Below are positions 1-64,000 of a stretch of 64,000 bases of DNA, piece by piece (position 1 is the first letter of the stretch; the number at the start of each line of letters is the position of its first letter). The DNA comes from Octopus sinensis (taxonomy: Eukaryota). Where the stretch lies: assembly GCF_006345805.1 (NCBI RefSeq), contig NC_042999.1, positions 67,890,001-67,954,000 of the forward strand, read 5' to 3'. The notes under the pieces were generated by a model. The model saw nothing but the letters and a program-made list of their open reading frames with translations, had not been told where the DNA came from and made no database searches. A program made the translations under genes and the position numbers.

Positions 1-2586
1 AAGAAGCGACAACTTATTTTCGGATCTGGCAGCAGTTGTTATTGTGTTTGATATATAAAGTGTTGGAAATGATACCAGCTTGTCTATCTGGCTCTGTTGA
101 CGCTCCGTGCTTTATTAAAATTATTATTATTACTATAGGGAGTGTTAAAGAGACGGTGGGGGAAGATAGAGAGAGAGAGAGTAAAAGTTAGAGAGTGGGT
201 GTGAGAGAGAGGGAGAAGGAAAGAACGAAAGGGTTAGCGCTTCAGTGTTAATGTTTGTGTATGTATGAATGTGTGTGTGTGTGTGTGGCTGAATCTATTT
301 GTGTGTGACAGAGGAAGGAAGAATATGTATGTGAGAGGGAAAGAGTGCGCGTAAGCATAAGAGAAAGAGAGCGTGTGAAAGAAAGGGAGAGAGAATAGAT
401 GATTATAGAAACAGAAAGCGCGCGCGTGTTTGAGTGCGTATAGACGAGATAAAGATTATGTGTGTGTGCGTGTGTTGTGCTGTGTGTGTGTGTGTGTGCG
501 CGCATGTGTTGTGCTGTGTGTGTGTGAAAAAGGGAAAGGGAGAGAATATGCGTGAATTCAAGAAAGAGAAGTAGAGGAGACAAAGAAAGAGTAAGTGAGA
601 AAGAGAGAGGGGAGAAAGGGTGAGAGTTTATTTGTGAGAAAGAGATGAGTGAGACGGAGAAAGTGTAAGAGAGTGACTCAAAGGAATGGTGAAAATATGA
701 GAGAAAGATAGAGAGAGAGAGATAGTGAAACTAAGAAATGGTAAGAATATGAGAGAGAATCTAAAAAATAGGGAAGATGTATGAGAAAGTGAGAGCGCTT
801 AGAAGAAATGGTGAATGTATTTTGTGTAAAAGATAGACGTGTGTGTGTGTTAGAAAAAAATGTACAGATGTTTGAGAGAGGAACAGGAAGAAATGAAGAG
901 ACAGAAGATAAGTGAAAGTGCGTGTACATGTATGTATCTATATGTCTTGCCTATATGTGTGTGTGTGGGTTTGTGTGTGCTTATATGTATGTTTGTGAGT
1001 GTGTGTGTGTGTTGACACAAGAAGAGGGAGCGAGGGCGAAGTGTTTTGGTTAAGACAGAACACAAGGAAAGGGATTAAAGATGGAAGTAAGGTGAAACGC
1101 TTTATTTCTTTCTTAGTAATCCAGTGTAGTAGCAGTGTGTTTGTAGATTTAAGGATCAGATGGTAGCAGTAGTTTCGTTGTTTAATCCCAGGTCAGTACT
1201 GATCCAGGCACGACTGCACGGTTGTTGTGGATTAATCACGACATTATCCAATATGATGTGTGGAAGTTTTGGCTGCCATTTCTACGCCACAGCAGGGGTG
1301 TTTGTTACTGGCGGTGGTGGTGGTGGTGATCATGCTGTTATTCAACCCTAGGTTAGGCTTAATCAAGCAGATTTATGATCAAAAATGTTCAAGCAGTGAT
1401 CATTCAATCCAGTTTGTTTTACACCAGGAACAACATTTTACAATGTGTCCTTCTCTCAATACTATAGTAATGTGGGAATTGTCTGAGACTTGGTTGTTAT
1501 ATCTAGCATAGCGAACGGCACTTCAGCAGTCCCTTCAATATGTTTGTAATGATTGTAATTGATGTTATTGTTTAGCCCCAGATCTATCCTAATCAAGCAA
1601 ACTTATAATTAAAAGAATTCTAACCATGACCATCCCATCTTATTTTCTACGCTGAATGAACACTATAACCACGAAGAGAATGCTGTGTGTTCTCTAAGAC
1701 AGTAGAGTGTGTAATTTGAGAGAGATTTGGTTAGTATTTCTAGCAGACCAGGTGCACATGTAGAAGCTCCTGCGATGGCGCTGGTGACTGTGGTGGTGGT
1801 GGTAATATGCTGATGTTGATAGTGATAGTGGTTGTAGCGCTCTTGTCAATAGTGGTGTTGATGGTAATGGTGGTGGAAGTGGTTGCGATGATGCTGGCGA
1901 TGTTGTTGTCGGTGCTCAAGCCGTTAGTGCCAATAGTGATGGCAGTGGTGGCATTGGCGGTGGTGATTGGTGGGTCTTAGAGCAGTAGTTATAGCAACAC
2001 GACAGTTGTGACAAAAGTGGGGGTGGTAGAGGTGATGGTGGTGGATTGTTGGTATTAGTGATGGTGATGGTATTGGTGAAGATGATATAAATGAAGATAA
2101 AGTCGGTGATGTTGATTATACTGCTGGCGTAGCTGTTGTTGAGTTAACCCTGGCTGAATACGCTTACAATCAAATGCATTCAACTTACAAAACGTCACCC
2201 TTTTGCCATCATTGCGTGCTGTTGTTGCTATTTTAACAGCAGATGTTTGGCTGCTATTTCTAGCTGGTCTAGGATCTCTTGCTAGCTTGACAAATTACAT
2301 GTGTAAAATTCTCTTTGTTGTAACAATATACATATGTATATTTATATGTATGATAGTGGTGTTGATGGTAATGTTGATTTTGTTTAACACCAAGTCAGCC
2401 CTGTTTGAGCAAACATTTTTGGGAAAGATATTCCAGAAGTGACCACCTCGCCAATTATTTATTTATTTATTTATCTATATTGTATACCATATACACTTGT
2501 ATTTTATTTTATCTTATGTCATTCTAAGTAAGTCTATACACTGTATGTCCGTCGTTGCATTGTCCACGTCTGTCGCCCTGGTGGCA

Positions 2587-2637
<51 letters not shown>

Positions 2638-2855
2638 TTATTATTATTATTATTACTATTATTATTATCATTTGGTTTCCAAAATACGGTGTATCTAATA
2701 CAACATCATCAATCCGCTTTTTCTCTTTTTAAATAGTAGTTTATTATTTTGACAGCTATTTGGCTGTTATTTCTAGCAGGCCGAGCGAGCAGACCATGTA
2801 GAAGCTCTGTCGTTGGCGCGTCGCGCGCTCGAAAGCATGCGTATGTGTATGTGTC

Positions 2856-2896
<41 letters not shown>

Positions 2897-3248
2897 TACT
2901 GTTTATGATGATGGTGACAAAAACAGCATAGTAGCAGTGCTTATAGACAGAGAAAGACTGTGGCGTGCTGCTTGGAATGAACCATTACTGTTGTGGAGTG
3001 ACACAACTATAACACAACATTTAACTGGCTGGCTTTGCTTTTATTTCAGTAGTTGTAGGTTCAATACGAGAGATTATTATTTACAGGCGGATCAGTCGTC
3101 TCTTTCCAAACCCGTACCCCCTCCCACCACTCTTCTCCTCTCATTTCTTTACGTATATCATACACATGCACATGTATGTGTGAGTGTTTGTGTACACACA
3201 TGGATACATGCATGCATACATACGTACACACAATGCATACACACACAA

Positions 3249-3518
<270 letters not shown>

Positions 3519-3519
3519 G

Positions 3520-4261
3520 TATGCATGCATGCATACATGTACTTATATATAAGTATGTATGTGTATGTGCACATATTTACACATACATACCTATATATAA
3601 TATATGTATATATACCACACATATATGTGTGGGTATATATGTATGTATGTATGTATGTGTTTATATATATATGCGTATGGATGCATGCATAAATATATAA
3701 ATGCATACATCCATCTCTCTACATATGTCATAAATGCATATATATGTATATATGCATATATCTGTGTGACTGTGAGAGAGAGAGAGAGAATGTGTGCGTG
3801 CACATGTGTGTGTATGTGGGAGAGAGAAAAAGAGGAACAAGGAAAGTGAGCGTGTGCGTGCGTGTGTTCAGGTATTAAAATAAATATCTATACGTGACAT
3901 CATTCAAAGCTGATGTGGAAACATTCACTGAATGTCGAAAGAAAATAATCAGGATTAGGTAATATGGTGACAAACTCTATCCGAGACTTACTGACACCGT
4001 TCTTTACACACACACGCACACACACAAACGCACACACACACACACACATACACACACATGCACGCCATCGTTCACGTATATGTGCTTATATATATATACA
4101 CACACACACACATGTTAATATATATATGTATGTATATGTTTATATATATGTATGTATATATGTTTATATATAGATATATATGTATGTATATATGTTTATA
4201 AATACATATATGTATGTATGTTTATATATATATATATTATATATATATATGTATAAATGTT

Positions 4262-4319
<58 letters not shown>

Positions 4320-4516
4320 ATATACATATATATTTATGCATCATAATATTGTTTACTAATCTAGCCTAACCACTACATATATATAGACATACATGTTTAC
4401 ATATGCATATATGTTTATATATACATTTATGTATATGTATTTATTTATATATACAAATAATACATATATATATATGTATGCATATATATATATGCTTATA
4501 TCTATCTATCTATCTA

Positions 4517-4548
<32 letters not shown>

Positions 4549-4690
4549 CACACATATATATATACACACACACATATACATATACATGTGGGTGCACGCG
4601 CGCGCGTGTGTATGCATGTATGTACGTGTGTGTGTATGTATGTATGTATGTATGTATGTATGCATGTATGTATGCATGCATGTATGAATG
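3520..4690. repeat. Interrupted (TA)n/(CA)n/(TATG)n low-complexity tract
   Basis: Dinucleotide and tetranucleotide repeats. Confidence 0.9.
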
Positions 4691-6740
4691 AATATAGTTA
4701 AATCACATTCTGTAAGGAGTCTGTAATCCTTGATACATTATTCTTGAAAGAAGGACGAGTAAGTCATGCCTGGAATGCTTTTGATCATCATGATTCTCTG
4801 AACGATCGAAGCTAACCTGGGGCTAAGCCACAACACCAGGAACAACAAGTATAATTATATTTTTATGGTAGAAAAAAAACCAAACCCCGACCATCCTCTC
4901 ATAAAGAGAAAATCTACCTGGGCGGCTGCTCCACTAGAAATAGCAGCCGAGTCATCTTCCGCAGATAATACCCTAATGTTTTATTTTAAAGGAATTAACA
5001 TATTGGACACTATGGTAATGAATGTACAAAAAGATGCGATGGCCACGACTGGAACGCCCGTTTCTGTAAGTCTAACTTATAGGGCTTGATCACAGCTCAT
5101 CTGGTGTATTTTACGTGGTCGTTCGATTTGCTGACGACTGCAGCCAAATTTCCCTTATGTTACACCCGACTGTCTTGATAAAAGTAGGAATTCATTAGAT
5201 AATGTATTCCTAGTTATGCAATGCCCAGAAATAAGGACGATAGTGCTAATTGTGGTATTGTATGCCTTTCGCCGCCAACAACAACTACAACGTGCTGAAT
5301 AATAATTTAAAATAAAGAAGTTAATTATAATTTTATTTATTCATTTATTGGAACAATGACTTGGTAGTATGGAATCTGGAAGCGTGAAGCTGTGGCATAC
5401 ATGCCTCTGCCTACTCAAAGATTATCGGCATAATAAGCAGAACAACAAAACATTGTGGAAGAAACTCGCGGAAAGAGAAGGAGAGAGAGAGAGAGAGAGT
5501 GAGGTGGGGGAGCAATGAGGAGGTTTCGAAACGACAACCTCACATGTTTCGTGAATTGATAATGAGTTGTATAGACATCAGGTGAGAAGAGAGAGAGAGA
5601 AATGTGATGCAACGGCACTCATTCATTTCCTGGAGACATTAATTAACTCAGAACCGAAACGAAATAGTTTTAACAAAGAATCAATTATAACGGTTGTAAT
5701 TACAAGAAATATGACGGTTATTATTATTATGACTATTATCATTGTTATTATTCTTTTTCTTTTCTACTCAAGGCACTCTTATTTAGTTAGCCCCAGGTCA
5801 GCCCTGGACGAGCAAACCAATGTTCATAATTATTTCAACCGTGACCAGCCTGTCCGCTTTTTCTTTAATTCAACGTGTATTTTAAACTACATTGTCGTAT
5901 ACATACTTGCCTTTCAAAAACAAAGAAGCGTATGATTTAAGGGAGATTTTCAATTATTTCTAGCAGGTCGATGACCATCTGTGGTGGAAATTGATGAGGG
6001 CACGCGAAAGGATGGCGTTATCCTGCATGGGAAGTGGCGGTGTTTTATTGTGTCTTGTCCCAATTTCCCAACTTCAGCCTCTTGGACGTTGGGGTACACT
6101 TAATCCCAAATACCAGTTAATACATAACTGGTGACCGTGTCACGTCCTCTTGTTGATGTCATCGATAATAATTTTTAATCAGGCATAGAGGTTTACATAC
6201 AGATAGATTAATAGCATTCATAGCACACGCAGGCCATGTGTTTGAAAACTATTCATAGATCTCTTAATTAAAATCAAGACCGTTGGAGTTTCGTAGGCAC
6301 GGAAGCCCAGTTGTTGTTGTTAATGCTACTATTACTGCTGTTGTGACTCTTGATTTTCTTGTTTTGTTTTTTTACTTAGACAACCCCCTCCTATTAAAAT
6401 AGACTTATATTATTAAAATCATATCATGAGCAGGTATGCCTAGAACTACGTAAACGTGTGACTGCTGCATTTATTCTTAATGTGACGTTTCCATATTTCA
6501 GGTAGGGTGCGATCCGAGGGAGGTTTCGCTGCTCTGTTTAACAGGTTGAAGCTACACACGTAAAGGACACCCATTTTTATTAAAAAAAGGTATTGATAAT
6601 GTATGTATGATAATCCGGTGAATTTAGTTCCAGTTTGTTTTTTTTTACTGGTATCGAAACGTCCCTTCTATTTATCATTTACGGACAAAACCTGTCAAGT
6701 AGAACCCGAAAAATTCTGAACTCCATGTCCAGCCATCTTC

Positions 6741-6798
<58 letters not shown>

Positions 6799-7169
6799 GT
6801 TAGGACGGTGTGTCTCTGTATGTTGTTTAACCCCAGATCAGTCCCGATAGAAGAAATTTATAATCAAAAGCGTTCCATCTGTGACAGTCCTGTCTTGTTG
6901 TTGAAGTACATTGTTATGTCTTCCTCTTAAAAATAAAATGGTAGGGCGTGATTTGAAGGAGGGGGAGATTTGGACGCTATTTCTTGGAGGTCGAGCGACC
7001 CATATAGAAGAAGCGGTTCTTCATTCTTCGTTTGGTTTGCATGGTGTGGTGATGCAACGATAGAACTGGAGGTTGTTGTGACACGCATGCCTTTCCCGAT
7101 GTCATCAGTTATCCGGAAAGTGAAGCTTCAAACTAGAATCAATGACGATGATGATGATGGTGATGATGG

Positions 7170-7213
<44 letters not shown>

Positions 7214-8238
7214 GTAATGATGATGATGATGACCAGCTTTTATGACTAGGTAGTTTTTCAAGGCTTCATATGTAATCATGTGTACGCGGTGGGGGGAGCG
7301 GAGAGGAGTGGAGTAGGAGCAGGAGATAATAAGACGAAGAGAGGAAGGAAGGAAGGAAGGAAGGAAGGGAGAGAAAGAGAGAGACACAAACAGAGAAAGT
7401 ATGAGAAGGAGAGAGAGAGAGTGAGTGAGAAAAAGGGGGGGTGAATGGTGTGTTGTGTTGTGTTGTGACATTCATTCCTGTCCTATCCAACGCCGTTATG
7501 GAAAAAGAAAATAACACCCAACAGCGATAACATCATCGGCAATCACAACCACAGCAATAACAACAACAACAACAACGGCAATAATAATATTAATTGTAAT
7601 AAACGACTTACAATGAGAAGAACTTGAAGTGTAAATTATATTTTTTCCTTCTCCTCTTCTTCCGCCTCCTCCTCCTCTTCCTTCTTCTGCTTCGGTGCTG
7701 ACTTGGTATCTTTCCCCCAGGGGTAACAGATACTAAATATTGCCCATATAACCCCGACAGGGCTTCGTATACTGATGTTGTTATTTCCACACTTCTGCTC
7801 TTTCTCTCTCTCTCTCTCACCCTCACCCTTTCTCGCTATATCTTTCTTTCTTTCTCTCTCTCTCTCTCTTTTCTCTTTTCGCGCTTTTTTCTTCCCCCTT
7901 TGCTTTCACTTTCCTTTTCTATCTTGTCTTTTCCTTTCCTTTCCCGTCACCGCCGTCGTTCTTCTCTTCTCCCTAAATCATGCTATTTGCTCTCTTCATC
8001 GATGCCTTCTTCTTTTTTTTTTTTCCCGGGTGTACGACGAAAAGAAAGCAGCAAGAGAGGAGCGAACGGACGACTGGCAAGGGTCGGGGGAGTAGGAGGA
8101 AGGGCGGCAGATGAGGAGAGCGATGTTTGAAAGAGGGCGACGACACGAATCGGCTAACACAAAACACTACTCCTCCCCATCCTCATCCTCCTCCTTTTTC
8201 TTCTTCTCATCCTTGTACTCATCTTCGTCGTCGTCCTG

Positions 8239-8275
<37 letters not shown>

Positions 8276-8359
8276 CAAACTATAATGGTTTACCTTCTCC
8301 ACTCGCTGCATGCATGCACACGACGTGAACTTACGTATGCTTTGATCCATATATTCAAT

Positions 8360-9250
8360 ATGCATGTATGAATGTATGTATGTATGTTTATATGTATGTG
8401 TGTGTGTGGTGTGTGTGTGTGGTATGAATGAATGAATGCTTGCATCCATGTATGTATATCATGTATGCACGTATGTATGTATGTATGTATGTATGTACGT
8501 TCGTGTGTATTTACATAAGTAGCGCACATGTTTGAATGCATGTATATGAATGAGTGTACATATGGATGTGTATGAGTGTATATATATATATATATATATA
8601 ATATATATATATATATATACACATTCATATGTATATATACACACACATTCATATATATATATATATATACACACACACATTCATATATATATACACACAT
8701 TCATATATATATATATATACGCGCACGCACACATACATATACACACATGCATGTATGTAATTATTGATGCCTAGATATGTGCATGTATGCAGGCATATTT
8801 ACACATGTATTTAACCATACATACGCATGCTCACGTGCATTATTGCATACGCGTGCATATAAGCACGTATATCCTAAATGTACGCTTGTAAATAAATAAT
8901 GTATGCACATCTGCTTTAGAACACACACACACACACATTATATATGTGTGTGCGTGTGCGCGCGTGTATGTATATATATATGTATGTGTGTGTATGTATG
9001 TATGTGTGTGTGTATGTATGTATCTATGTATGTATGTGTGTGTGTATGTATGTATGTGTGTGTGTATGTGTGTGTGTATGTATGTATGTATGTATGTATT
9101 ATGTATGAATGTATGTATGAATGTATATATATGTATGCATGTGCGTGTATGTATGCATATGTATGTATGTATGTATGTATGTATCTATCTATCTATCCAT
9201 CTGTCTGTCTACAACACACACAACACACACACACATACATACATACATAT
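8360..9250. repeat. (TATG)n/(TA)n/(TG)n low-complexity tract
   Basis: Direct repeats. Confidence 0.92.
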
Positions 9251-9407
9251 ACAGGTGCCCCTACGCACACATAATCTATCCTCACCGCTGTTGCGTTTTG
9301 GGGAGAGAATGTTTTGGATTCCCACCCACCCATCCACCCGAAAATATGTTTGTAATTTTGACGGAAATGACAATGCATGCAACAACAAACATATTCTTCC
9401 TCTCCTG

Positions 9408-10085
9408 CCACCATCATTACCATCATCACCATCATCACCATCATCATCATCATCATCATCATCATTGCTATTCCATCTCTTTAATTATTTTCGTCATCAT
9501 CATTATCGTCATCACTACCTACCAAACATGAACCATTATTACTGTCATCACCATCAACACCAGCCCGCCACCGTCACTACCACTACATCCCCGCCTCCAT
9601 CACCACCACTACCACACCACCACCACCACCACACCACTACCACCACCACCACTACCACCACCATCACTACCATTACCACAGTTCCTCTACAGCTACTGCC
9701 ACCACCACAACCGCCACTACTAGCACCATCTCCACCACCAACCACCACAGCCACCACCAACCCCCACAGCCACTACCACCACCACCACCATCACCACCAC
9801 CACCACCACCACCACCACCACCACCGTCCCTACCAATGCTTTTGTTCTAGTCATCTCAAACACGTAACTCTCCCCCCACCTTTCAACCGCCACCTCAACC
9901 ACCACCATCACCACCACCACCACCACCACCACCACCACCACCACACCACCACCACCTCAAATCTCTTCGTGAATTCAGCAAATTCACAGAAGCCCCCTCC
10001 ACTTCTCCACCCCTCATTTCCTCTTATACACCCTTATGATCCTGTCTCCCCCGCCACCACCATACCACCACCACCACCACCACTC
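9408..10085. repeat. (CAT)n/(CAC)n trinucleotide tract; source of the spurious 382-aa ORF
   Basis: Degenerate trinucleotide repeats. Confidence 0.92.
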
Positions 10086-10149
10086 TCACACTAACTCATC
10101 AGATTTAAAGTCTGTTAAAACAAAACAAATGCAACTCATCTCAATAACG

Positions 10150-10193
<44 letters not shown>

Positions 10194-10923
10194 GTTTGTG
10201 TATGCATGCATGCATGCATGTATGCGTTTGTGCGTTTGTGTGTATGTGTCAGTGTGAGTATGGTTGGAAATAGCATGTCACAATATTAATAAATTTCTCA
10301 TTAATAATTAGTAAGGTAAGTGAAGTTATTAACTCTCAGTCAGATCGACCCTGATTTAATAAACCCTTCTGTTCGTGTTCTTTCTGTTCTGTTCTGGTCG
10401 TGACCATCTTTTGTCCAAACCAAAGAGCAAGCAAGGGCAGCCTTTTTCGAGAAGCGAGCCGCATGAGACCAGAGAGGTATTTGCATCATTATAGGCCCCT
10501 GAGCAAATCAATGCACACAGTCCTATTATATTTATTTATTGACAGCAAAACACCGCATTCATGGATCAGAATTGGGCCTCTAGGCTTGTGAGGCTCCAGG
10601 ACAAATGTCCCGTGTATCCAAGCTATAAGACGACACTGTATGAGATAAGACTCATCACCAGAGAGCCACACTACCAAAAAAAATTAAGGTAATTTTTCGT
10701 TAGACAAGCCGTTCAGAAATCTCCCGGACTGCAGGTTTTCCATGATGACAATAAGCAGAATATTCAAAAGCTCGTGATCCAGTATTTGTGTGCGTTTCTT
10801 TATTATTCTCGCTATAGCGAGAATAGGTTAAACGTCATTTCTGCCGGATTCCCTGTGAAAAAAGAAGACACATCCGATTCTGTCCATTAGTTTGCCTGCT
10901 ATAGTTACTCCTGAGCGGTTTAT

Positions 10924-11336
10924 GCGAGTTGGCAGAAACGTTAGCACGCCGGGCGGAATGCTTTGCAGTATTTCGTCTGCCGTTACGTTCTGAGTTCAAA
11001 TTCCGCCGAGGTCGACTTTGCCTTTCATCCTTTCGGGGTCGATTACATAAGTACCAGTTACGCACTGAGGGTCGATATAATCGACTTAATCCGTTTGTCT
11101 GTCCTTGTTTGCCCTCTCTGTGTTTAGCCCCTTGTGGGTAGTAAAGAAATAGGTATTTCGTCTGCCGCTACATTCTGAGTTCAAATTCCGCCGAGGTCAA
11201 CTTTGCCTTTCATCCTTTCAGGGTCGATTACATAAGTACCAGTTACGCACTGGGGGTCGATATAATCGACTTAAACCGTTTGTCTGTCCTTGTTTGTCCT
11301 CTCTGTGTTTAGCTCCTTGTGGGTAGTAAAGAAATA
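10924..11336 (+). mobile_element. SINE family B, head-to-tail dimer
   Basis: tRNA-like head (GGCAGAAACGTTAGCACGCC...GAGTTCAAATTCC), CCTTTCATCCTTTCGGGGTCGAT core, 185-bp period, possible TSD GGT(T/A)TATGC. Confidence 0.88.
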
Positions 11337-11821
11337 GGTATATGCTACTATTTATCTTATTGCTCGGGAGCCCAGGTGGAGGGTAAAGTTAAACAGAGGG
11401 GCCTAAGTCTGACAGGGTTAATGGTTTACTCGTGGTCGGTGTTCGTGGAAGTTGATGACTGCTGAAGAAACATCGGCAAGAATGGAATAACGAGATTGAG
11501 TACTTGCATATGGTTTGTGGGAAACGTTTCAGCAGTGACGTAGCTAAAGTCTGTGCTGTCCAAGGCAACCCTTGACGTTTAAGTATCCCTTCTGCGTTCC
11601 CAAGTTCATACAGGCGTTTACAGCAGACCCAAATACACTGCCCCAGTAAAAGCAATCATCGGGGTGGACGCCTTTTCATCCCCTCTCCTAACTACGATAA
11701 TGCGTATCTGCTATTTTTTGCAGGTCAATCAAGCGAGTAGATCAGTGCCCCACAACCTTTTTTTCACTCGCGGCATACTTATATTCTTTTTAGAATTCAG
11801 CGGCACACCTGAACTAAAGGT

Positions 11822-12020
11822 ATTCTTTTCTTTGTTTCAGTTTTGAATGCGGCCATGCTGGTGCACCGCCTTTAGTCGGACAAATCAACTCTAGAACTTA
11901 TTCTTTGTAAGCCTAGTACTTATTCTATCGTCTCTTTTGCCGAACCGCTAGGTTACAGGGAAGTAAACTCACCAGCATCGGTTGTAAAGCGATGATGGTG
12001 GGGGACAAATAAGACATACA
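11822..12020 (-). mobile_element. SINE family A, 3' half
   Basis: Matches the tail of the full copy at 54023-54425. Confidence 0.85.
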
Positions 12021-12035
12021 AATAAATTTATATAT

Positions 12036-12077
<42 letters not shown>

Positions 12078-12379
12078 ATATATATATATAGATGATATAT
12101 ATATATATATAGATATATATATATATATATATAATACATACATATATGATGTATATAGATATATATATATACATATATACACACACACATATATATACAC
12201 ACATATATATATACCTATATATATATATATAATATATATATGTATGTATATATATATATATATACACACCATATACTATATATATACACACATATACATA
12301 TATATATACACACACATATATATATACATATATATACACACACACACACACATACATACATACATATATATATATATAA

Positions 12380-12780
12380 TATAAATACAAACTAGGACAA
12401 GAACGCAAAACATTTAGAAGACGATACAAAAAATACGGACAGGACACTCGAAGCCTTCAATCTTCAATCAAGAACCGGATCATCCTCGCAATTTCGGCTG
12501 ATTAATCTTGAGATTGCTCCAATCTGGCCAGCCCCAAGGAAAAACTAAGCTAAGCGCATTAGGGTCTTTGGAAGAAATCTTCGAATGTATACAAAACAAG
12601 GACGGAAAAATGGACGATGTTACACGAATATGAATACAAAAATAATACGTAAAAACAATAATAATAATACATAAAAACAATAATAATAACAGGACATCAC
12701 AAACAGGCGTCTTTCGACTAGGACGAATTAAACTTAGCTGGCGTGTTAGGAATGTGCCTTGGGGCAGAGAAAAATTTGTT
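12380..12780 (-). mobile_element. Unclassified (TA)n-flanked element, possibly a Penelope-like terminal fragment
   Basis: Unique 400-bp insert between TA tracts; minus strand has GGCTG...CAGCC-GAAA stem but no canonical hammerhead core. Confidence 0.35.
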
Positions 12781-12807
12781 ATATACACACATACATATAT
12801 ACATCGC

Positions 12808-13000
12808 AGAAACAGGAAGAACGAGTGAGAGTTGGGGCGAAAGAGTACAACAGGAGTCGCCACCAATCCATGCCGAAGCCTCGTGGAGGTTTTAGGTGTT
12901 TTTGCTCAATAAACACACACAGCGCCCGGTCTGGGAATCGAAACCGCGATCCTCCGACCGCGAGTTCGCTGCCCTAACCACTAGGCCATTGCGCCTCCAC
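12808..13000 (-). mobile_element. SINE family C (tRNA-derived head plus body)
   Basis: Reverse complement of GTGGAGGCGCAATGGCCTAGTGGTTAGGGCAGCG...GGTTTCGATTCCC. Confidence 0.88.
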
Positions 13001-13975
13001 CATCACTCTAGATATGCCAGGGAATAGGTGTATGCTGTGCTGTAACTCTACGATTGACGATAACGAAAGCTTGTTTACATTACAATGCTCATAACACCCT
13101 CGATACTATATTAATGAAAACAATGAGTTATGAGCTAATTAAAAGTTAATTATTTTGATAAATAATGTTTGTTAATGAAGTTCGTTTATTTTTCAGTCGG
13201 TAATTTATATTTGTGTATTTATTTTTTTAGATAAATAGTTCTGGTTAGTACCTTCAAACACATTAGCCTCACGAATAAAAATAAGATAACATCTAAGTAA
13301 ATAGCTGAAAATATAAGGAGGCGTAATTAGGGATGGAAATGGCGGCGAGTTAGTTGGGGAATGGCGCTCCTTTATTTCTTAGCTCACAGAGAGGAATGGC
13401 TTAACGTGTCTATTCCGATCTTCATAATCTTAGCCCCAAGTACTTTAGTGTATTCCAAGTCCTTATATCATTTGCATCACTGAACCTAAATGCAGTTTGA
13501 TGGCTTCACTGACTTACACGTCAAAGAGGATTGTGAGCGGCCAGCGTGTGTGGTCTGTTGCATGGAAAGATCTTTTCGTATGAGAACCTGAAGCCAAAGA
13601 AACTACATGGCAGTCTTCGTTACGTTTACTATGCGTGTGATGCAAGAGTTTTGGAGGAAATTCGAAGACAGGTACGCCCTCTCAAAGATCAGTGATATTG
13701 ATTCTATGTCCCGCAAGCAATGCAGTCTACGTGTCCCAAGAAGATGCTTATCACTGAATAATATGTAGAAAAACTCCAATTTAACGGCGGAGGAGTTTAC
13801 CACGCCTAGGCCGTAAATACTCGTGCGAAACATGTTTTATGAGAGCAAAAGAACAAAGCTGTCAAAAGTATCTGTCTCTAACACCGGATACATGTCATTG
13901 TAGTGCATGATGGGAAGCAAGTTGTTGCAAAAATCAAAGCAGTGGCACATCTTCACATTAATAATTGGATGAGTC

Positions 13976-14377
13976 TGTAGTGACGCTATTTTTGGAAGTT
14001 TTCAGCGCGTATGCGCAGAGTTGGATTACTTCCGGTAGGCCACCGGAAGTTCCCTTATGCGCATGCGCAGAGAACTACAAACTGAAAGCGTTCCCGCTAA
14101 ATCTGTCTTCTTGAATCAGCAGCCCTACCGAATGGACGTGACCAACCTTCTCTCAGGGAAAACCCTACATATAGAGAAGCTCTCTTCTAAGCGGGAACGG
14201 AGACGGTGATTTTGGCTCACACAAGTGAACATTTGTGAACAGTCATGTGGACTTGGTTATCGGTTCGCCCTTAAGGAAAATATATGTCTGTATATTTTTG
14301 TATTTGCGAAACCCGGAAAAAATAAAGTATTATTCATTGCTATTGTAGACAGTCGGATTTTGGTTCTCCCTCCGACA
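13976..14377 (+). mobile_element. Candidate solo LTR
   Basis: TGT...ACA ends, promoter motifs in the 5' part, AATAAA at 14321; no matching TSD. Confidence 0.35.
14005..14082. promoter_or_regulatory. Cluster of NRF1-like, ETS/GABP-like and partial ZNF143-like motifs
   Basis: GCGTATGCGCA 14007, ACTTCCGGT 14028, ACCGGAAGT 14042, TGCGCATGCGCA 14058, ACTACAA 14074. Confidence 0.6.
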
Positions 14378-14429
14378 ATTGTATGTGACAAGATAAGACA
14401 GACACCCTTGAAGTGTTCCTGAGACCTTC

Positions 14430-14780
14430 ATCTTGTTACAAGTCTATTGCTATTTCTAATTGTGCTCAGTCGATCAGCTGATCTACTTTGCTCACCATGT
14501 TGTTGATGATCAACAGAAAGAGTACTTGTTTTGCATTCTGCTTGCAACAACAACCATAGACAGTGGCAAAAGATGGCAGGAGCAGCGACACAGATCAATG
14601 TAGACTCTGTAACGAGGATGTGGAATCTACAGAACATCTCTGGCTGAAATGTCCGGCCCTGATGGTGGAAACGCTATATCTGCCAACTAGGAGCTACAAT
14701 GGATGAGATGATTCGTCTCCCTTCCGCGGCTCTTGCGCTTGAGAGTTATCCTCAGGTGCTTGAGGTGACCAACAACAGCA
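14430..14780 (+). pseudogene. 3' end of an I-group (Ingi/Nimb-like) LINE ORF2 with CCHC knuckle
   Basis: Translates to TDQCRLCNEDVESTEHLWLKCPAL (about 14590-14662), then a short C-terminus and a (CAA)n-like tail. Confidence 0.7.
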
Positions 14781-15150
14781 GGAGGCGCAATGGCCCAGTG
14801 GTTAGGGCAGCGGACTCGCGGTCGGAGGATCGTGGTTTCGATTCCCAGACCGGGCGTTGTGTGTGTTTATTGAGCGAAAACACTCAAAGCTCCACGACGC
14901 TCCGGCAGGGGGGCACCCCTGTTGTACTCTTTCGTTCCAACTTTCTCTCACTCTTTCTTCCTGTTTCTTGTCCCCGACTTCCTACGCAACCGCTGAGACT
15001 GGATGCGCATTCAGCCATCCATCGATGCTCTCGGAGTCAGGGGTTGACCTGCTTTCTCTTATGCGGGTCTTACGAATAGCAAAGGACCACGTTTCGAACT
15101 TCTCCCACTAATGGGATGAAGACCGCTTCGCTCAACAAACAAACACACAA
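14781..15150 (+). mobile_element. SINE family C, tail type 1
   Basis: tRNA-like A/B boxes; near-identical to 20209-20585 and 30000-30386; (CAAA)n tail. Confidence 0.92.
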
Positions 15151-16169
15151 ACAAACAAAACCACAAGACATTATTGATATACACAGGAAAACAGTGGGCA
15201 AAGCTAGATTCTCTTTACATGAATGAGACACCATGAATAATCGGAGTAGTGTCCAATTTGTTGCTCTGACAAAGAGGAAAACTCTTTTGTTTACTAACGT
15301 AGATTGCGCTACTCACCGTCAAATTATCGTAGTCCAACCGCATATAGCTACTGTTGTCAGTGTTTAACATTTGTTTGTTTAAAGTGTTGTATGAAGAATT
15401 TAGCTCTGAACACGAAGAAAATACTTTTGTGCACTGAATGAATATAGTTGATATGAAGCAAAGTTTGGAGTTGAGTATTTCAACTGTAATCAGAAATAAC
15501 GAACTTCCTTGCTATAATAGCAGACTCTGAAAGCATCACCTTTCATAAGCATAAGTTATCGCATGAATGATTTATGTACCAAACATATTTAGAAAGATAA
15601 ATGTATTGGATTGCTCTTTACAAGGAATAATTTCTTCTATCACTTTTGTTCGAGTTAAAAATGAATGCCTTTTGTCAACAAAAAGCGTAATGTTACAAAC
15701 TAGACCAATTTCTTCAAAGTAGCGAGTTCAGTGCCAGGCGACCAAAATTAGTAAGCATTTGCTCACTCTCAAGACGTCGGTGACAAAATATTTTACCCGA
15801 AGGCAAGGTTCTACAAAAGAACACCGTATGAATAAAGCAGCCATTTCTTCTCACTGAAAATCTCATTTCTTACACAGATACTGCAAAAGACGAATTCCTG
15901 TTGAGAAATGATTCCATGATCAGTAGCACATTTAACACGACCGAAAGTTTTTGTATTGGTTTGGAAAAGAAGTCCTGTTGTATTTTTGGCGTGATCACTT
16001 TAAGGGTAGTTTTTCAATGCTTACGATAAAATGGTTATTGATTTTTATATTATAATGTTTTCTTTTCCTTCTACGTAGATTACTTTATACCATTGTGATT
16101 AAATTCGTTTCGATATTACTCTTTTACAATAAGTTCAGCTCCGTCCCAAATTAAAACACAGCATACTGT

Positions 16170-17209
16170 ATGAATGCAAAAGATGCTATTCAGCAATGGA
16201 AGCTATTCAGCAAAGGAAAAAGCCGTTCTGTATAATGGAAATGAAGCTTTAAGAGTTCAGATATGCCAACGAAAGTTTGGCCAGTTTTCCCCGGGAAATC
16301 TCTCTCGCAAATTCCTCTCGATTTGGACGACCAAGTTATGTCAATATTGGGCTTCTAAAAACCATAGTTGAGGGGAAACCCAAAGCAAGCTACTGGAAAA
16401 TTAGCAAAATAGTTCAATTCAAGTCACACTTCGATCATAAATCACCTTCATCAACTATGAAACGTGTCTAAACTTAATCAGTGACACCTTCGCCATCTGA
16501 CCGCTTCTCAGCTTAATCAAAAAGTTGCCATCTGCTTGTCCTTGAAGAGTAAACTTGCTACCAAACATTTCCTGTGTAGAATCATTACAAGTGACAAAAA
16601 GCGGGCTCTCTATAATCATAACCAAAGAAAACGATCATGCTAAGCCGCCATTGGAAAATCCATTTCTAAACCAACACTACACCCTCAAAAAGTTGTGCTC
16701 TGTGTTTGGTGGAATATGAAAAGTGTCGTCTGCCACGGATTGTTAAAACAATACTAAGCAGTTAATACGGAGAAATATTGTCGTCCATAGGAAGCATTAC
16801 ACGAAAATCTACAGGAAAAGCACCCATCATTAGTCAGTCATGAAAGGTTGTTGGTCTTACACGATAATGCATGACCAAATATTGCCAAACTCACTCAGGC
16901 AAAAATTATGCCACTAAATATGGATTTTTGCCTCATCTTCCTGACCTTGCTCCATCTGATTATCATGTTTTCAGATCATTGCAACATTATTTAGAGGGGA
17001 AACAGTTTATTACTTGAAGTGAGGTTAAAAACGATATTGTGTGTTTCCTTGCTTTTACTCCCAAGAGATCAACTATTTTCCAAATAGATAGGATTATGTC
17101 TTCAATAATGCGGTGAAATATTATCTTAAGTAATTAAACATATAAATTAAAAACAAGGAAGTATTTTTCCCATCTTGAGATGCGACAGGACTTTCTTTCC
17201 AAACTAATA
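16170..17209 (+). mobile_element. Decayed mariner transposon
   Basis: Broken translation includes IITSDKK, LHPQKVVLCVWWNMK, LHDNA, PDLAPSDYHVFRSLQHYL; TIR-like end ...CCAAACTAATA. Confidence 0.85.
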
Positions 17210-17211
17210 TC

Positions 17212-17630
17212 TTTCTTATTTCTTTATTGCTCACAAGAGGCTAAACATAGAGGGGACAAACAAGGATAGACAAAGGGATTAAGTCGATTACATCTACCCC
17301 AGTGCGTAACTGGTATTTAATTTATCGACCCCGAAAGGATGAAAGACAAAGTTGACCTCGGCGGAATTTGAACTCAGAACGTAGCGGCAGACGAAATACC
17401 TATTTCTTTACTACCCACAAGGGGCTAAACACAGAAGGGACAAACAAGGACACAAACGGATTAAGTCGATTATATCGACCACAGTGCGTAACTAGTACTT
17501 ATTTAATCGACCCCGAAAGGATAAAAGGCAAAGTCGACCTCGGCGGAATTTGAACTCAGAACGTAACGGCAGACGAAATACGGCTGCGCATTTCGCCCGG
17601 CGTGCTAACGATTCTGCCAGCTCACCACCT
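17212..17630 (-). mobile_element. SINE family B, dimer
   Basis: Reverse complement of the 10924-11336 structure with the same internal junction. Confidence 0.88.
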
Positions 17631-17656
17631 TACACACCCAATATTTAATGTCGATA

Positions 17657-18041
17657 GTGGAGGTGCAATGGCCCAGTGGTTTGGGCAGCGGACTCGCGGT
17701 CATAGGATCGCAGTTTCGATTCCCAGACCGGGCGTTGTGAGTGTTTATTGAGCGAAAACACCTAAAAGGTCCACGAGGCTCCGACAGGGTGTGGTGGTGA
17801 TCCCTGCTGTACTTTTTCACCACAACTTTCTCTCACTCTTACTTCCTGTTTCTGTTGTACCTGTATTTCAAGGGGCCAGCCTTGTCACTCTCTGTGTCAC
17901 GCTGAATATCCCCGAGAACTACGTTAAGGGTGCACGTGTCTGTGGAGTGCTCAGCCACTTACACGTTAATTTCACGAGCAGGCTGTTCCGTTGATTCGGA
18001 TCAACCGGAACCCTCATCGTCGTAACCGACGGAGTGCTTCC
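17657..18041 (+). mobile_element. SINE family C, tail type 2
   Basis: tRNA-like head; TSD TAATGTCGATA at 17646-17656 and 18042-18052. Confidence 0.92.
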
Positions 18042-18412
18042 TAATGTCGATAAAATAATTCCCTCTCTCACTGAAACTGGGTTTATAACAACACTGAATT
18101 GTACTAGAATTTTGTATTTGTGTTTTTATCAAATACGCTGGGATAATTTTAACCTGCCATAATTTAAATTGCAGTTAAACTGGAGGAGGAAAAAAGATCA
18201 GAAAACACGTGAGTAGTGGCTCTCATGTTAGCTTTAGTAAGTGATGTGATCTTGTTTTACGAGAGAACTGAAACGGTGTCGTTCTTTTCAGTTCACTTAC
18301 AGGTTTCCTCATAATGAGGGTTCTAGTTCAGCACATGATCAATTGAACTGGAACATTATTATTACGGGGACTCCAGAACAGATTGTTTTGTTAATCAGGT
18401 ATAGCTTTCATT

Positions 18413-18828
18413 GGCGGCGAGTTGGCAGAAACGTTAGCATGCCAGACGAAATGCTTAGCAGTATTTCGTCTGCCGTCACGTTCTGAGTTCAAATTCCGCC
18501 GAGGTCGACTTTGCCTTTCATCCTTTTGGGGTCGATTAAATAAGTACCAGTTACGCACTGGGGTCGATATAATCGACTTAATCCCTTTGTCTGTCCTTGT
18601 TTGTCCCTTCTGTGTTTAGCCCCTTGTGGGTAGTAAAGAAATAGGTATTTCGTCTGCCGTCACGTTCTGAGTTCAAATTCCGCCGAGGTCGACTTTGTTT
18701 TTCATCCTTTCGGGGTCGATAAATTAAGTACCAGTTACGCACTGGGGTCGATATAATCGACTTAACCCGTTTGTCTGTCCTTGTTTGTCCTCTCTGTGTT
18801 TAGCCCCTTGTGGGCAATAAAGAAATAA
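18413..18828 (+). mobile_element. SINE family B, full-head dimer
   Basis: GGCGGCGAGTTGGCAGAAACG head, 184-bp period, AAAGAAATAAGA tail. Confidence 0.9.
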
Positions 18829-18944
18829 GATTGAAAATAGGCCACTTTGGTGTTTTTCTAAATTTATCCATCAATGGCCATTCCTCATGTTACAGGAAAA
18901 TTTGACGTCTTTTAGATACACGAATCCAAAAGAAATGCGTCACT

Positions 18945-19230
18945 CGACATACAAGAAATAGCAGCCAAATCTCCTTCAAATTATGCCCTACAGTGTTTGG
19001 AAATGAAAGCAAAAATGCAGTGAACTATGTAGAGTTGGCGATACAAAAGTATTGGATGGTCATAACTGAAACTCCTTCGATCATGGGCCAATTAGATCAG
19101 ATCTGACTTAAAGTTTTAACGACGATGGTATCATAATATACACTCGAGCAAACGAACGATCATGCTTCTACGTAGCTGTTCAACCTGTTGTAAGTAACAA
19201 CCAAATCTCCCTCTAATCCCACCTTATTAT
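18945..19230 (-). repeat. Family X ancient repeat fragments
   Basis: AGAATAGCAGCCAAATCTCC and GGATGGTCAT motifs. Confidence 0.6.
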
Positions 19231-19285
19231 CTTTAAAATTGTGATTGCATATTTGATCATTTTCGTCAAGATGTCTTTTACAGTT

Positions 19286-19525
19286 CATCTTTTACTTGTT
19301 CCAGTCATTGGACAGCGACCATGCTGGAGCACCGCCTTGAACGGTTTTAGTCGAACAAACTGACCTCGGTATATATTCTTTAAAGTCTGGTGCTTATTCT
19401 GTCGAGTCTCTTTTGTCGTACCGATAGGTTACTGGGACGTAAACAAATCAGCTGTGGTTGTCAAGCAGTGAATACACACACACACACATACACACATACA
19501 CACACACATACACACATACACACAA

Positions 19526-19577
<52 letters not shown>

Positions 19578-20013
19578 ATGCATATACACACTACTGGCTA
19601 GTTTGGTGACGCGTGGCCTAGTGGTTAGGGTGTTGGGCTTATGATCGTAAGATTGCAATTTCAATTCCTGGACCGAGCGACGCATTGTGTTCTTGAGCAA
19701 GACACTTCATTTCACGTTGCTCCAGTCCACTCAGCTGGCACAAATGGGTAATCTTGCAACGAACCGGCGTCCCGTATAGGTGGGAAATTTATAAGCTATC
19801 GAAACCGGGAGAGCGGCCCATATGAGCAGCCATGATTCGAGAAGGAAGAAGGTAACCTTCTTTTAGTTTACGTCTACCAAATCCACTTACAAGGCTTTGG
19901 TCGACCCGGGGCTGTAGTAGAAAGCATTTGTTCAACGCACCATGCAGTGGGACTGAACCCGAAACCCTGTGGATGGAAAGCAAAGGTCTTGACTATACGG
20001 CCATGTCTGCACC
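19286..20013 (-). mobile_element. SINE family A split by a (CA)n tract and a nested plus-strand tRNA SINE (19605-19855)
   Basis: A tail at 19286-19470, A head at 19857-20013; nested element begins GGTGACGCGTGGCCTAGTGGTTAGGGTG. Confidence 0.82.
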
Positions 20014-20208
20014 TATTCTGAAAACTAAGAATGAAAGAAAAGAGAAATGAAGAAAAAGAAAACGGGATGATCACGGCTCAAGCGATTTCGATCAGAAGTT
20101 CAAGCAATTGGTGGATCAAAGTTGACATGGAGTTAAGTGATAAAAACGACGACAACAGCAACAACAACAATAACAACGGTACCAACGACGACAACAACAG
20201 CAACAACA

Positions 20209-20585
20209 GTGGAGGCGCAACGGTCCAGTGGTTAGGACAGCGGATTCGCGGTCAAAGGATCGCGGTTTCGATTCCCAGACTGAGCGTTGTGTGTGTTTAT
20301 TGAGCGAAAACACCTAAAAGCTCCACGAGGCTCCGGCAGGGGGGGGGGCGACCCTTGTTGTACTCTTTCACCCCAATTTTCTCTTACTCTTTCTTCCTCT
20401 TTCTTGTCTCCGACTTCCTACGCAGCCGCTGAGCCTGGATGCGCATTCATCCATCCGTCGATGCTCTCGGTGTCGGGGGTTTGACCTGCTTTCTCTTATG
20501 CGGGTCTTACGAATAGCAAAGGACCACGTTTCGAACTTCTCCCACTACGGTCGACGACCGCTTCGCTCAACAAACAAACAAACAA
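20209..20585 (+). mobile_element. SINE family C, tail type 1
   Basis: tRNA-like head; long imperfect TSD containing GGTACCAACGACGAC on both sides. Confidence 0.92.
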
Positions 20586-20919
20586 CAAAGGTACCAACGA
20601 CGACAGCAAGAGCAACAACAACTTTGGCTGCAATAAAATGCATCGAAGGTTAAATATATTAAACAGTTGTACTTGCTGTTTGCGTAATAAAATACATATT
20701 GGTAAACAAACATGTTGGAACGTTTTAATCAAGTTAGTTGAATGTCAGGCAAAAGAAAATATGTGTGTGATCTCATAAACAAATCTCTTTATTTTGGTAA
20801 TTTCATATGTAAACATTTCTTACAAAATCTGTTGAATAAATATAAACAAAGGTCGACATTTTGTTTCCTTGTGGTGGTGGTAGCGACCGTCATGGTGACA
20901 AGGAAAGATTGATTATGTG

Positions 20920-20966
<47 letters not shown>

Positions 20967-21056
20967 CTATGTGTATCGGTGTGTTGGTGCGGTGTCATTA
21001 AAGTCTTTCTCTGTGTGTATGTGCGTGTGTGTGTATGTGTGTGCGCTATATGCCTT

Positions 21057-21142
<86 letters not shown>

Positions 21143-21171
21143 GTATGTGTGTGCGTTTGTGTGTGCGTTTG

Positions 21172-21210
<39 letters not shown>

Positions 21211-21324
21211 TATTCATGCAATCTTAACATTTAAATGACAAAGTTATGCATTATTCGAACTCAGATTGAATAACTGCGAATAATTTCACACAAAACCAGT
21301 AACGATGCTATTAATTCGTTATTG

Positions 21325-21411
<87 letters not shown>

Positions 21412-21446
21412 GTGTGTGTGTGTGTGTGTGTGTGTATGTATATTTA

Positions 21447-21782
21447 TTGCGTAGCACCTTGGGCAAGTATCTTCTACTATAGCCTCGGGCCGACCAAAGC
21501 TTTGTGAGTCGATTTGGTAGACGGAAACTGGAAGAAGCCCATCGTATCTGTATATATTTATGTGTGTGTATATGTTTGTGTGTCTGTGTTTGTCCCCCTT
21601 CCCCAACATCGCTTGACAACCGATGCTGGTGCGTTTACGTTCCCGTAACTTAGCGGTTCGGCAAAAAAAAACGATAGAATAAGTACTAGGCTTACGAAGA
21701 ATAAGCTCTGGAGTCGATTTGCTCGACTAAAGGTGGTGTTCCAGCATGGCCGCAGTCAAATGACTGAAACAAATAAAAGAGT
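21447..21782 (+). mobile_element. SINE family A, 5'-truncated
   Basis: Matches 54023-54425. Confidence 0.88.
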
Positions 21783-21809
21783 ACAGGAGTATATATATAT
21801 ATATATATA

Positions 21810-22688
21810 GTTATCCGTAATAATGAAGGGTGAAATTAATTAATTTGGAAAAATTATCAATTACACCAAGTAGTCTTCGGCATGTAAAAGCCTCATTCGA
21901 GGAAAATTTAAGTAATACTAAGCAATAAGGGTTTAGCAACGAGTTGCCTTACCACATACCGAATTTAGAAATAGCAGTCAAAGGGTTATAGCTATTTCTT
22001 CTACTAAAAAGGGAGATCTCAGTAAAAACAGCATTTGGAAGGCAGACACAAACAGGTAAGAAAGAATGAATTGACTGCAATCTATCATACATTTTTTTAG
22101 TTATCCACGGACGTACGTTTCGAAATCAAGTTTTAAGGAAAGCATAAGAATTAAATATTAAATATTAAATAATAAATAATTCTATCTTACCGAAACTTCT
22201 TTTCTCTTCAGCGTAGAATACTATAATCATAAATGATTATATATTGAATTTTGAGATACCAGAAGGCACCAACTCCACTCAGTATCAGAGCGAGCTAGAA
22301 TCCGGATTCTAGCTCGCTCTGATACTGAGTGGAGTTGGTGCCTTCTGGTATCTCAAAATTCAATATATAATCATTTATGATTATAGTATTCTACGCTGAA
22401 GAGAAAAGAAGTTTCGGTAAGATAGAATTATTTATTATTTAATATTTAATATTTAATTCTTATGCTTTCCTTAAAACTTGATTTCGAAACGTACGTCCGT
22501 GGATAACTAAAAAAATGTATGATAGATTGCAGTCAATTCATTCTTTCTTACCTGTTTGTGTCTGCCTTCCAAATGCTGTTTTTACTGAGATCTCCCTTTT
22601 TAGTAGAAGAAATAGCTATAACCCTTTGACTGCTATTTCTAAATTCGGTATGTGGTAAGGCAACTCGTTGCTAAACCCTTATTGCTTA

Positions 22689-22692
<4 letters not shown>
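21810..22692. mobile_element. Fold-back element with perfect 778-bp palindrome (21915-22692), Penelope-like inverted pLTR candidate
   Basis: 389-bp arms, no spacer, axis AGAATCC|GGATTCT at 22303/22304; TA tracts on both sides; hammerhead in each arm. Confidence 0.8.
22390..22503 (+). ncRNA. Type I hammerhead ribozyme with long stem II (mirror copy on minus strand at 22104-22217)
   Basis: Stem I UCUACG/CGUGGA; CUGAAGA 22396-22402; stem II closed by GAAA/UUUC (83 nt); GAAA 22486; stem III AC-GUAC-GU; GUC cleavage triplet ending at 22497. Confidence 0.78.
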
Positions 22693-22721
<29 letters not shown>

Positions 22722-22723
<2 letters not shown>

Positions 22724-22942
22724 GGAGTAAACACATAAATGTGAAGCAAGGTGGAAAAAAAGAGTACTCAAATACCAGTGGTAGAGTAATATGCTTTATT
22801 TAAAGCAGCAGAAAATTCAACAAAATCTGTTACTCTGAGTTTCTCGTTGCCGTTCATCAGACAGTTTTTGTTTGTCTGATGAACGGCAACGAGAAACTCA
22901 GAGTAACAGATTTTGTTGAATTTTCTGCTGCTTTAAATAAAG
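22722..22942. mobile_element. Short fold-back element, 70-bp perfect arms (22794-22863 and 22873-22942), 9-nt spacer
   Basis: Exact inverted repeat flanked by (TA)n; carries a hammerhead motif. Confidence 0.8.
22821..22870 (-). ncRNA. Minimal type I hammerhead ribozyme (partial mirror copy on + at 22873-22916)
   Basis: Minus strand: CAAAAACUGU-CUGAUGA-ACG GCAA CGA-GAAA-CUC A GAG-UA-ACAGAUUUUG; A.A mismatch at the base of stem II. Confidence 0.72.
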
Positions 22943-22989
22943 TATATATATATATATTCAATAACGAATTAATAGCACCTTTACTATTG

Positions 22990-24055
22990 TAAACTTTATC
23001 GATCGCACATACTTAATGTGTTTTGTTTGTTCGTCGATTCCGTCTTATAGCGTTTGGGAGACGACACCCTCTTAACGCTAGATACCATAAAACACCAGAA
23101 ACTCACAGACAGGCGAAACAACTTACTCTTGATCGTATCCAGGAGTGATGGATTCTGATATTTCACCATTTTTGTGGCTATCAACACCACGTACCTAATT
23201 CGAACCGGGACAAATCGAATCATCAGTCTATGACTATACTATTTTACTATTTTTCTTGCTTCAGTCATTTGACTGCGGCCATGCTGGAGCACCGCCTTTA
23301 GTCGAGCAAATCGACCCCAGGTCTTATTCATTGTAAGCCTAGTACTTATTCTATCGGGCTCCTTTTACCGAACCGCTAAGTTACGGGGACGTAAACACAT
23401 TAGCATCGGTTGTCAAGCGATGTTGGGGGGGGGGGCACAAACACAGACACACAAACATATACACACGCGCATACACACATATATATATACACATATACGA
23501 CGGGCTTCTTTCAGTTTCCGTCTACCAAATCCACTCACAAGGCTTTGGTCGGCCCGAGGCTATAGTAGAAGGCACTTGCCCAAGGTGCCACGCAGTGGGA
23601 CTGAACCCTGAACCATGTGGCTCGTAAGCAACCCACTTACCACACAGCCACTCCTACGCCTATATATAAATCGTGTAAAACTATTTGGTGGTGTGCCACG
23701 GCGATGCATACTTTACAGTACTGGCGTTGCTTTTAATTCGTTACTGAGTTTAATCTTACGTTTGCATCACCGTGGCACACCAACAAATAATTCTTACACT
23801 ATTTATATATAGTGATAGACTGGCGATTCGATTCGTCCCCGGTTCAATTCAGGCATGGAATGTTGATAGCCACAAAAATGGCGAAATATCGGTATCCATC
23901 ACTCTTGCGTTCGATCGGGGGCCAAGTTGTCTCGCCTGTCTATGACTTTCGGGTATTTTAACGTCCAGCATAAAGAGGGAGTTGTCCATCTAACGCTATA
24001 ACGCAGCGAACCGGCAAACAGAACACACGCATTGAGTATGTGCAGCCGATAATTT
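22990..24055. repeat. Old diverged fold-back (MITE-like) element interrupted by SINE A
   Basis: 22990-23238 is an imperfect reverse complement of 23808-24055; inner arms TATTTGGTGGTGTGCCACGGCGATGCA and TGCATCACCGTGGCACACCAACAAATA. Confidence 0.78.
23240..23661 (-). mobile_element. SINE family A, full length
   Basis: Complete head, central microsatellite and tail. Confidence 0.92.
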
Positions 24056-24059
24056 ATAA

Positions 24060-24258
24060 GGCGGTGAGCTGGTAGAATCGTTAGCACGCCGGGGAAAATG
24101 TTTAGCTGCATTTCGCCCGTTTCTACATTCTGAGTTCAAATTCTGCCGTAGACGGCTTTGCCTTTCGGGGTCGATAAGTAACAGTTGAGTGTTGGAGTCG
24201 TTGTAATCGACTTTTCCTCTCCTCCGAAATTGCTGGTCTTGTGGCAAATTTTGAAATC
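24060..24258 (+). mobile_element. SINE family B, older monomer
   Basis: GGCGGTGAGCTGGTAGAATCGTTAGCACGCC head. Confidence 0.8.
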
Positions 24259-24262
24259 AATG

Positions 24263-25243
24263 TATTGGGTTGGAAAGAGATGGTTCCAAAGTTCTCGTTC
24301 AGGAGATGATAGCCTTGAAAATAAGCCAATGAGTAATAATAAACCAATCAGTTATTTGACATGATGGATTAAATGCTTTGGTTGAACAAAATCCGAGAAC
24401 AAAGGTTCGAAAACTTTCATAAGAACTCCAAACATCTCACACAACTGTTTTTGAATACCTGTAAAAAATTGGAAAAGTCAAGAAAACAGATAGGTTTGTT
24501 CCACATTAACTGAACGAGATTAAAAAAAACAGACGCCTCGAAGTATGCTCCTTATTGCTTTCTCGACTGGAAAAAGACCATGTTTGCATCAAATCATTAA
24601 TTGTGGTGAGAAATGGATAGTCTTTAACAACAGCAGGAAAATAGGACAGTGATTAGATGCAGGAGAATCACTTAAGCACTACCCAGTCCAACCATTGCAC
24701 CCTAAAAAATTAGCGGTCACTGCATGGTAGTCTGCGAAGGGAGTTATCCATTACTCCTTTTTGCAACAAGGAAAACGGTAACAGCAACATCGTATTGCCA
24801 GGAAATTAATCCTATGCATAAGAATTTGAAAAAGAAGCAACCCAGACTAGTAAACAGAGATGACCCAATTTTGTTCCACGACAATGCAAGTCCTCACACT
24901 CTTCAAGCTACGGTCCAAAAGTTGCAAAGCCCCAATTATGAGATTTTGCGACACCCTTTCTATTCCTCTGATATTTCTCCCACTGATCATCACTTATTTA
25001 AGCATTTTCAGCTCTTCATAAGCAATAAAACATTCTTAAATAGAGAAGATGTCATTGAACCATTTGGACAGTTTATCACAGCAAAAGATGAATTTTTTTA
25101 AAGATGGAATATATGACATAGAGAAACGTTGGGAAAATGTCATAAATGCGTGTGTTCTGTTTGATTAAATAAATCAGTTTTCTAACACTTCTGAAACATT
25201 TTATTGTTACCCTTCAAATACATTTCACGTGAAACAACGTAAT
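24263..25243 (+). mobile_element. Decayed mariner transposon
   Basis: CGEKWIVFNN, ILFHDNASPH, HPFYSSDISPTDHHLF; TIR-like TATTGGGTTGG start and CAACGTAATA end. Confidence 0.88.
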
Positions 25244-25266
25244 ACATATATATATATATATATGTA

Positions 25267-25631
25267 TCAGTCCCACTGCGTGGCATCTTGGGCAAGTGTC
25301 TTCTGCTATAGCCCCGGGCCGACCAATGCCTTGTGAGTGGATTTGGTAGACAGAAACTGAAAGAAGCCTGTCGTATATATGTATATATATATATGTGTGT
25401 GTGTTTGTGTGTCTGTGTTTGTCCCCCTAGCATTGCTTGACAACCGATGCTGGTGTGTTTACGTCCCCATCACTTAGCGGTTCGGCAAAAGAGACCGGTA
25501 GAATAAGTACTGGGCTTACAAAGAATAAGTCCCGGGGTCAATTTGCTCAACTAAAAGGCGGTGCTCCAGCATGGCCGCAGTCAAATGACTGAAACAAGTA
25601 AAAGAGTAAAAGAGTAAAAGAGTAAAAGAGT
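25267..25631 (+). mobile_element. SINE family A, 5'-truncated, (GTAAAAGA)n tail
   Basis: Matches family A. Confidence 0.9.
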
Positions 25632-25632
25632 A

Positions 25633-25664
<32 letters not shown>

Positions 25665-25853
25665 AACGATAAAGTTTAATTTTTGTAACGATGCCTGTTA
25701 TGGTGCAACGTCGGGATCACCAGATGTCACCAATTTGTAACGGTAGAAGTTAATTGTGTAACGGTAATATGAGATGTCTTAACATGCCGTAACTACTTGG
25801 TAGAATTATTAATTATTAATTAATTAATTAATTTTACCCTTTATTATTATTGA

Positions 25854-26225
25854 CTAGCAGTATCGCCCGGCGTTGCTCGGGTTTGTAAGGGAAATAACTA
25901 TAAAGCATTTTTAGAGAGTTATAGCCAAAAAATGGAAAAAAAATTATGGTAAATTTTTTTGAGAGTTAAAAAGGTCGAGTTGCGTCCCCTAGACAGTCTG
26001 TGGTTTGTGTTTCTGATTCTCGACCCCATGTCGAATTTATCGATTTTTTTCAGAACTGGGGGAACTTTTCAAAATTTTCGCTGCGTTAGTTTTGAATTAT
26101 GACATTGGGCTATGTGTGTGTCAAGTTTCATCAGAATCGGTTGAAAACCGTGGTCAGGGTGAGGGTACAAGAAAACAGACACACAGAAACAAACACAGAC
26201 AAACTGCCGTTTATATATAGAGAGA
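25854..26225 (-). mobile_element. Non-autonomous Helitron
   Basis: Minus strand starts TC(TCTCTATATATAAA), ends hairpin CCCGAGCAACGCCGGG plus CTAG; inserted between A and T. Confidence 0.88.
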
Positions 26226-26236
26226 TATATATAACA

Positions 26237-26555
26237 TTGTTTGAGGATCTCTTTCTCAATTTGTTTCCAGTTTGCCTTATGGTAGTTCAAGCTGGAAAGA
26301 TTTTGAGGGTTTCTTGTAGGCTGCATGTCCGTGCTCTCTTTTGGCCCGTACATGGTCAGCTCTATCATGTTGTGATCCGAGAGTAGTGTCGGTGTCACTT
26401 TCACATTATGGATGAGATCCATGTCATTTGTGAAGCAGAGATCCAGTGTGTTACCTGCCCTGGTTGGTTGGAGTATTACCTGCTCCATGTACAGGGTGTT
26501 GATGAGGTTCAGGAGGGACCTCGCCTGTCCTCGTTCACATCTTGTCATTCCTGGG
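26237..26555 (-). repeat. Inverted duplicate of the LINE 5' segment (partner 26565-26883)
   Basis: 319-bp arms, one mismatch seen, 9-nt spacer AGAGAAAGG. Confidence 0.92.
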
Positions 26556-29142
26556 AGAGAAAGGCCCAGGAATGACAAGATGTGAACGAGGACAGGCGAG
26601 GTCCCTCCTGAACCTCATCAACACCATGTACATGGAGCAGGTAATACTCCAACCAACCAGGGCAGGTAACACACTGGATCTCTGCTTCACAAATGACATG
26701 GATCTCATCCATAATGTGAAAGTGACACCGACACTACTCTCGGATCACAACATGATAGAGCTGACCATGTACGGGCCAAAAGAGAGCACGGACATGCAGC
26801 CTACAAGAAACCCTCAAAATCTTTCCAGCTTGAACTACCATAAGGCAAACTGGAAACAAATTGAGAAAGAGATCCTCAAACAAAACTGGCCTAAATGTCT
26901 CTCCTCGCCAGACATCGACGTGAAACTTCAACAATTCATGTCTGTAATGCAAGCCATATGCTACAAATGTGTCCCAGAGAGAAAGGCCACTGTACACAAG
27001 AACAAAATCCCCAGAGAGAGGAAAATTTTAATGAGACGGCGTACGAAATTTTCAAATCGCCTAAACAAACAGATTGAAAGCAGTGAAAAGTCCCGCCTAA
27101 AAATAAAACTGTTAGAAATCGAAAAATGTCTGCAACTCTCCCATGAAAAAGAAAGAGCAGACAAAGAAGCCTGGGCTATAGAAAACATAAAATCTAACCC
27201 CAGAGCTTTCTACAGGTATGCCAAGAAACAGCTACAGTGCACTGTAGAATAGGGCCACTCCTCGAAAAGGATGGCACACTTACAGGAAAACCAATGAGGG
27301 TAAGTGAAATACTGAATGAGCAATTCAAGAGTGTTTTCACTCCACCCCTTGGGCATCTCCAAATCACCAATCCAACTGACTTTTTTACCACTGCAGATAT
27401 AAAATCAGAGGCGGCGACGATAGATTACATCGATATAAAGGAAGACGATGTAACCAAGGCTATAGATGAAATGAAAACAGACTCAGCTGCTGGCCCCGAT
27501 GGATTCCCGGCAATCCTCCTAAAAGCATGTAAGAGAGTCCTAGCAAGACCACTGCAGTTCCTCTTTCAGAGCTTCCTTGCAGCTGGCAAACTTCCAGGAA
27601 AACTGAAGGAAGGTAAAATATGCCCCATTCATAAAGGAGGTAGCAGAGCGGAAGCCAAGAACTATAGACCTATCTCTCTGACCTCACACATCAGCAAGGT
27701 CATGGAACGAATAGTCAGAAGGAAGCTGATCACCTTCCTTGAAGAGAATGACTTGCTGCCCGACACCCAACATGGTTTCCGACCAGGGAGAAGCTGTTTA
27801 ACTCAGCTCCTACAACACTATGACTGGGTGCTGAAACGGCTGCTCACCACTCAAATGTGGAAGTGATATATCTCGACTTTGCAAAGGCCTTTGATAAAGT
27901 CGATCATGGAATGATATGTCACAAACTGCGTGATCTCAACATAGTTGGAAAACTGGGAGAATGGCTTCATGACTTTCTGAAGGATAGAAGTCAGGTGGTA
28001 GTAGCCAATGGGGCCACCTCCATTAACACACAAATAGTGAGCGGTGTTCCGCAGGGCACTGTTCTGGGACCACTACTGTTCATAATGGCCCTCTCAGACA
28101 TGCCCTCAGCCACGCAGAGAGCCACGATCACAAGTTATGCAGATGATACAAAAGTTTCACAGGCAATACAGAACCCTGAGGACACTAAACACCTGCAATG
28201 TGAGCTGGACGAAATATACAAGTGGGCTGAAAAGAATAGCATGCAGTTCAATGCTGGAAAGTTTCAAGCTTTATACTATCAGCATGCAAAACTGAATGCA
28301 ATACCCAATGAATACACTGGACCCGGAGGGATTGCAATCCCAGAGGCACAATCAGTGCGTGACCTGGGTATTCACATGAGTGATGACGCGACCTTTCATG
28401 TACATGTTGCTAAACTGACAATGAAATGTAGACGGCTGGCTGGCTGGATTCTTAGAACCTTTAGAACAAGAGAACAAGAAACCATGATGGTCCTCTGGAA
28501 GACACTTGTCCTAAGCCACTTTGACTATTGCTCTCAGCTATGGTCACCATCCAGTGTCAAGTTGATCACAGAACTTGAGGCGATCCAACGAAGCTACACG
28601 AAGAAGATAGCCTCTATGCAGAATGTAAGCTACTGGGAAAGACTCAAGAGATTAAAATTATATTCCCTGGAGCGTAGGCGGGAAAGATATGCCATAATAT
28701 ACATCTGGAAGATCCTGGAGGGAAGTGTCCTGAACTTTGGCATCGAGAGTTACGCAAATGCCAGAACTGGGCGCCACTGCGTGGTGCCTAGGACTCCAAA
28801 CCTGCCATCAAGATGTAGGACAAGATTCTGTGATAGCCTGGGCTTCCGAGGCCCACAGCTCTTCAATATCCTCCCGAAGAACCTGAGAGACCTGCATGGG
28901 GTGGATACAGATGTCTTTAAAATGAAGCTGGATCTCTTCCTGTCAGGTATCCCAGATGAACCAACTTCACGGCAGGAGGGGCAGATGAGGGCAGCTGCAT
29001 CGAACTCTCTCATGCACCAAATAGCAGTTGCTAGAAAGCCTCCATGAAGTGAAACCAAGTAGCAACACCAAATGGCGGTGCCCCAGCATGGCCACAGCTC
29101 ATAAGCTGAAACTAGAATCAATCAATCAATCAAAAATCAATC
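26556..29142 (+). mobile_element. 5'-truncated CR1-group LINE: ORF2 from the APE C-terminus through RT to stop at 29047, two frameshifts, 3' UTR and (AATC)n tail
   Basis: PTRAGNTLDL..SDH (APE); NYRPISLTS, QHGFRPGRSC, YLDFAKAFD, SGVPQGTVLGP, YADDTK (RT); LYSLERRRER C-terminus; ORFs 26542-27252, 27237-27866, 27857-29047. Confidence 0.95.
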
Positions 29143-29219
29143 AACATATGCATGTGTGTGTGTACATATATATATATACACACACACACACATACACACG
29201 TATATATTATATGCATATG

Positions 29220-29427
29220 TGTGTTTGTCCCCCACCATCGCTTGACGACCGATGTTGGTATGTTAACGTCCCCATAACTTCGTGGTTCTGCAAAAGAGAC
29301 CGATAAAATAAGTACTAGGCTTACAAAGAATACGTCCTGGGGGGGGGGGTCAATTTCTTCGACTAAAACCTTTTAAAGCAGTGCTCCAGCATGGACGCAG
29401 TTAAATGACTGTAACATGTAAAAGAAT
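29220..29427 (+). mobile_element. SINE family A, 3' half
   Basis: Matches family A tail. Confidence 0.82.
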
Positions 29428-29471
29428 ATATATACGTATGTATATATTACAAAGTCGTACATACACATATA

Positions 29472-29696
29472 CTTATTTCTTTATTACCCACAAGGGGCTA
29501 AACACAGAGCGGACAAACAAGGACAGACATAGGTATTAAGTCGATTACATCGACCCCAGTGCGTAACTGGTACTTAATTTATCGACCCCGAAAGGATGAA
29601 AGGCAAAGTCGACCTCGGCGGAATTTGAACTCACAACGTAACGCAGACGAAATACCGCTAAGTATTTCGCCCGGCGTGCTAACGTTTCTGCTAGCT
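29472..29696 (-). mobile_element. SINE family B, monomer
   Basis: Matches one family B unit with head. Confidence 0.88.
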
Positions 29697-29736
29697 AGAC
29701 GTACATACACATATACCTCTTCACATACACACACGT

Positions 29737-29780
<44 letters not shown>

Positions 29781-29999
29781 TAGTTCTGTAAAATATGTAT
29801 GTTAGTCTAAATCTGTGACGATGACAAAGAATGTGTACCTTCTAGGAATTTTTCTTTAATACTTATACAGGTGCTAAACAGTAACCGCTCTACATCTAAT
29901 GGACCTGTATTTACCGGATTGCTACGTGTTGTAATGTAGGGTTCATTAATAAAGTAGTCGCTAGAATCTGTGGGAATGAAGTGTGGTGGTGTAGCTGGT

Positions 30000-30386
30000 T
30001 GCTGTTGCTGTTGAGCGAACGGTCTTCGTCCCAGAGCTTGCAAGATGGGAGAAGTCCGAAACGTGGCCCTTTGCTATTCGTAAGACCCGCAGAAGAGAAA
30101 GCAGATCAACCCCCGACACCGAGAGCATCGACGGATGGATGAATGCGCATCCAGGCTCAGCGGTTGCGTAGGAAGTCGGGGACAAGAAACAGGAAGAGAG
30201 AGTGAGAGAAAGTTGGAGCGAAAGAGTACAACAGGGGTCGCCACCCCCACCACCCCCTGCCGGTGCCTCGTGGAGCTTCGGGTGTTTTCGCTCAATAAAC
30301 ATACACAACGCCCGGTCTGGGAATCGAAACCACGATCCTCCGACCGCGAGTCTGCTGCCCTAATCACTGGGTCATTGCGCCTCCAC
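30000..30386 (-). mobile_element. SINE family C, tail type 1
   Basis: TSD TGGTGTAGCTGGT at 29987-29999 and 30387-30399. Confidence 0.92.
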
Positions 30387-30427
30387 TGGTGTAGCTGGTA
30401 TTTGTCACTTTGGGAACCAATACCTTA

Positions 30428-31112
30428 TAGTGTTTTGTAGTGTTATCTTCTGCGCTATGATATTACGCTGTGTTGTATATTTTTTTTTATTGTTATGTTG
30501 TGCTGTGTTCCGTAGTGTTCTGTAATGCTATGTTGTGTTATGAAGTGTTCCCTTGTATTATGTACGTTACGTAGAATAATAGAGTGTGATCCAGTGTTAT
30601 GGGATATTCTAAGGTGTTCTGAGATGTTATGCAATGCTGTATAATGTTCTGTTGTGTTCTGTAATTTTATGTAGTGCTCTGCAGTGTTATATAGTGTTCT
30701 GTTGTGTTCTGTGATGTTATGCTGCATTCTGTAGTGCTCCGCAGTGTTTTAATGTGTTCTGTACTCTTTTGTTGTGCTCTGTAGGGTTCAGTTTTGTTTT
30801 GTAGTGTTTTGTAGCACTCCTAGTGCTCTGCTAGTTCTGTAGCCTTCAGCTGTGTGCTTGTAGTGTCCTATTGTGTTCTATAGTGTTCAGTTATGTTCTG
30901 TAATGTTCTGTGGTGCTCTGTAGTGTTCTGTAGTGTTTCGTTGTGTTCTGTAATGTTCTGTTGTGTTCTTTAGCGTTCTCTCGTGTTCTGTAACGTTTTC
31001 TTGTGTTCTATAATGTTCTGTAATGTTTTGTTGTGTTCTGTAGTGTTCTGTAATGTTCTGTATCATTGTGTAGCATTCTGTAGCGTTAGGATGTGTTATG
31101 AAGCGCTCTGTA
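30428..31112. repeat. Degenerate 10-bp minisatellite (TGTTCTGTAG)n
   Basis: About 10-bp periodicity throughout. Confidence 0.85.
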
Positions 31113-31355
31113 TTATTATATTACATAATTAAAGCACCAAATTGACAGAATTATAACCGTGCCGGACAAAATACTTTGTGAGATTTCTTCCGGCTCTCTA
31201 TGTTCTGACTTTCAATGTAGCCGAGGTTGACTTTGCCTTATATCCCTTTTGGTGTCTGAAAAATACGGTGCCAGTGGCGCACATGGGCCAATGTAATCGA
31301 CTAACTCATTTCACGCAAAATTTCAGGCCTTGTACTTATTGTAGAAAGTATTATT

Positions 31356-32310
31356 ACAGGGTGAGGCAAAAGACGACGGACGTTTTTGAAAAATCATTAA
31401 TTTTAGCTACAAACAACGTTTTTGACATCAATGTGTTTGTATTGAATTAGCTTTTGTCAAAATCAAGTGTGGAAAACAACAACCATCATGTGGTGTCCGT
31501 TTCCATTGATGCATTTCTGTAGGCGTTCTTGGAAGTTGGCCTCCACTCTCTCCAGCATTGCTCTGTCGATTTGAACGACTTCCATGCGAACAGCTTCCTT
31601 CAAATCGTCCAATGTACAGGGCTTGTGCGCAGACACACGTGCCTTGAGGTTTCTCTCCATAAGAAATAATAAGCATGGACAAATAAAGGGGCCAAGGAAA
31701 TGATGCGGTCATCGACGAGAAGGTGAAGAACGTCCATTGATGCTCTGGCTGTGTGGGCCGCCAACCCATCCTGCTGAAACCATACACGTCGAATAGACAT
31801 ACATTTTCGTCGCAATTCAGGCACAAAGAAGTTGTTTACCATTTCCATTATTGCAATTCAGTAACAGCATTTTCATTATTGTCTTCAAAGAAATAAGGTC
31901 CAATGACGGCAGCTTTTCCAACAGCACACCAAACCGTCACTTTTGGGCTGTGCAATGGTCTTTCGTGCTGTTCTCTCGGATTTTCAAGAGCCCAATAACG
32001 ACTGTTCTGTTGATTCCCCATGTCATTGAGATGAAAATGAGCCTCATCACTCATTGACAAAATGCAGTTGTCATTTGCCTCAAACATTGCTTCCATCTGA
32101 TGTGCGAAGTTAAGCTGCTATGCATAGCTCCATGGTTTCAACTGTTGTCCACTGACCAATTTGTACGGGTGGAAATGCAGTTCTTCATACAAAATACGCC
32201 TTCCCGATCGATTACAGATGTCAAGTTCAGTGGAATGCCTCCAAGCAGAGCGATTCGGACTCCGCATCAAAACTTATCAGACGCGTTTCGCATTTTCCGG
32301 GGTCTGTCCA
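31356..32310 (-). mobile_element. Decayed Tc1/mariner-superfamily transposon
   Basis: SDEAHFHLN, NSRYWALENP, LHSPKVTVWCAV, IGPYFFE, VWFQQDG..AHTA; TA-CAGGGTG terminus at about 31355. Confidence 0.88.
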
Positions 32311-32311
32311 G

Positions 32312-32760
32312 ACAGACAAAATGTTTGAGCACCGAAGGTCGACTATAGTAATCTTTAGGAGGAACAAACAAGAGTGCCTAATAATCGACCTGGCAGTGTC
32401 AGAAGATCGACATAGCATCATGAAAGAAAGAGAATAAGTTGATAAATATGGAGACCTGAGAATTGAGATCGCTAACATGTGGCAGCTACGAGAGTCGAAT
32501 ATAAAGGTCATCCCTATTGTCATCGGAGCATTGGGCTCAATACCACCCAATCTGGAAAAAAAAAGACATTTGAAAACCTTAGAAATACTCTACAGTCTAG
32601 ATGTAATACAAAAGTCGGCATTACTTGGAACTGCACGCATATTGCGTAAAGTAATGTCCGTGTGAGGTTCTTGTTGCGACTTGACAAGCAGTACAAACCC
32701 CCAGTAGATACAATGTTTTCAATCAACAACCACACAATATTGTATACTGTGCGACGTCTA
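32312..32760 (+). pseudogene. R4/Dong-like non-LTR element, RLE endonuclease C-terminus and 3' UTR ending in (TAA)n
   Basis: CLIIDLAV..K..KYGDLRIEIANMWQL..KVIPIVIGALGSIP..QKSALLGTARILRKV. Confidence 0.85.
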
Positions 32761-32765
32761 TAATA

Positions 32766-32816
<51 letters not shown>

Positions 32817-32824
32817 GTAGTAGC

Positions 32825-32876
<52 letters not shown>

Positions 32877-32894
32877 ATAATAATAATAATATAA

Positions 32895-33420
32895 TAGCAT
32901 GGTATGTAAAAAATGCCACAGAACCGCTATTATTAGAAGTAAGAAGGTCAGGCTTGTGTAGGATGAAAGATTGCAAAGATAAAGCACTGTACAAGCAATT
33001 GAAAACGAATGAAACTGAAAACAGGTGGGTAAAGGAAAGAATGCATGGAAAATTTCATAGGAATATTGAAGATAAGACAGAAAAGACATGGCTTTGAATG
33101 ACTAAAAGTGATATAAAACCAGAAACAGAGGCTCTAATCTGTGCTGCCCAAGAGCAAGCACGAAGAGCAAACTACATAAAATACAGAATAGACAACACAT
33201 CAGAAAATAGTAAGTGCAGAATCTGTGGACAAAACGGTGAAACCGTATGGCATATTACCAGCCAATGTACGCCACTAGACCAGAAAGAACACAAGAGACG
33301 CCACGACAATATAGCCAGGCTTGTCCATTGGACACTTTGCAACAAGTATGGACTTGACAGAGCAAAAAATTGGTACGGCCACAAACCCGAAGGCATCATC
33401 GAAAATAATAATGCAAAGAC
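32895..33420 (+). pseudogene. R4/Dong-like fragment, CCHC knuckle and RHD motif
   Basis: KPETEALICAAQEQA..KCRICGQNGETVWHITSQC..KRRHDNIARLVHW. Confidence 0.88.
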
Positions 33421-33485
33421 GAAATGTCGCTAATTATTTTGCCCGGCATGCTAATGATTTTGTCATCTTAATAATAATAATAATA

Positions 33486-33547
<62 letters not shown>

Positions 33548-33574
33548 GATGATGATGATGATGATGATAATGAG

Positions 33575-33760
33575 GGCCTTGATAAGCAGCTCAACAACTT
33601 CCTTGCAGTGTTAACGTGGGAGAACTTCAGAAAATAGTGTTGCTAGGTTCCGCACACATTTTACGCCATGTACGCCCCATGAGATGAGGACCTGCTGTGA
33701 CCCTAGGGTCAAGGAATGACCTCGGTTCAGCAGAAGACAACGAACCTTATTCTATTTAAA
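33575..33760 (+). pseudogene. R4/Dong-like extreme 3' fragment followed by (TAA)n
   Basis: ELQKIVLLGSAHILRHV motif. Confidence 0.65.
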
Positions 33761-33958
33761 ATAATAATAATAATAATAATATAATAATAATAATAATAAT
33801 AATATAATAATAATAATAATAATAAATAGTGACCGGGCGCTCTGAGAAGTAAAACACTAATAACGATGATGATGATGATGATAGAGGTGGTAATGGTGGT
33901 GGTGATGATGATGGTGATGTAATAATAATAATAATAATTATAATAATAATAACAGCAA

Positions 33959-33990
<32 letters not shown>

Positions 33991-34859
33991 TTCTAACATT
34001 CTAACGCCAAAGAATTGACTCAACGTGTCCTTTGCACCTCGTGAAAGGCGACTAAAAGAGGTTGAGGTAAAATTTGTATACCGACCTCGTAAAAACTCTC
34101 TCACCAGTAACGACTACTCAAAGAATCCCCAAGGGAAGTACTTCGGCTGCCTAGAAGACAGGTCGCACGAGGAAACCCTTGGAAGACAGGATGATTTTGA
34201 GGGTTGTCGTTTGAGTGGTGCGAATGTGTGATTTGCCAGGAGTAGGTAATCACCGACAAATGACTGATCTAGCCACGTGCTATAAACACCACATGCTCCC
34301 ATACGTGACCTGATCTGAACTGAAAAAGACATAGGTTAGGGGCCACAATACTTACTTTGCTGCCGGATTTCAGATGATCCATCGGTCAAAAACCCTAGGA
34401 TCCTAAGAGAAACTCATGAGATATTCATGGACTCCTCTTAAGTCAATTCCTCATAGCCTCCGGGGATTTTGATAGGAAGTCCTCTTCTCCGCCCTTCCTG
34501 TTACTTGAAAGCAGTCTTGTTCCGTCTTGCAAATTTTCTCTCGGAAGCCCTGTGTATGTTATGTAATACCGCTCAGTTCTAACTTGTGTTGTGTAATGTT
34601 GTATTAGATAACGAAGTATAATTTGTTACGTAATGTCCAACAAGCCAGTGAAATATGTAGTGTTATGTGATGTTTCACAGTGGTTGGTTATTTATAGTTG
34701 TGTAATGGTATGAAAGACAATAAATTTTACTGAATAGTGTGATGTTTTATGATGGCAAAACAGTAAGGAGTTATGGAATGCTACGAGCGGTGAATTTTGC
34801 AGTGTAACGTTGTATGTATTGTTATATGGTAATAATTTTACAGATTTATGTAAAGTTCT

Positions 34860-35392
34860 GCGAGCTAGCAGAATCGTTAACACACCAGGCGAAATGCTTA
34901 GCGGTATTTCGTCTGCCGATACGTTCTGAGTTCAAATTCCGACGAGGTCGACTTTGCCTTTCTTCCTTTCGGGGTCGATTAAATAAGTACCAGTTACGCA
35001 CTGGGATCGACGTATTCGACTTAATCCGTTTGTCTGTCCTTGTTTGTCCTCTCTGTGTTTAGCTCTTTGTGGGTTGTAAAAAATAGGTATTTCGTCTGCC
35101 GCTACGTTCTGAGTTAAAATTCCGACGAGGTCGACTTTGCCTTTCATCCTTTCGGGGTCGATTAAATAAGTACCAGTTACGCACTGGGATCAATATAATC
35201 GACTTAAACCGTTTGTCTGTCCTTGTTTGTCCCCTCTGTGTTTAGCCTCTTGTGGGTAGTAAAGAAATAGGTATTTCGTCTGCCGTTAGGTTCTGAGCTC
35301 AAATTCCGCCTAGGTCGACTTTACTTTTTATCCTTTAGAGATCGATAAAATAAGTTCTAGTTGAATATTTAGATCGTTGTAATCGACTTAAT
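34860..35392 (+). mobile_element. SINE family B, near-trimer
   Basis: Units start at 34904, 35087 and 35271. Confidence 0.88.
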
Positions 35393-35829
35393 TACTCCGG
35401 AGTATGAATATAAAACGAAAGTGCATCCCTCTGCCAACCCATGTCGAACCAGCGTGGCAGAGTAGATTCATCAAAGTATGATCTTAAGCTCAAATTCAGA
35501 GCCTCTTCATCAGACCGTAGGTGGTGTAGGAAACATGCTGAGGTCCTTACCTTGCAGTGGATTGAACATGGGCAGCCCAACTCCAAATCCAAATGTTATG
35601 TTGTATGGTAGTGAATTTTGTAGTGTTATGTAATGTTATATATAGATGTACATGTAATATGTACACATATATATATACACATATATACATGCATAATATA
35701 TCTACCCATACACACATACGCACACACACACACATACATAGGGGCAGGTGTGGCTGTGTGGTAACAAACTACGTTCCAAACACATGGTCCTGGGTTCAGT
35801 CCCACTGTGTGGTGACTTGGCATGTGTAG

Positions 35830-38122
35830 GCACAAACACTCTGTCTTCACATTTGCTGCGTGAGACATGTTTTAATGTTGACGAGCTTGCCGAGTACATA
35901 GCCGACAATGAGCCAAAGCTCCTTCCAGAACACAAGTTCGCTTACAACTCCGTTGTTAATTCAGTCCGGGCCAAAGCTGGGGGAATTTTTTTCCTGGACG
36001 CTCCTGGGGGCACTGGGAAAACTTTTCTCAACAAATTAATATTGGCTGAGATTAGGCGAACACAATGCATTGCCCTAGCTGTGACATCATCTGGAATTGC
36101 GGCTACTTTGTTGCCAGGCGGCAGGACAGCTCACTCCACTTTCAAGCTCCCGCTTGACTTAGCGAAGATTGAGACACCAACTTGCAACATCAGTAACAGC
36201 TCCGATCAGGCAGAAGTCTTCAGACGATGCAAGCTTATCGTTTGGGATGAATGCACGATGGCCCACAGACGTGCTCTTGAGGCACTAGATAGATCTCTCA
36301 GAGACATCAAACACTCTTCAGCTCCCATGGGAGGCATAACACTTCTTCTTTCAGGGGACTTCCGACAAACACTTCCCGTTATTCCTAAATGGACTGCAGC
36401 TGATGCAGTAAGTGCGTGTCTTAAGTCATTCACATTGTGGCCACTGGTTAAGACTCTCAAACTTCACACCAATATGCGTGCTCATATGCGACGTGATATC
36501 ACATCAGCAGCATTTTCTCACACCCTCCTTGCACTTGGCGAAGGCAAAATACCAAGGGATGAAAATGGTAATATTGCCTTCGATTCCATTTGTACCATTG
36601 TTAAAACGCCTTCTGATCTCAGAGATGCAGTGTTCCCAGATCTACAAGCTAATTATCAGAATATGGATTGGATTGGCCAAAGGGCTATCCTGGCCCCGAG
36701 GAATAAAACTGTTCACCATATTAATGATGAAATGCTAAGACTCATTCCTGGGGATGTCTATGTATATAAGTCTATCGATACAACTCCTGACCCAGAGGAT
36801 GTCATCAACTATCCAATAGAGGTACTCAAATCCTTTGAGCCCCCCGGACTACCACCACACATTCTCAAACTTAAAGTTGGTGCCCCTATAATGCTCATTA
36901 GAAATTTGGTTCCCCCCCAAACAATGCAATGGCACACGTTTCATCGTTAAGTCCTTATCTCCCAATCTGATTGAGGCCATCATTATCACAGGGTGCGGTC
37001 GAGGCAACGTTGTGCTCATACCTAGGATGCATCTTTTCCCATCAGGAGCAGACCTACTTTTCATATTTCGGAGGTCCCAGTTCCCAGTAAGGCCATGTTT
37101 CGCAATGTCAATTAACAAAGCGCAGGGTCAAACACTGTCAGTGGAGGGAATACATTTGGGAGAGCCATGTTTCTCTCATGGTCAGCTTTATGTTGCCTGC
37201 TCGCGTGTCGGCAGCAACAGTGATGCTTTCGCATTCGTTCCACAACGAAAAACAAAAAACATTGTGTACAAGGAGGTTTTATAGGATTACGTTTCATCAT
37301 TTTCGAACACGTTAGTATTTCACTTGCATACGACTCTCTTTTATGATGGCATTTACATTTTTAGGCATTTCATGACATTAATTCACACTTAACCAACACC
37401 TGTCCTTCGCTCACCTCTATTTCTATCCATTCATCATCAAACCACCAGCCTCATCTTCTATATCCAACGTACATGACACATCTACCCCCTACATCTACAC
37501 TCTCACTGTTAAAGTTTACATAAGCGACAACACGATCGCAACATACACTTTGGAAACTAAGCAACAGTTCATTTTATACAACAACAAATTTAATCATAAC
37601 GCCCATCAATGAAAACATCTCCACCACTGTGTTGTGATTCATCTATTCAACACCACTACAGTCTTGCCGGTCTGACATATGGTGAGTAGATGCTATTGTT
37701 CTATATTTTATAAATTACCCATATTTACTTACCCATGCTTCATTCCCCTCTTGCCTACATAGGGCATCCATTCTCTTTTAACACAGCAAGGAGTTTTGTA
37801 ACAGCACATCCGCTGCCGTTCGTGGAAAACGAAGAGACCCTATTCACCTGCGAACGTTTTACACCGCCTTCCACGACTATCAAATTCTTACAATTATGAG
37901 AACAATAACATGGCTCTTTTCAAGGCAACCTCGCATTCAATTCTTACACCATTCTACGAGGGGTTAGGAACCCCTTTACACGGTTTTCTATACACTTACA
38001 AATACATTCATTCGCCGTAAACTTATATCAATATTTGCCTGAATAATCATCATAATTCAGTGCAATCATTAACAGTACTTTCAAGCAATTCAGCCCCGAG
38101 CATCGCCGGACAATTCTGCTAG
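35830..38122 (+). mobile_element. 3' part of an autonomous Helitron with PIF1-type SF1 helicase domain (about 35830-37284, frameshifted) and intact 3' end
   Basis: FFLDAPGGTGKT, SSGIAATLL, GRTAHS, IVWDECTM, LSGDFRQTLP, AMSINKAQGQT, HGQLYVACSRV; hairpin CCGAGCATCGCCGG plus CTAG at 38119-38122. Confidence 0.93.
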
Positions 38123-38140
38123 TATATATATATACAGTAT

Positions 38141-38232
<92 letters not shown>

Positions 38233-38303
38233 TATATATATATATACAGTATGTATATATACATATATATATACAGTATGTATATATACTTATATATATA
38301 CAG

Positions 38304-38339
<36 letters not shown>

Positions 38340-38340
<1 letters not shown>

Positions 38341-38837
38341 TAGCAGTATCGCCCGGCGTTGCTCGGGTTTGTAAGGGAAATAACTATATAAGCATTTTTA
38401 GAGAGTTACTTCCCTTATAGATGCCAATTTGGGCTTTCTTAGCCATTTCTGTTTTGATGTCTTCAAGCCATGAAGTCGTTGTTCTAAAAGAACGCTGGTC
38501 TCCTTGACAACGCTTTACGACGTTAATTTCCTTACACTCCCTTCCCCACAGCTTCACGAGGGTGGGAAGAAGGGGGAGAGGCAAACAGGTGCAGGTGTGA
38601 CCATGGACGCCAACTCCGCCGCCATCGACGCACGAAAAATTATGCATTAAAATGGAATAAAAAATGATGTTAAATTATTTTTAAAATCGTAGACTCATCG
38701 TAGACGCGCGCTAATACTCAGACGGGCTCGATATGAATCACGACTATAAGATACCCGAATTTGGTTAAACTACACCGCAAAATGTGGGAGTAGTTAGGAA
38801 TCTAAATCGAAGGGGACAGACACTCACACAACTACAG
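38340..38837 (-). mobile_element. Non-autonomous Helitron, extreme 5' end lost
   Basis: Same 3' hairpin and CTAG as 25854; body is the reverse complement of 49508-49910. Confidence 0.85.
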
Positions 38838-39108
38838 ACCGGGCTGCGTGTTGTGTTCTTGAGCAAGACACTTTATTTCACGTTGCTCTAGTTCATTCAG
38901 CTGTAGAAACGAATTGCGACGTTACAGGTGCCAGGCTGTGTCGGCCCCTTTGCTTTTTCCTTGGATAACACTGGTGGCGTGGAGAGGAGAGGCCGGTATG
39001 CATGGGCGACTGCTGGTCTTCCATAAACAACCTTGCCCGGAATTGTACCTGGGAGGGTAACTTTCTAGGTGCAATCCCACGGTCAGTCATGACCGAAGAG
39101 GGTCTCAG
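38838..39108 (+). mobile_element. 5'-truncated SINE with CORE-like segment
   Basis: TGTGTTCTTGAGCAAGACACTT..TTCACGTTGCTC shared with 19685-19740; 3' part related to 57765-57900 (-). Confidence 0.65.
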
Positions 39109-39173
39109 CATGCATGTATGCATGTATGTATATATTTACGTATGGACTATAGATGGATGGATGGATGGATATA

Positions 39174-39389
39174 CGAGGACGTGCTGAAAAGTTCCTGGCT
39201 TTGGGTAAAAGAAAATACAGGAGGATCAGTTAATTATGATCTTATTCGACATAGTCCTCTCACAGAGTCATGCACTATTACAGTAGCCCTTCAGTTTTTC
39301 TAAGCCCTGTGAAAGAACAAGGAAGGTTGAGCCTCCAACCAGGCCTTTCGTGACTTACTTAAAGCCAGGAACTTTTCAGCGCCCTCTCG
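39174..39389. mobile_element. Tc1/mariner MITE
   Basis: TIRs CGAG..GCTGAAAAGTTCCTGGCTTT and AAAGCCAGGAACTTTTCAGC..CTCG; TA on both sides. Confidence 0.88.
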
Positions 39390-40129
39390 TATTTAAAGAA
39401 TTCTCCAAAAAGGTTAGGAAACGCTTTTGTAAATGTATAAAAATTTACACTTCACTGCAAAGCTGTTCGTTCCTTCTTCATTCATATTCTATGAGTTCTC
39501 TTTGTCCAAACGTTGACTACTTCAATGTTTTCCTGAATGCTAAACTACAAGTCTAGTAACACACCAAGATATCTGAGATTCTGGCAGTATTCCACCATTT
39601 CCCCAAACCATTTCATCCACGTATTCCTCTTGCTGTGAGTAGATGGCTATCTCTCTGGTATGAACGGCCAGGGGGCACCATACGTATGATATATTTAATT
39701 TTGGTTTCACCATCTTATTAATTAATCAATTGATTAATTAATTTATTTATTTTTGATAAATTGTCGAGTAGAAGACACAAGCCTAAGGCACCGGGTAGGT
39801 ACTTTCCTATTATCAACAGCCAATTTTTTTATTTACTAAAGTATTTGTAAATAAACTACACTCGTGAGACGGATGTAATAATTGTTGACCTTCGAAATTT
39901 CAGGAATTGCTATCACTAACTCATCGGGAAAGTACCAGTAAAATTTTACTGGAAATGGACACAGAATTAGGGGGGAAAATGCAAAAAATTAAAATATTTT
40001 GGATATAAAATTATTTTTCACAGTAACTACTGTCACTGATGAAAATTATTTTGCTTTCTCTGAAAGAAACAATCACTCAATTCCTGGCATGTTCCCTTCT
40101 CCACGAGGAAATGAAAGTTATTCCGAAAG

Positions 40130-40861
40130 TCTTGCTTCCCAGCCATATGGTTCTGGGTTCAGTCTCACTGAGTGGTACCTTGAGCAAGTGTCTTCTACTA
40201 TTGCCTCGTGCCGACCAAATCCTTGTGGGTGGATTTGGTAGACGGAAACCGAAAGAAGCCCGTCGTATACATATGTATGTTTATATTTGTGTGTCTGTCT
40301 CTCTCTCCACCTTCGTTTGACAACCGATGTTGATGTGCTTACGTCCCTGTAACCTAGCGGTTCGGCAAAAGAACCGATAAAATAAGTCCTGGGTCGATTT
40401 GTTCGACTAAAGGCGGTGCTCCAGCATGGCCGCAGTCAAATCACTGAAACAAGTAAAAGAAAGTGTATTAGTTTATCCTTTATCTTTTACTTATGTCAGT
40501 CATTAGATTGTGGCCATGCTGGGGCACTACCTTGAAGAATGTTTAGCCGAATGGATCGATCCCAGTACTCATACTTTCTTAAAGCCTGGTACTTATTCTA
40601 TGGATCTACTTTTGCCGAAATGCTAAGTTACGGGGACTTAAATACACCAACACCGGTTCTCAAGCGGCGGTAGGGAACACACACACACACACGTATACGA
40701 CGGGCTTCTTTCAGTTTCCATCTACCGAATCCACTTACAAGGCTTTGGTCAACCCGCGGCTATAGTAGAAGAAATTTGCTCAAGCTGCCACGAAGTGGGA
40801 CTGAACCCGGAACCATGTGGTTGGGAAGCAAACTTCTTACCACACACCCAAGCCTGAGCCT
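40130..40861. mobile_element. Two family A SINEs tail-to-tail (40130-40460 +, 40478-40861 -)
   Basis: Both match family A in opposite orientation. Confidence 0.87.
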
Positions 40862-41199
40862 ATATTTACTTATATTTTAAAGTAGCGGTCCCCAACCTTC
40901 CTAGATCGATCCCCAACCACCACAGATCGGTCTCACGCAAGACAATTCTTCCACGGCTACAACAAAACACAATAAAGTGCTTAGTTAGGCGGGATGGCAT
41001 CATTGGAAAGTTAAAGCAATGCAAGGAACCGCATTGTGACCAGCGGTGTATAACAACTGCCGATAGTCTGATAATACATATATATAACATGTATAATAAA
41101 GCATCCGGCAGGCCGAGATATTCAATAAAAGAGAAACAAAATTTAAAAATTTATTCGTTCTGTGCGGCTCGGACATTTTGGGAACTAGTCGATAACATC

Positions 41200-41532
41200 G
41201 ATCCCAGAATTTGACCTCGACAGAATTTGAACTCAGAACGTAATGACGGACGAAATACCGCTATGTATTTAGCCCGGTGTGGTAACGAATCTGCCAGCTC
41301 GCTGCCTTTGATTAATGGATGATCCTTTCTGTTGTAGGCACAAGGCCTGAAATTGGAGGAGAATAATCGATTATATCGACCCCAGTACTCGTCTGGTATT
41401 TTTTGTATCGACCGCAAAAAGATAAAAGACAAAGTCGACCTCAGCGGAGTTTGAACTCAGAACGTAATGACGGCCGTAATGCCGCTAACCATTTTCCACC
41501 GGCGTGCTAACGATTCTGCCAGCTCGCCGCCT
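41200..41532 (-). mobile_element. Two older family B SINE copies
   Basis: GAATCTGCCAGCTCGC heads at about 41300 and 41525. Confidence 0.8.
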
Positions 41533-41879
41533 TTGTTTGGTGAATAAAGACATCGTTTCGCGTTCGTGATCAAACCCGAAATGATGTCATAATGAAGCGA
41601 ACTTGTTAACAACCTGACTACGCACGCCTGTCTATACACCTTTCCTTTCTTAAGTACTTCAAACTCGATGTTCCAAGATGTTCCAAGTTCTAGAACTGAG
41701 GACAATACACTCAACATGGGTCATGTTGACAGGTTGGGTTTAATTAAAACCAGATTCTGTCGTTATTAATTGTTTAAAAGCACCAAATGTGTAATTGTTT
41801 AATTACGGGCTATTGTTTAATTAGTGAGATAGTTTGTTCTCTTTTTCAAACTGTTGACTTTTGACTTTTCCGGATATCT

Positions 41880-42127
41880 TGTGGCGGCGGTGGGAGTAAT
41901 GGAAGTGGTAGTTGTTAATGGTGAAGGCGATGGTGATTGTTATATCGCTGGTGGGGTATGGGTGGTAGCACTTCTGGTGGTGGTTGTAGTGAAGGTGGTG
42001 GTGATGGTGTTGGTTGTCGTGGCGGTAGTGTGGGGGTTGTTCTTGTTGTTGACGGTAGTGTTGCTGCTGCTGATGATGATGATGACTGCAGTAGTAGTGG
42101 TGGTGTTTGATGTAGTTATGGTGGTGT

Positions 42128-42183
<56 letters not shown>

Positions 42184-42193
42184 ACAGCAGCAA

Positions 42194-42227
<34 letters not shown>

Positions 42228-42385
42228 GGTGGTGGTAGTAATAGTAGTAGTAGTAGTAACAGCAGCAATAATAGTGGTGGTGGTGGTGGTGGTAGTTGTA
42301 GTAGTGGTGGTGGTGATGCTGGTGATGGTGGTAGTGGTGGTGGTGGCGGCGGTGTTAGTAGTAGTAGTTGTTGTTGTAGTCAACG
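41880..42385. repeat. (GTA)n/(GTG)n trinucleotide tract
   Basis: Direct repeats; source of poly-V and poly-T ORFs. Confidence 0.95.
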
Positions 42386-42539
42386 TCGTATTCAAAACAT
42401 AAAATGTTTAAATTCTCTGGAATCACTATAAACAGACATCAATATGAAAACATTGAGAAGCTCACTCACCTCAAAACACAGTTACGGTAACGTTAAGATT
42501 CCTATGAAAAGAAGCACTAACAGAAATCCATTTTTCCTG

Positions 42540-43400
42540 AAATTACACACCTCTGAAAATTTATACACTTCCCACATGATTACACACCTTGCATAGTCAC
42601 ACAGCTTTCACAATAACACATATTCCACAATTACTTTTACCGCAACTTACGTATACAGTGATCCCTCGCCATATCGCGGTTCACCTATCGCGCACTCAGT
42701 ACATCGCGGATTTTTCTGGCTAATATATGTAAATTTACATCACAGACTCCTCAGTATATCCAGGTTTCTGCGGCCGAGGAGTATTTATATTTTTTGAGAT
42801 TTTAATTATTTCTATGGGAGATTTTGGAACGTAACACCTACGATATTTGAGGGATTACTATATTTCATAATCTTACATTTTCCACACTTACGCGTGTTCC
42901 ACACTCGCGCAATTTCCGCTGTCACATATCTTCCACAACCATACATTTTTCACACTAATACGTCTTTCACACGTCTGCTTTTGCACAATTTCCGATCACT
43001 TACAGGTCTTCCACACTGAAGTGTGTTCCACACTCAAGCAACTTCTACTATCGAATAACTTCCACATTCATACATCTTGCACACGTACGTATCTTCCATT
43101 CACACGCTTTTCCACACTTACGTGTCTTCCACACTTACGTGTCTTCCACACTTACGTGTCTTCCACACTTACGTGTCTTCCACACTTACGCGTCTTCTGC
43201 TATCAAACATCACCTGCAATCATATATCTTCCACATTTATACATCTTTCATTTTCACACGACACCCACATCTACGCATTTTTCACAATTACACATCTACA
43301 ACAACCACGTACCTTCCTCGGATACATATCTCCCATAATTACACACTTTCCCTAATCCTGCATCTCCCACAATAACACCACTTCAACACACATCTACATT
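42540..43400. repeat. Degenerate 17-bp minisatellite TTCCACACTTACGTGTC, homogeneous core at 43110-43195
   Basis: Five near-perfect units surrounded by decayed TTCCACA units. Confidence 0.82.
42656..42860. mobile_element. Tigger/pogo-like MITE
   Basis: TA-CAGTGATCCCTCGCCATATCG and CGATATTTGAGGGATTACTA-TA imperfect TIRs. Confidence 0.75.
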
Positions 43401-43668
43401 TAAACATCCACAATGGCACAGCTTTCTCAGTGACATACCTACCCTGATATGATAGATGGCACTATAACTTTGTGTTATTTCATATACATTTGCTAACTCC
43501 AATTTACGAACACACAATGCACAAACACCGCATCCTAGAAACAGCTGTAAAGGACTTACTGGATTATCCTTTCTCTTATCTGTGATGCAAGAACACAAAT
43601 TCTCCGGATGTCTATTTATCTACGAAGAACTACTATGAAGACTTGCATGGATTCTTCCCATTGTTATC

Positions 43669-44120
43669 TGTGACATTAGAGCATGAACTCTCTGGATATC
43701 TTTCTATGTACGAGGAACAATTATGGACTTCCATTTTTGTGTTTGTTTTTTGCTGTCTTTCTCCTGAAAGGCATTGTGTTCTCCTGTCTGAAAATTAGAA
43801 TAACCATCCAACATTTCCATATCATTAGAGAATGCATCACCTCCGGGCTGTAGACTAAATTCGTTCAGACAGACTCAGAGAAGACCTTTCAGAACTTGCA
43901 AATCTTGGAGCGAGATGGGAAGTTACCAAATCACGGAAAAGATAACGAACAGCGACGGAAGAACTTTGAGTAACAAACAACTGATTGCTTGTTTAACCAG
44001 CACATTAAACAAACGATCGATTAGTTAGTTGGTTAGATATTTAACCAATTGACTAACAATAAAGAAGTGTGACTGAATCTATGCGTGTGTTATTATTATC
44101 ATAATGACTCTCTTGTCACA
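43669..44120 (+). mobile_element. Candidate solo LTR
   Basis: Inverted termini TGTGACA(TT)AGAG and CTCT(CT)TGTCACA; AATAAA at about 44058; no clear TSD. Confidence 0.45.
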
Positions 44121-44160
44121 ATAAAATATATTTATTTACACATCTGTATAGCTATTTTAT

Positions 44161-44465
44161 GTGGAGGCACATGGCCTAGTGGTTAGAGCAGCGGACTCGC
44201 GGTCAAGGGAATGCGGGTTCGAATCTCAGACCGAGCGTTGTGTGTGTTTATGAGCGAAACACCTAAGCTCCACGCGGCTCCGGCAGAAGGTGATGGCGAA
44301 CTCCTGCTGACTCTTTCGCCACAACATTCTTTCACTCTTTCCTCCTGCATCTTACTGCACACCAGCGACGGACCGGCGTCCCGTTCATGTGGGGATCCTA
44401 TACGCCAAGGAAACCGGAAAACCGGCCCTGTGAGCCAGGCGTGGCTCGTGAAGGAACAAACAACA
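44161..44465 (+). mobile_element. SINE family C, tail type 3
   Basis: TSD ATAGCTATTTTAT at 44148-44160 and 44466-44478. Confidence 0.92.
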
Positions 44466-44683
44466 ATAGCTATTTTATAACTGTTTAACAACCATCTGTC
44501 TATCTTCTGTTTTAACTTTATTTTCATTACCCTGACTGCTGCATTTCCAATAGCCAGTTGTTTAACTTGAACACGTCTCCTATCGTTTGATATTGGATTT
44601 CAGGTATTTGGTGATGTCTGACCACGAGTCTGTCTGTTTTACGCCTTTTGACGTGCTCTTACCCATTGCTCTGCGGCAAGGCG

Positions 44684-45095
44684 TTTGCTTCTCAACCACA
44701 TGGCTTCGGATTTAGTCAGGTGTCTTCTGTTTTAGCCCCAACCAGCCAAAGCCTTGTTAGTGGATTTGGTAGACAGAAACTGAAAGAAGCCCGTCGCATG
44801 TGTGTGTGAGACAGAGAGAGAGAGAGAGAAAAAGAGAACGAGAGAGAGAATATGTGTATGGGTGTGTGTTTGTGTCTGTCCTCACACCACCGCTTGACAA
44901 CCGGTGTTGATTTGTTTACGTTCCCACAGCTTAGTGGTTCATCAAAACAGAATCAAAAGAGACCGATAAAATAATTACAGATTTGCAAATACGTAGTGGG
45001 GTAGATTTGCTCGACTAAAACCTTTTACTAAAACCCTTCGAGGCGGCGCCCCAGCATGGCTGCAGTCCAATGAGTGAAACAAGTAAAAGAGCAAA
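44684..45095 (+). mobile_element. SINE family A, diverged
   Basis: Matches family A with a (GA)n centre. Confidence 0.82.
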
Positions 45096-45404
45096 ACAAG
45101 ATAAACGAATTACAAATTGTGCGAGCTAATTGCAAATAAATTGATATACCACTTCAAAGAACGTTTGTTAAAGATTATATTATTGGTGTTGCACGAATTT
45201 TAGCAAAAATGATGTCTGACAGTGAACATGAACAATTATAGCTCAGAAGACACATCCTGGCCATTGTAAAAAAACACACAAAAACTGTTAGCTTAGGTAA
45301 TTATTGTTTGATGTCAAAATCTTCGTCGCACCAGCTGCTGCCTGGTCACTGACGTGAATTCACTATAGCTCAATCGCGTCATTGACCAGATAGCAGTTAT
45401 TGCG

Positions 45405-46459
45405 AAGGTGGTTGTGCGGTAAGAAGCTTGCTTCCCAGCTACATGGTTCCGGATTCAGTCCCACTGCGTGGAACTTTGGGCAAGTGTCTTCTACTATAGC
45501 CTCGGGCTAACCAAAGCCTTGTGAGTGGATTTGGTGGACGGAAACTGAAAGAAGCCAGTCGTATCTACTACATATGTGGAAAATCGGTGTGTGTTTGTTT
45601 GAGGCGTTGTTAGCTAACCCCTCCTACATCGTTTTATTGATTTTGATGAAACTTGACACTTGAGTAGAACTCATGTTTGGAAACCTCGTGACATACTTAG
45701 ATTGAAAAAAATCGATAATACGGCCCCAGGAAGGGACGTTTATATATCCATTATATAACTATGTTTTAATAAACACCCAAGGGAAATAACCCATTTCATT
45801 GTTTTCATACATATATATTACATTCATATATTACCTTTAATAAATTAGCCTTCATAATGTTCACCTTTAAAACATACAAGTCAATTGATACTATGCTCCA
45901 CACCAATGATGCTGTACATTACCCCGTTGAATTCCTCAGTAGCCTTGCACCTTCAGGTCTACTTAAAGTTTGGAGCCCCAGTTATGCTTTTAAGAAGCCT
46001 CGATCCTCCAAAGTTATGCAATGGCACAAGACTTATTAAAACATTGATGCACACTTTGGTGGAAGCAACAATACTGACTGGGAAAGCAAGTGATGAAGAT
46101 GTTTTCATTCAAAAGATTCCTCTGATTCCTTCCGACACACTAATTGATTTTAAAAGGCTACAATTCCCACTGAGATTAAGCTTTGCAATGAGCATCAACA
46201 AAGCACAGAGTCAGACATTGGAAGAACCTCTGACAATCTTTTTTCACCAACCTCCGACAATCTTTTTCACCAACCTCCGTAAACCTCTCTCGCCAACCTC
46301 CAACAATCTCTCCCTCCTCCAGATGACAGTTTCTGTACGTTTGCATGACGGAAAATGCACCTTTTGTGGCAATTATAACGAAATTGCTTTCTTATATCAG
46401 AGTAATAAGGCGTTTCAATAGAACATCTTTACCCCCGGGAATTACCGGGTTCACCAGTA

Positions 46460-46541
<82 letters not shown>

Positions 46542-46542
46542 G

Positions 46543-46586
<44 letters not shown>

Positions 46587-46638
46587 ATATTATATATATA
46601 TATATAATATATATATATATAATATATATATATATATG

Positions 46639-46695
<57 letters not shown>

Positions 46696-46950
46696 ATGTA
46701 TGTAGATATATATGTATGTATGTATGTGTTTTTGTGTCTGTGTTTGTCTTCACATCACCGCTTGACAACCAGTGTTGGTGTGTTTACGTCCCACGTAATC
46801 TAGCGGTTCGGCAAAGGGGCCGATAAAATAAGTACTAGGCTTTAAAAAAATAAGTCCTGGAGTCAATTCGTTTGACTAGAACCCTCCAAGGCGGTGCTCC
46901 AGCATGGCCGCAGTAAAATGACTGAAACAAGTAAAAGAATAAAAGAATAA
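45405..46950 (+). mobile_element. SINE family A split by a Helitron (head 45405-45563, tail 46727-46950)
   Basis: The two halves are colinear with family A. Confidence 0.85.
45564..46460 (+). mobile_element. Internally deleted Helitron with PIF1 helicase remnant (about 45860-46220)
   Basis: A^TC start; LLRSLDPPKLCNGTRL, FKRLQFPLRLSFAMSINKAQ; 3' hairpin CCGGGAATTACCGGG then GTAG^T (decayed CTAG). Confidence 0.85.
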
Positions 46951-46966
46951 AAAAATAGTAAATAAA

Positions 46967-47359
46967 TTCTTTTATTCTTTTATTTGTTTCAGTCATTTGA
47001 CTGCGGCCATCCTGAGCACCGCCTTTAGTCGAACAAATCGACCCCATGATTTATTCTTTGTCAGCCTAGTACTTATTCTATCGGTCTCTTTTGCCGAGGG
47101 ACATAAACACACCGACGTCGGTTGTGAAGCAATGGTGGGGGGAGGGAACAAACGTAGACACACAGACGTAAACACGCTATATATAAATATATATACGACG
47201 GGCTTCTTTCAGTTTCCGTCTACCAAATCCACTCACAAGGCTTTGGTCGGCCCGAGGCAACAGTAGAAGATACTTGACCAAGGTGCCACGCAGTGGAACT
47301 GAACCCGAAACCATGTGGTTGGTAAGCAAGCCACTTACCACACAGCCACTCCTGCGCCT
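46967..47359 (-). mobile_element. SINE family A, full length
   Basis: Complete reverse-complement copy. Confidence 0.9.
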
Positions 47360-47899
47360 AAATGAAGCTAATAGATTTTACTTTTGTTTTCGAATGGTTA
47401 ATCTGCGTTTTCCTCGCTCGTAATTATTTTTGTTTCAACACTCGTTCTCAGATCTAATCACTTCCCAGGCAAGTACCCCTCTGAGAATATAAAATCGTTA
47501 GAGAACATTATTTATTATAGAAGGAAGACAACTTCTTCTAACCATATTAAAGACGGCTTGACTGACGTTCTTTCAATTATCGTTGGAACAAAACAACATA
47601 AAAATCTATGTTTTACTCGAAAGCTGTAGGTGAAACAACAGAATTGTAAATATGATAGAGTTATATTTAATACATGGGATGACGTCTGGCTTTATAATTT
47701 GAAATGACTGACATTCTAAAATCGATGTATGTTGAACTATCACTGGTGAATTCGGTAACGGGTCATTTTGATAGTAACCATATTTTTTATGCGGCAAGCA
47801 TGAAAATCTTAGCGGTGAAAACATTATCTATAGTGATCACGTGATTGAACAGAGTATCGGATGTTGTTATACATCGCTGGTCACAATGTGCTTTGCAGT

Positions 47900-48124
47900 G
47901 TTTTAGCATTCGAACGACGCCACCACAGTGGCCCGGCGACAGACCAACATCTCCTCTGATCGGAAGGCTAGTCCGTCGCAGGGTTACTCATTACGGCTGA
48001 GTGGACTGGAGCAACGTGAGATGAAGTGCTTTTCTCAAGAGCATAATGCTTCAGTCCTGAATTCGAACCCACGATCTAGCGATCGTGAGAGTAACACCCT
48101 GACCACTAGGACACGCGCCTTCAC
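47900..48124 (-). mobile_element. tRNA-headed SINE related to 19605 and 57613 copies
   Basis: Minus strand GTGAAGGCGCGTGTCCTAGTGGTCAGGGTG..GGGTTCGAATTC. Confidence 0.7.
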
Positions 48125-48127
48125 TAC

Positions 48128-48524
48128 TATTTGTCCTACGAAGAAAGGCTGAGGACGCTCGACCTTTATTCTCTTGAAAAACGCCGCCGCCGTGGTGATC
48201 TCATTCTCGCCCACAACATCATAAGCGGGAAGTGTAACCTCTCGAAAGAGCTGTTCTTCACTCCTGCTCCGGAGCGTCGGCTGCGGGGTCATTCCGAAAA
48301 GCTCTACCTGCGACGATTTCATCTCAATCGAAGGAGAGGAGCTTTCTCCGTCCGGGTTGCGGATCCGTGGAACAAGCTGCCAGACGAGATGGTGAAGATG
48401 CCGACGACCGCTTTGTTCAAAGCCTCCCTGGACCTCAAGTGGCCTGAACTCTTTACATGAACACCACCCTGTACTTAACTCCATGTCCCCCTACATGGCC
48501 TTGCTATTTGCTTTTGAGTCAAAT

Positions 48525-48570
<46 letters not shown>

Positions 48571-48571
48571 C
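48128..48571 (+). pseudogene. 3' fragment of a second CR1-group LINE with (TAAC)n tail
   Basis: SYEERLRTLDLYSLEKRRRRGDLI..LRGH..FSVRVADPWNKLP. Confidence 0.92.
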
Positions 48572-49496
48572 TATCCATAGAAGCATCTTACAAATGACTC
48601 ATTGGTTTAAGAATGAATTAATAAACCGTCAACTAGATTCTAATACGTTAACGGCAAATCACTGTCATAGTCTCCAACAAGCTTTGTATTTCACAGCTTC
48701 TGAAAATGAACAATACGGTTTAAGTAACGACAATATCTATTAACTTCATTAAAAAATAATGGTCTAATCAATAAATTTCAGATAATTTTGAAAATTCTCA
48801 AAGTGGAAATCAGTATCAATTGTACTTATGTGAACTCCTCTGATTAAGCAAAGAGTGGATGCCATTCAGGCACCTGTTTATGCTGAATGATGAGGTGAAA
48901 TATTTCATCGAATGTTAAAGAATTAATGACATTCTTCTTATATAGAATTTTATATAGAATTAGAGGGCCAAAACTGATTTGACATTATTGATCGACAATA
49001 CTAACCGTATGAACGAGTAAATTCTGAATGTACAAGAGCCAAATCAGCTTAATACTACACTCGTATGCTTGCCAATATCAATGCCGCATTAATTCCTATC
49101 TCAACAGAAACACACAGAATGGTGAGACATACTTTATACAAGTGTGCTCCCCACGAGTTTTTTCTTCATAACTTTCAGAAAAATGAATATTTCACAAGGA
49201 AATTTACTACAAATACACTTTAGATGGTGTAGATTACGACTGTATCGGAATTTATGAACAAAAATCTTTTCGGGGGGATATAGAGAGAAGTTTCAGAAAA
49301 TTTATAGAAGTCGGCTTTGTTCCCTCATAACGTTCAGCAAAATGGGTAAGTTTTAACGAAATTTTCTCGCAGGGTTAGCTGTGTGATAAGAAGTTTGCTT
49401 CCCAACCACTTCGGGCACACTTCTATTATAGCTTCGAGCCGTCCGAAGCCTTGTGAGCTGATTTGGTAGACGGAAACTGAAAGAAACTCGTCGTGT

Positions 49497-50496
49497 ATAT
49501 ATATATAACTGTAGTTGTGTGAGTGTCTGTCCCCTTCGATTTAGATTCCTAACTACTCCCACATTTTGCGGTGCAGTTTAACCAAATTCGGGTATCTTAT
49601 AGTCGTGATTCATATCGAGCCCGTCTAGGTATTAGCGCGCGTCTACGATGAGTCTACGATTTTAAAAATAATTTAACATCATTTTTTATTCCATTTTAAT
49701 GCATATTTTTTCGTGTGTCGATGGCGGCGGAGTTGGCGTCCACGCTCACACCTGCACCTGCTTCTCCCCCTTCTTCCCTCCCTCGTGAAGCTGTGGGGAA
49801 GGGAGTATAAGGAAACCAACGTCGTAATGCGTTGTCAAGGAGACCAGCGTTCTTTTAGAACAACGACTTCATAGCTTGAAGTCGCCAAAACAGAAATCGC
49901 TAAAAAGCTGAAACAGATCCACAAAAATGGCAATTACCGCCACACAGGGCAGGTTTCCTGTGCAAACAATTTGCACAACCGAATGTTTTAGTTGTTGCAC
50001 AAATTTTTATATATAAAAGTAAGGTTGTGTGTCTGTCTCCTACGATTTAGATTCCTAACTACTCCCACATTTTGCGGTGCAGTGTAACCAAATTCGGGTA
50101 TCTTATAGTCGTGATTCAGATCGAGCCCTTCTGGGTATTAGCGCGCGTCTACGATGTGTCTACGATTTAAAAAAATTTACCATCAATTTTTATTCCATTT
50201 TAATGCATTTTTCGCTATTATATAAGGGAAATAACTCTCTAAAAATGTCTACGATGAGTCAACGATTAAAAAAAATTACCATCATTTTTTATTCCATTTT
50301 AATGCATTTTTCGCTATTATATAAGGGAAGTAACTCTCTAAAAATGTCTACGATGAGTCAACGATTAAAAAAAAATTACTATCATTTTTTATTCCATTTT
50401 AATGCATTTTTTGCTATTTTTTTGCTATAACTCACTAAAAATGCTTATATAGTTATTTCCCTTACAAACCCGAGCAACGCCGGGCGATACTGCTAG
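49497..50496 (+). mobile_element. Composite non-autonomous Helitron: two 5'-type segments (about 49497 and 50005), one 3' end, internal 99-100-bp tandem repeat at 50148-50415
   Basis: Duplicated GATTTAGATTCCTAACTACTCCC block; CCCGAGCAACGCCGGG plus CTAG at 50493-50496. Confidence 0.87.
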
Positions 50497-50558
<62 letters not shown>

Positions 50559-50574
50559 GTATATATATGTATAT

Positions 50575-50805
50575 AACAAAATACAGCAGGCACAAACAAC
50601 ATGCATAGGAGATCTAACTATATCTAGCGGGACATACCCTTCTTTATGCAAGTACCTGATGTGACACAAACTGCACAGATTGATGCAACACGATTAGATG
50701 CACAAGATCTTACGCATAAAGGACAGATGCAGGGTGGGTCGAAACGATCGTCGTGATGAATAAAGACTAGTGCTAAATCTATCTTCCGTTTCCTTCATCA
50801 ATTTT
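50575..50805 (+). mobile_element. (TA)n-flanked element with degenerate hammerhead (50654-50758) followed by AATAAA
   Basis: CUGAUGU 50656, stem II GAC...GUC (78 nt), GAAA 50741, stem III AC-GAUC-GU, GUC triplet; stem I weak. Confidence 0.55.
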
Positions 50806-50819
50806 ATATATATATATAT

Positions 50820-51262
50820 CGAGTTGCGCATGAGAAAGTAAGGGGGGATGTCAGGCTGTTGCACTTACAGACGATAAAGGTCTTCCTGTGACGCTGACAT
50901 GCACTGTCTGTGCAAGACCCTGCCTCGGTAAAGCTGGACTCAAGAGTCATCTTCGTAGTCATAAAGTGAGACCGATGATTGACAACCAGGCCGCTGGTTG
51001 TGGTGCTATACACCATACTAATCATATCTGTCAGGCATTTGGAAGGGTGCGTGATTCAGCGGGAGGACTTAAATGACATGCAAAGGTACATGAAGCCCAA
51101 TTACAACTACAGCCGGCTATTGCCAATAAAGGTTTTAGCTGCCAATTCTGTACAAGACATTGTAGATCTTTAGCTAGGCTACAAAGTCACATTCAATCAC
51201 AACACCAATAGCAGTTAAGCCTCGTGCAATGACCATACTCGATAACGAGGGGGCAGCCGTCA
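50820..51262 (+). pseudogene. 3' end of a LINE (RTE-like) with three decayed C2H2 zinc fingers
   Basis: CTVCARPCLGKAGLKSHLRSH, HICQAFGRVRDSAGGLK*HAKVH, FSCQFCTRHCRSLARLQSHIQSQH; internal stops; microsatellite tail. Confidence 0.68.
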
Positions 51263-51630
51263 TACACACACGCACACACACGCACGCACACACACGCATA
51301 CACACACACATACACACATATATATATATATATATACACACATGATATATATATATATATATATGCACACTCACACTCACATATACATATATGTATGTAT
51401 GTCATTGTTCAGTTCTATTTCAAGATTTCTTGTCAACAGAGAAAGGGCCGGTTTCTAACCTAAATCCAAGGTTCCTTCATTGGAATTTCAACATCAAGAA
51501 CAGCTATTTTTGTATGTATGTATGTATGTATGTATGTATGTATGTATGTATGTATGTATGTAGAGATTTGTAAGTTTTATGCATGTATGCTCATGCATAT
51601 AGTTACATACCTAGACATGCTTATATATAT

Positions 51631-51797
51631 TTAAATAATAAACCTCTGGAAAGTTTTACAGATTTTTAAAATTCCAATGATAGATTGGATCTGTAGTCTT
51701 CGAATTAGCTTTCTCCTTTCTGGTTTTGAGAAGCCTAATTTCTCAAGTTTGGTATTTAGGCAGTGTGTTACATATCCCAGGACCCCAATAATTACAG
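51631..51797 (-). pseudogene. R4/Dong-like RLE C-terminal fragment
   Basis: IPVIIGVLG..LEKLGF..LQIQSIIG..KICKTF. Confidence 0.65.
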
Positions 51798-52459
51798 GTA
51801 TGTATGTATGTATGTATGTATGTATGTATGTATGTATGTATGTGTGTATGTATGTATGTGTTTGTTTCCCACCACTGCTTGACAATCGGTGTTGGTGTGT
51901 TTACAGCCACTAACTTAGCGGCTCAACAAAAGAGACTAATGCAATAAACACCGGGTTTTAAATAAATAAGTCGATTCGTTCGACTACAATTCTTCAAAGC
52001 GATGCCCCAGCATGACCGCAGACTAATGACCGAAACGAAGTAAAAGATAAAAAATAAAATGCCTTTCAGATTGTAAAGAATACGATTATACCACAATTCA
52101 ATGTTAAAAAGAAAAGAAAAGAAAAGAAAAGATAAAAAATTGGTAAGCGGCTACATACTGACACACATGACATGTCCTACTCTGAATGAACAAAAACAAG
52201 AATTGAAAGTGAAAAACGCTGCAGAGTCTTTCAGTTTTTTAAAAAATTAATTTCAAAAGACGTTTCGCGATTAACCAGTCAGGAACTCGTTTTGATCGGA
52301 ATCGAAGTCGCTTTGGTAGGATACCAGTTTAGTAACATCATTTCTCACGAATCTAGTTATTCCATTTATACAATCAGATAACACCTCAATATCCAAATTG
52401 AACAGTTTGTCTATTTTAAATTTTTATAAATCCTATTTAGATTTCGATTTCACATTTTG

Positions 52460-52933
52460 GCACACGACGAATAATTTCAGAGTAGGGGGTTAGTCGATTA
52501 CATGCCCCACAAACCCTTCAGTGATCAACTGGTACTTATTTTATCGATCACGAAAAGATGAAAAGTAAAGTGATCCTCGGTGGAATTCGAACTCAGGACA
52601 TAAAAACGGGACGAAACGCCTCTAAACATTCTGCTCGACATGCTAACGATTCTGCCAGCTCGCCGCCTTACAAGTGGAAGGCCGCTCTCTCAATCTCCGG
52701 TTCAGCGCTCTGTACCGTTATGCTAAGCGATCCATGACATTTCTATCTAGATACTGGTTTCAAACTTTGGCACAAGGTCAGCAATTTGGAAGAAGGGAAC
52801 TAGTCTGTTACATCGACCCCAACTTAATTTACTGACCCCGAAGGGATGAAAAGCTAAGTCGACTTCGGCGCCATTTGAACTCAGAACATAAAGACGGACG
52901 AAATACTGCTTAGCATTCTATCCGGCATGCCAC
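52460..52933 (-). mobile_element. Two diverged family B SINEs
   Basis: Family B core and head on the minus strand. Confidence 0.78.
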
Positions 52934-52934
52934 C

Positions 52935-53003
<69 letters not shown>

Positions 53004-53004
<1 letters not shown>

Positions 53005-53433
53005 TTCTGCTCAATACCACAGATCTACTTGTCAGTTGTTTGACCTTAACCAGTTGAGCATGTCTCTTAGAGGTTGACGATATGTGCATCTCTGATCACC
53101 AGCAGATGTGGTGGGGGAGCATCATGGCCGTGTGTTGAAAGGAATTCTTTGGGGTTTGGATAACTCCCGTCTGGAAACATGGGTGTTTCGTTCAATATCC
53201 TTAAACAACCCTTATTCAGGGGCCTTTTGAGCGGGATGGGCTACTTGACCTGAAGCCCCCACCTGTAATGTCATGCGCTGTTAACCTTGATATGAGATCA
53301 CCATGTCATGCACATATGGTTGTGATGCATGTGCCTGGTGTACCCTTATCAGACGGGTAGTGATGATGTGTATACTGGGCTTCGTATATTTTACCCGAGT
53401 GTCACTTTGATGGCATGCACTGCTATCTCACTC
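53004..53433. mobile_element. Unclassified 430-bp insert inside an (AAT)n tract
   Basis: Complex sequence bounded on both sides by in-phase AAT repeats. Confidence 0.5.
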
Positions 53434-53491
<58 letters not shown>

Positions 53492-53494
53492 TAT

Positions 53495-53939
53495 TCTTTT
53501 ATTTGTTTCAGTCATTTGACTGCGACCATGCTGGAGCACCGCCTTTAGTCGAGCAAATAGACCCCAGGACTTATTCTTGTAGGCCTAGTACTTATTCCTT
53601 CTTCTATCGGTTTCTCTTGCAGAACCGCTAAGTGATGGGGACATGAACACACCAGCATCGGTTGTCAAGCGATGTTGGGGGGATAAAAACAGACACACAA
53701 ACACACACACACACACACACATACACACACACACACACACCACACATACATGCATACATATATATGTATGTATATACGACGGCCTCCTTTCAGTTTCCAT
53801 CTAACAAATTCACTCACAAGGCTTTGGTCGGCTGAGGCTATAGTAGAAGACACTTGCCCAAGGTGCCACGCAGTGGGACTGAACCCGGAACCATGTGGTT
53901 GGTAAGCAAGCTACTTATTACACATCCACTCCTGCGCCT
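53495..53939 (-). mobile_element. SINE family A, full length
   Basis: Complete reverse-complement copy. Confidence 0.92.
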
Positions 53940-54022
53940 AAATATATATATATTAGTGTGAGAAAAATTGACTTGGAGTCCAACAGAGAAAACAATATCC
54001 AGATATTAAGAAATAAGTAAAT

Positions 54023-54425
54023 AGGCGCAGGAGTGGCTGTGTGGTAAGTAGCTTGCTTACCAACCACATGGTTCCGGGTTCAGTGTCGCTGCGTGGTACC
54101 TTAGGCAAGTGTATTCTACTATAGCCTCGGTCCGACCAAAGCCTTGTGAGTGGATTTGGTAAACGGAAACTGAAAGAATCCCGTCGTATATATGTATATA
54201 TATATGTATGTGTGTATATGTTTGTGTGTCTGTGTTTGTCCCAACCCCAACATCGCTTGACAACCGATGCTGGTGTGTTTAAGTCACCGTAACTTTGCGG
54301 TTCGGCAAAAGAGACCGATAAAATAAGTACTAGGCTTACAAAGAATAAGTCCTGCGGTCGATTTGCTTGACTAAAGGCGGTGCTCCAGCATAGCCACAGT
54401 CAAATGACTGAAACAAGTAAAAGAG
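54023..54425 (+). mobile_element. SINE family A, full-length reference copy
   Basis: tRNA-like head (TGGCTGTGTGGTAAG A box, GGGTTCAGT B box), central TA/TG tract, tail GGCGGTGCTCCAGCAT..CAGTCAAATGACTGAAAC. Confidence 0.93.
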
Positions 54426-55784
54426 AGCACAGTGAGTAATATTTACGATATTTATGATTTTGAGAAAACAATTTTTTTACAAATGCTTACTACCTTACAA
54501 GAGCTATATCAGTTAAGCAAATGACCTTATATAAAGATAAAGATACAAAAAACGTTATGACCTTATATAAAGATAAAGATATCAAAAACGTTATAAATTA
54601 TTCAAAACACTATTTCAGAAAATTATTTCCGTTCTCTTTGAGTATATAAAAGGCAAATTTAGTTAGGGAAAACTGAATAAGACACGACAAGGTAAATTTG
54701 TCTCTTCACTTCTTCAGAAGTACATTTGGAAAAAAAGACTTACACCCAACGGTGTCCATTCCTGAACATCATAATTCCAGAAATGCAACAAAAATTAAAG
54801 AGGATCATGGAAAAATGGCACGTAATATGAAATAAACGAACCTCGACTAAATCTTAAAAGTCAACATAAAATATTCTCTATAGCTTCTTCCCAATTTTTT
54901 GGAATGGCTCCCTCTCTGATATATTTACGTCCCGTGCAGTTAAAGAGAAGAAAATATTGAAATAAGTCATTACTCATTCTGTCCCAGTTTAGACATCATT
55001 TTTTTTTTTTTTTTGAAAATTGAAAATTATCAAATTAGACATTAGTGTGGGAAAAATTGACTTGGAATCCACCAGAGAAAACTATATTGATCGTTAGACA
55101 TAAAACATTATCCAGATATTTTATTAGTAACCTTAATTACAATCCGGTCCAAGTTGGGGAAAAATTTCTTGAAAAAAAAAAATGTACCTGTCACCTATGT
55201 TTTACTTTCAACTTGAACAACGATAATTATGCCGACCAATTTTTGTTCCCAAAGATGACGCAACAGCATAAATTGATGTTTTAATACTTGTAATGTGATA
55301 GTTTCAGACAGGTAGAAAGAAAATAACAGGAAAAAAAAAATCAGGAAATTACTCATTTTGCCTCAAGTACCCATTTTACCTCACCCCGCTCCCAATATAA
55401 ATTTAGCAGAAACACAAGAGAATCCCATGAATCGAAAGTTCATAGTGATTCCTCGTGGAATTACATGACGAGAATTGTATCACTGCTTTTTTCTACCATT
55501 TACTAATATACATACTTTTCCTCGGCATTAAATTCAGCCAAGAACCACTTACGTGTGCGATTTACTAATAATCATCTTACAAATTAGCCAAGAACTGCTG
55601 CTTCGTGATTCCCATCAAACATCGCAAAGCTTTCCAAAGAAAAATGGAACCAATTTTCTCTTTAAGAAGTAAGCTAACAAGTTCTTTTTGACATCTTTGG
55701 TGTGTCAGCACTTAAGGAATTATAACAATCTAGTTAATTAATACATTATAAACATTTTAATTATGTTAGCTAGTAATGTGGAGA

Positions 55785-55990
55785 GCAGGCAGAATTGCCG
55801 GACTAAATACTTAGCAGCATTTTTCCGGCTTTTTTTACGTTATGATTTCAAATGCCGCTACGGCTGACTTTGTCTTTCATCTCTTTTGGACCAACAAAAT
55901 AAAGTGTCAGTCGAGCACTGGGGTGGATGTAATGAATTTGCACCCCACCCCCACCCTTCAATCATTGTTGGTCTTGTGCTAAATTTAGAA
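55785..55990 (+). mobile_element. Highly diverged family B SINE
   Basis: Residual GACTTTGTCTTTCATC and GCACTGGGG motifs. Confidence 0.6.
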
Positions 55991-56347
55991 AGAATTATGT
56001 CGCTTAGCGTAAAGAGCAAGTTTGTAAAATTAAAGATTCGTTAAATTCTTCGGTACAGATGTACTTCCACGCATTCTTATGCATTTGCAGTATTCTCCCT
56101 GGAGCTAAAAAGTTTCTTCAACTCTTGATTTAGAGACGTCTTTGTTGTCTTGGACAACTGCCAGAGTTTCATTGCTGCTTTTAAAGCTAAGTCTTCAATG
56201 AAAGCAGCATTATGTCTGACTAAGTGTTGCCTTGAAGTTGCCATTAAAAAAACAAACATTGTTTTCAAGTTCCATTGTGATTAAAAGAAGAAAATAAAAA
56301 ACCTGAAGGACACCTAGCACAATAGAAATGAATAGAGAGAGAGATGG

Positions 56348-56392
<45 letters not shown>

Positions 56393-56531
56393 AAGAAGAA
56401 GAAGAAGGAGAAGAAGAAGAAGAAGGAGATAGTGCGGAAGAGAGAGAGAGAGAAAGAGAGGGAAAGAGTACGTATTTTTCTAGTCTCAACAGACATGCAA
56501 ACACGTATTTTTATCCGTTACTAAAAAACCG

Positions 56532-56562
<31 letters not shown>

Positions 56563-57145
56563 CAACTCACAACAACAACAACAACAACAGCAGCAGCAGC
56601 AGCAGCAGCAGCAACGACAACGATAATGTATTGAAGTCACTAAATGTGGAAAATGATCATGTCCAGTTACCGACAAGTGGCAATGTAATTTGACACCATT
56701 TGTTAGAATTTCATGGGTTGATCAATTAATGGATTTATCGATTAATTAAATGACTTATTAATCAATAGAGGATTAATCAGTAGATTCTCAGATAGACAAG
56801 CCAATAGACAGAGTAGCATTGCAGTTACAGATGGCCATGGTCAATAATTTGTCACTGAATTGAAAAAGCGTTAGATCAATTGGTACAGAATCACTGAGGT
56901 TAAAGATCTTTAGGATGTCACAAGAGTCACGGACAGAGAGGCCAGTAGATACGATGTCACAAATCCTAAGTTTAATAGATACGGTATCATTGCAGTCAAA
57001 GCTGGTCAGATCAATAGATACAAAATCAATGGAGTTAAATAAGGCTACAATCAGCATGCCACAAGGGCCACAGGTCGACAGGTCAATATATAGCGTCTCA
57101 GCTGGTATTTAAGAAGTACAGGCTTTGAGTTTCTGACATTTTTAA

Positions 57146-57590
57146 GGCGGTGAGCTGGCAGAGTCGTTGGCGCGCCAGGCAAAATGCTTGGCGATATTTC
57201 GTCCGTCTTTATATTCCGAGTTCAAACTCCTCCGGTTTCCCTTTGTCTTTCATCCTTTAGGGGGTCAATAAAATAAATACCAGTTGAGCACTGGAGTCGA
57301 TGTCGTTGATTTAGCTCCACCCACGAAACTTCTGGTCTTGTGCCTAAAACTGAAATTAATGTACTAAATCTCCAAGGCGGCTAGCTGGCAGAATCGTTAG
57401 CACGCCGGGCAAAATGCTTTACGGCATTCAGCTGTCTTTACGTTCTGTGTTCAAATTCCGCTGAGGTCGACATTGCCTTTCATGCTTTTGGGGTCGATAA
57501 ATTAAGTACCAGCTAAACACTGAGGTTGATGTAATCGGCTTACCTCTTGCTCCTATCTGGCTGGCTTTGTGCCAAACTTTGAAACCAATA
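57146..57590 (+). mobile_element. Two older family B SINEs in tandem, each with its own head
   Basis: AAGGCGG..AGCTGGCAGA heads at about 57145 and 57375. Confidence 0.82.
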
Positions 57591-57609
57591 TATAGGGTCT
57601 CTCTAGTGT

Positions 57610-58015
57610 CAGTGAAAGCGCATGGCCTAGTGGTTAGGGTGTTGTACTCACAATCGCAAGATCAGGGTTTCAATTCCCGGACCCGACGATGCATTGTTTT
57701 CTTGAGCAGAAAACTTCGTTTAATCTTGCTCAAGCTCACTCGACTATATATGAGTAACCTTGCAACGGGCAAGGTGGTTCATGGAAGACCAGCAGTCACT
57801 CTTGTATACCAGCCTCCCCTCTTCACGCCAAGAGAAAGGAAAAGACCGACACAGCTTGGCACCAGTGACGTCGCAACTCATTACTACAACTGAGTGAGCT
57901 AGAACAATATGAAACAAAGTGTCTTGCTGAAGAACACAACACAGAGCCCGATCCCGGAATTGAACTCACTACCTCATGATTGTGAGCCCGACGTTCTAAC
58001 CACTGAGCAATGTGG
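57610..58015. mobile_element. Two tRNA SINE fragments in opposite orientation
   Basis: Plus-strand head GCATGGCCTAGTGGTTAGGGTG at about 57620; minus-strand head near 58010. Confidence 0.65.
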
Positions 58016-58186
58016 TCCTATTACTAATGACTTCAAATTTTGGCACAAGGCCAACACCTTTGAGAGGAGTGGGTTCGTCGATACCATCAATTGCAGGATT
58101 TATTTTATTCATACTTTGAAGATGCTGCTCTCACTTTTGAGCATGCATGGAATGTACTCATTTCTTCCTTTACTGTTCAGCAGGTG

Positions 58187-58400
58187 TCTTCTTCTTCTTC
58201 TTCTTCTTCTTCTTCTTCTTCTTCTTCTTCTTTTCTTCTTCTTCTCTTCTTCTTCTTTCTTCTTCTTCTTTTCTTCTCTTCTTCTTCTTCTTCTTCTTTT
58301 CTTCTTCTTCTTCTTCTTCTTCCTTCTTTTTTCTTCTTCTTCTTCTTCTTCTTCTTCTTCTTCTTCTTCTTCTTCTTCTTCTTCTTCTCCTCGTTCTTCC
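58187..58400. repeat. (CTT)n polypyrimidine tract
   Basis: Direct repeats. Confidence 0.97.
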
Positions 58401-58419
58401 AATCAGGACTCACGCCATT

Positions 58420-58880
58420 AGCCACAAAGAATAATCTGTCATTCAAGCCTAATCTAAGCTACTAAGAATGCGTGTGCCCACTTGGAAGATCCACCCACCA
58501 CTCGCGATAGACTGGCGGTTGCACGAGCGCGAAAGCTACGTTGTTATCCTCATTCCGTAAACGGTGGCTTTTAACGGGTGGAGAGCTGAACCATCCTTGG
58601 GCACAGAGGATTCGCAATCTAGACTAGTGTCTGAAAGTTTACCACACCATCATGGGTTACACCATGGTTCCTCTGCTTTGTGGCAGAAGTAGGAAGAAAG
58701 AGTGAGAGAAAGTTGTGATGAAAGAGCACAGCGAGGTTCACCACCACCCCCGCCGGAGCCTCGTAGAGCTTAGGTGTTTTTGCTCCATAAACACTCACAA
58801 TGCACGGTCTGGGAATCGAAACCGCTTTCTTACGACCCGCGTGTCCGCTGCCCTAACCACTGGGTCATTCCGCCTCCACT
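58420..58880 (-). mobile_element. SINE family C head and body (58690-58880) with a probable fourth tail type
   Basis: Head matches family C; the adjacent sequence differs from tails 1-3. Confidence 0.7.
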
Positions 58881-58889
58881 CAGCGGGTG

Positions 58890-59175
58890 ATGTCTGAGTG
58901 ATGCAATGCGATATTCAAAAACTGTTTGGAGTGACTTTATGCTTCTACGGCCATCATTTTGTCTCACGTAAATCCAATCGGTGTCGCTGTTAATGTAGAA
59001 GTTACCAGTGGTGGCCAATACCTTTCTGGTTTTGATGTTCAAGCTGCGTACCTCTTCGAATGTCCAGTCCAATATCCCCAATGTTGCTACTAACACCGGT
59101 ACTGCAAAAGCATTGTGAGATATGGTCTTGTTAAATGCAGACAGCTTTGAGTTCCGAATCTTCCAGATTCTATAG
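58890..59175 (-). pseudogene. R4/Dong-like RT thumb fragment
   Basis: NAFAVPVLVATLGILDWT..KTRKVL..SDTDWIYV...GRRSIKS. Confidence 0.75.
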
Positions 59176-59429
59176 CATAGTTTTTCTGGCTTTAGTCACC
59201 ATAGTCACAGCACCAATGAATGCAACAATCTCATATGTATGTGTGTGCGCGTGTGTGTGTGTGTGTGTGTGTGAACACCTGCCATAGTGAAATTCTGAAC
59301 AAATTCCAAACAAAATCGCTGTTATGTTTGAGTCCTTATAAAAACAGTAAACGAACAGGTTGATATCGTCCTGTCTCCTTCAATATTTGTCAACAATTTG
59401 TCATATCTGCTGCTTATTGTAAAGTTTGT

Positions 59430-60725
59430 AAAGTAGTAGTAACAGTAGTGGTGGTAGGAAGGACAGGTATGGTAGTAGTGTGAGGACGTGTGACAAAGTG
59501 AGGGAAACATATTGTTTGTAGGTAAAGGCGCATAGAGAAGCTAGGGAGTGGGTAGTGGATTTGTAGTAGTGTGAGGAACTCTTGTGAAGAAGTGGGAGGT
59601 TATCGTCTGCAGGACTTTTGTATGATAGTGGTGAGTGTGAAAGGTGGAAAGTGGAGGGAGATAGTTTGGGTGATAGTGTGAGGAACTGCCACATGAGAGG
59701 GAGATTTTCGTTCTACGATGAAGATGGAGGAGTGGGAGAAATGTGACTGTGAAAGAGAAAGTGAGATAGGGAGAGATGGGGGAAAGAGAAAGTGAAATAG
59801 GGAGAGATGATGAAAGAGAAAGTGTGTGAGGGGGGAAATGGTAAAAGAAAAAGTGAAAAGGTAAGAGAAAGTGAAAGGAAACGATGAGAGAGTGAGGGAT
59901 GGGGGTGTAGAAGAAAAAAGGAGTGTTGGGGGATAGTGAGAGAGAAAGTGAATGATAGGCGTGATGACATAAGGAAGTGAGTGAGGAGGATGGTGAAAGA
60001 GAAAGTAAATGAGGTGGGTTGGTGGATGTAGGGGTGTAAGTAAAAGCCAATGATGCTGGAATGGAAAGGGTGCAGGCTGGTAAAAATTTAAGGGGAGAGG
60101 GAGTTCGAATGACAGTGTGAGGAATAGCATGAGTGGTAGGAGTTATTTTGGAGAAAGGAAGTATAAGAAAGGAAGGGACGAGAAGGGGAAATGGAATGGA
60201 GAGGGGAGAATTTTATGTTAACTGAACAGACTGAGGAAACGAGGGGGGGGGCAGACAGATAAATAGATAGATAGCGAGAAAGAGAGATAGATAGAGAGAG
60301 AGAGAGAGGGGGGACTGTGGAATGAGAGAGGAAGTGGTAAAAAGGGAAACATAGCATGAGCTCAGAGATAGATAGAGGAAGGGAGAGGGATATGATGCGG
60401 AGGGGATTGGAAGGGGAGAGGTATGATTATTGTGTGTGGGATGGGATGATGAGGTGGGGGAACAGGAGAGGGGTGGCTTACAAATTGAAAGAGAGGGTGA
60501 ATAGGAGAGAGGAGGGGGGATAAAATGATTGAAAGAGAGTGAATGAGAGAGAGAGGGGGAGAGAATGATTGAGTGTGTATGAAAGAGAGAGAGAGAGATA
60601 GGGTGGGTGGGTGAGAGAGGGAACTGATTAAGAGAGAGAGGGAGAGGGAGAAGACGGGAGATGGAGAAAGAAAGAAAGAAAGGAAGAAATAAAGAAAGAA
60701 AGGGAGGAGAATAAGGAGGAGAAGG
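59430..60725. repeat. Purine-rich (GA/GT) low-complexity domain
   Basis: Strong strand asymmetry with very few C on the plus strand. Confidence 0.88.
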
Positions 60726-60889
60726 CGTAGTTACGAAACAATCTGTTGATGAAATCATGTACAATACCCTGTGTTAATATGTCAGAAGAGTTGACATACT
60801 AATGACAGATATGATGGGGATGGTGGTGGTAGTGACAATAGGGGGTTGTTGTTGTTGCTGTTGTTTTGTTTTGTTGTTGTTGTTGTTGT

Positions 60890-61180
60890 TGTTTAACTCT
60901 AAATCAGTTCTGACGAGGCCTATGATAAAAAGAATGATTCCATCCATGACCATCCTGTACGTTTTCTGTGCTGCGAACTCAAGGACTACATTACTAAACG
61001 TGACGTATTTTTTAGGATAGCAGAGAAGGCTTTTAAGAAAATTTGGCTACTATTTCTCGTTGGTTGAGCAGCCACGTAGATCCTCGATCGCGTGGTGGTC
61101 ATGGTGGTAAAACACCTGACTAGTGTTGTGGTGGTCACCAGACCTAAAAATAGCAGCTAAAATTCCCTCAAACCACACTA
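60890..61180. repeat. Family X ancient repeat copies (a further copy lies at 63905-63980, minus)
   Basis: TTGTTTAACTCTAAATCAG..ATTCCATCCATGACCATCC..TTTGGCTACTATTTCT. Confidence 0.7.
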
Positions 61181-61427
61181 GATTACTTTTATCTTTCGTT
61201 GCCTCCGCCTTTGCTTAAGGCGAAGGTATTGTTTTCAGTCGTGTTTCTTTGTTTGTTTGTCCGTGAATAAGATATCTCAAAAACCGCTGGATGGTTTCGG
61301 ATGAAACTTTCAGAGATGTATGGTCTCGTGACTGGCACGAACTGATTAGATTTTGGGATCGATCCGATACCGGACAAGGATTCTGGATTATATTTTTCCT
61401 GCTTTTTTTTTTTTTTACTATTTTCCT

Positions 61428-61831
61428 ATTTTACTCTTTTACCTGTGTCAGTCATTTGACTGTGGCCATGCTGGAACACCACCTTTAGTCGAGCAAATTG
61501 ACCCCAGGACTTATTTTTTTGTAAGCTCTAGTACTTATTCTATCGGTCTCTTTTGCCGAACCGCTAAGTTAGGGGACGTAAACACACCAGCATCGGTTGT
61601 CAAGCGATGTTGGGGGGACAAATACAGACAAACACACACACACACACACACACAACATACATATATACTACAGGCTTCTTTCAGTTTCCGTCTACCAAAT
61701 CTACTCACAAGCCATTGGTCGGCCCGGGGATATAGCAGAAGACACTTGCCCAAGATGCCACGCAGTGGGACTGAACCCGGAACCATGTGGTTGGTTAGCA
61801 AGCTACTTACCACACAGCCACTCCTATGCCT
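61428..61831 (-). mobile_element. SINE family A, full length, nested in the HINE-like element
   Basis: Complete reverse-complement copy. Confidence 0.9.
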
Positions 61832-61943
61832 GAGAGCGGTCGGGTTCATTTTTAGTATTCTCGTTTGTGAGAGCAGTCGAGTTTATTTCAGATGTTCTCA
61901 TTTCAATCGTTGAGAGGACATTGGGGGTTGCTTTGGCGGAGGT

Positions 61944-62196
61944 ATCATCTCTTGTGAAGGGTTGAAGAGTCCAGTTTGCTGTACATTGTTGTAGAGCTGA
62001 AAACGAGGTAATTTCTACTCTTCTCCTCTGGAAGCCATCTGCTCGCGATACCAGAAAGTGCACACTCTCCTACACTGATGTAATTTCCAGGGATACAAGC
62101 ATCCAGCATCAGGACCTCCGTAATGCTATGATGGACCGTGAAGTCTGGCGTAACATAGTAAATTTCCTTATCTCGACCACGGTCGAACAATGATGA
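61944..62196 (+). pseudogene. 5'-truncated RTE-like LINE 3' end with 11-bp TSD
   Basis: RVQFAVHCCRA..LLLWKP..AMMDREVWR; TSD TTGGCGGAGGT at 61933-61943 and 62197-62207. Confidence 0.85.
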
Positions 62197-62600
62197 TTGG
62201 CGGAGGTTTGCGCTCTCTGAGTGCTCTTGTTTGTTTACTGTTTTGATTGCTTCAGACTGCGGTAACGCTGGGGAATCGCTTTGAAGGGTTTAGTCGAAAG
62301 CATTGCCTCCAGTACCTATTCTAATTTTAAGCCTGGTACTTATTCTATCATCTCTTTTTGCCGAACTGCTTAGTGGGGTGTAAGCAAACCAACACCGGTT
62401 GACAAGTATTGGTGCGGGACAAGCACAAACACAAAGACGCGCACACTTAGATACATCCATACATGCATGCATATACATATATGTATATATATGTGTGTAT
62501 GTGTGTGTGCGTGTGTATGTGTATTATGTATGTATGTATATATGCATGTATGTATATGTGTATATATATAATGTGTGTGTGTATGTGTGTGTATATATAT

Positions 62601-62797
62601 AGGGAGAGTTTACGAAAAAAACAAAAGACGAAGACAGGTGGTGTACAAAACAAACAGATGTATTAGTATAACGCTCAGGAATTGAAAAAGTCTTTTACGT
62701 TTGAGCCTACGCTCTTCTACAGAAGGGACACAGAAAAAACAAGAGTGAAAAAAAGAGAGAAAAAAGGGTGTAGTGGATACGATCTATCATGGCGACT
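62601..62797 (-). mobile_element. (TA)n-flanked element with a non-canonical hammerhead-like motif (62691-62727)
   Basis: Minus strand CUU-CUGUAGAA-GAGC GUAG GCUC-AAA-CGU-A-AAAGA. Confidence 0.45.
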
Positions 62798-62815
62798 ATA
62801 TATATATATACAGCA

Positions 62816-62858
<43 letters not shown>

Positions 62859-62877
62859 GATATATCTATTAGTAATA

Positions 62878-63435
62878 TATTTGTTGCAATTAAGGACAAC
62901 TACTTAATAAGGAAAACTTTAACAAGAATTGTCAGGTAGATAGCTAAAACAACTCATAAGAAAAAATTTCGAAACTAATTATTTCTATTGAACATATTAC
63001 TTTATATATAGAGACATAATTATACATACATGCCAGGAGGCATTATATATACATGCGAACGCTAAGAGGGACACATAGGCATTTCTACCAAAAATATTAC
63101 TAGACCGATGCAATTTTTCAAAGTAGACATTTAAAAATATAGCCTGTATCACAGTGATTTCATACATTACGTAATCATCAGCAGGCCTGAATGATTATAA
63201 ATAAACGTTTATTTATAATACATGTATATAATAACTATTATAATACATTCAGGCCTGCTGATGATTACGTAAGTATGAAATCACTGTGCAGTCCTATATT
63301 TTTATGTCTTACTTTGAAAATTGCCTTCGGTGGGATTATAATATTTTGGTAGAACTGACTGATTGTCCGCCTTAGCGTTCGGCAGTATATATAATGCCTC
63401 CTGGCATGTATGTATATTATGCCCTCATATATAAA
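62878..63435. mobile_element. Fold-back element with imperfect arms of about 200 bp (63001-63435)
   Basis: Inverted blocks such as ATACATACATGCCAGGAGGCATTATATATAC; central palindrome ATTATAAATAAACGTTTATTTATAAT at 63194-63219. Confidence 0.78.
63141..63187 (-). ncRNA. Minimal type I hammerhead ribozyme (damaged mirror copy on + at 63252-63295)
   Basis: Minus strand GGCCUG-CUGAUGA-UUAC GUAAU GUAU-GAAA-UCAC U GUGA-UA-CAGGCU; U.U mismatch at the base of stem II. Confidence 0.68.
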
Positions 63436-64000
63436 ATATATATATATATATATATATATAGTACATCGACTCTTCTTTCATTTTCCTTCTACTAAATCCA
63501 CTCGCAGCTTTGTCGGCCTGAGGGCTATAATAAAAGACACTTGTCACGGCCACAACACGTAGGACCTGACCTTGAAACCATGTGGTTGAGAAAGAGACTT
63601 CTTGCCAGACAGCCTGTACCAATAGAAAAATATGGGACGTTTCACGAATTTGTGTGCCGTCCCTGTGCAGTGGTCATGCTGGTCTTCTCTGCATCGTTTA
63701 ATCTTTAGTACGTTGCTGAAGAAAAAAAAATGCACATTGGACAATGCAATCCAGAAATTTAGAATTTTAGTTGTGGTTTTCTGAAGTCGAGTTAAACTGG
63801 AATTAACCAACAACAGTAACAACAGGCCTAGTGTGTATAACAATCTCTCAATGATATTACTAACTTAAGCAGCTACTGAGTCTTATTTGTAAACCTTCAG
63901 CAAAGTTGGGTCGTGATTGGCAGGGATGGAGCGTCTTTCAACAAAAGTCTTCTGGATTAATGCTCACCTGGGGGTTAACAAACAAAAATAGCAGCATTTT

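What the first reader, a model, noticed from the sequence alone, without database searches (positions are those of the whole stretch)
22390..22503. Hammerhead with fully canonical core but an 83-nt extended stem II
All core residues are intact (CUGAAGA, G-C closing pair, GAAA, GUC) and stem I has 6 bp. Stem II is a long AU-rich irregular hairpin (GAAA/UUUC, AAGUUU/AAACUU, AGAAUUA/UAAUUCU), whereas stem III has only 2 bp around a palindromic GUAC loop. Descriptor searches that cap stem II length would miss it. The motif at 50656-50752 has a similarly long stem II, which hints at a structural subclass.
Basis: partly seen in the sequence, partly recalled or inferred. Interest (0 to 1): 0.72.

Follow-up and report, generated by a model that had tools for sequence, protein, structure and literature searches.

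The report
Long-armed hammerhead in tandem jumping repeat
This is an intact hammerhead (self-cutting RNA) motif with one unusually long side arm inside a 607-base protein-free repeat present over a thousand times in this animal genome; it likely cuts when two copies pair, is likely copied by Penelope-type retrotransposon enzymes, and is a variant of a known kind of element.

Summary
In detail: intact type I core, 6-bp stem I, 83-nt stem II, palindromic stem III, with a mirror copy on the other strand. The motif sits in a young 607-bp non-coding tandem unit (1,200 exact matches of a 27-mer) inserted in (TA)n, often as two back-to-back arms with two fixed 3' ends: Penelope-like signatures of a non-LTR retrozyme. 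Long stem II is the norm here: 17,611 of 18,776 pattern matches have 27-112 nt (controls about 1%). Length is labile: 52-83 nt in this family, the last 14 nt from 7-nt duplications; the base covaries. Stem III is palindromic in 35 of 42 loci (8 different palindromes), pointing to dimer cleavage. 5' ends of copies pile up within 25 nt 3' of the predicted cut (11 of 51 insertions; three arms exactly there), an indirect footprint of cleavage. No bench test, no mobilising element identified, no RNA holder on record. The second motif (50656) has a long stem II but A9U. New variant of a known kind; this scan saw such elements before on other DNA.

The parts
21805..22304 (-). Left arm of the insertion: unit positions 413-607 then 1-305 (position 1 = first base after the predicted cut); ends at the distal fixed end
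22303..22692 (+). Right arm: unit positions 413-607 then 1-195; ends at the proximal fixed end
21790..21809 (.). (TA)n target, left
22690..22721 (.). (TA)n target, right
22390..22395 (+). Stem I, 5' strand (predicted extension 22384-22387 pairs with 22506-22509 beyond a 2x2 internal loop)
22396..22402 (+). Core CUGAAGA (C3-A9; G5 = 22398)
22403..22485 (+). Stem II, 83 nt: 4-bp base (22403-06/22482-85), 2x2 internal loop, 6-bp helix, weaker AU-rich apical part
22429..22457 (+). 7-nt repeat (TATTTAA x4.1) at the tip of stem II; source of the 69/76/83-nt length series
22486..22497 (+). GAAA, palindromic stem III/loop (ACGUACGU 22489-22496) and C17; predicted cut between 22497 and 22498
22498..22503 (+). 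Stem I, 3' strand
22104..22217 (-). Identical mirror copy of the hammerhead on the left arm

Best explanation
The motif is a type I hammerhead inside a 607-bp protein-free tandem repeat that inserts into (TA)n; it is predicted to cut after C22497 when two copies pair through the palindromic stem III, its long stem II is likely a tolerated outgrowth on a canonical 4-bp base, and the RNA is likely copied into DNA by a Penelope-like (PLE) reverse transcriptase/endonuclease supplied in trans. Shown from sequence: core, stems, tandem arrays, TA targets, two fixed 3' ends, two-armed insertions, 5' ends piling up behind the cut site. Inferred: cleavage itself, dimer pairing, a circular or multimeric template, and the mobilising enzyme. 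In this model the enzyme nicks (TA)n, starts reverse transcription at two internal sites (about 195-204 and 290-310 nt 3' of the cut), one from each DNA end, reads through uncut or re-ligated ribozymes and stops at a cut 5' end or earlier.
For: Copies 97-100% alike in 607-bp head-to-tail arrays, no ORF over 58 codons. 1,200 exact matches of a 27-mer, control 0. 24 of 28 two-armed insertions have one arm at each fixed end; 20 of 23 one-armed ones end at the proximal end; two internal start sites and extension of both strands are reported for a purified PLE protein (PMC11167929, part 1 of 4 and passages). Named structure: 96% of 505 cells paired, 8 of 23 pairs with changes on both sides, slid controls 19-44% paired. 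Core intact in 104 of 111 fully covered copies; in 28 of 30 loci of an older subfamily GUC follows although the pattern did not ask for it. Stem III palindromic in 35 of 42 loci, 8 different palindromes; intramolecular stem III has probability 0.03-0.04, the intermolecular 8-bp duplex -9.8 kcal/mol. 5' ends: 15 arms in 11 of 51 insertions at unit positions 1-25, none at 26-64, 3 arms in 2 insertions at 568-607 (per-insertion binomial p 9e-6); exactly at position 1 in L228 and both arms of L229. Insertion-private variants present in every unit in 11 of 27 insertions, 9 of 9 units in L143.
Against: No cleavage assay. The 1-25 window was chosen after seeing the data, and a larger pile-up at positions 88-117 (22 arms) has no ribozyme, so stalling at structure could make both. 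55 of 70 passes read through the cut site. 65 of 89 private variants are in only some units. No coding partner: two Neptune-type PLE families here carry short variant hammerheads and share no sequence with the unit; none of 20 short-stem loci showed PLE coding sequence. For a tested PLE, cleavage was not needed for insertion in vitro and no RNA reads began at the cut site (PMC11167929 passage). Loci for the alignment were picked by a core-containing pattern, so core conservation there is by construction, and related sequences inflate covariation counts.
Confidence: 0.8

Rival explanations
1. The long stem II is a selected functional module: the internal loop 4 bp from the core replaces terminal loop 2 and docks on the stem I internal loop, and the extension serves as a protein or packaging handle, defining a real structural subclass.
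For: Long stem II in many diverged families, folding better than shuffles (z<-2 in 33 of 42 loci). In this family the A just 5' of the 4-bp base is invariant in 22 of 22 and position 1.7 is U in 18 of 22; the U1.7-loop 2 A contact is recalled, not retrieved (one search found nothing on it). Helices beyond the base show changes on both sides.
Against: Length 52-83 nt within the family, tip grown by 7-nt duplications; relatives of the 50656 family with the same base have 15-18 nt; other families lack the loop A or have 5-9 continuous pairs; position 1.7 is C in 4 of 22.
Confidence: 0.25
2. The ribozyme is vestigial or nearly silent: the fold is inherited from a PLE pseudo-LTR, the element spreads from uncut multimeric transcripts, and 5' ends near position 1 reflect reverse-transcriptase stalling at the stable stems.
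For: Most passes read through (55 of 70) and a second pile-up exists without a ribozyme; PLE hammerheads show low activity in vitro (PMC4209133 part 2); the 50656 family has CUGAnGA in only 2 of 30 copies and mostly A9U.
Against: Three arms stop exactly at position 1; the predicted paired stretch at 26-64 has no 5' ends; subfamilies 75-82% alike over most of the unit keep core, stems and palindrome with compensatory changes.
Confidence: 0.15
3. Stem II forms a long-range pairing (GGUAAGA 22416-22422 with UCUUACC 22546-22552), a pseudoknot or switch, or holds a splice donor that removes half the core.
For: The seven pairs are compatible in 19-21 of 21 sequences; 1 of 30 shuffles as strong for the window's variant.
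Against: Nearly only one-sided changes; no such pairing stands out in the other families tested; pair probability 0 in both contexts (the method cannot form pseudoknots); it competes with the local helix; no GT..AG joint in the contigs laid.
Confidence: 0.07
4. Chance motif, or an assembly fold-back artefact.
For: The two arms are 100% complementary with no spacer; whole-motif fold z only -1.62.
Against: 0 of 40 resamplings give the motif; pattern counts exceed controls 35- to 100-fold; the arms end at the two family-wide fixed ends, as in 24 of 28 two-armed insertions.
Confidence: 0.02

Closest known systems
Metazoan non-LTR retrozymes (PMC7229834: passages and parts 2-3 of 6 read, supplement not readable; bioRxiv 10.64898/2026.07.22.740005: abstract, methods, results part 1 of 2 read)
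   Same: Non-coding tandem units, low GC, one type I hammerhead per unit, short palindromic helix III, co-occurring PLEs; 607 bp lies inside the 51-972 bp range of the 2026 preprint.
   Different: Stem II of 52-83 nt (44-100 in other families here) instead of about 4 bp plus a short loop; longer than the 170-400 nt circles shown in coral, mussel and axolotl; circular RNA not shown here; two-armed insertions with two fixed ends not seen in the parts read.
Hammerheads in PLE pseudo-LTRs (PMC4209133: parts 1-2 of 4 and supplement passages; PMC8557442: passages, section 11, supplement part 2 of 59)
   Same: Palindromic helix III, G10.1-C11.1, AU-rich flanks; (TA)n targets, partial tandems, inverted 5'-truncated copy, two 3' ends.
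   Different: No ORF; 3' ends about 100 nt apart rather than 30-40; helix II there mostly 3-8 bp. A longer one is on record: PLE-X1_sMoe, 9 bp around a 35-nt loop, marked as deviating (File S2).
Dimer-cleaving type I hammerheads of newt satellite 2 and ASBVd (via PMC6155905 passages and PMC3088659 Fig. S8 legend)
   Same: Weak helix III that two copies can extend through a palindrome.
   Different: Long stem II; dispersed by retrotransposition into (TA)n.
Non-circularly permuted hammerheads, types SGC/CSG/GCS (PMC10085705 passages)
   Same: Same core letters.
   Different: Here the order is the ordinary type I (CGS) order.

Membership tests
Type I hammerhead ribozyme | Core CUGAnGA, GAAA, NUH in type I order | tested here: met
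   intact in 104 of 111 copies
Type I hammerhead ribozyme | Stems I-III, with covariation | tested here: met
   stem I 3 of 6, basal stem II 1 of 4, next helix 3 of 5 pairs change on both sides; the 2 stem III pairs never vary
Type I hammerhead ribozyme | Loop 1-loop 2 tertiary contact | tested here: inconclusive
   internal loops at 6 bp and 4 bp from the core; loop A 22 of 22, U1.7 18 of 22; contact rule recalled
Type I hammerhead ribozyme | Site-specific self-cleavage | not testable with these tools
   indirect only: 5'-end pile-up
Non-LTR retrozyme | Tandem non-coding units each with a type I hammerhead | tested here: met
   arrays up to 9 units, no ORF over 58 codons
Non-LTR retrozyme | Palindromic short helix III allowing dimers | tested here: met
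Non-LTR retrozyme | Self-paired monomer accumulating as circular RNA | not testable with these tools
   predicted circle is largely paired and keeps stems I and II; only contigs were available
Non-LTR retrozyme | Homology to the pseudo-LTR of a coding PLE (2026 preprint) | tested here: inconclusive
   none with the 30 GIY-YIG loci fetched of 149 matches or the young Neptune-type family; other PLE clades not searched
PLE-mobilised element | (TA)n target, partial tandems, inverted 5'-truncated arm, two 3' ends | tested here: met
Autonomous PLE | ORF with RT and GIY-YIG | tested here: not met
Non-circularly permuted hammerhead | Scrambled order of core blocks | tested here: not met
   type I order with covarying stem I

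The most novel reading that the evidence does not exclude
This genome's dominant hammerhead class, over 17,000 motifs invisible to standard descriptors, replaces terminal loop 2 by an internal loop that keeps the loop 1 contact and carries a 40-100-nt appended arm used as a functional handle; these ribozymes cut in vivo as dimers, and the ends of genomic copies record both the cut and two-ended copying of one RNA circle by a Penelope-type enzyme.
Probability: 0.22. Interest if true: 0.68.

Novelty: new variant of a known kind. Interest (0 to 1): 0.42.

Why it matters
Hammerhead censuses that cap stem II at about 24 nt would miss most such motifs in this genome (17,611 of 18,776 matches to one pattern). 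The 5' ends of genomic copies give an indirect handle on an open question, whether hammerheads of PLE-mobilised RNAs cut in living cells, and the natural length series (52, 59, 60, 69, 76, 83 nt) is a ready test of how far stem II can grow. The element class itself is known.

Tried and rejected
Rfam gave no hammerhead among the rows shown. Expression: no RNA holder listed as such; 7 of the 14 runs guessed to be RNA and one of unknown kind were laid; they are contigs, cover the motif and show 7- and 14-nt deletions at the tip, but cannot show strand, ends or level, so they are not used for or against expression. Distal pairing or pseudoknot and a splice reading: not supported; the distal probabilities were off by one base and were redone. 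Mobilising partner: GIY-YIG search, 3' regions, a Neptune-type element beside the array in L146 (adjacency in one TA tract, no homology), 20 short-stem loci: none links to the unit. A long-stem motif downstream of the GIY-YIG fragment in L108 lies beyond the point where L108 and its relative L106 part, so I did not count it as part of that PLE. The 2017 paper on dimer-cleaving small PLE hammerheads was not obtained; it and the unreadable supplement of PMC7229834 and file 1 of PMC4209133 may hold long-stem examples.

Full report
Observation. The strict motif occurs twice in the window, once per strand, and in 0 of 40 Markov resamplings. The two occurrences are one event: 21915-22692 is a perfect 389-bp inverted repeat without spacer, flanked by (TA)n. 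The whole 114-nt fold is only mildly better than shuffles (z -1.62); stem II alone gives z -3.2. Rfam shows no hammerhead among 150 of 208 rows listed.

The element. A search of the window's genome (G000, 2.72 Gb; its repeats look octopus-like, which is recalled, not tested) gave 1,328 first-look candidates, 40 scored, 99-100% alike. They form head-to-tail arrays of a 607-bp unit without an ORF over 58 codons. A 27-mer from the unit has 1,200 exact matches, control 0. I fetched the insertions for the 99 matches listed on contig C1 (52 loci) and mapped their arms. From 90 non-edge 5' ends I dropped 11: five from two duplicate loci, three hits under 90% identity, two 29-39-nt pieces and one internal deletion junction; one array whose 5' end ran off the locus was left out. 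That leaves 79 arms in 51 insertions. 3' ends fall at unit positions 185-206 or 285-312 and run into (TA)n; 24 of 28 two-armed insertions have one of each and 20 of 23 one-armed ones the first. The window copy fits (305 and 195). Partial tandems, an inverted truncated arm, a tail and TA targets are described for PLEs (PMC8557442 passages), and two internal start sites with extension of both target strands for a purified PLE protein (PMC11167929).

Stem II. The pattern CTGANGAG-gap-CGAAACNNNNGTH gives 1,165 matches with stem II 4-26 nt (control 33), 10,032 with 27-56 nt (control 101) and 7,579 with 57-112 nt (control 84). The pattern demands G10.1-C11.1 and a 6-nt stem III insert, so minimal forms are not counted, and a core may fall in more than one bin. 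Among the first 30 and first 12 loci of the two long bins, stem II folds as a hairpin better than shuffles in 33 of 42 (z<-2), stem III is a perfect palindrome in 35 of 42 with 8 different sequences (1 in 16 expected per locus), and N7 takes all four letters; several of the 42 are copies of one family. Within the finding's family stem II is 52, 59, 60, 69, 76 or 83 nt; the last two steps are duplications of a 7-nt repeat at the tip. Stem I, the 4-bp base and the next helix show changes on both sides; the apical helix mostly one-sided ones. Sequences sharing the flanks and stem base of the 50656 family have stem II of 15-18 nt against 78 nt there. So the base is kept and the arm is labile. The invariant loop A (22 of 22) and U1.7 (18 of 22) sit where a loop 1-loop 2 contact would be (recalled); other families do not share this.

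Second motif. Its family is old (80-87% identity). Of 30 loci 19 read CUGAUGU, 2 have CUGAnGA and 9 carry further changes. A9U is reported to slow cleavage at least 20-fold in one construct yet occurs in an active natural ribozyme (PMC10085705 passage). It supports recurrence of long stems, not a fully canonical subclass.

Is it cut? 15 arms in 11 insertions have their 5' end 1-25 nt after the predicted cut, none at 26-64, and 3 arms in 2 insertions in the 40 nt before it (p 9e-6 per insertion against these flanks, 5e-5 against a wide background; window chosen after inspection). L228 and both arms of L229 start exactly at the cut. Against this: 22 arms end at 88-117 where no ribozyme lies, and 55 of 70 passes read through the site. 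Read-through fits uncut multimers or a re-ligated circle. Private variants shared by all units occur in 11 of 27 insertions that have any (9 of 9 units in L143; both arms in the window), while 65 of 89 private variants are in some units only; one of the 11 (L144, 11 variants) is simply a lone member of another subfamily. This fits one template per insertion but does not separate a circle from a homogeneous source array.

Partner. The genome holds Neptune-type PLEs with RT and GIY-YIG and open frames up to 781 codons and more, one family with copies 99-100% alike, TA targets and two 3' ends 45 nt apart. Their hammerheads are short variants and share no sequence with the unit, so the mobiliser is not identified.

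Comparison and novelty. It works like, and meets the sequence-level tests of, a metazoan non-LTR retrozyme (PMC7229834; 2026 preprint). The long stem II as a prevailing genomic form was not found in print in my searches, where 'long helix II' meant 6 bp (PMC13725137 passages); one 53-nt case is in a supplement, and unread supplements and a paper not held may have more. Earlier notes of this scan describe the same kind of element, one probably this family; they are not independent support. Verdict: real, new variant of a known kind, interest 0.42.

Noticed in passing
window 22789-22947: A second two-armed palindrome in a TA tract with a short hammerhead (core from 22876, predicted cut after 22905) whose stem III and 3' flank closely match the Hydra-type pattern in File S2 of PMC8557442.
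   Followed up: no
unit positions 88-117 (window 22585-22614): Largest pile-up of arm 5' ends (22 of 79 arms), often both arms together; a transcription start, second processing site or stall; unexplained.
   Followed up: partly
window 50576-50793: Old family (758 candidates) whose long-stem hammerhead mostly has A9U; short-stem relatives with intact core at L271-L276 and L282.
   Followed up: partly
L107, L109, L110, L119, L122-L129, L131, L132 (3' of GIY-YIG): Neptune-type PLEs carry a hammerhead-like motif with the U3-A8 core swap, 16-23-nt stem II and a CAUG palindrome.
   Followed up: partly
L254 about 2500-2550, family: Young Neptune-type PLE in 4.27-kb tandems with a variant core reading CCGAAGA and two fixed 3' ends 45 nt apart.
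   Followed up: partly
window 22416-22421 and 22547-22554: Conserved GGUAAG (splice-donor-like) in stem II and a complementary CUUACCUG downstream; no splice joint seen in contigs.
   Followed up: yes
window 25779-25849: Fragment 80% like unit positions 222-292, next to the end of another TA-inserted element.
   Followed up: no
window 63626-63730 (-): U6 snRNA match, 64 bits, with changes in conserved parts; probably a pseudogene.
   Followed up: no
window 26506-29047, 35742-37284, 45858-46421, 24706-25101: Broken LINE-like RT/endonuclease frames, Helitron-like helicase pieces and a mariner-like piece, judged by eye from translations.
   Followed up: no
window 10968-11341, 17217-17581, 18461-18827, 34903-35391: Dispersed 182-185-bp SINE-like units in short tandems.
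   Followed up: no
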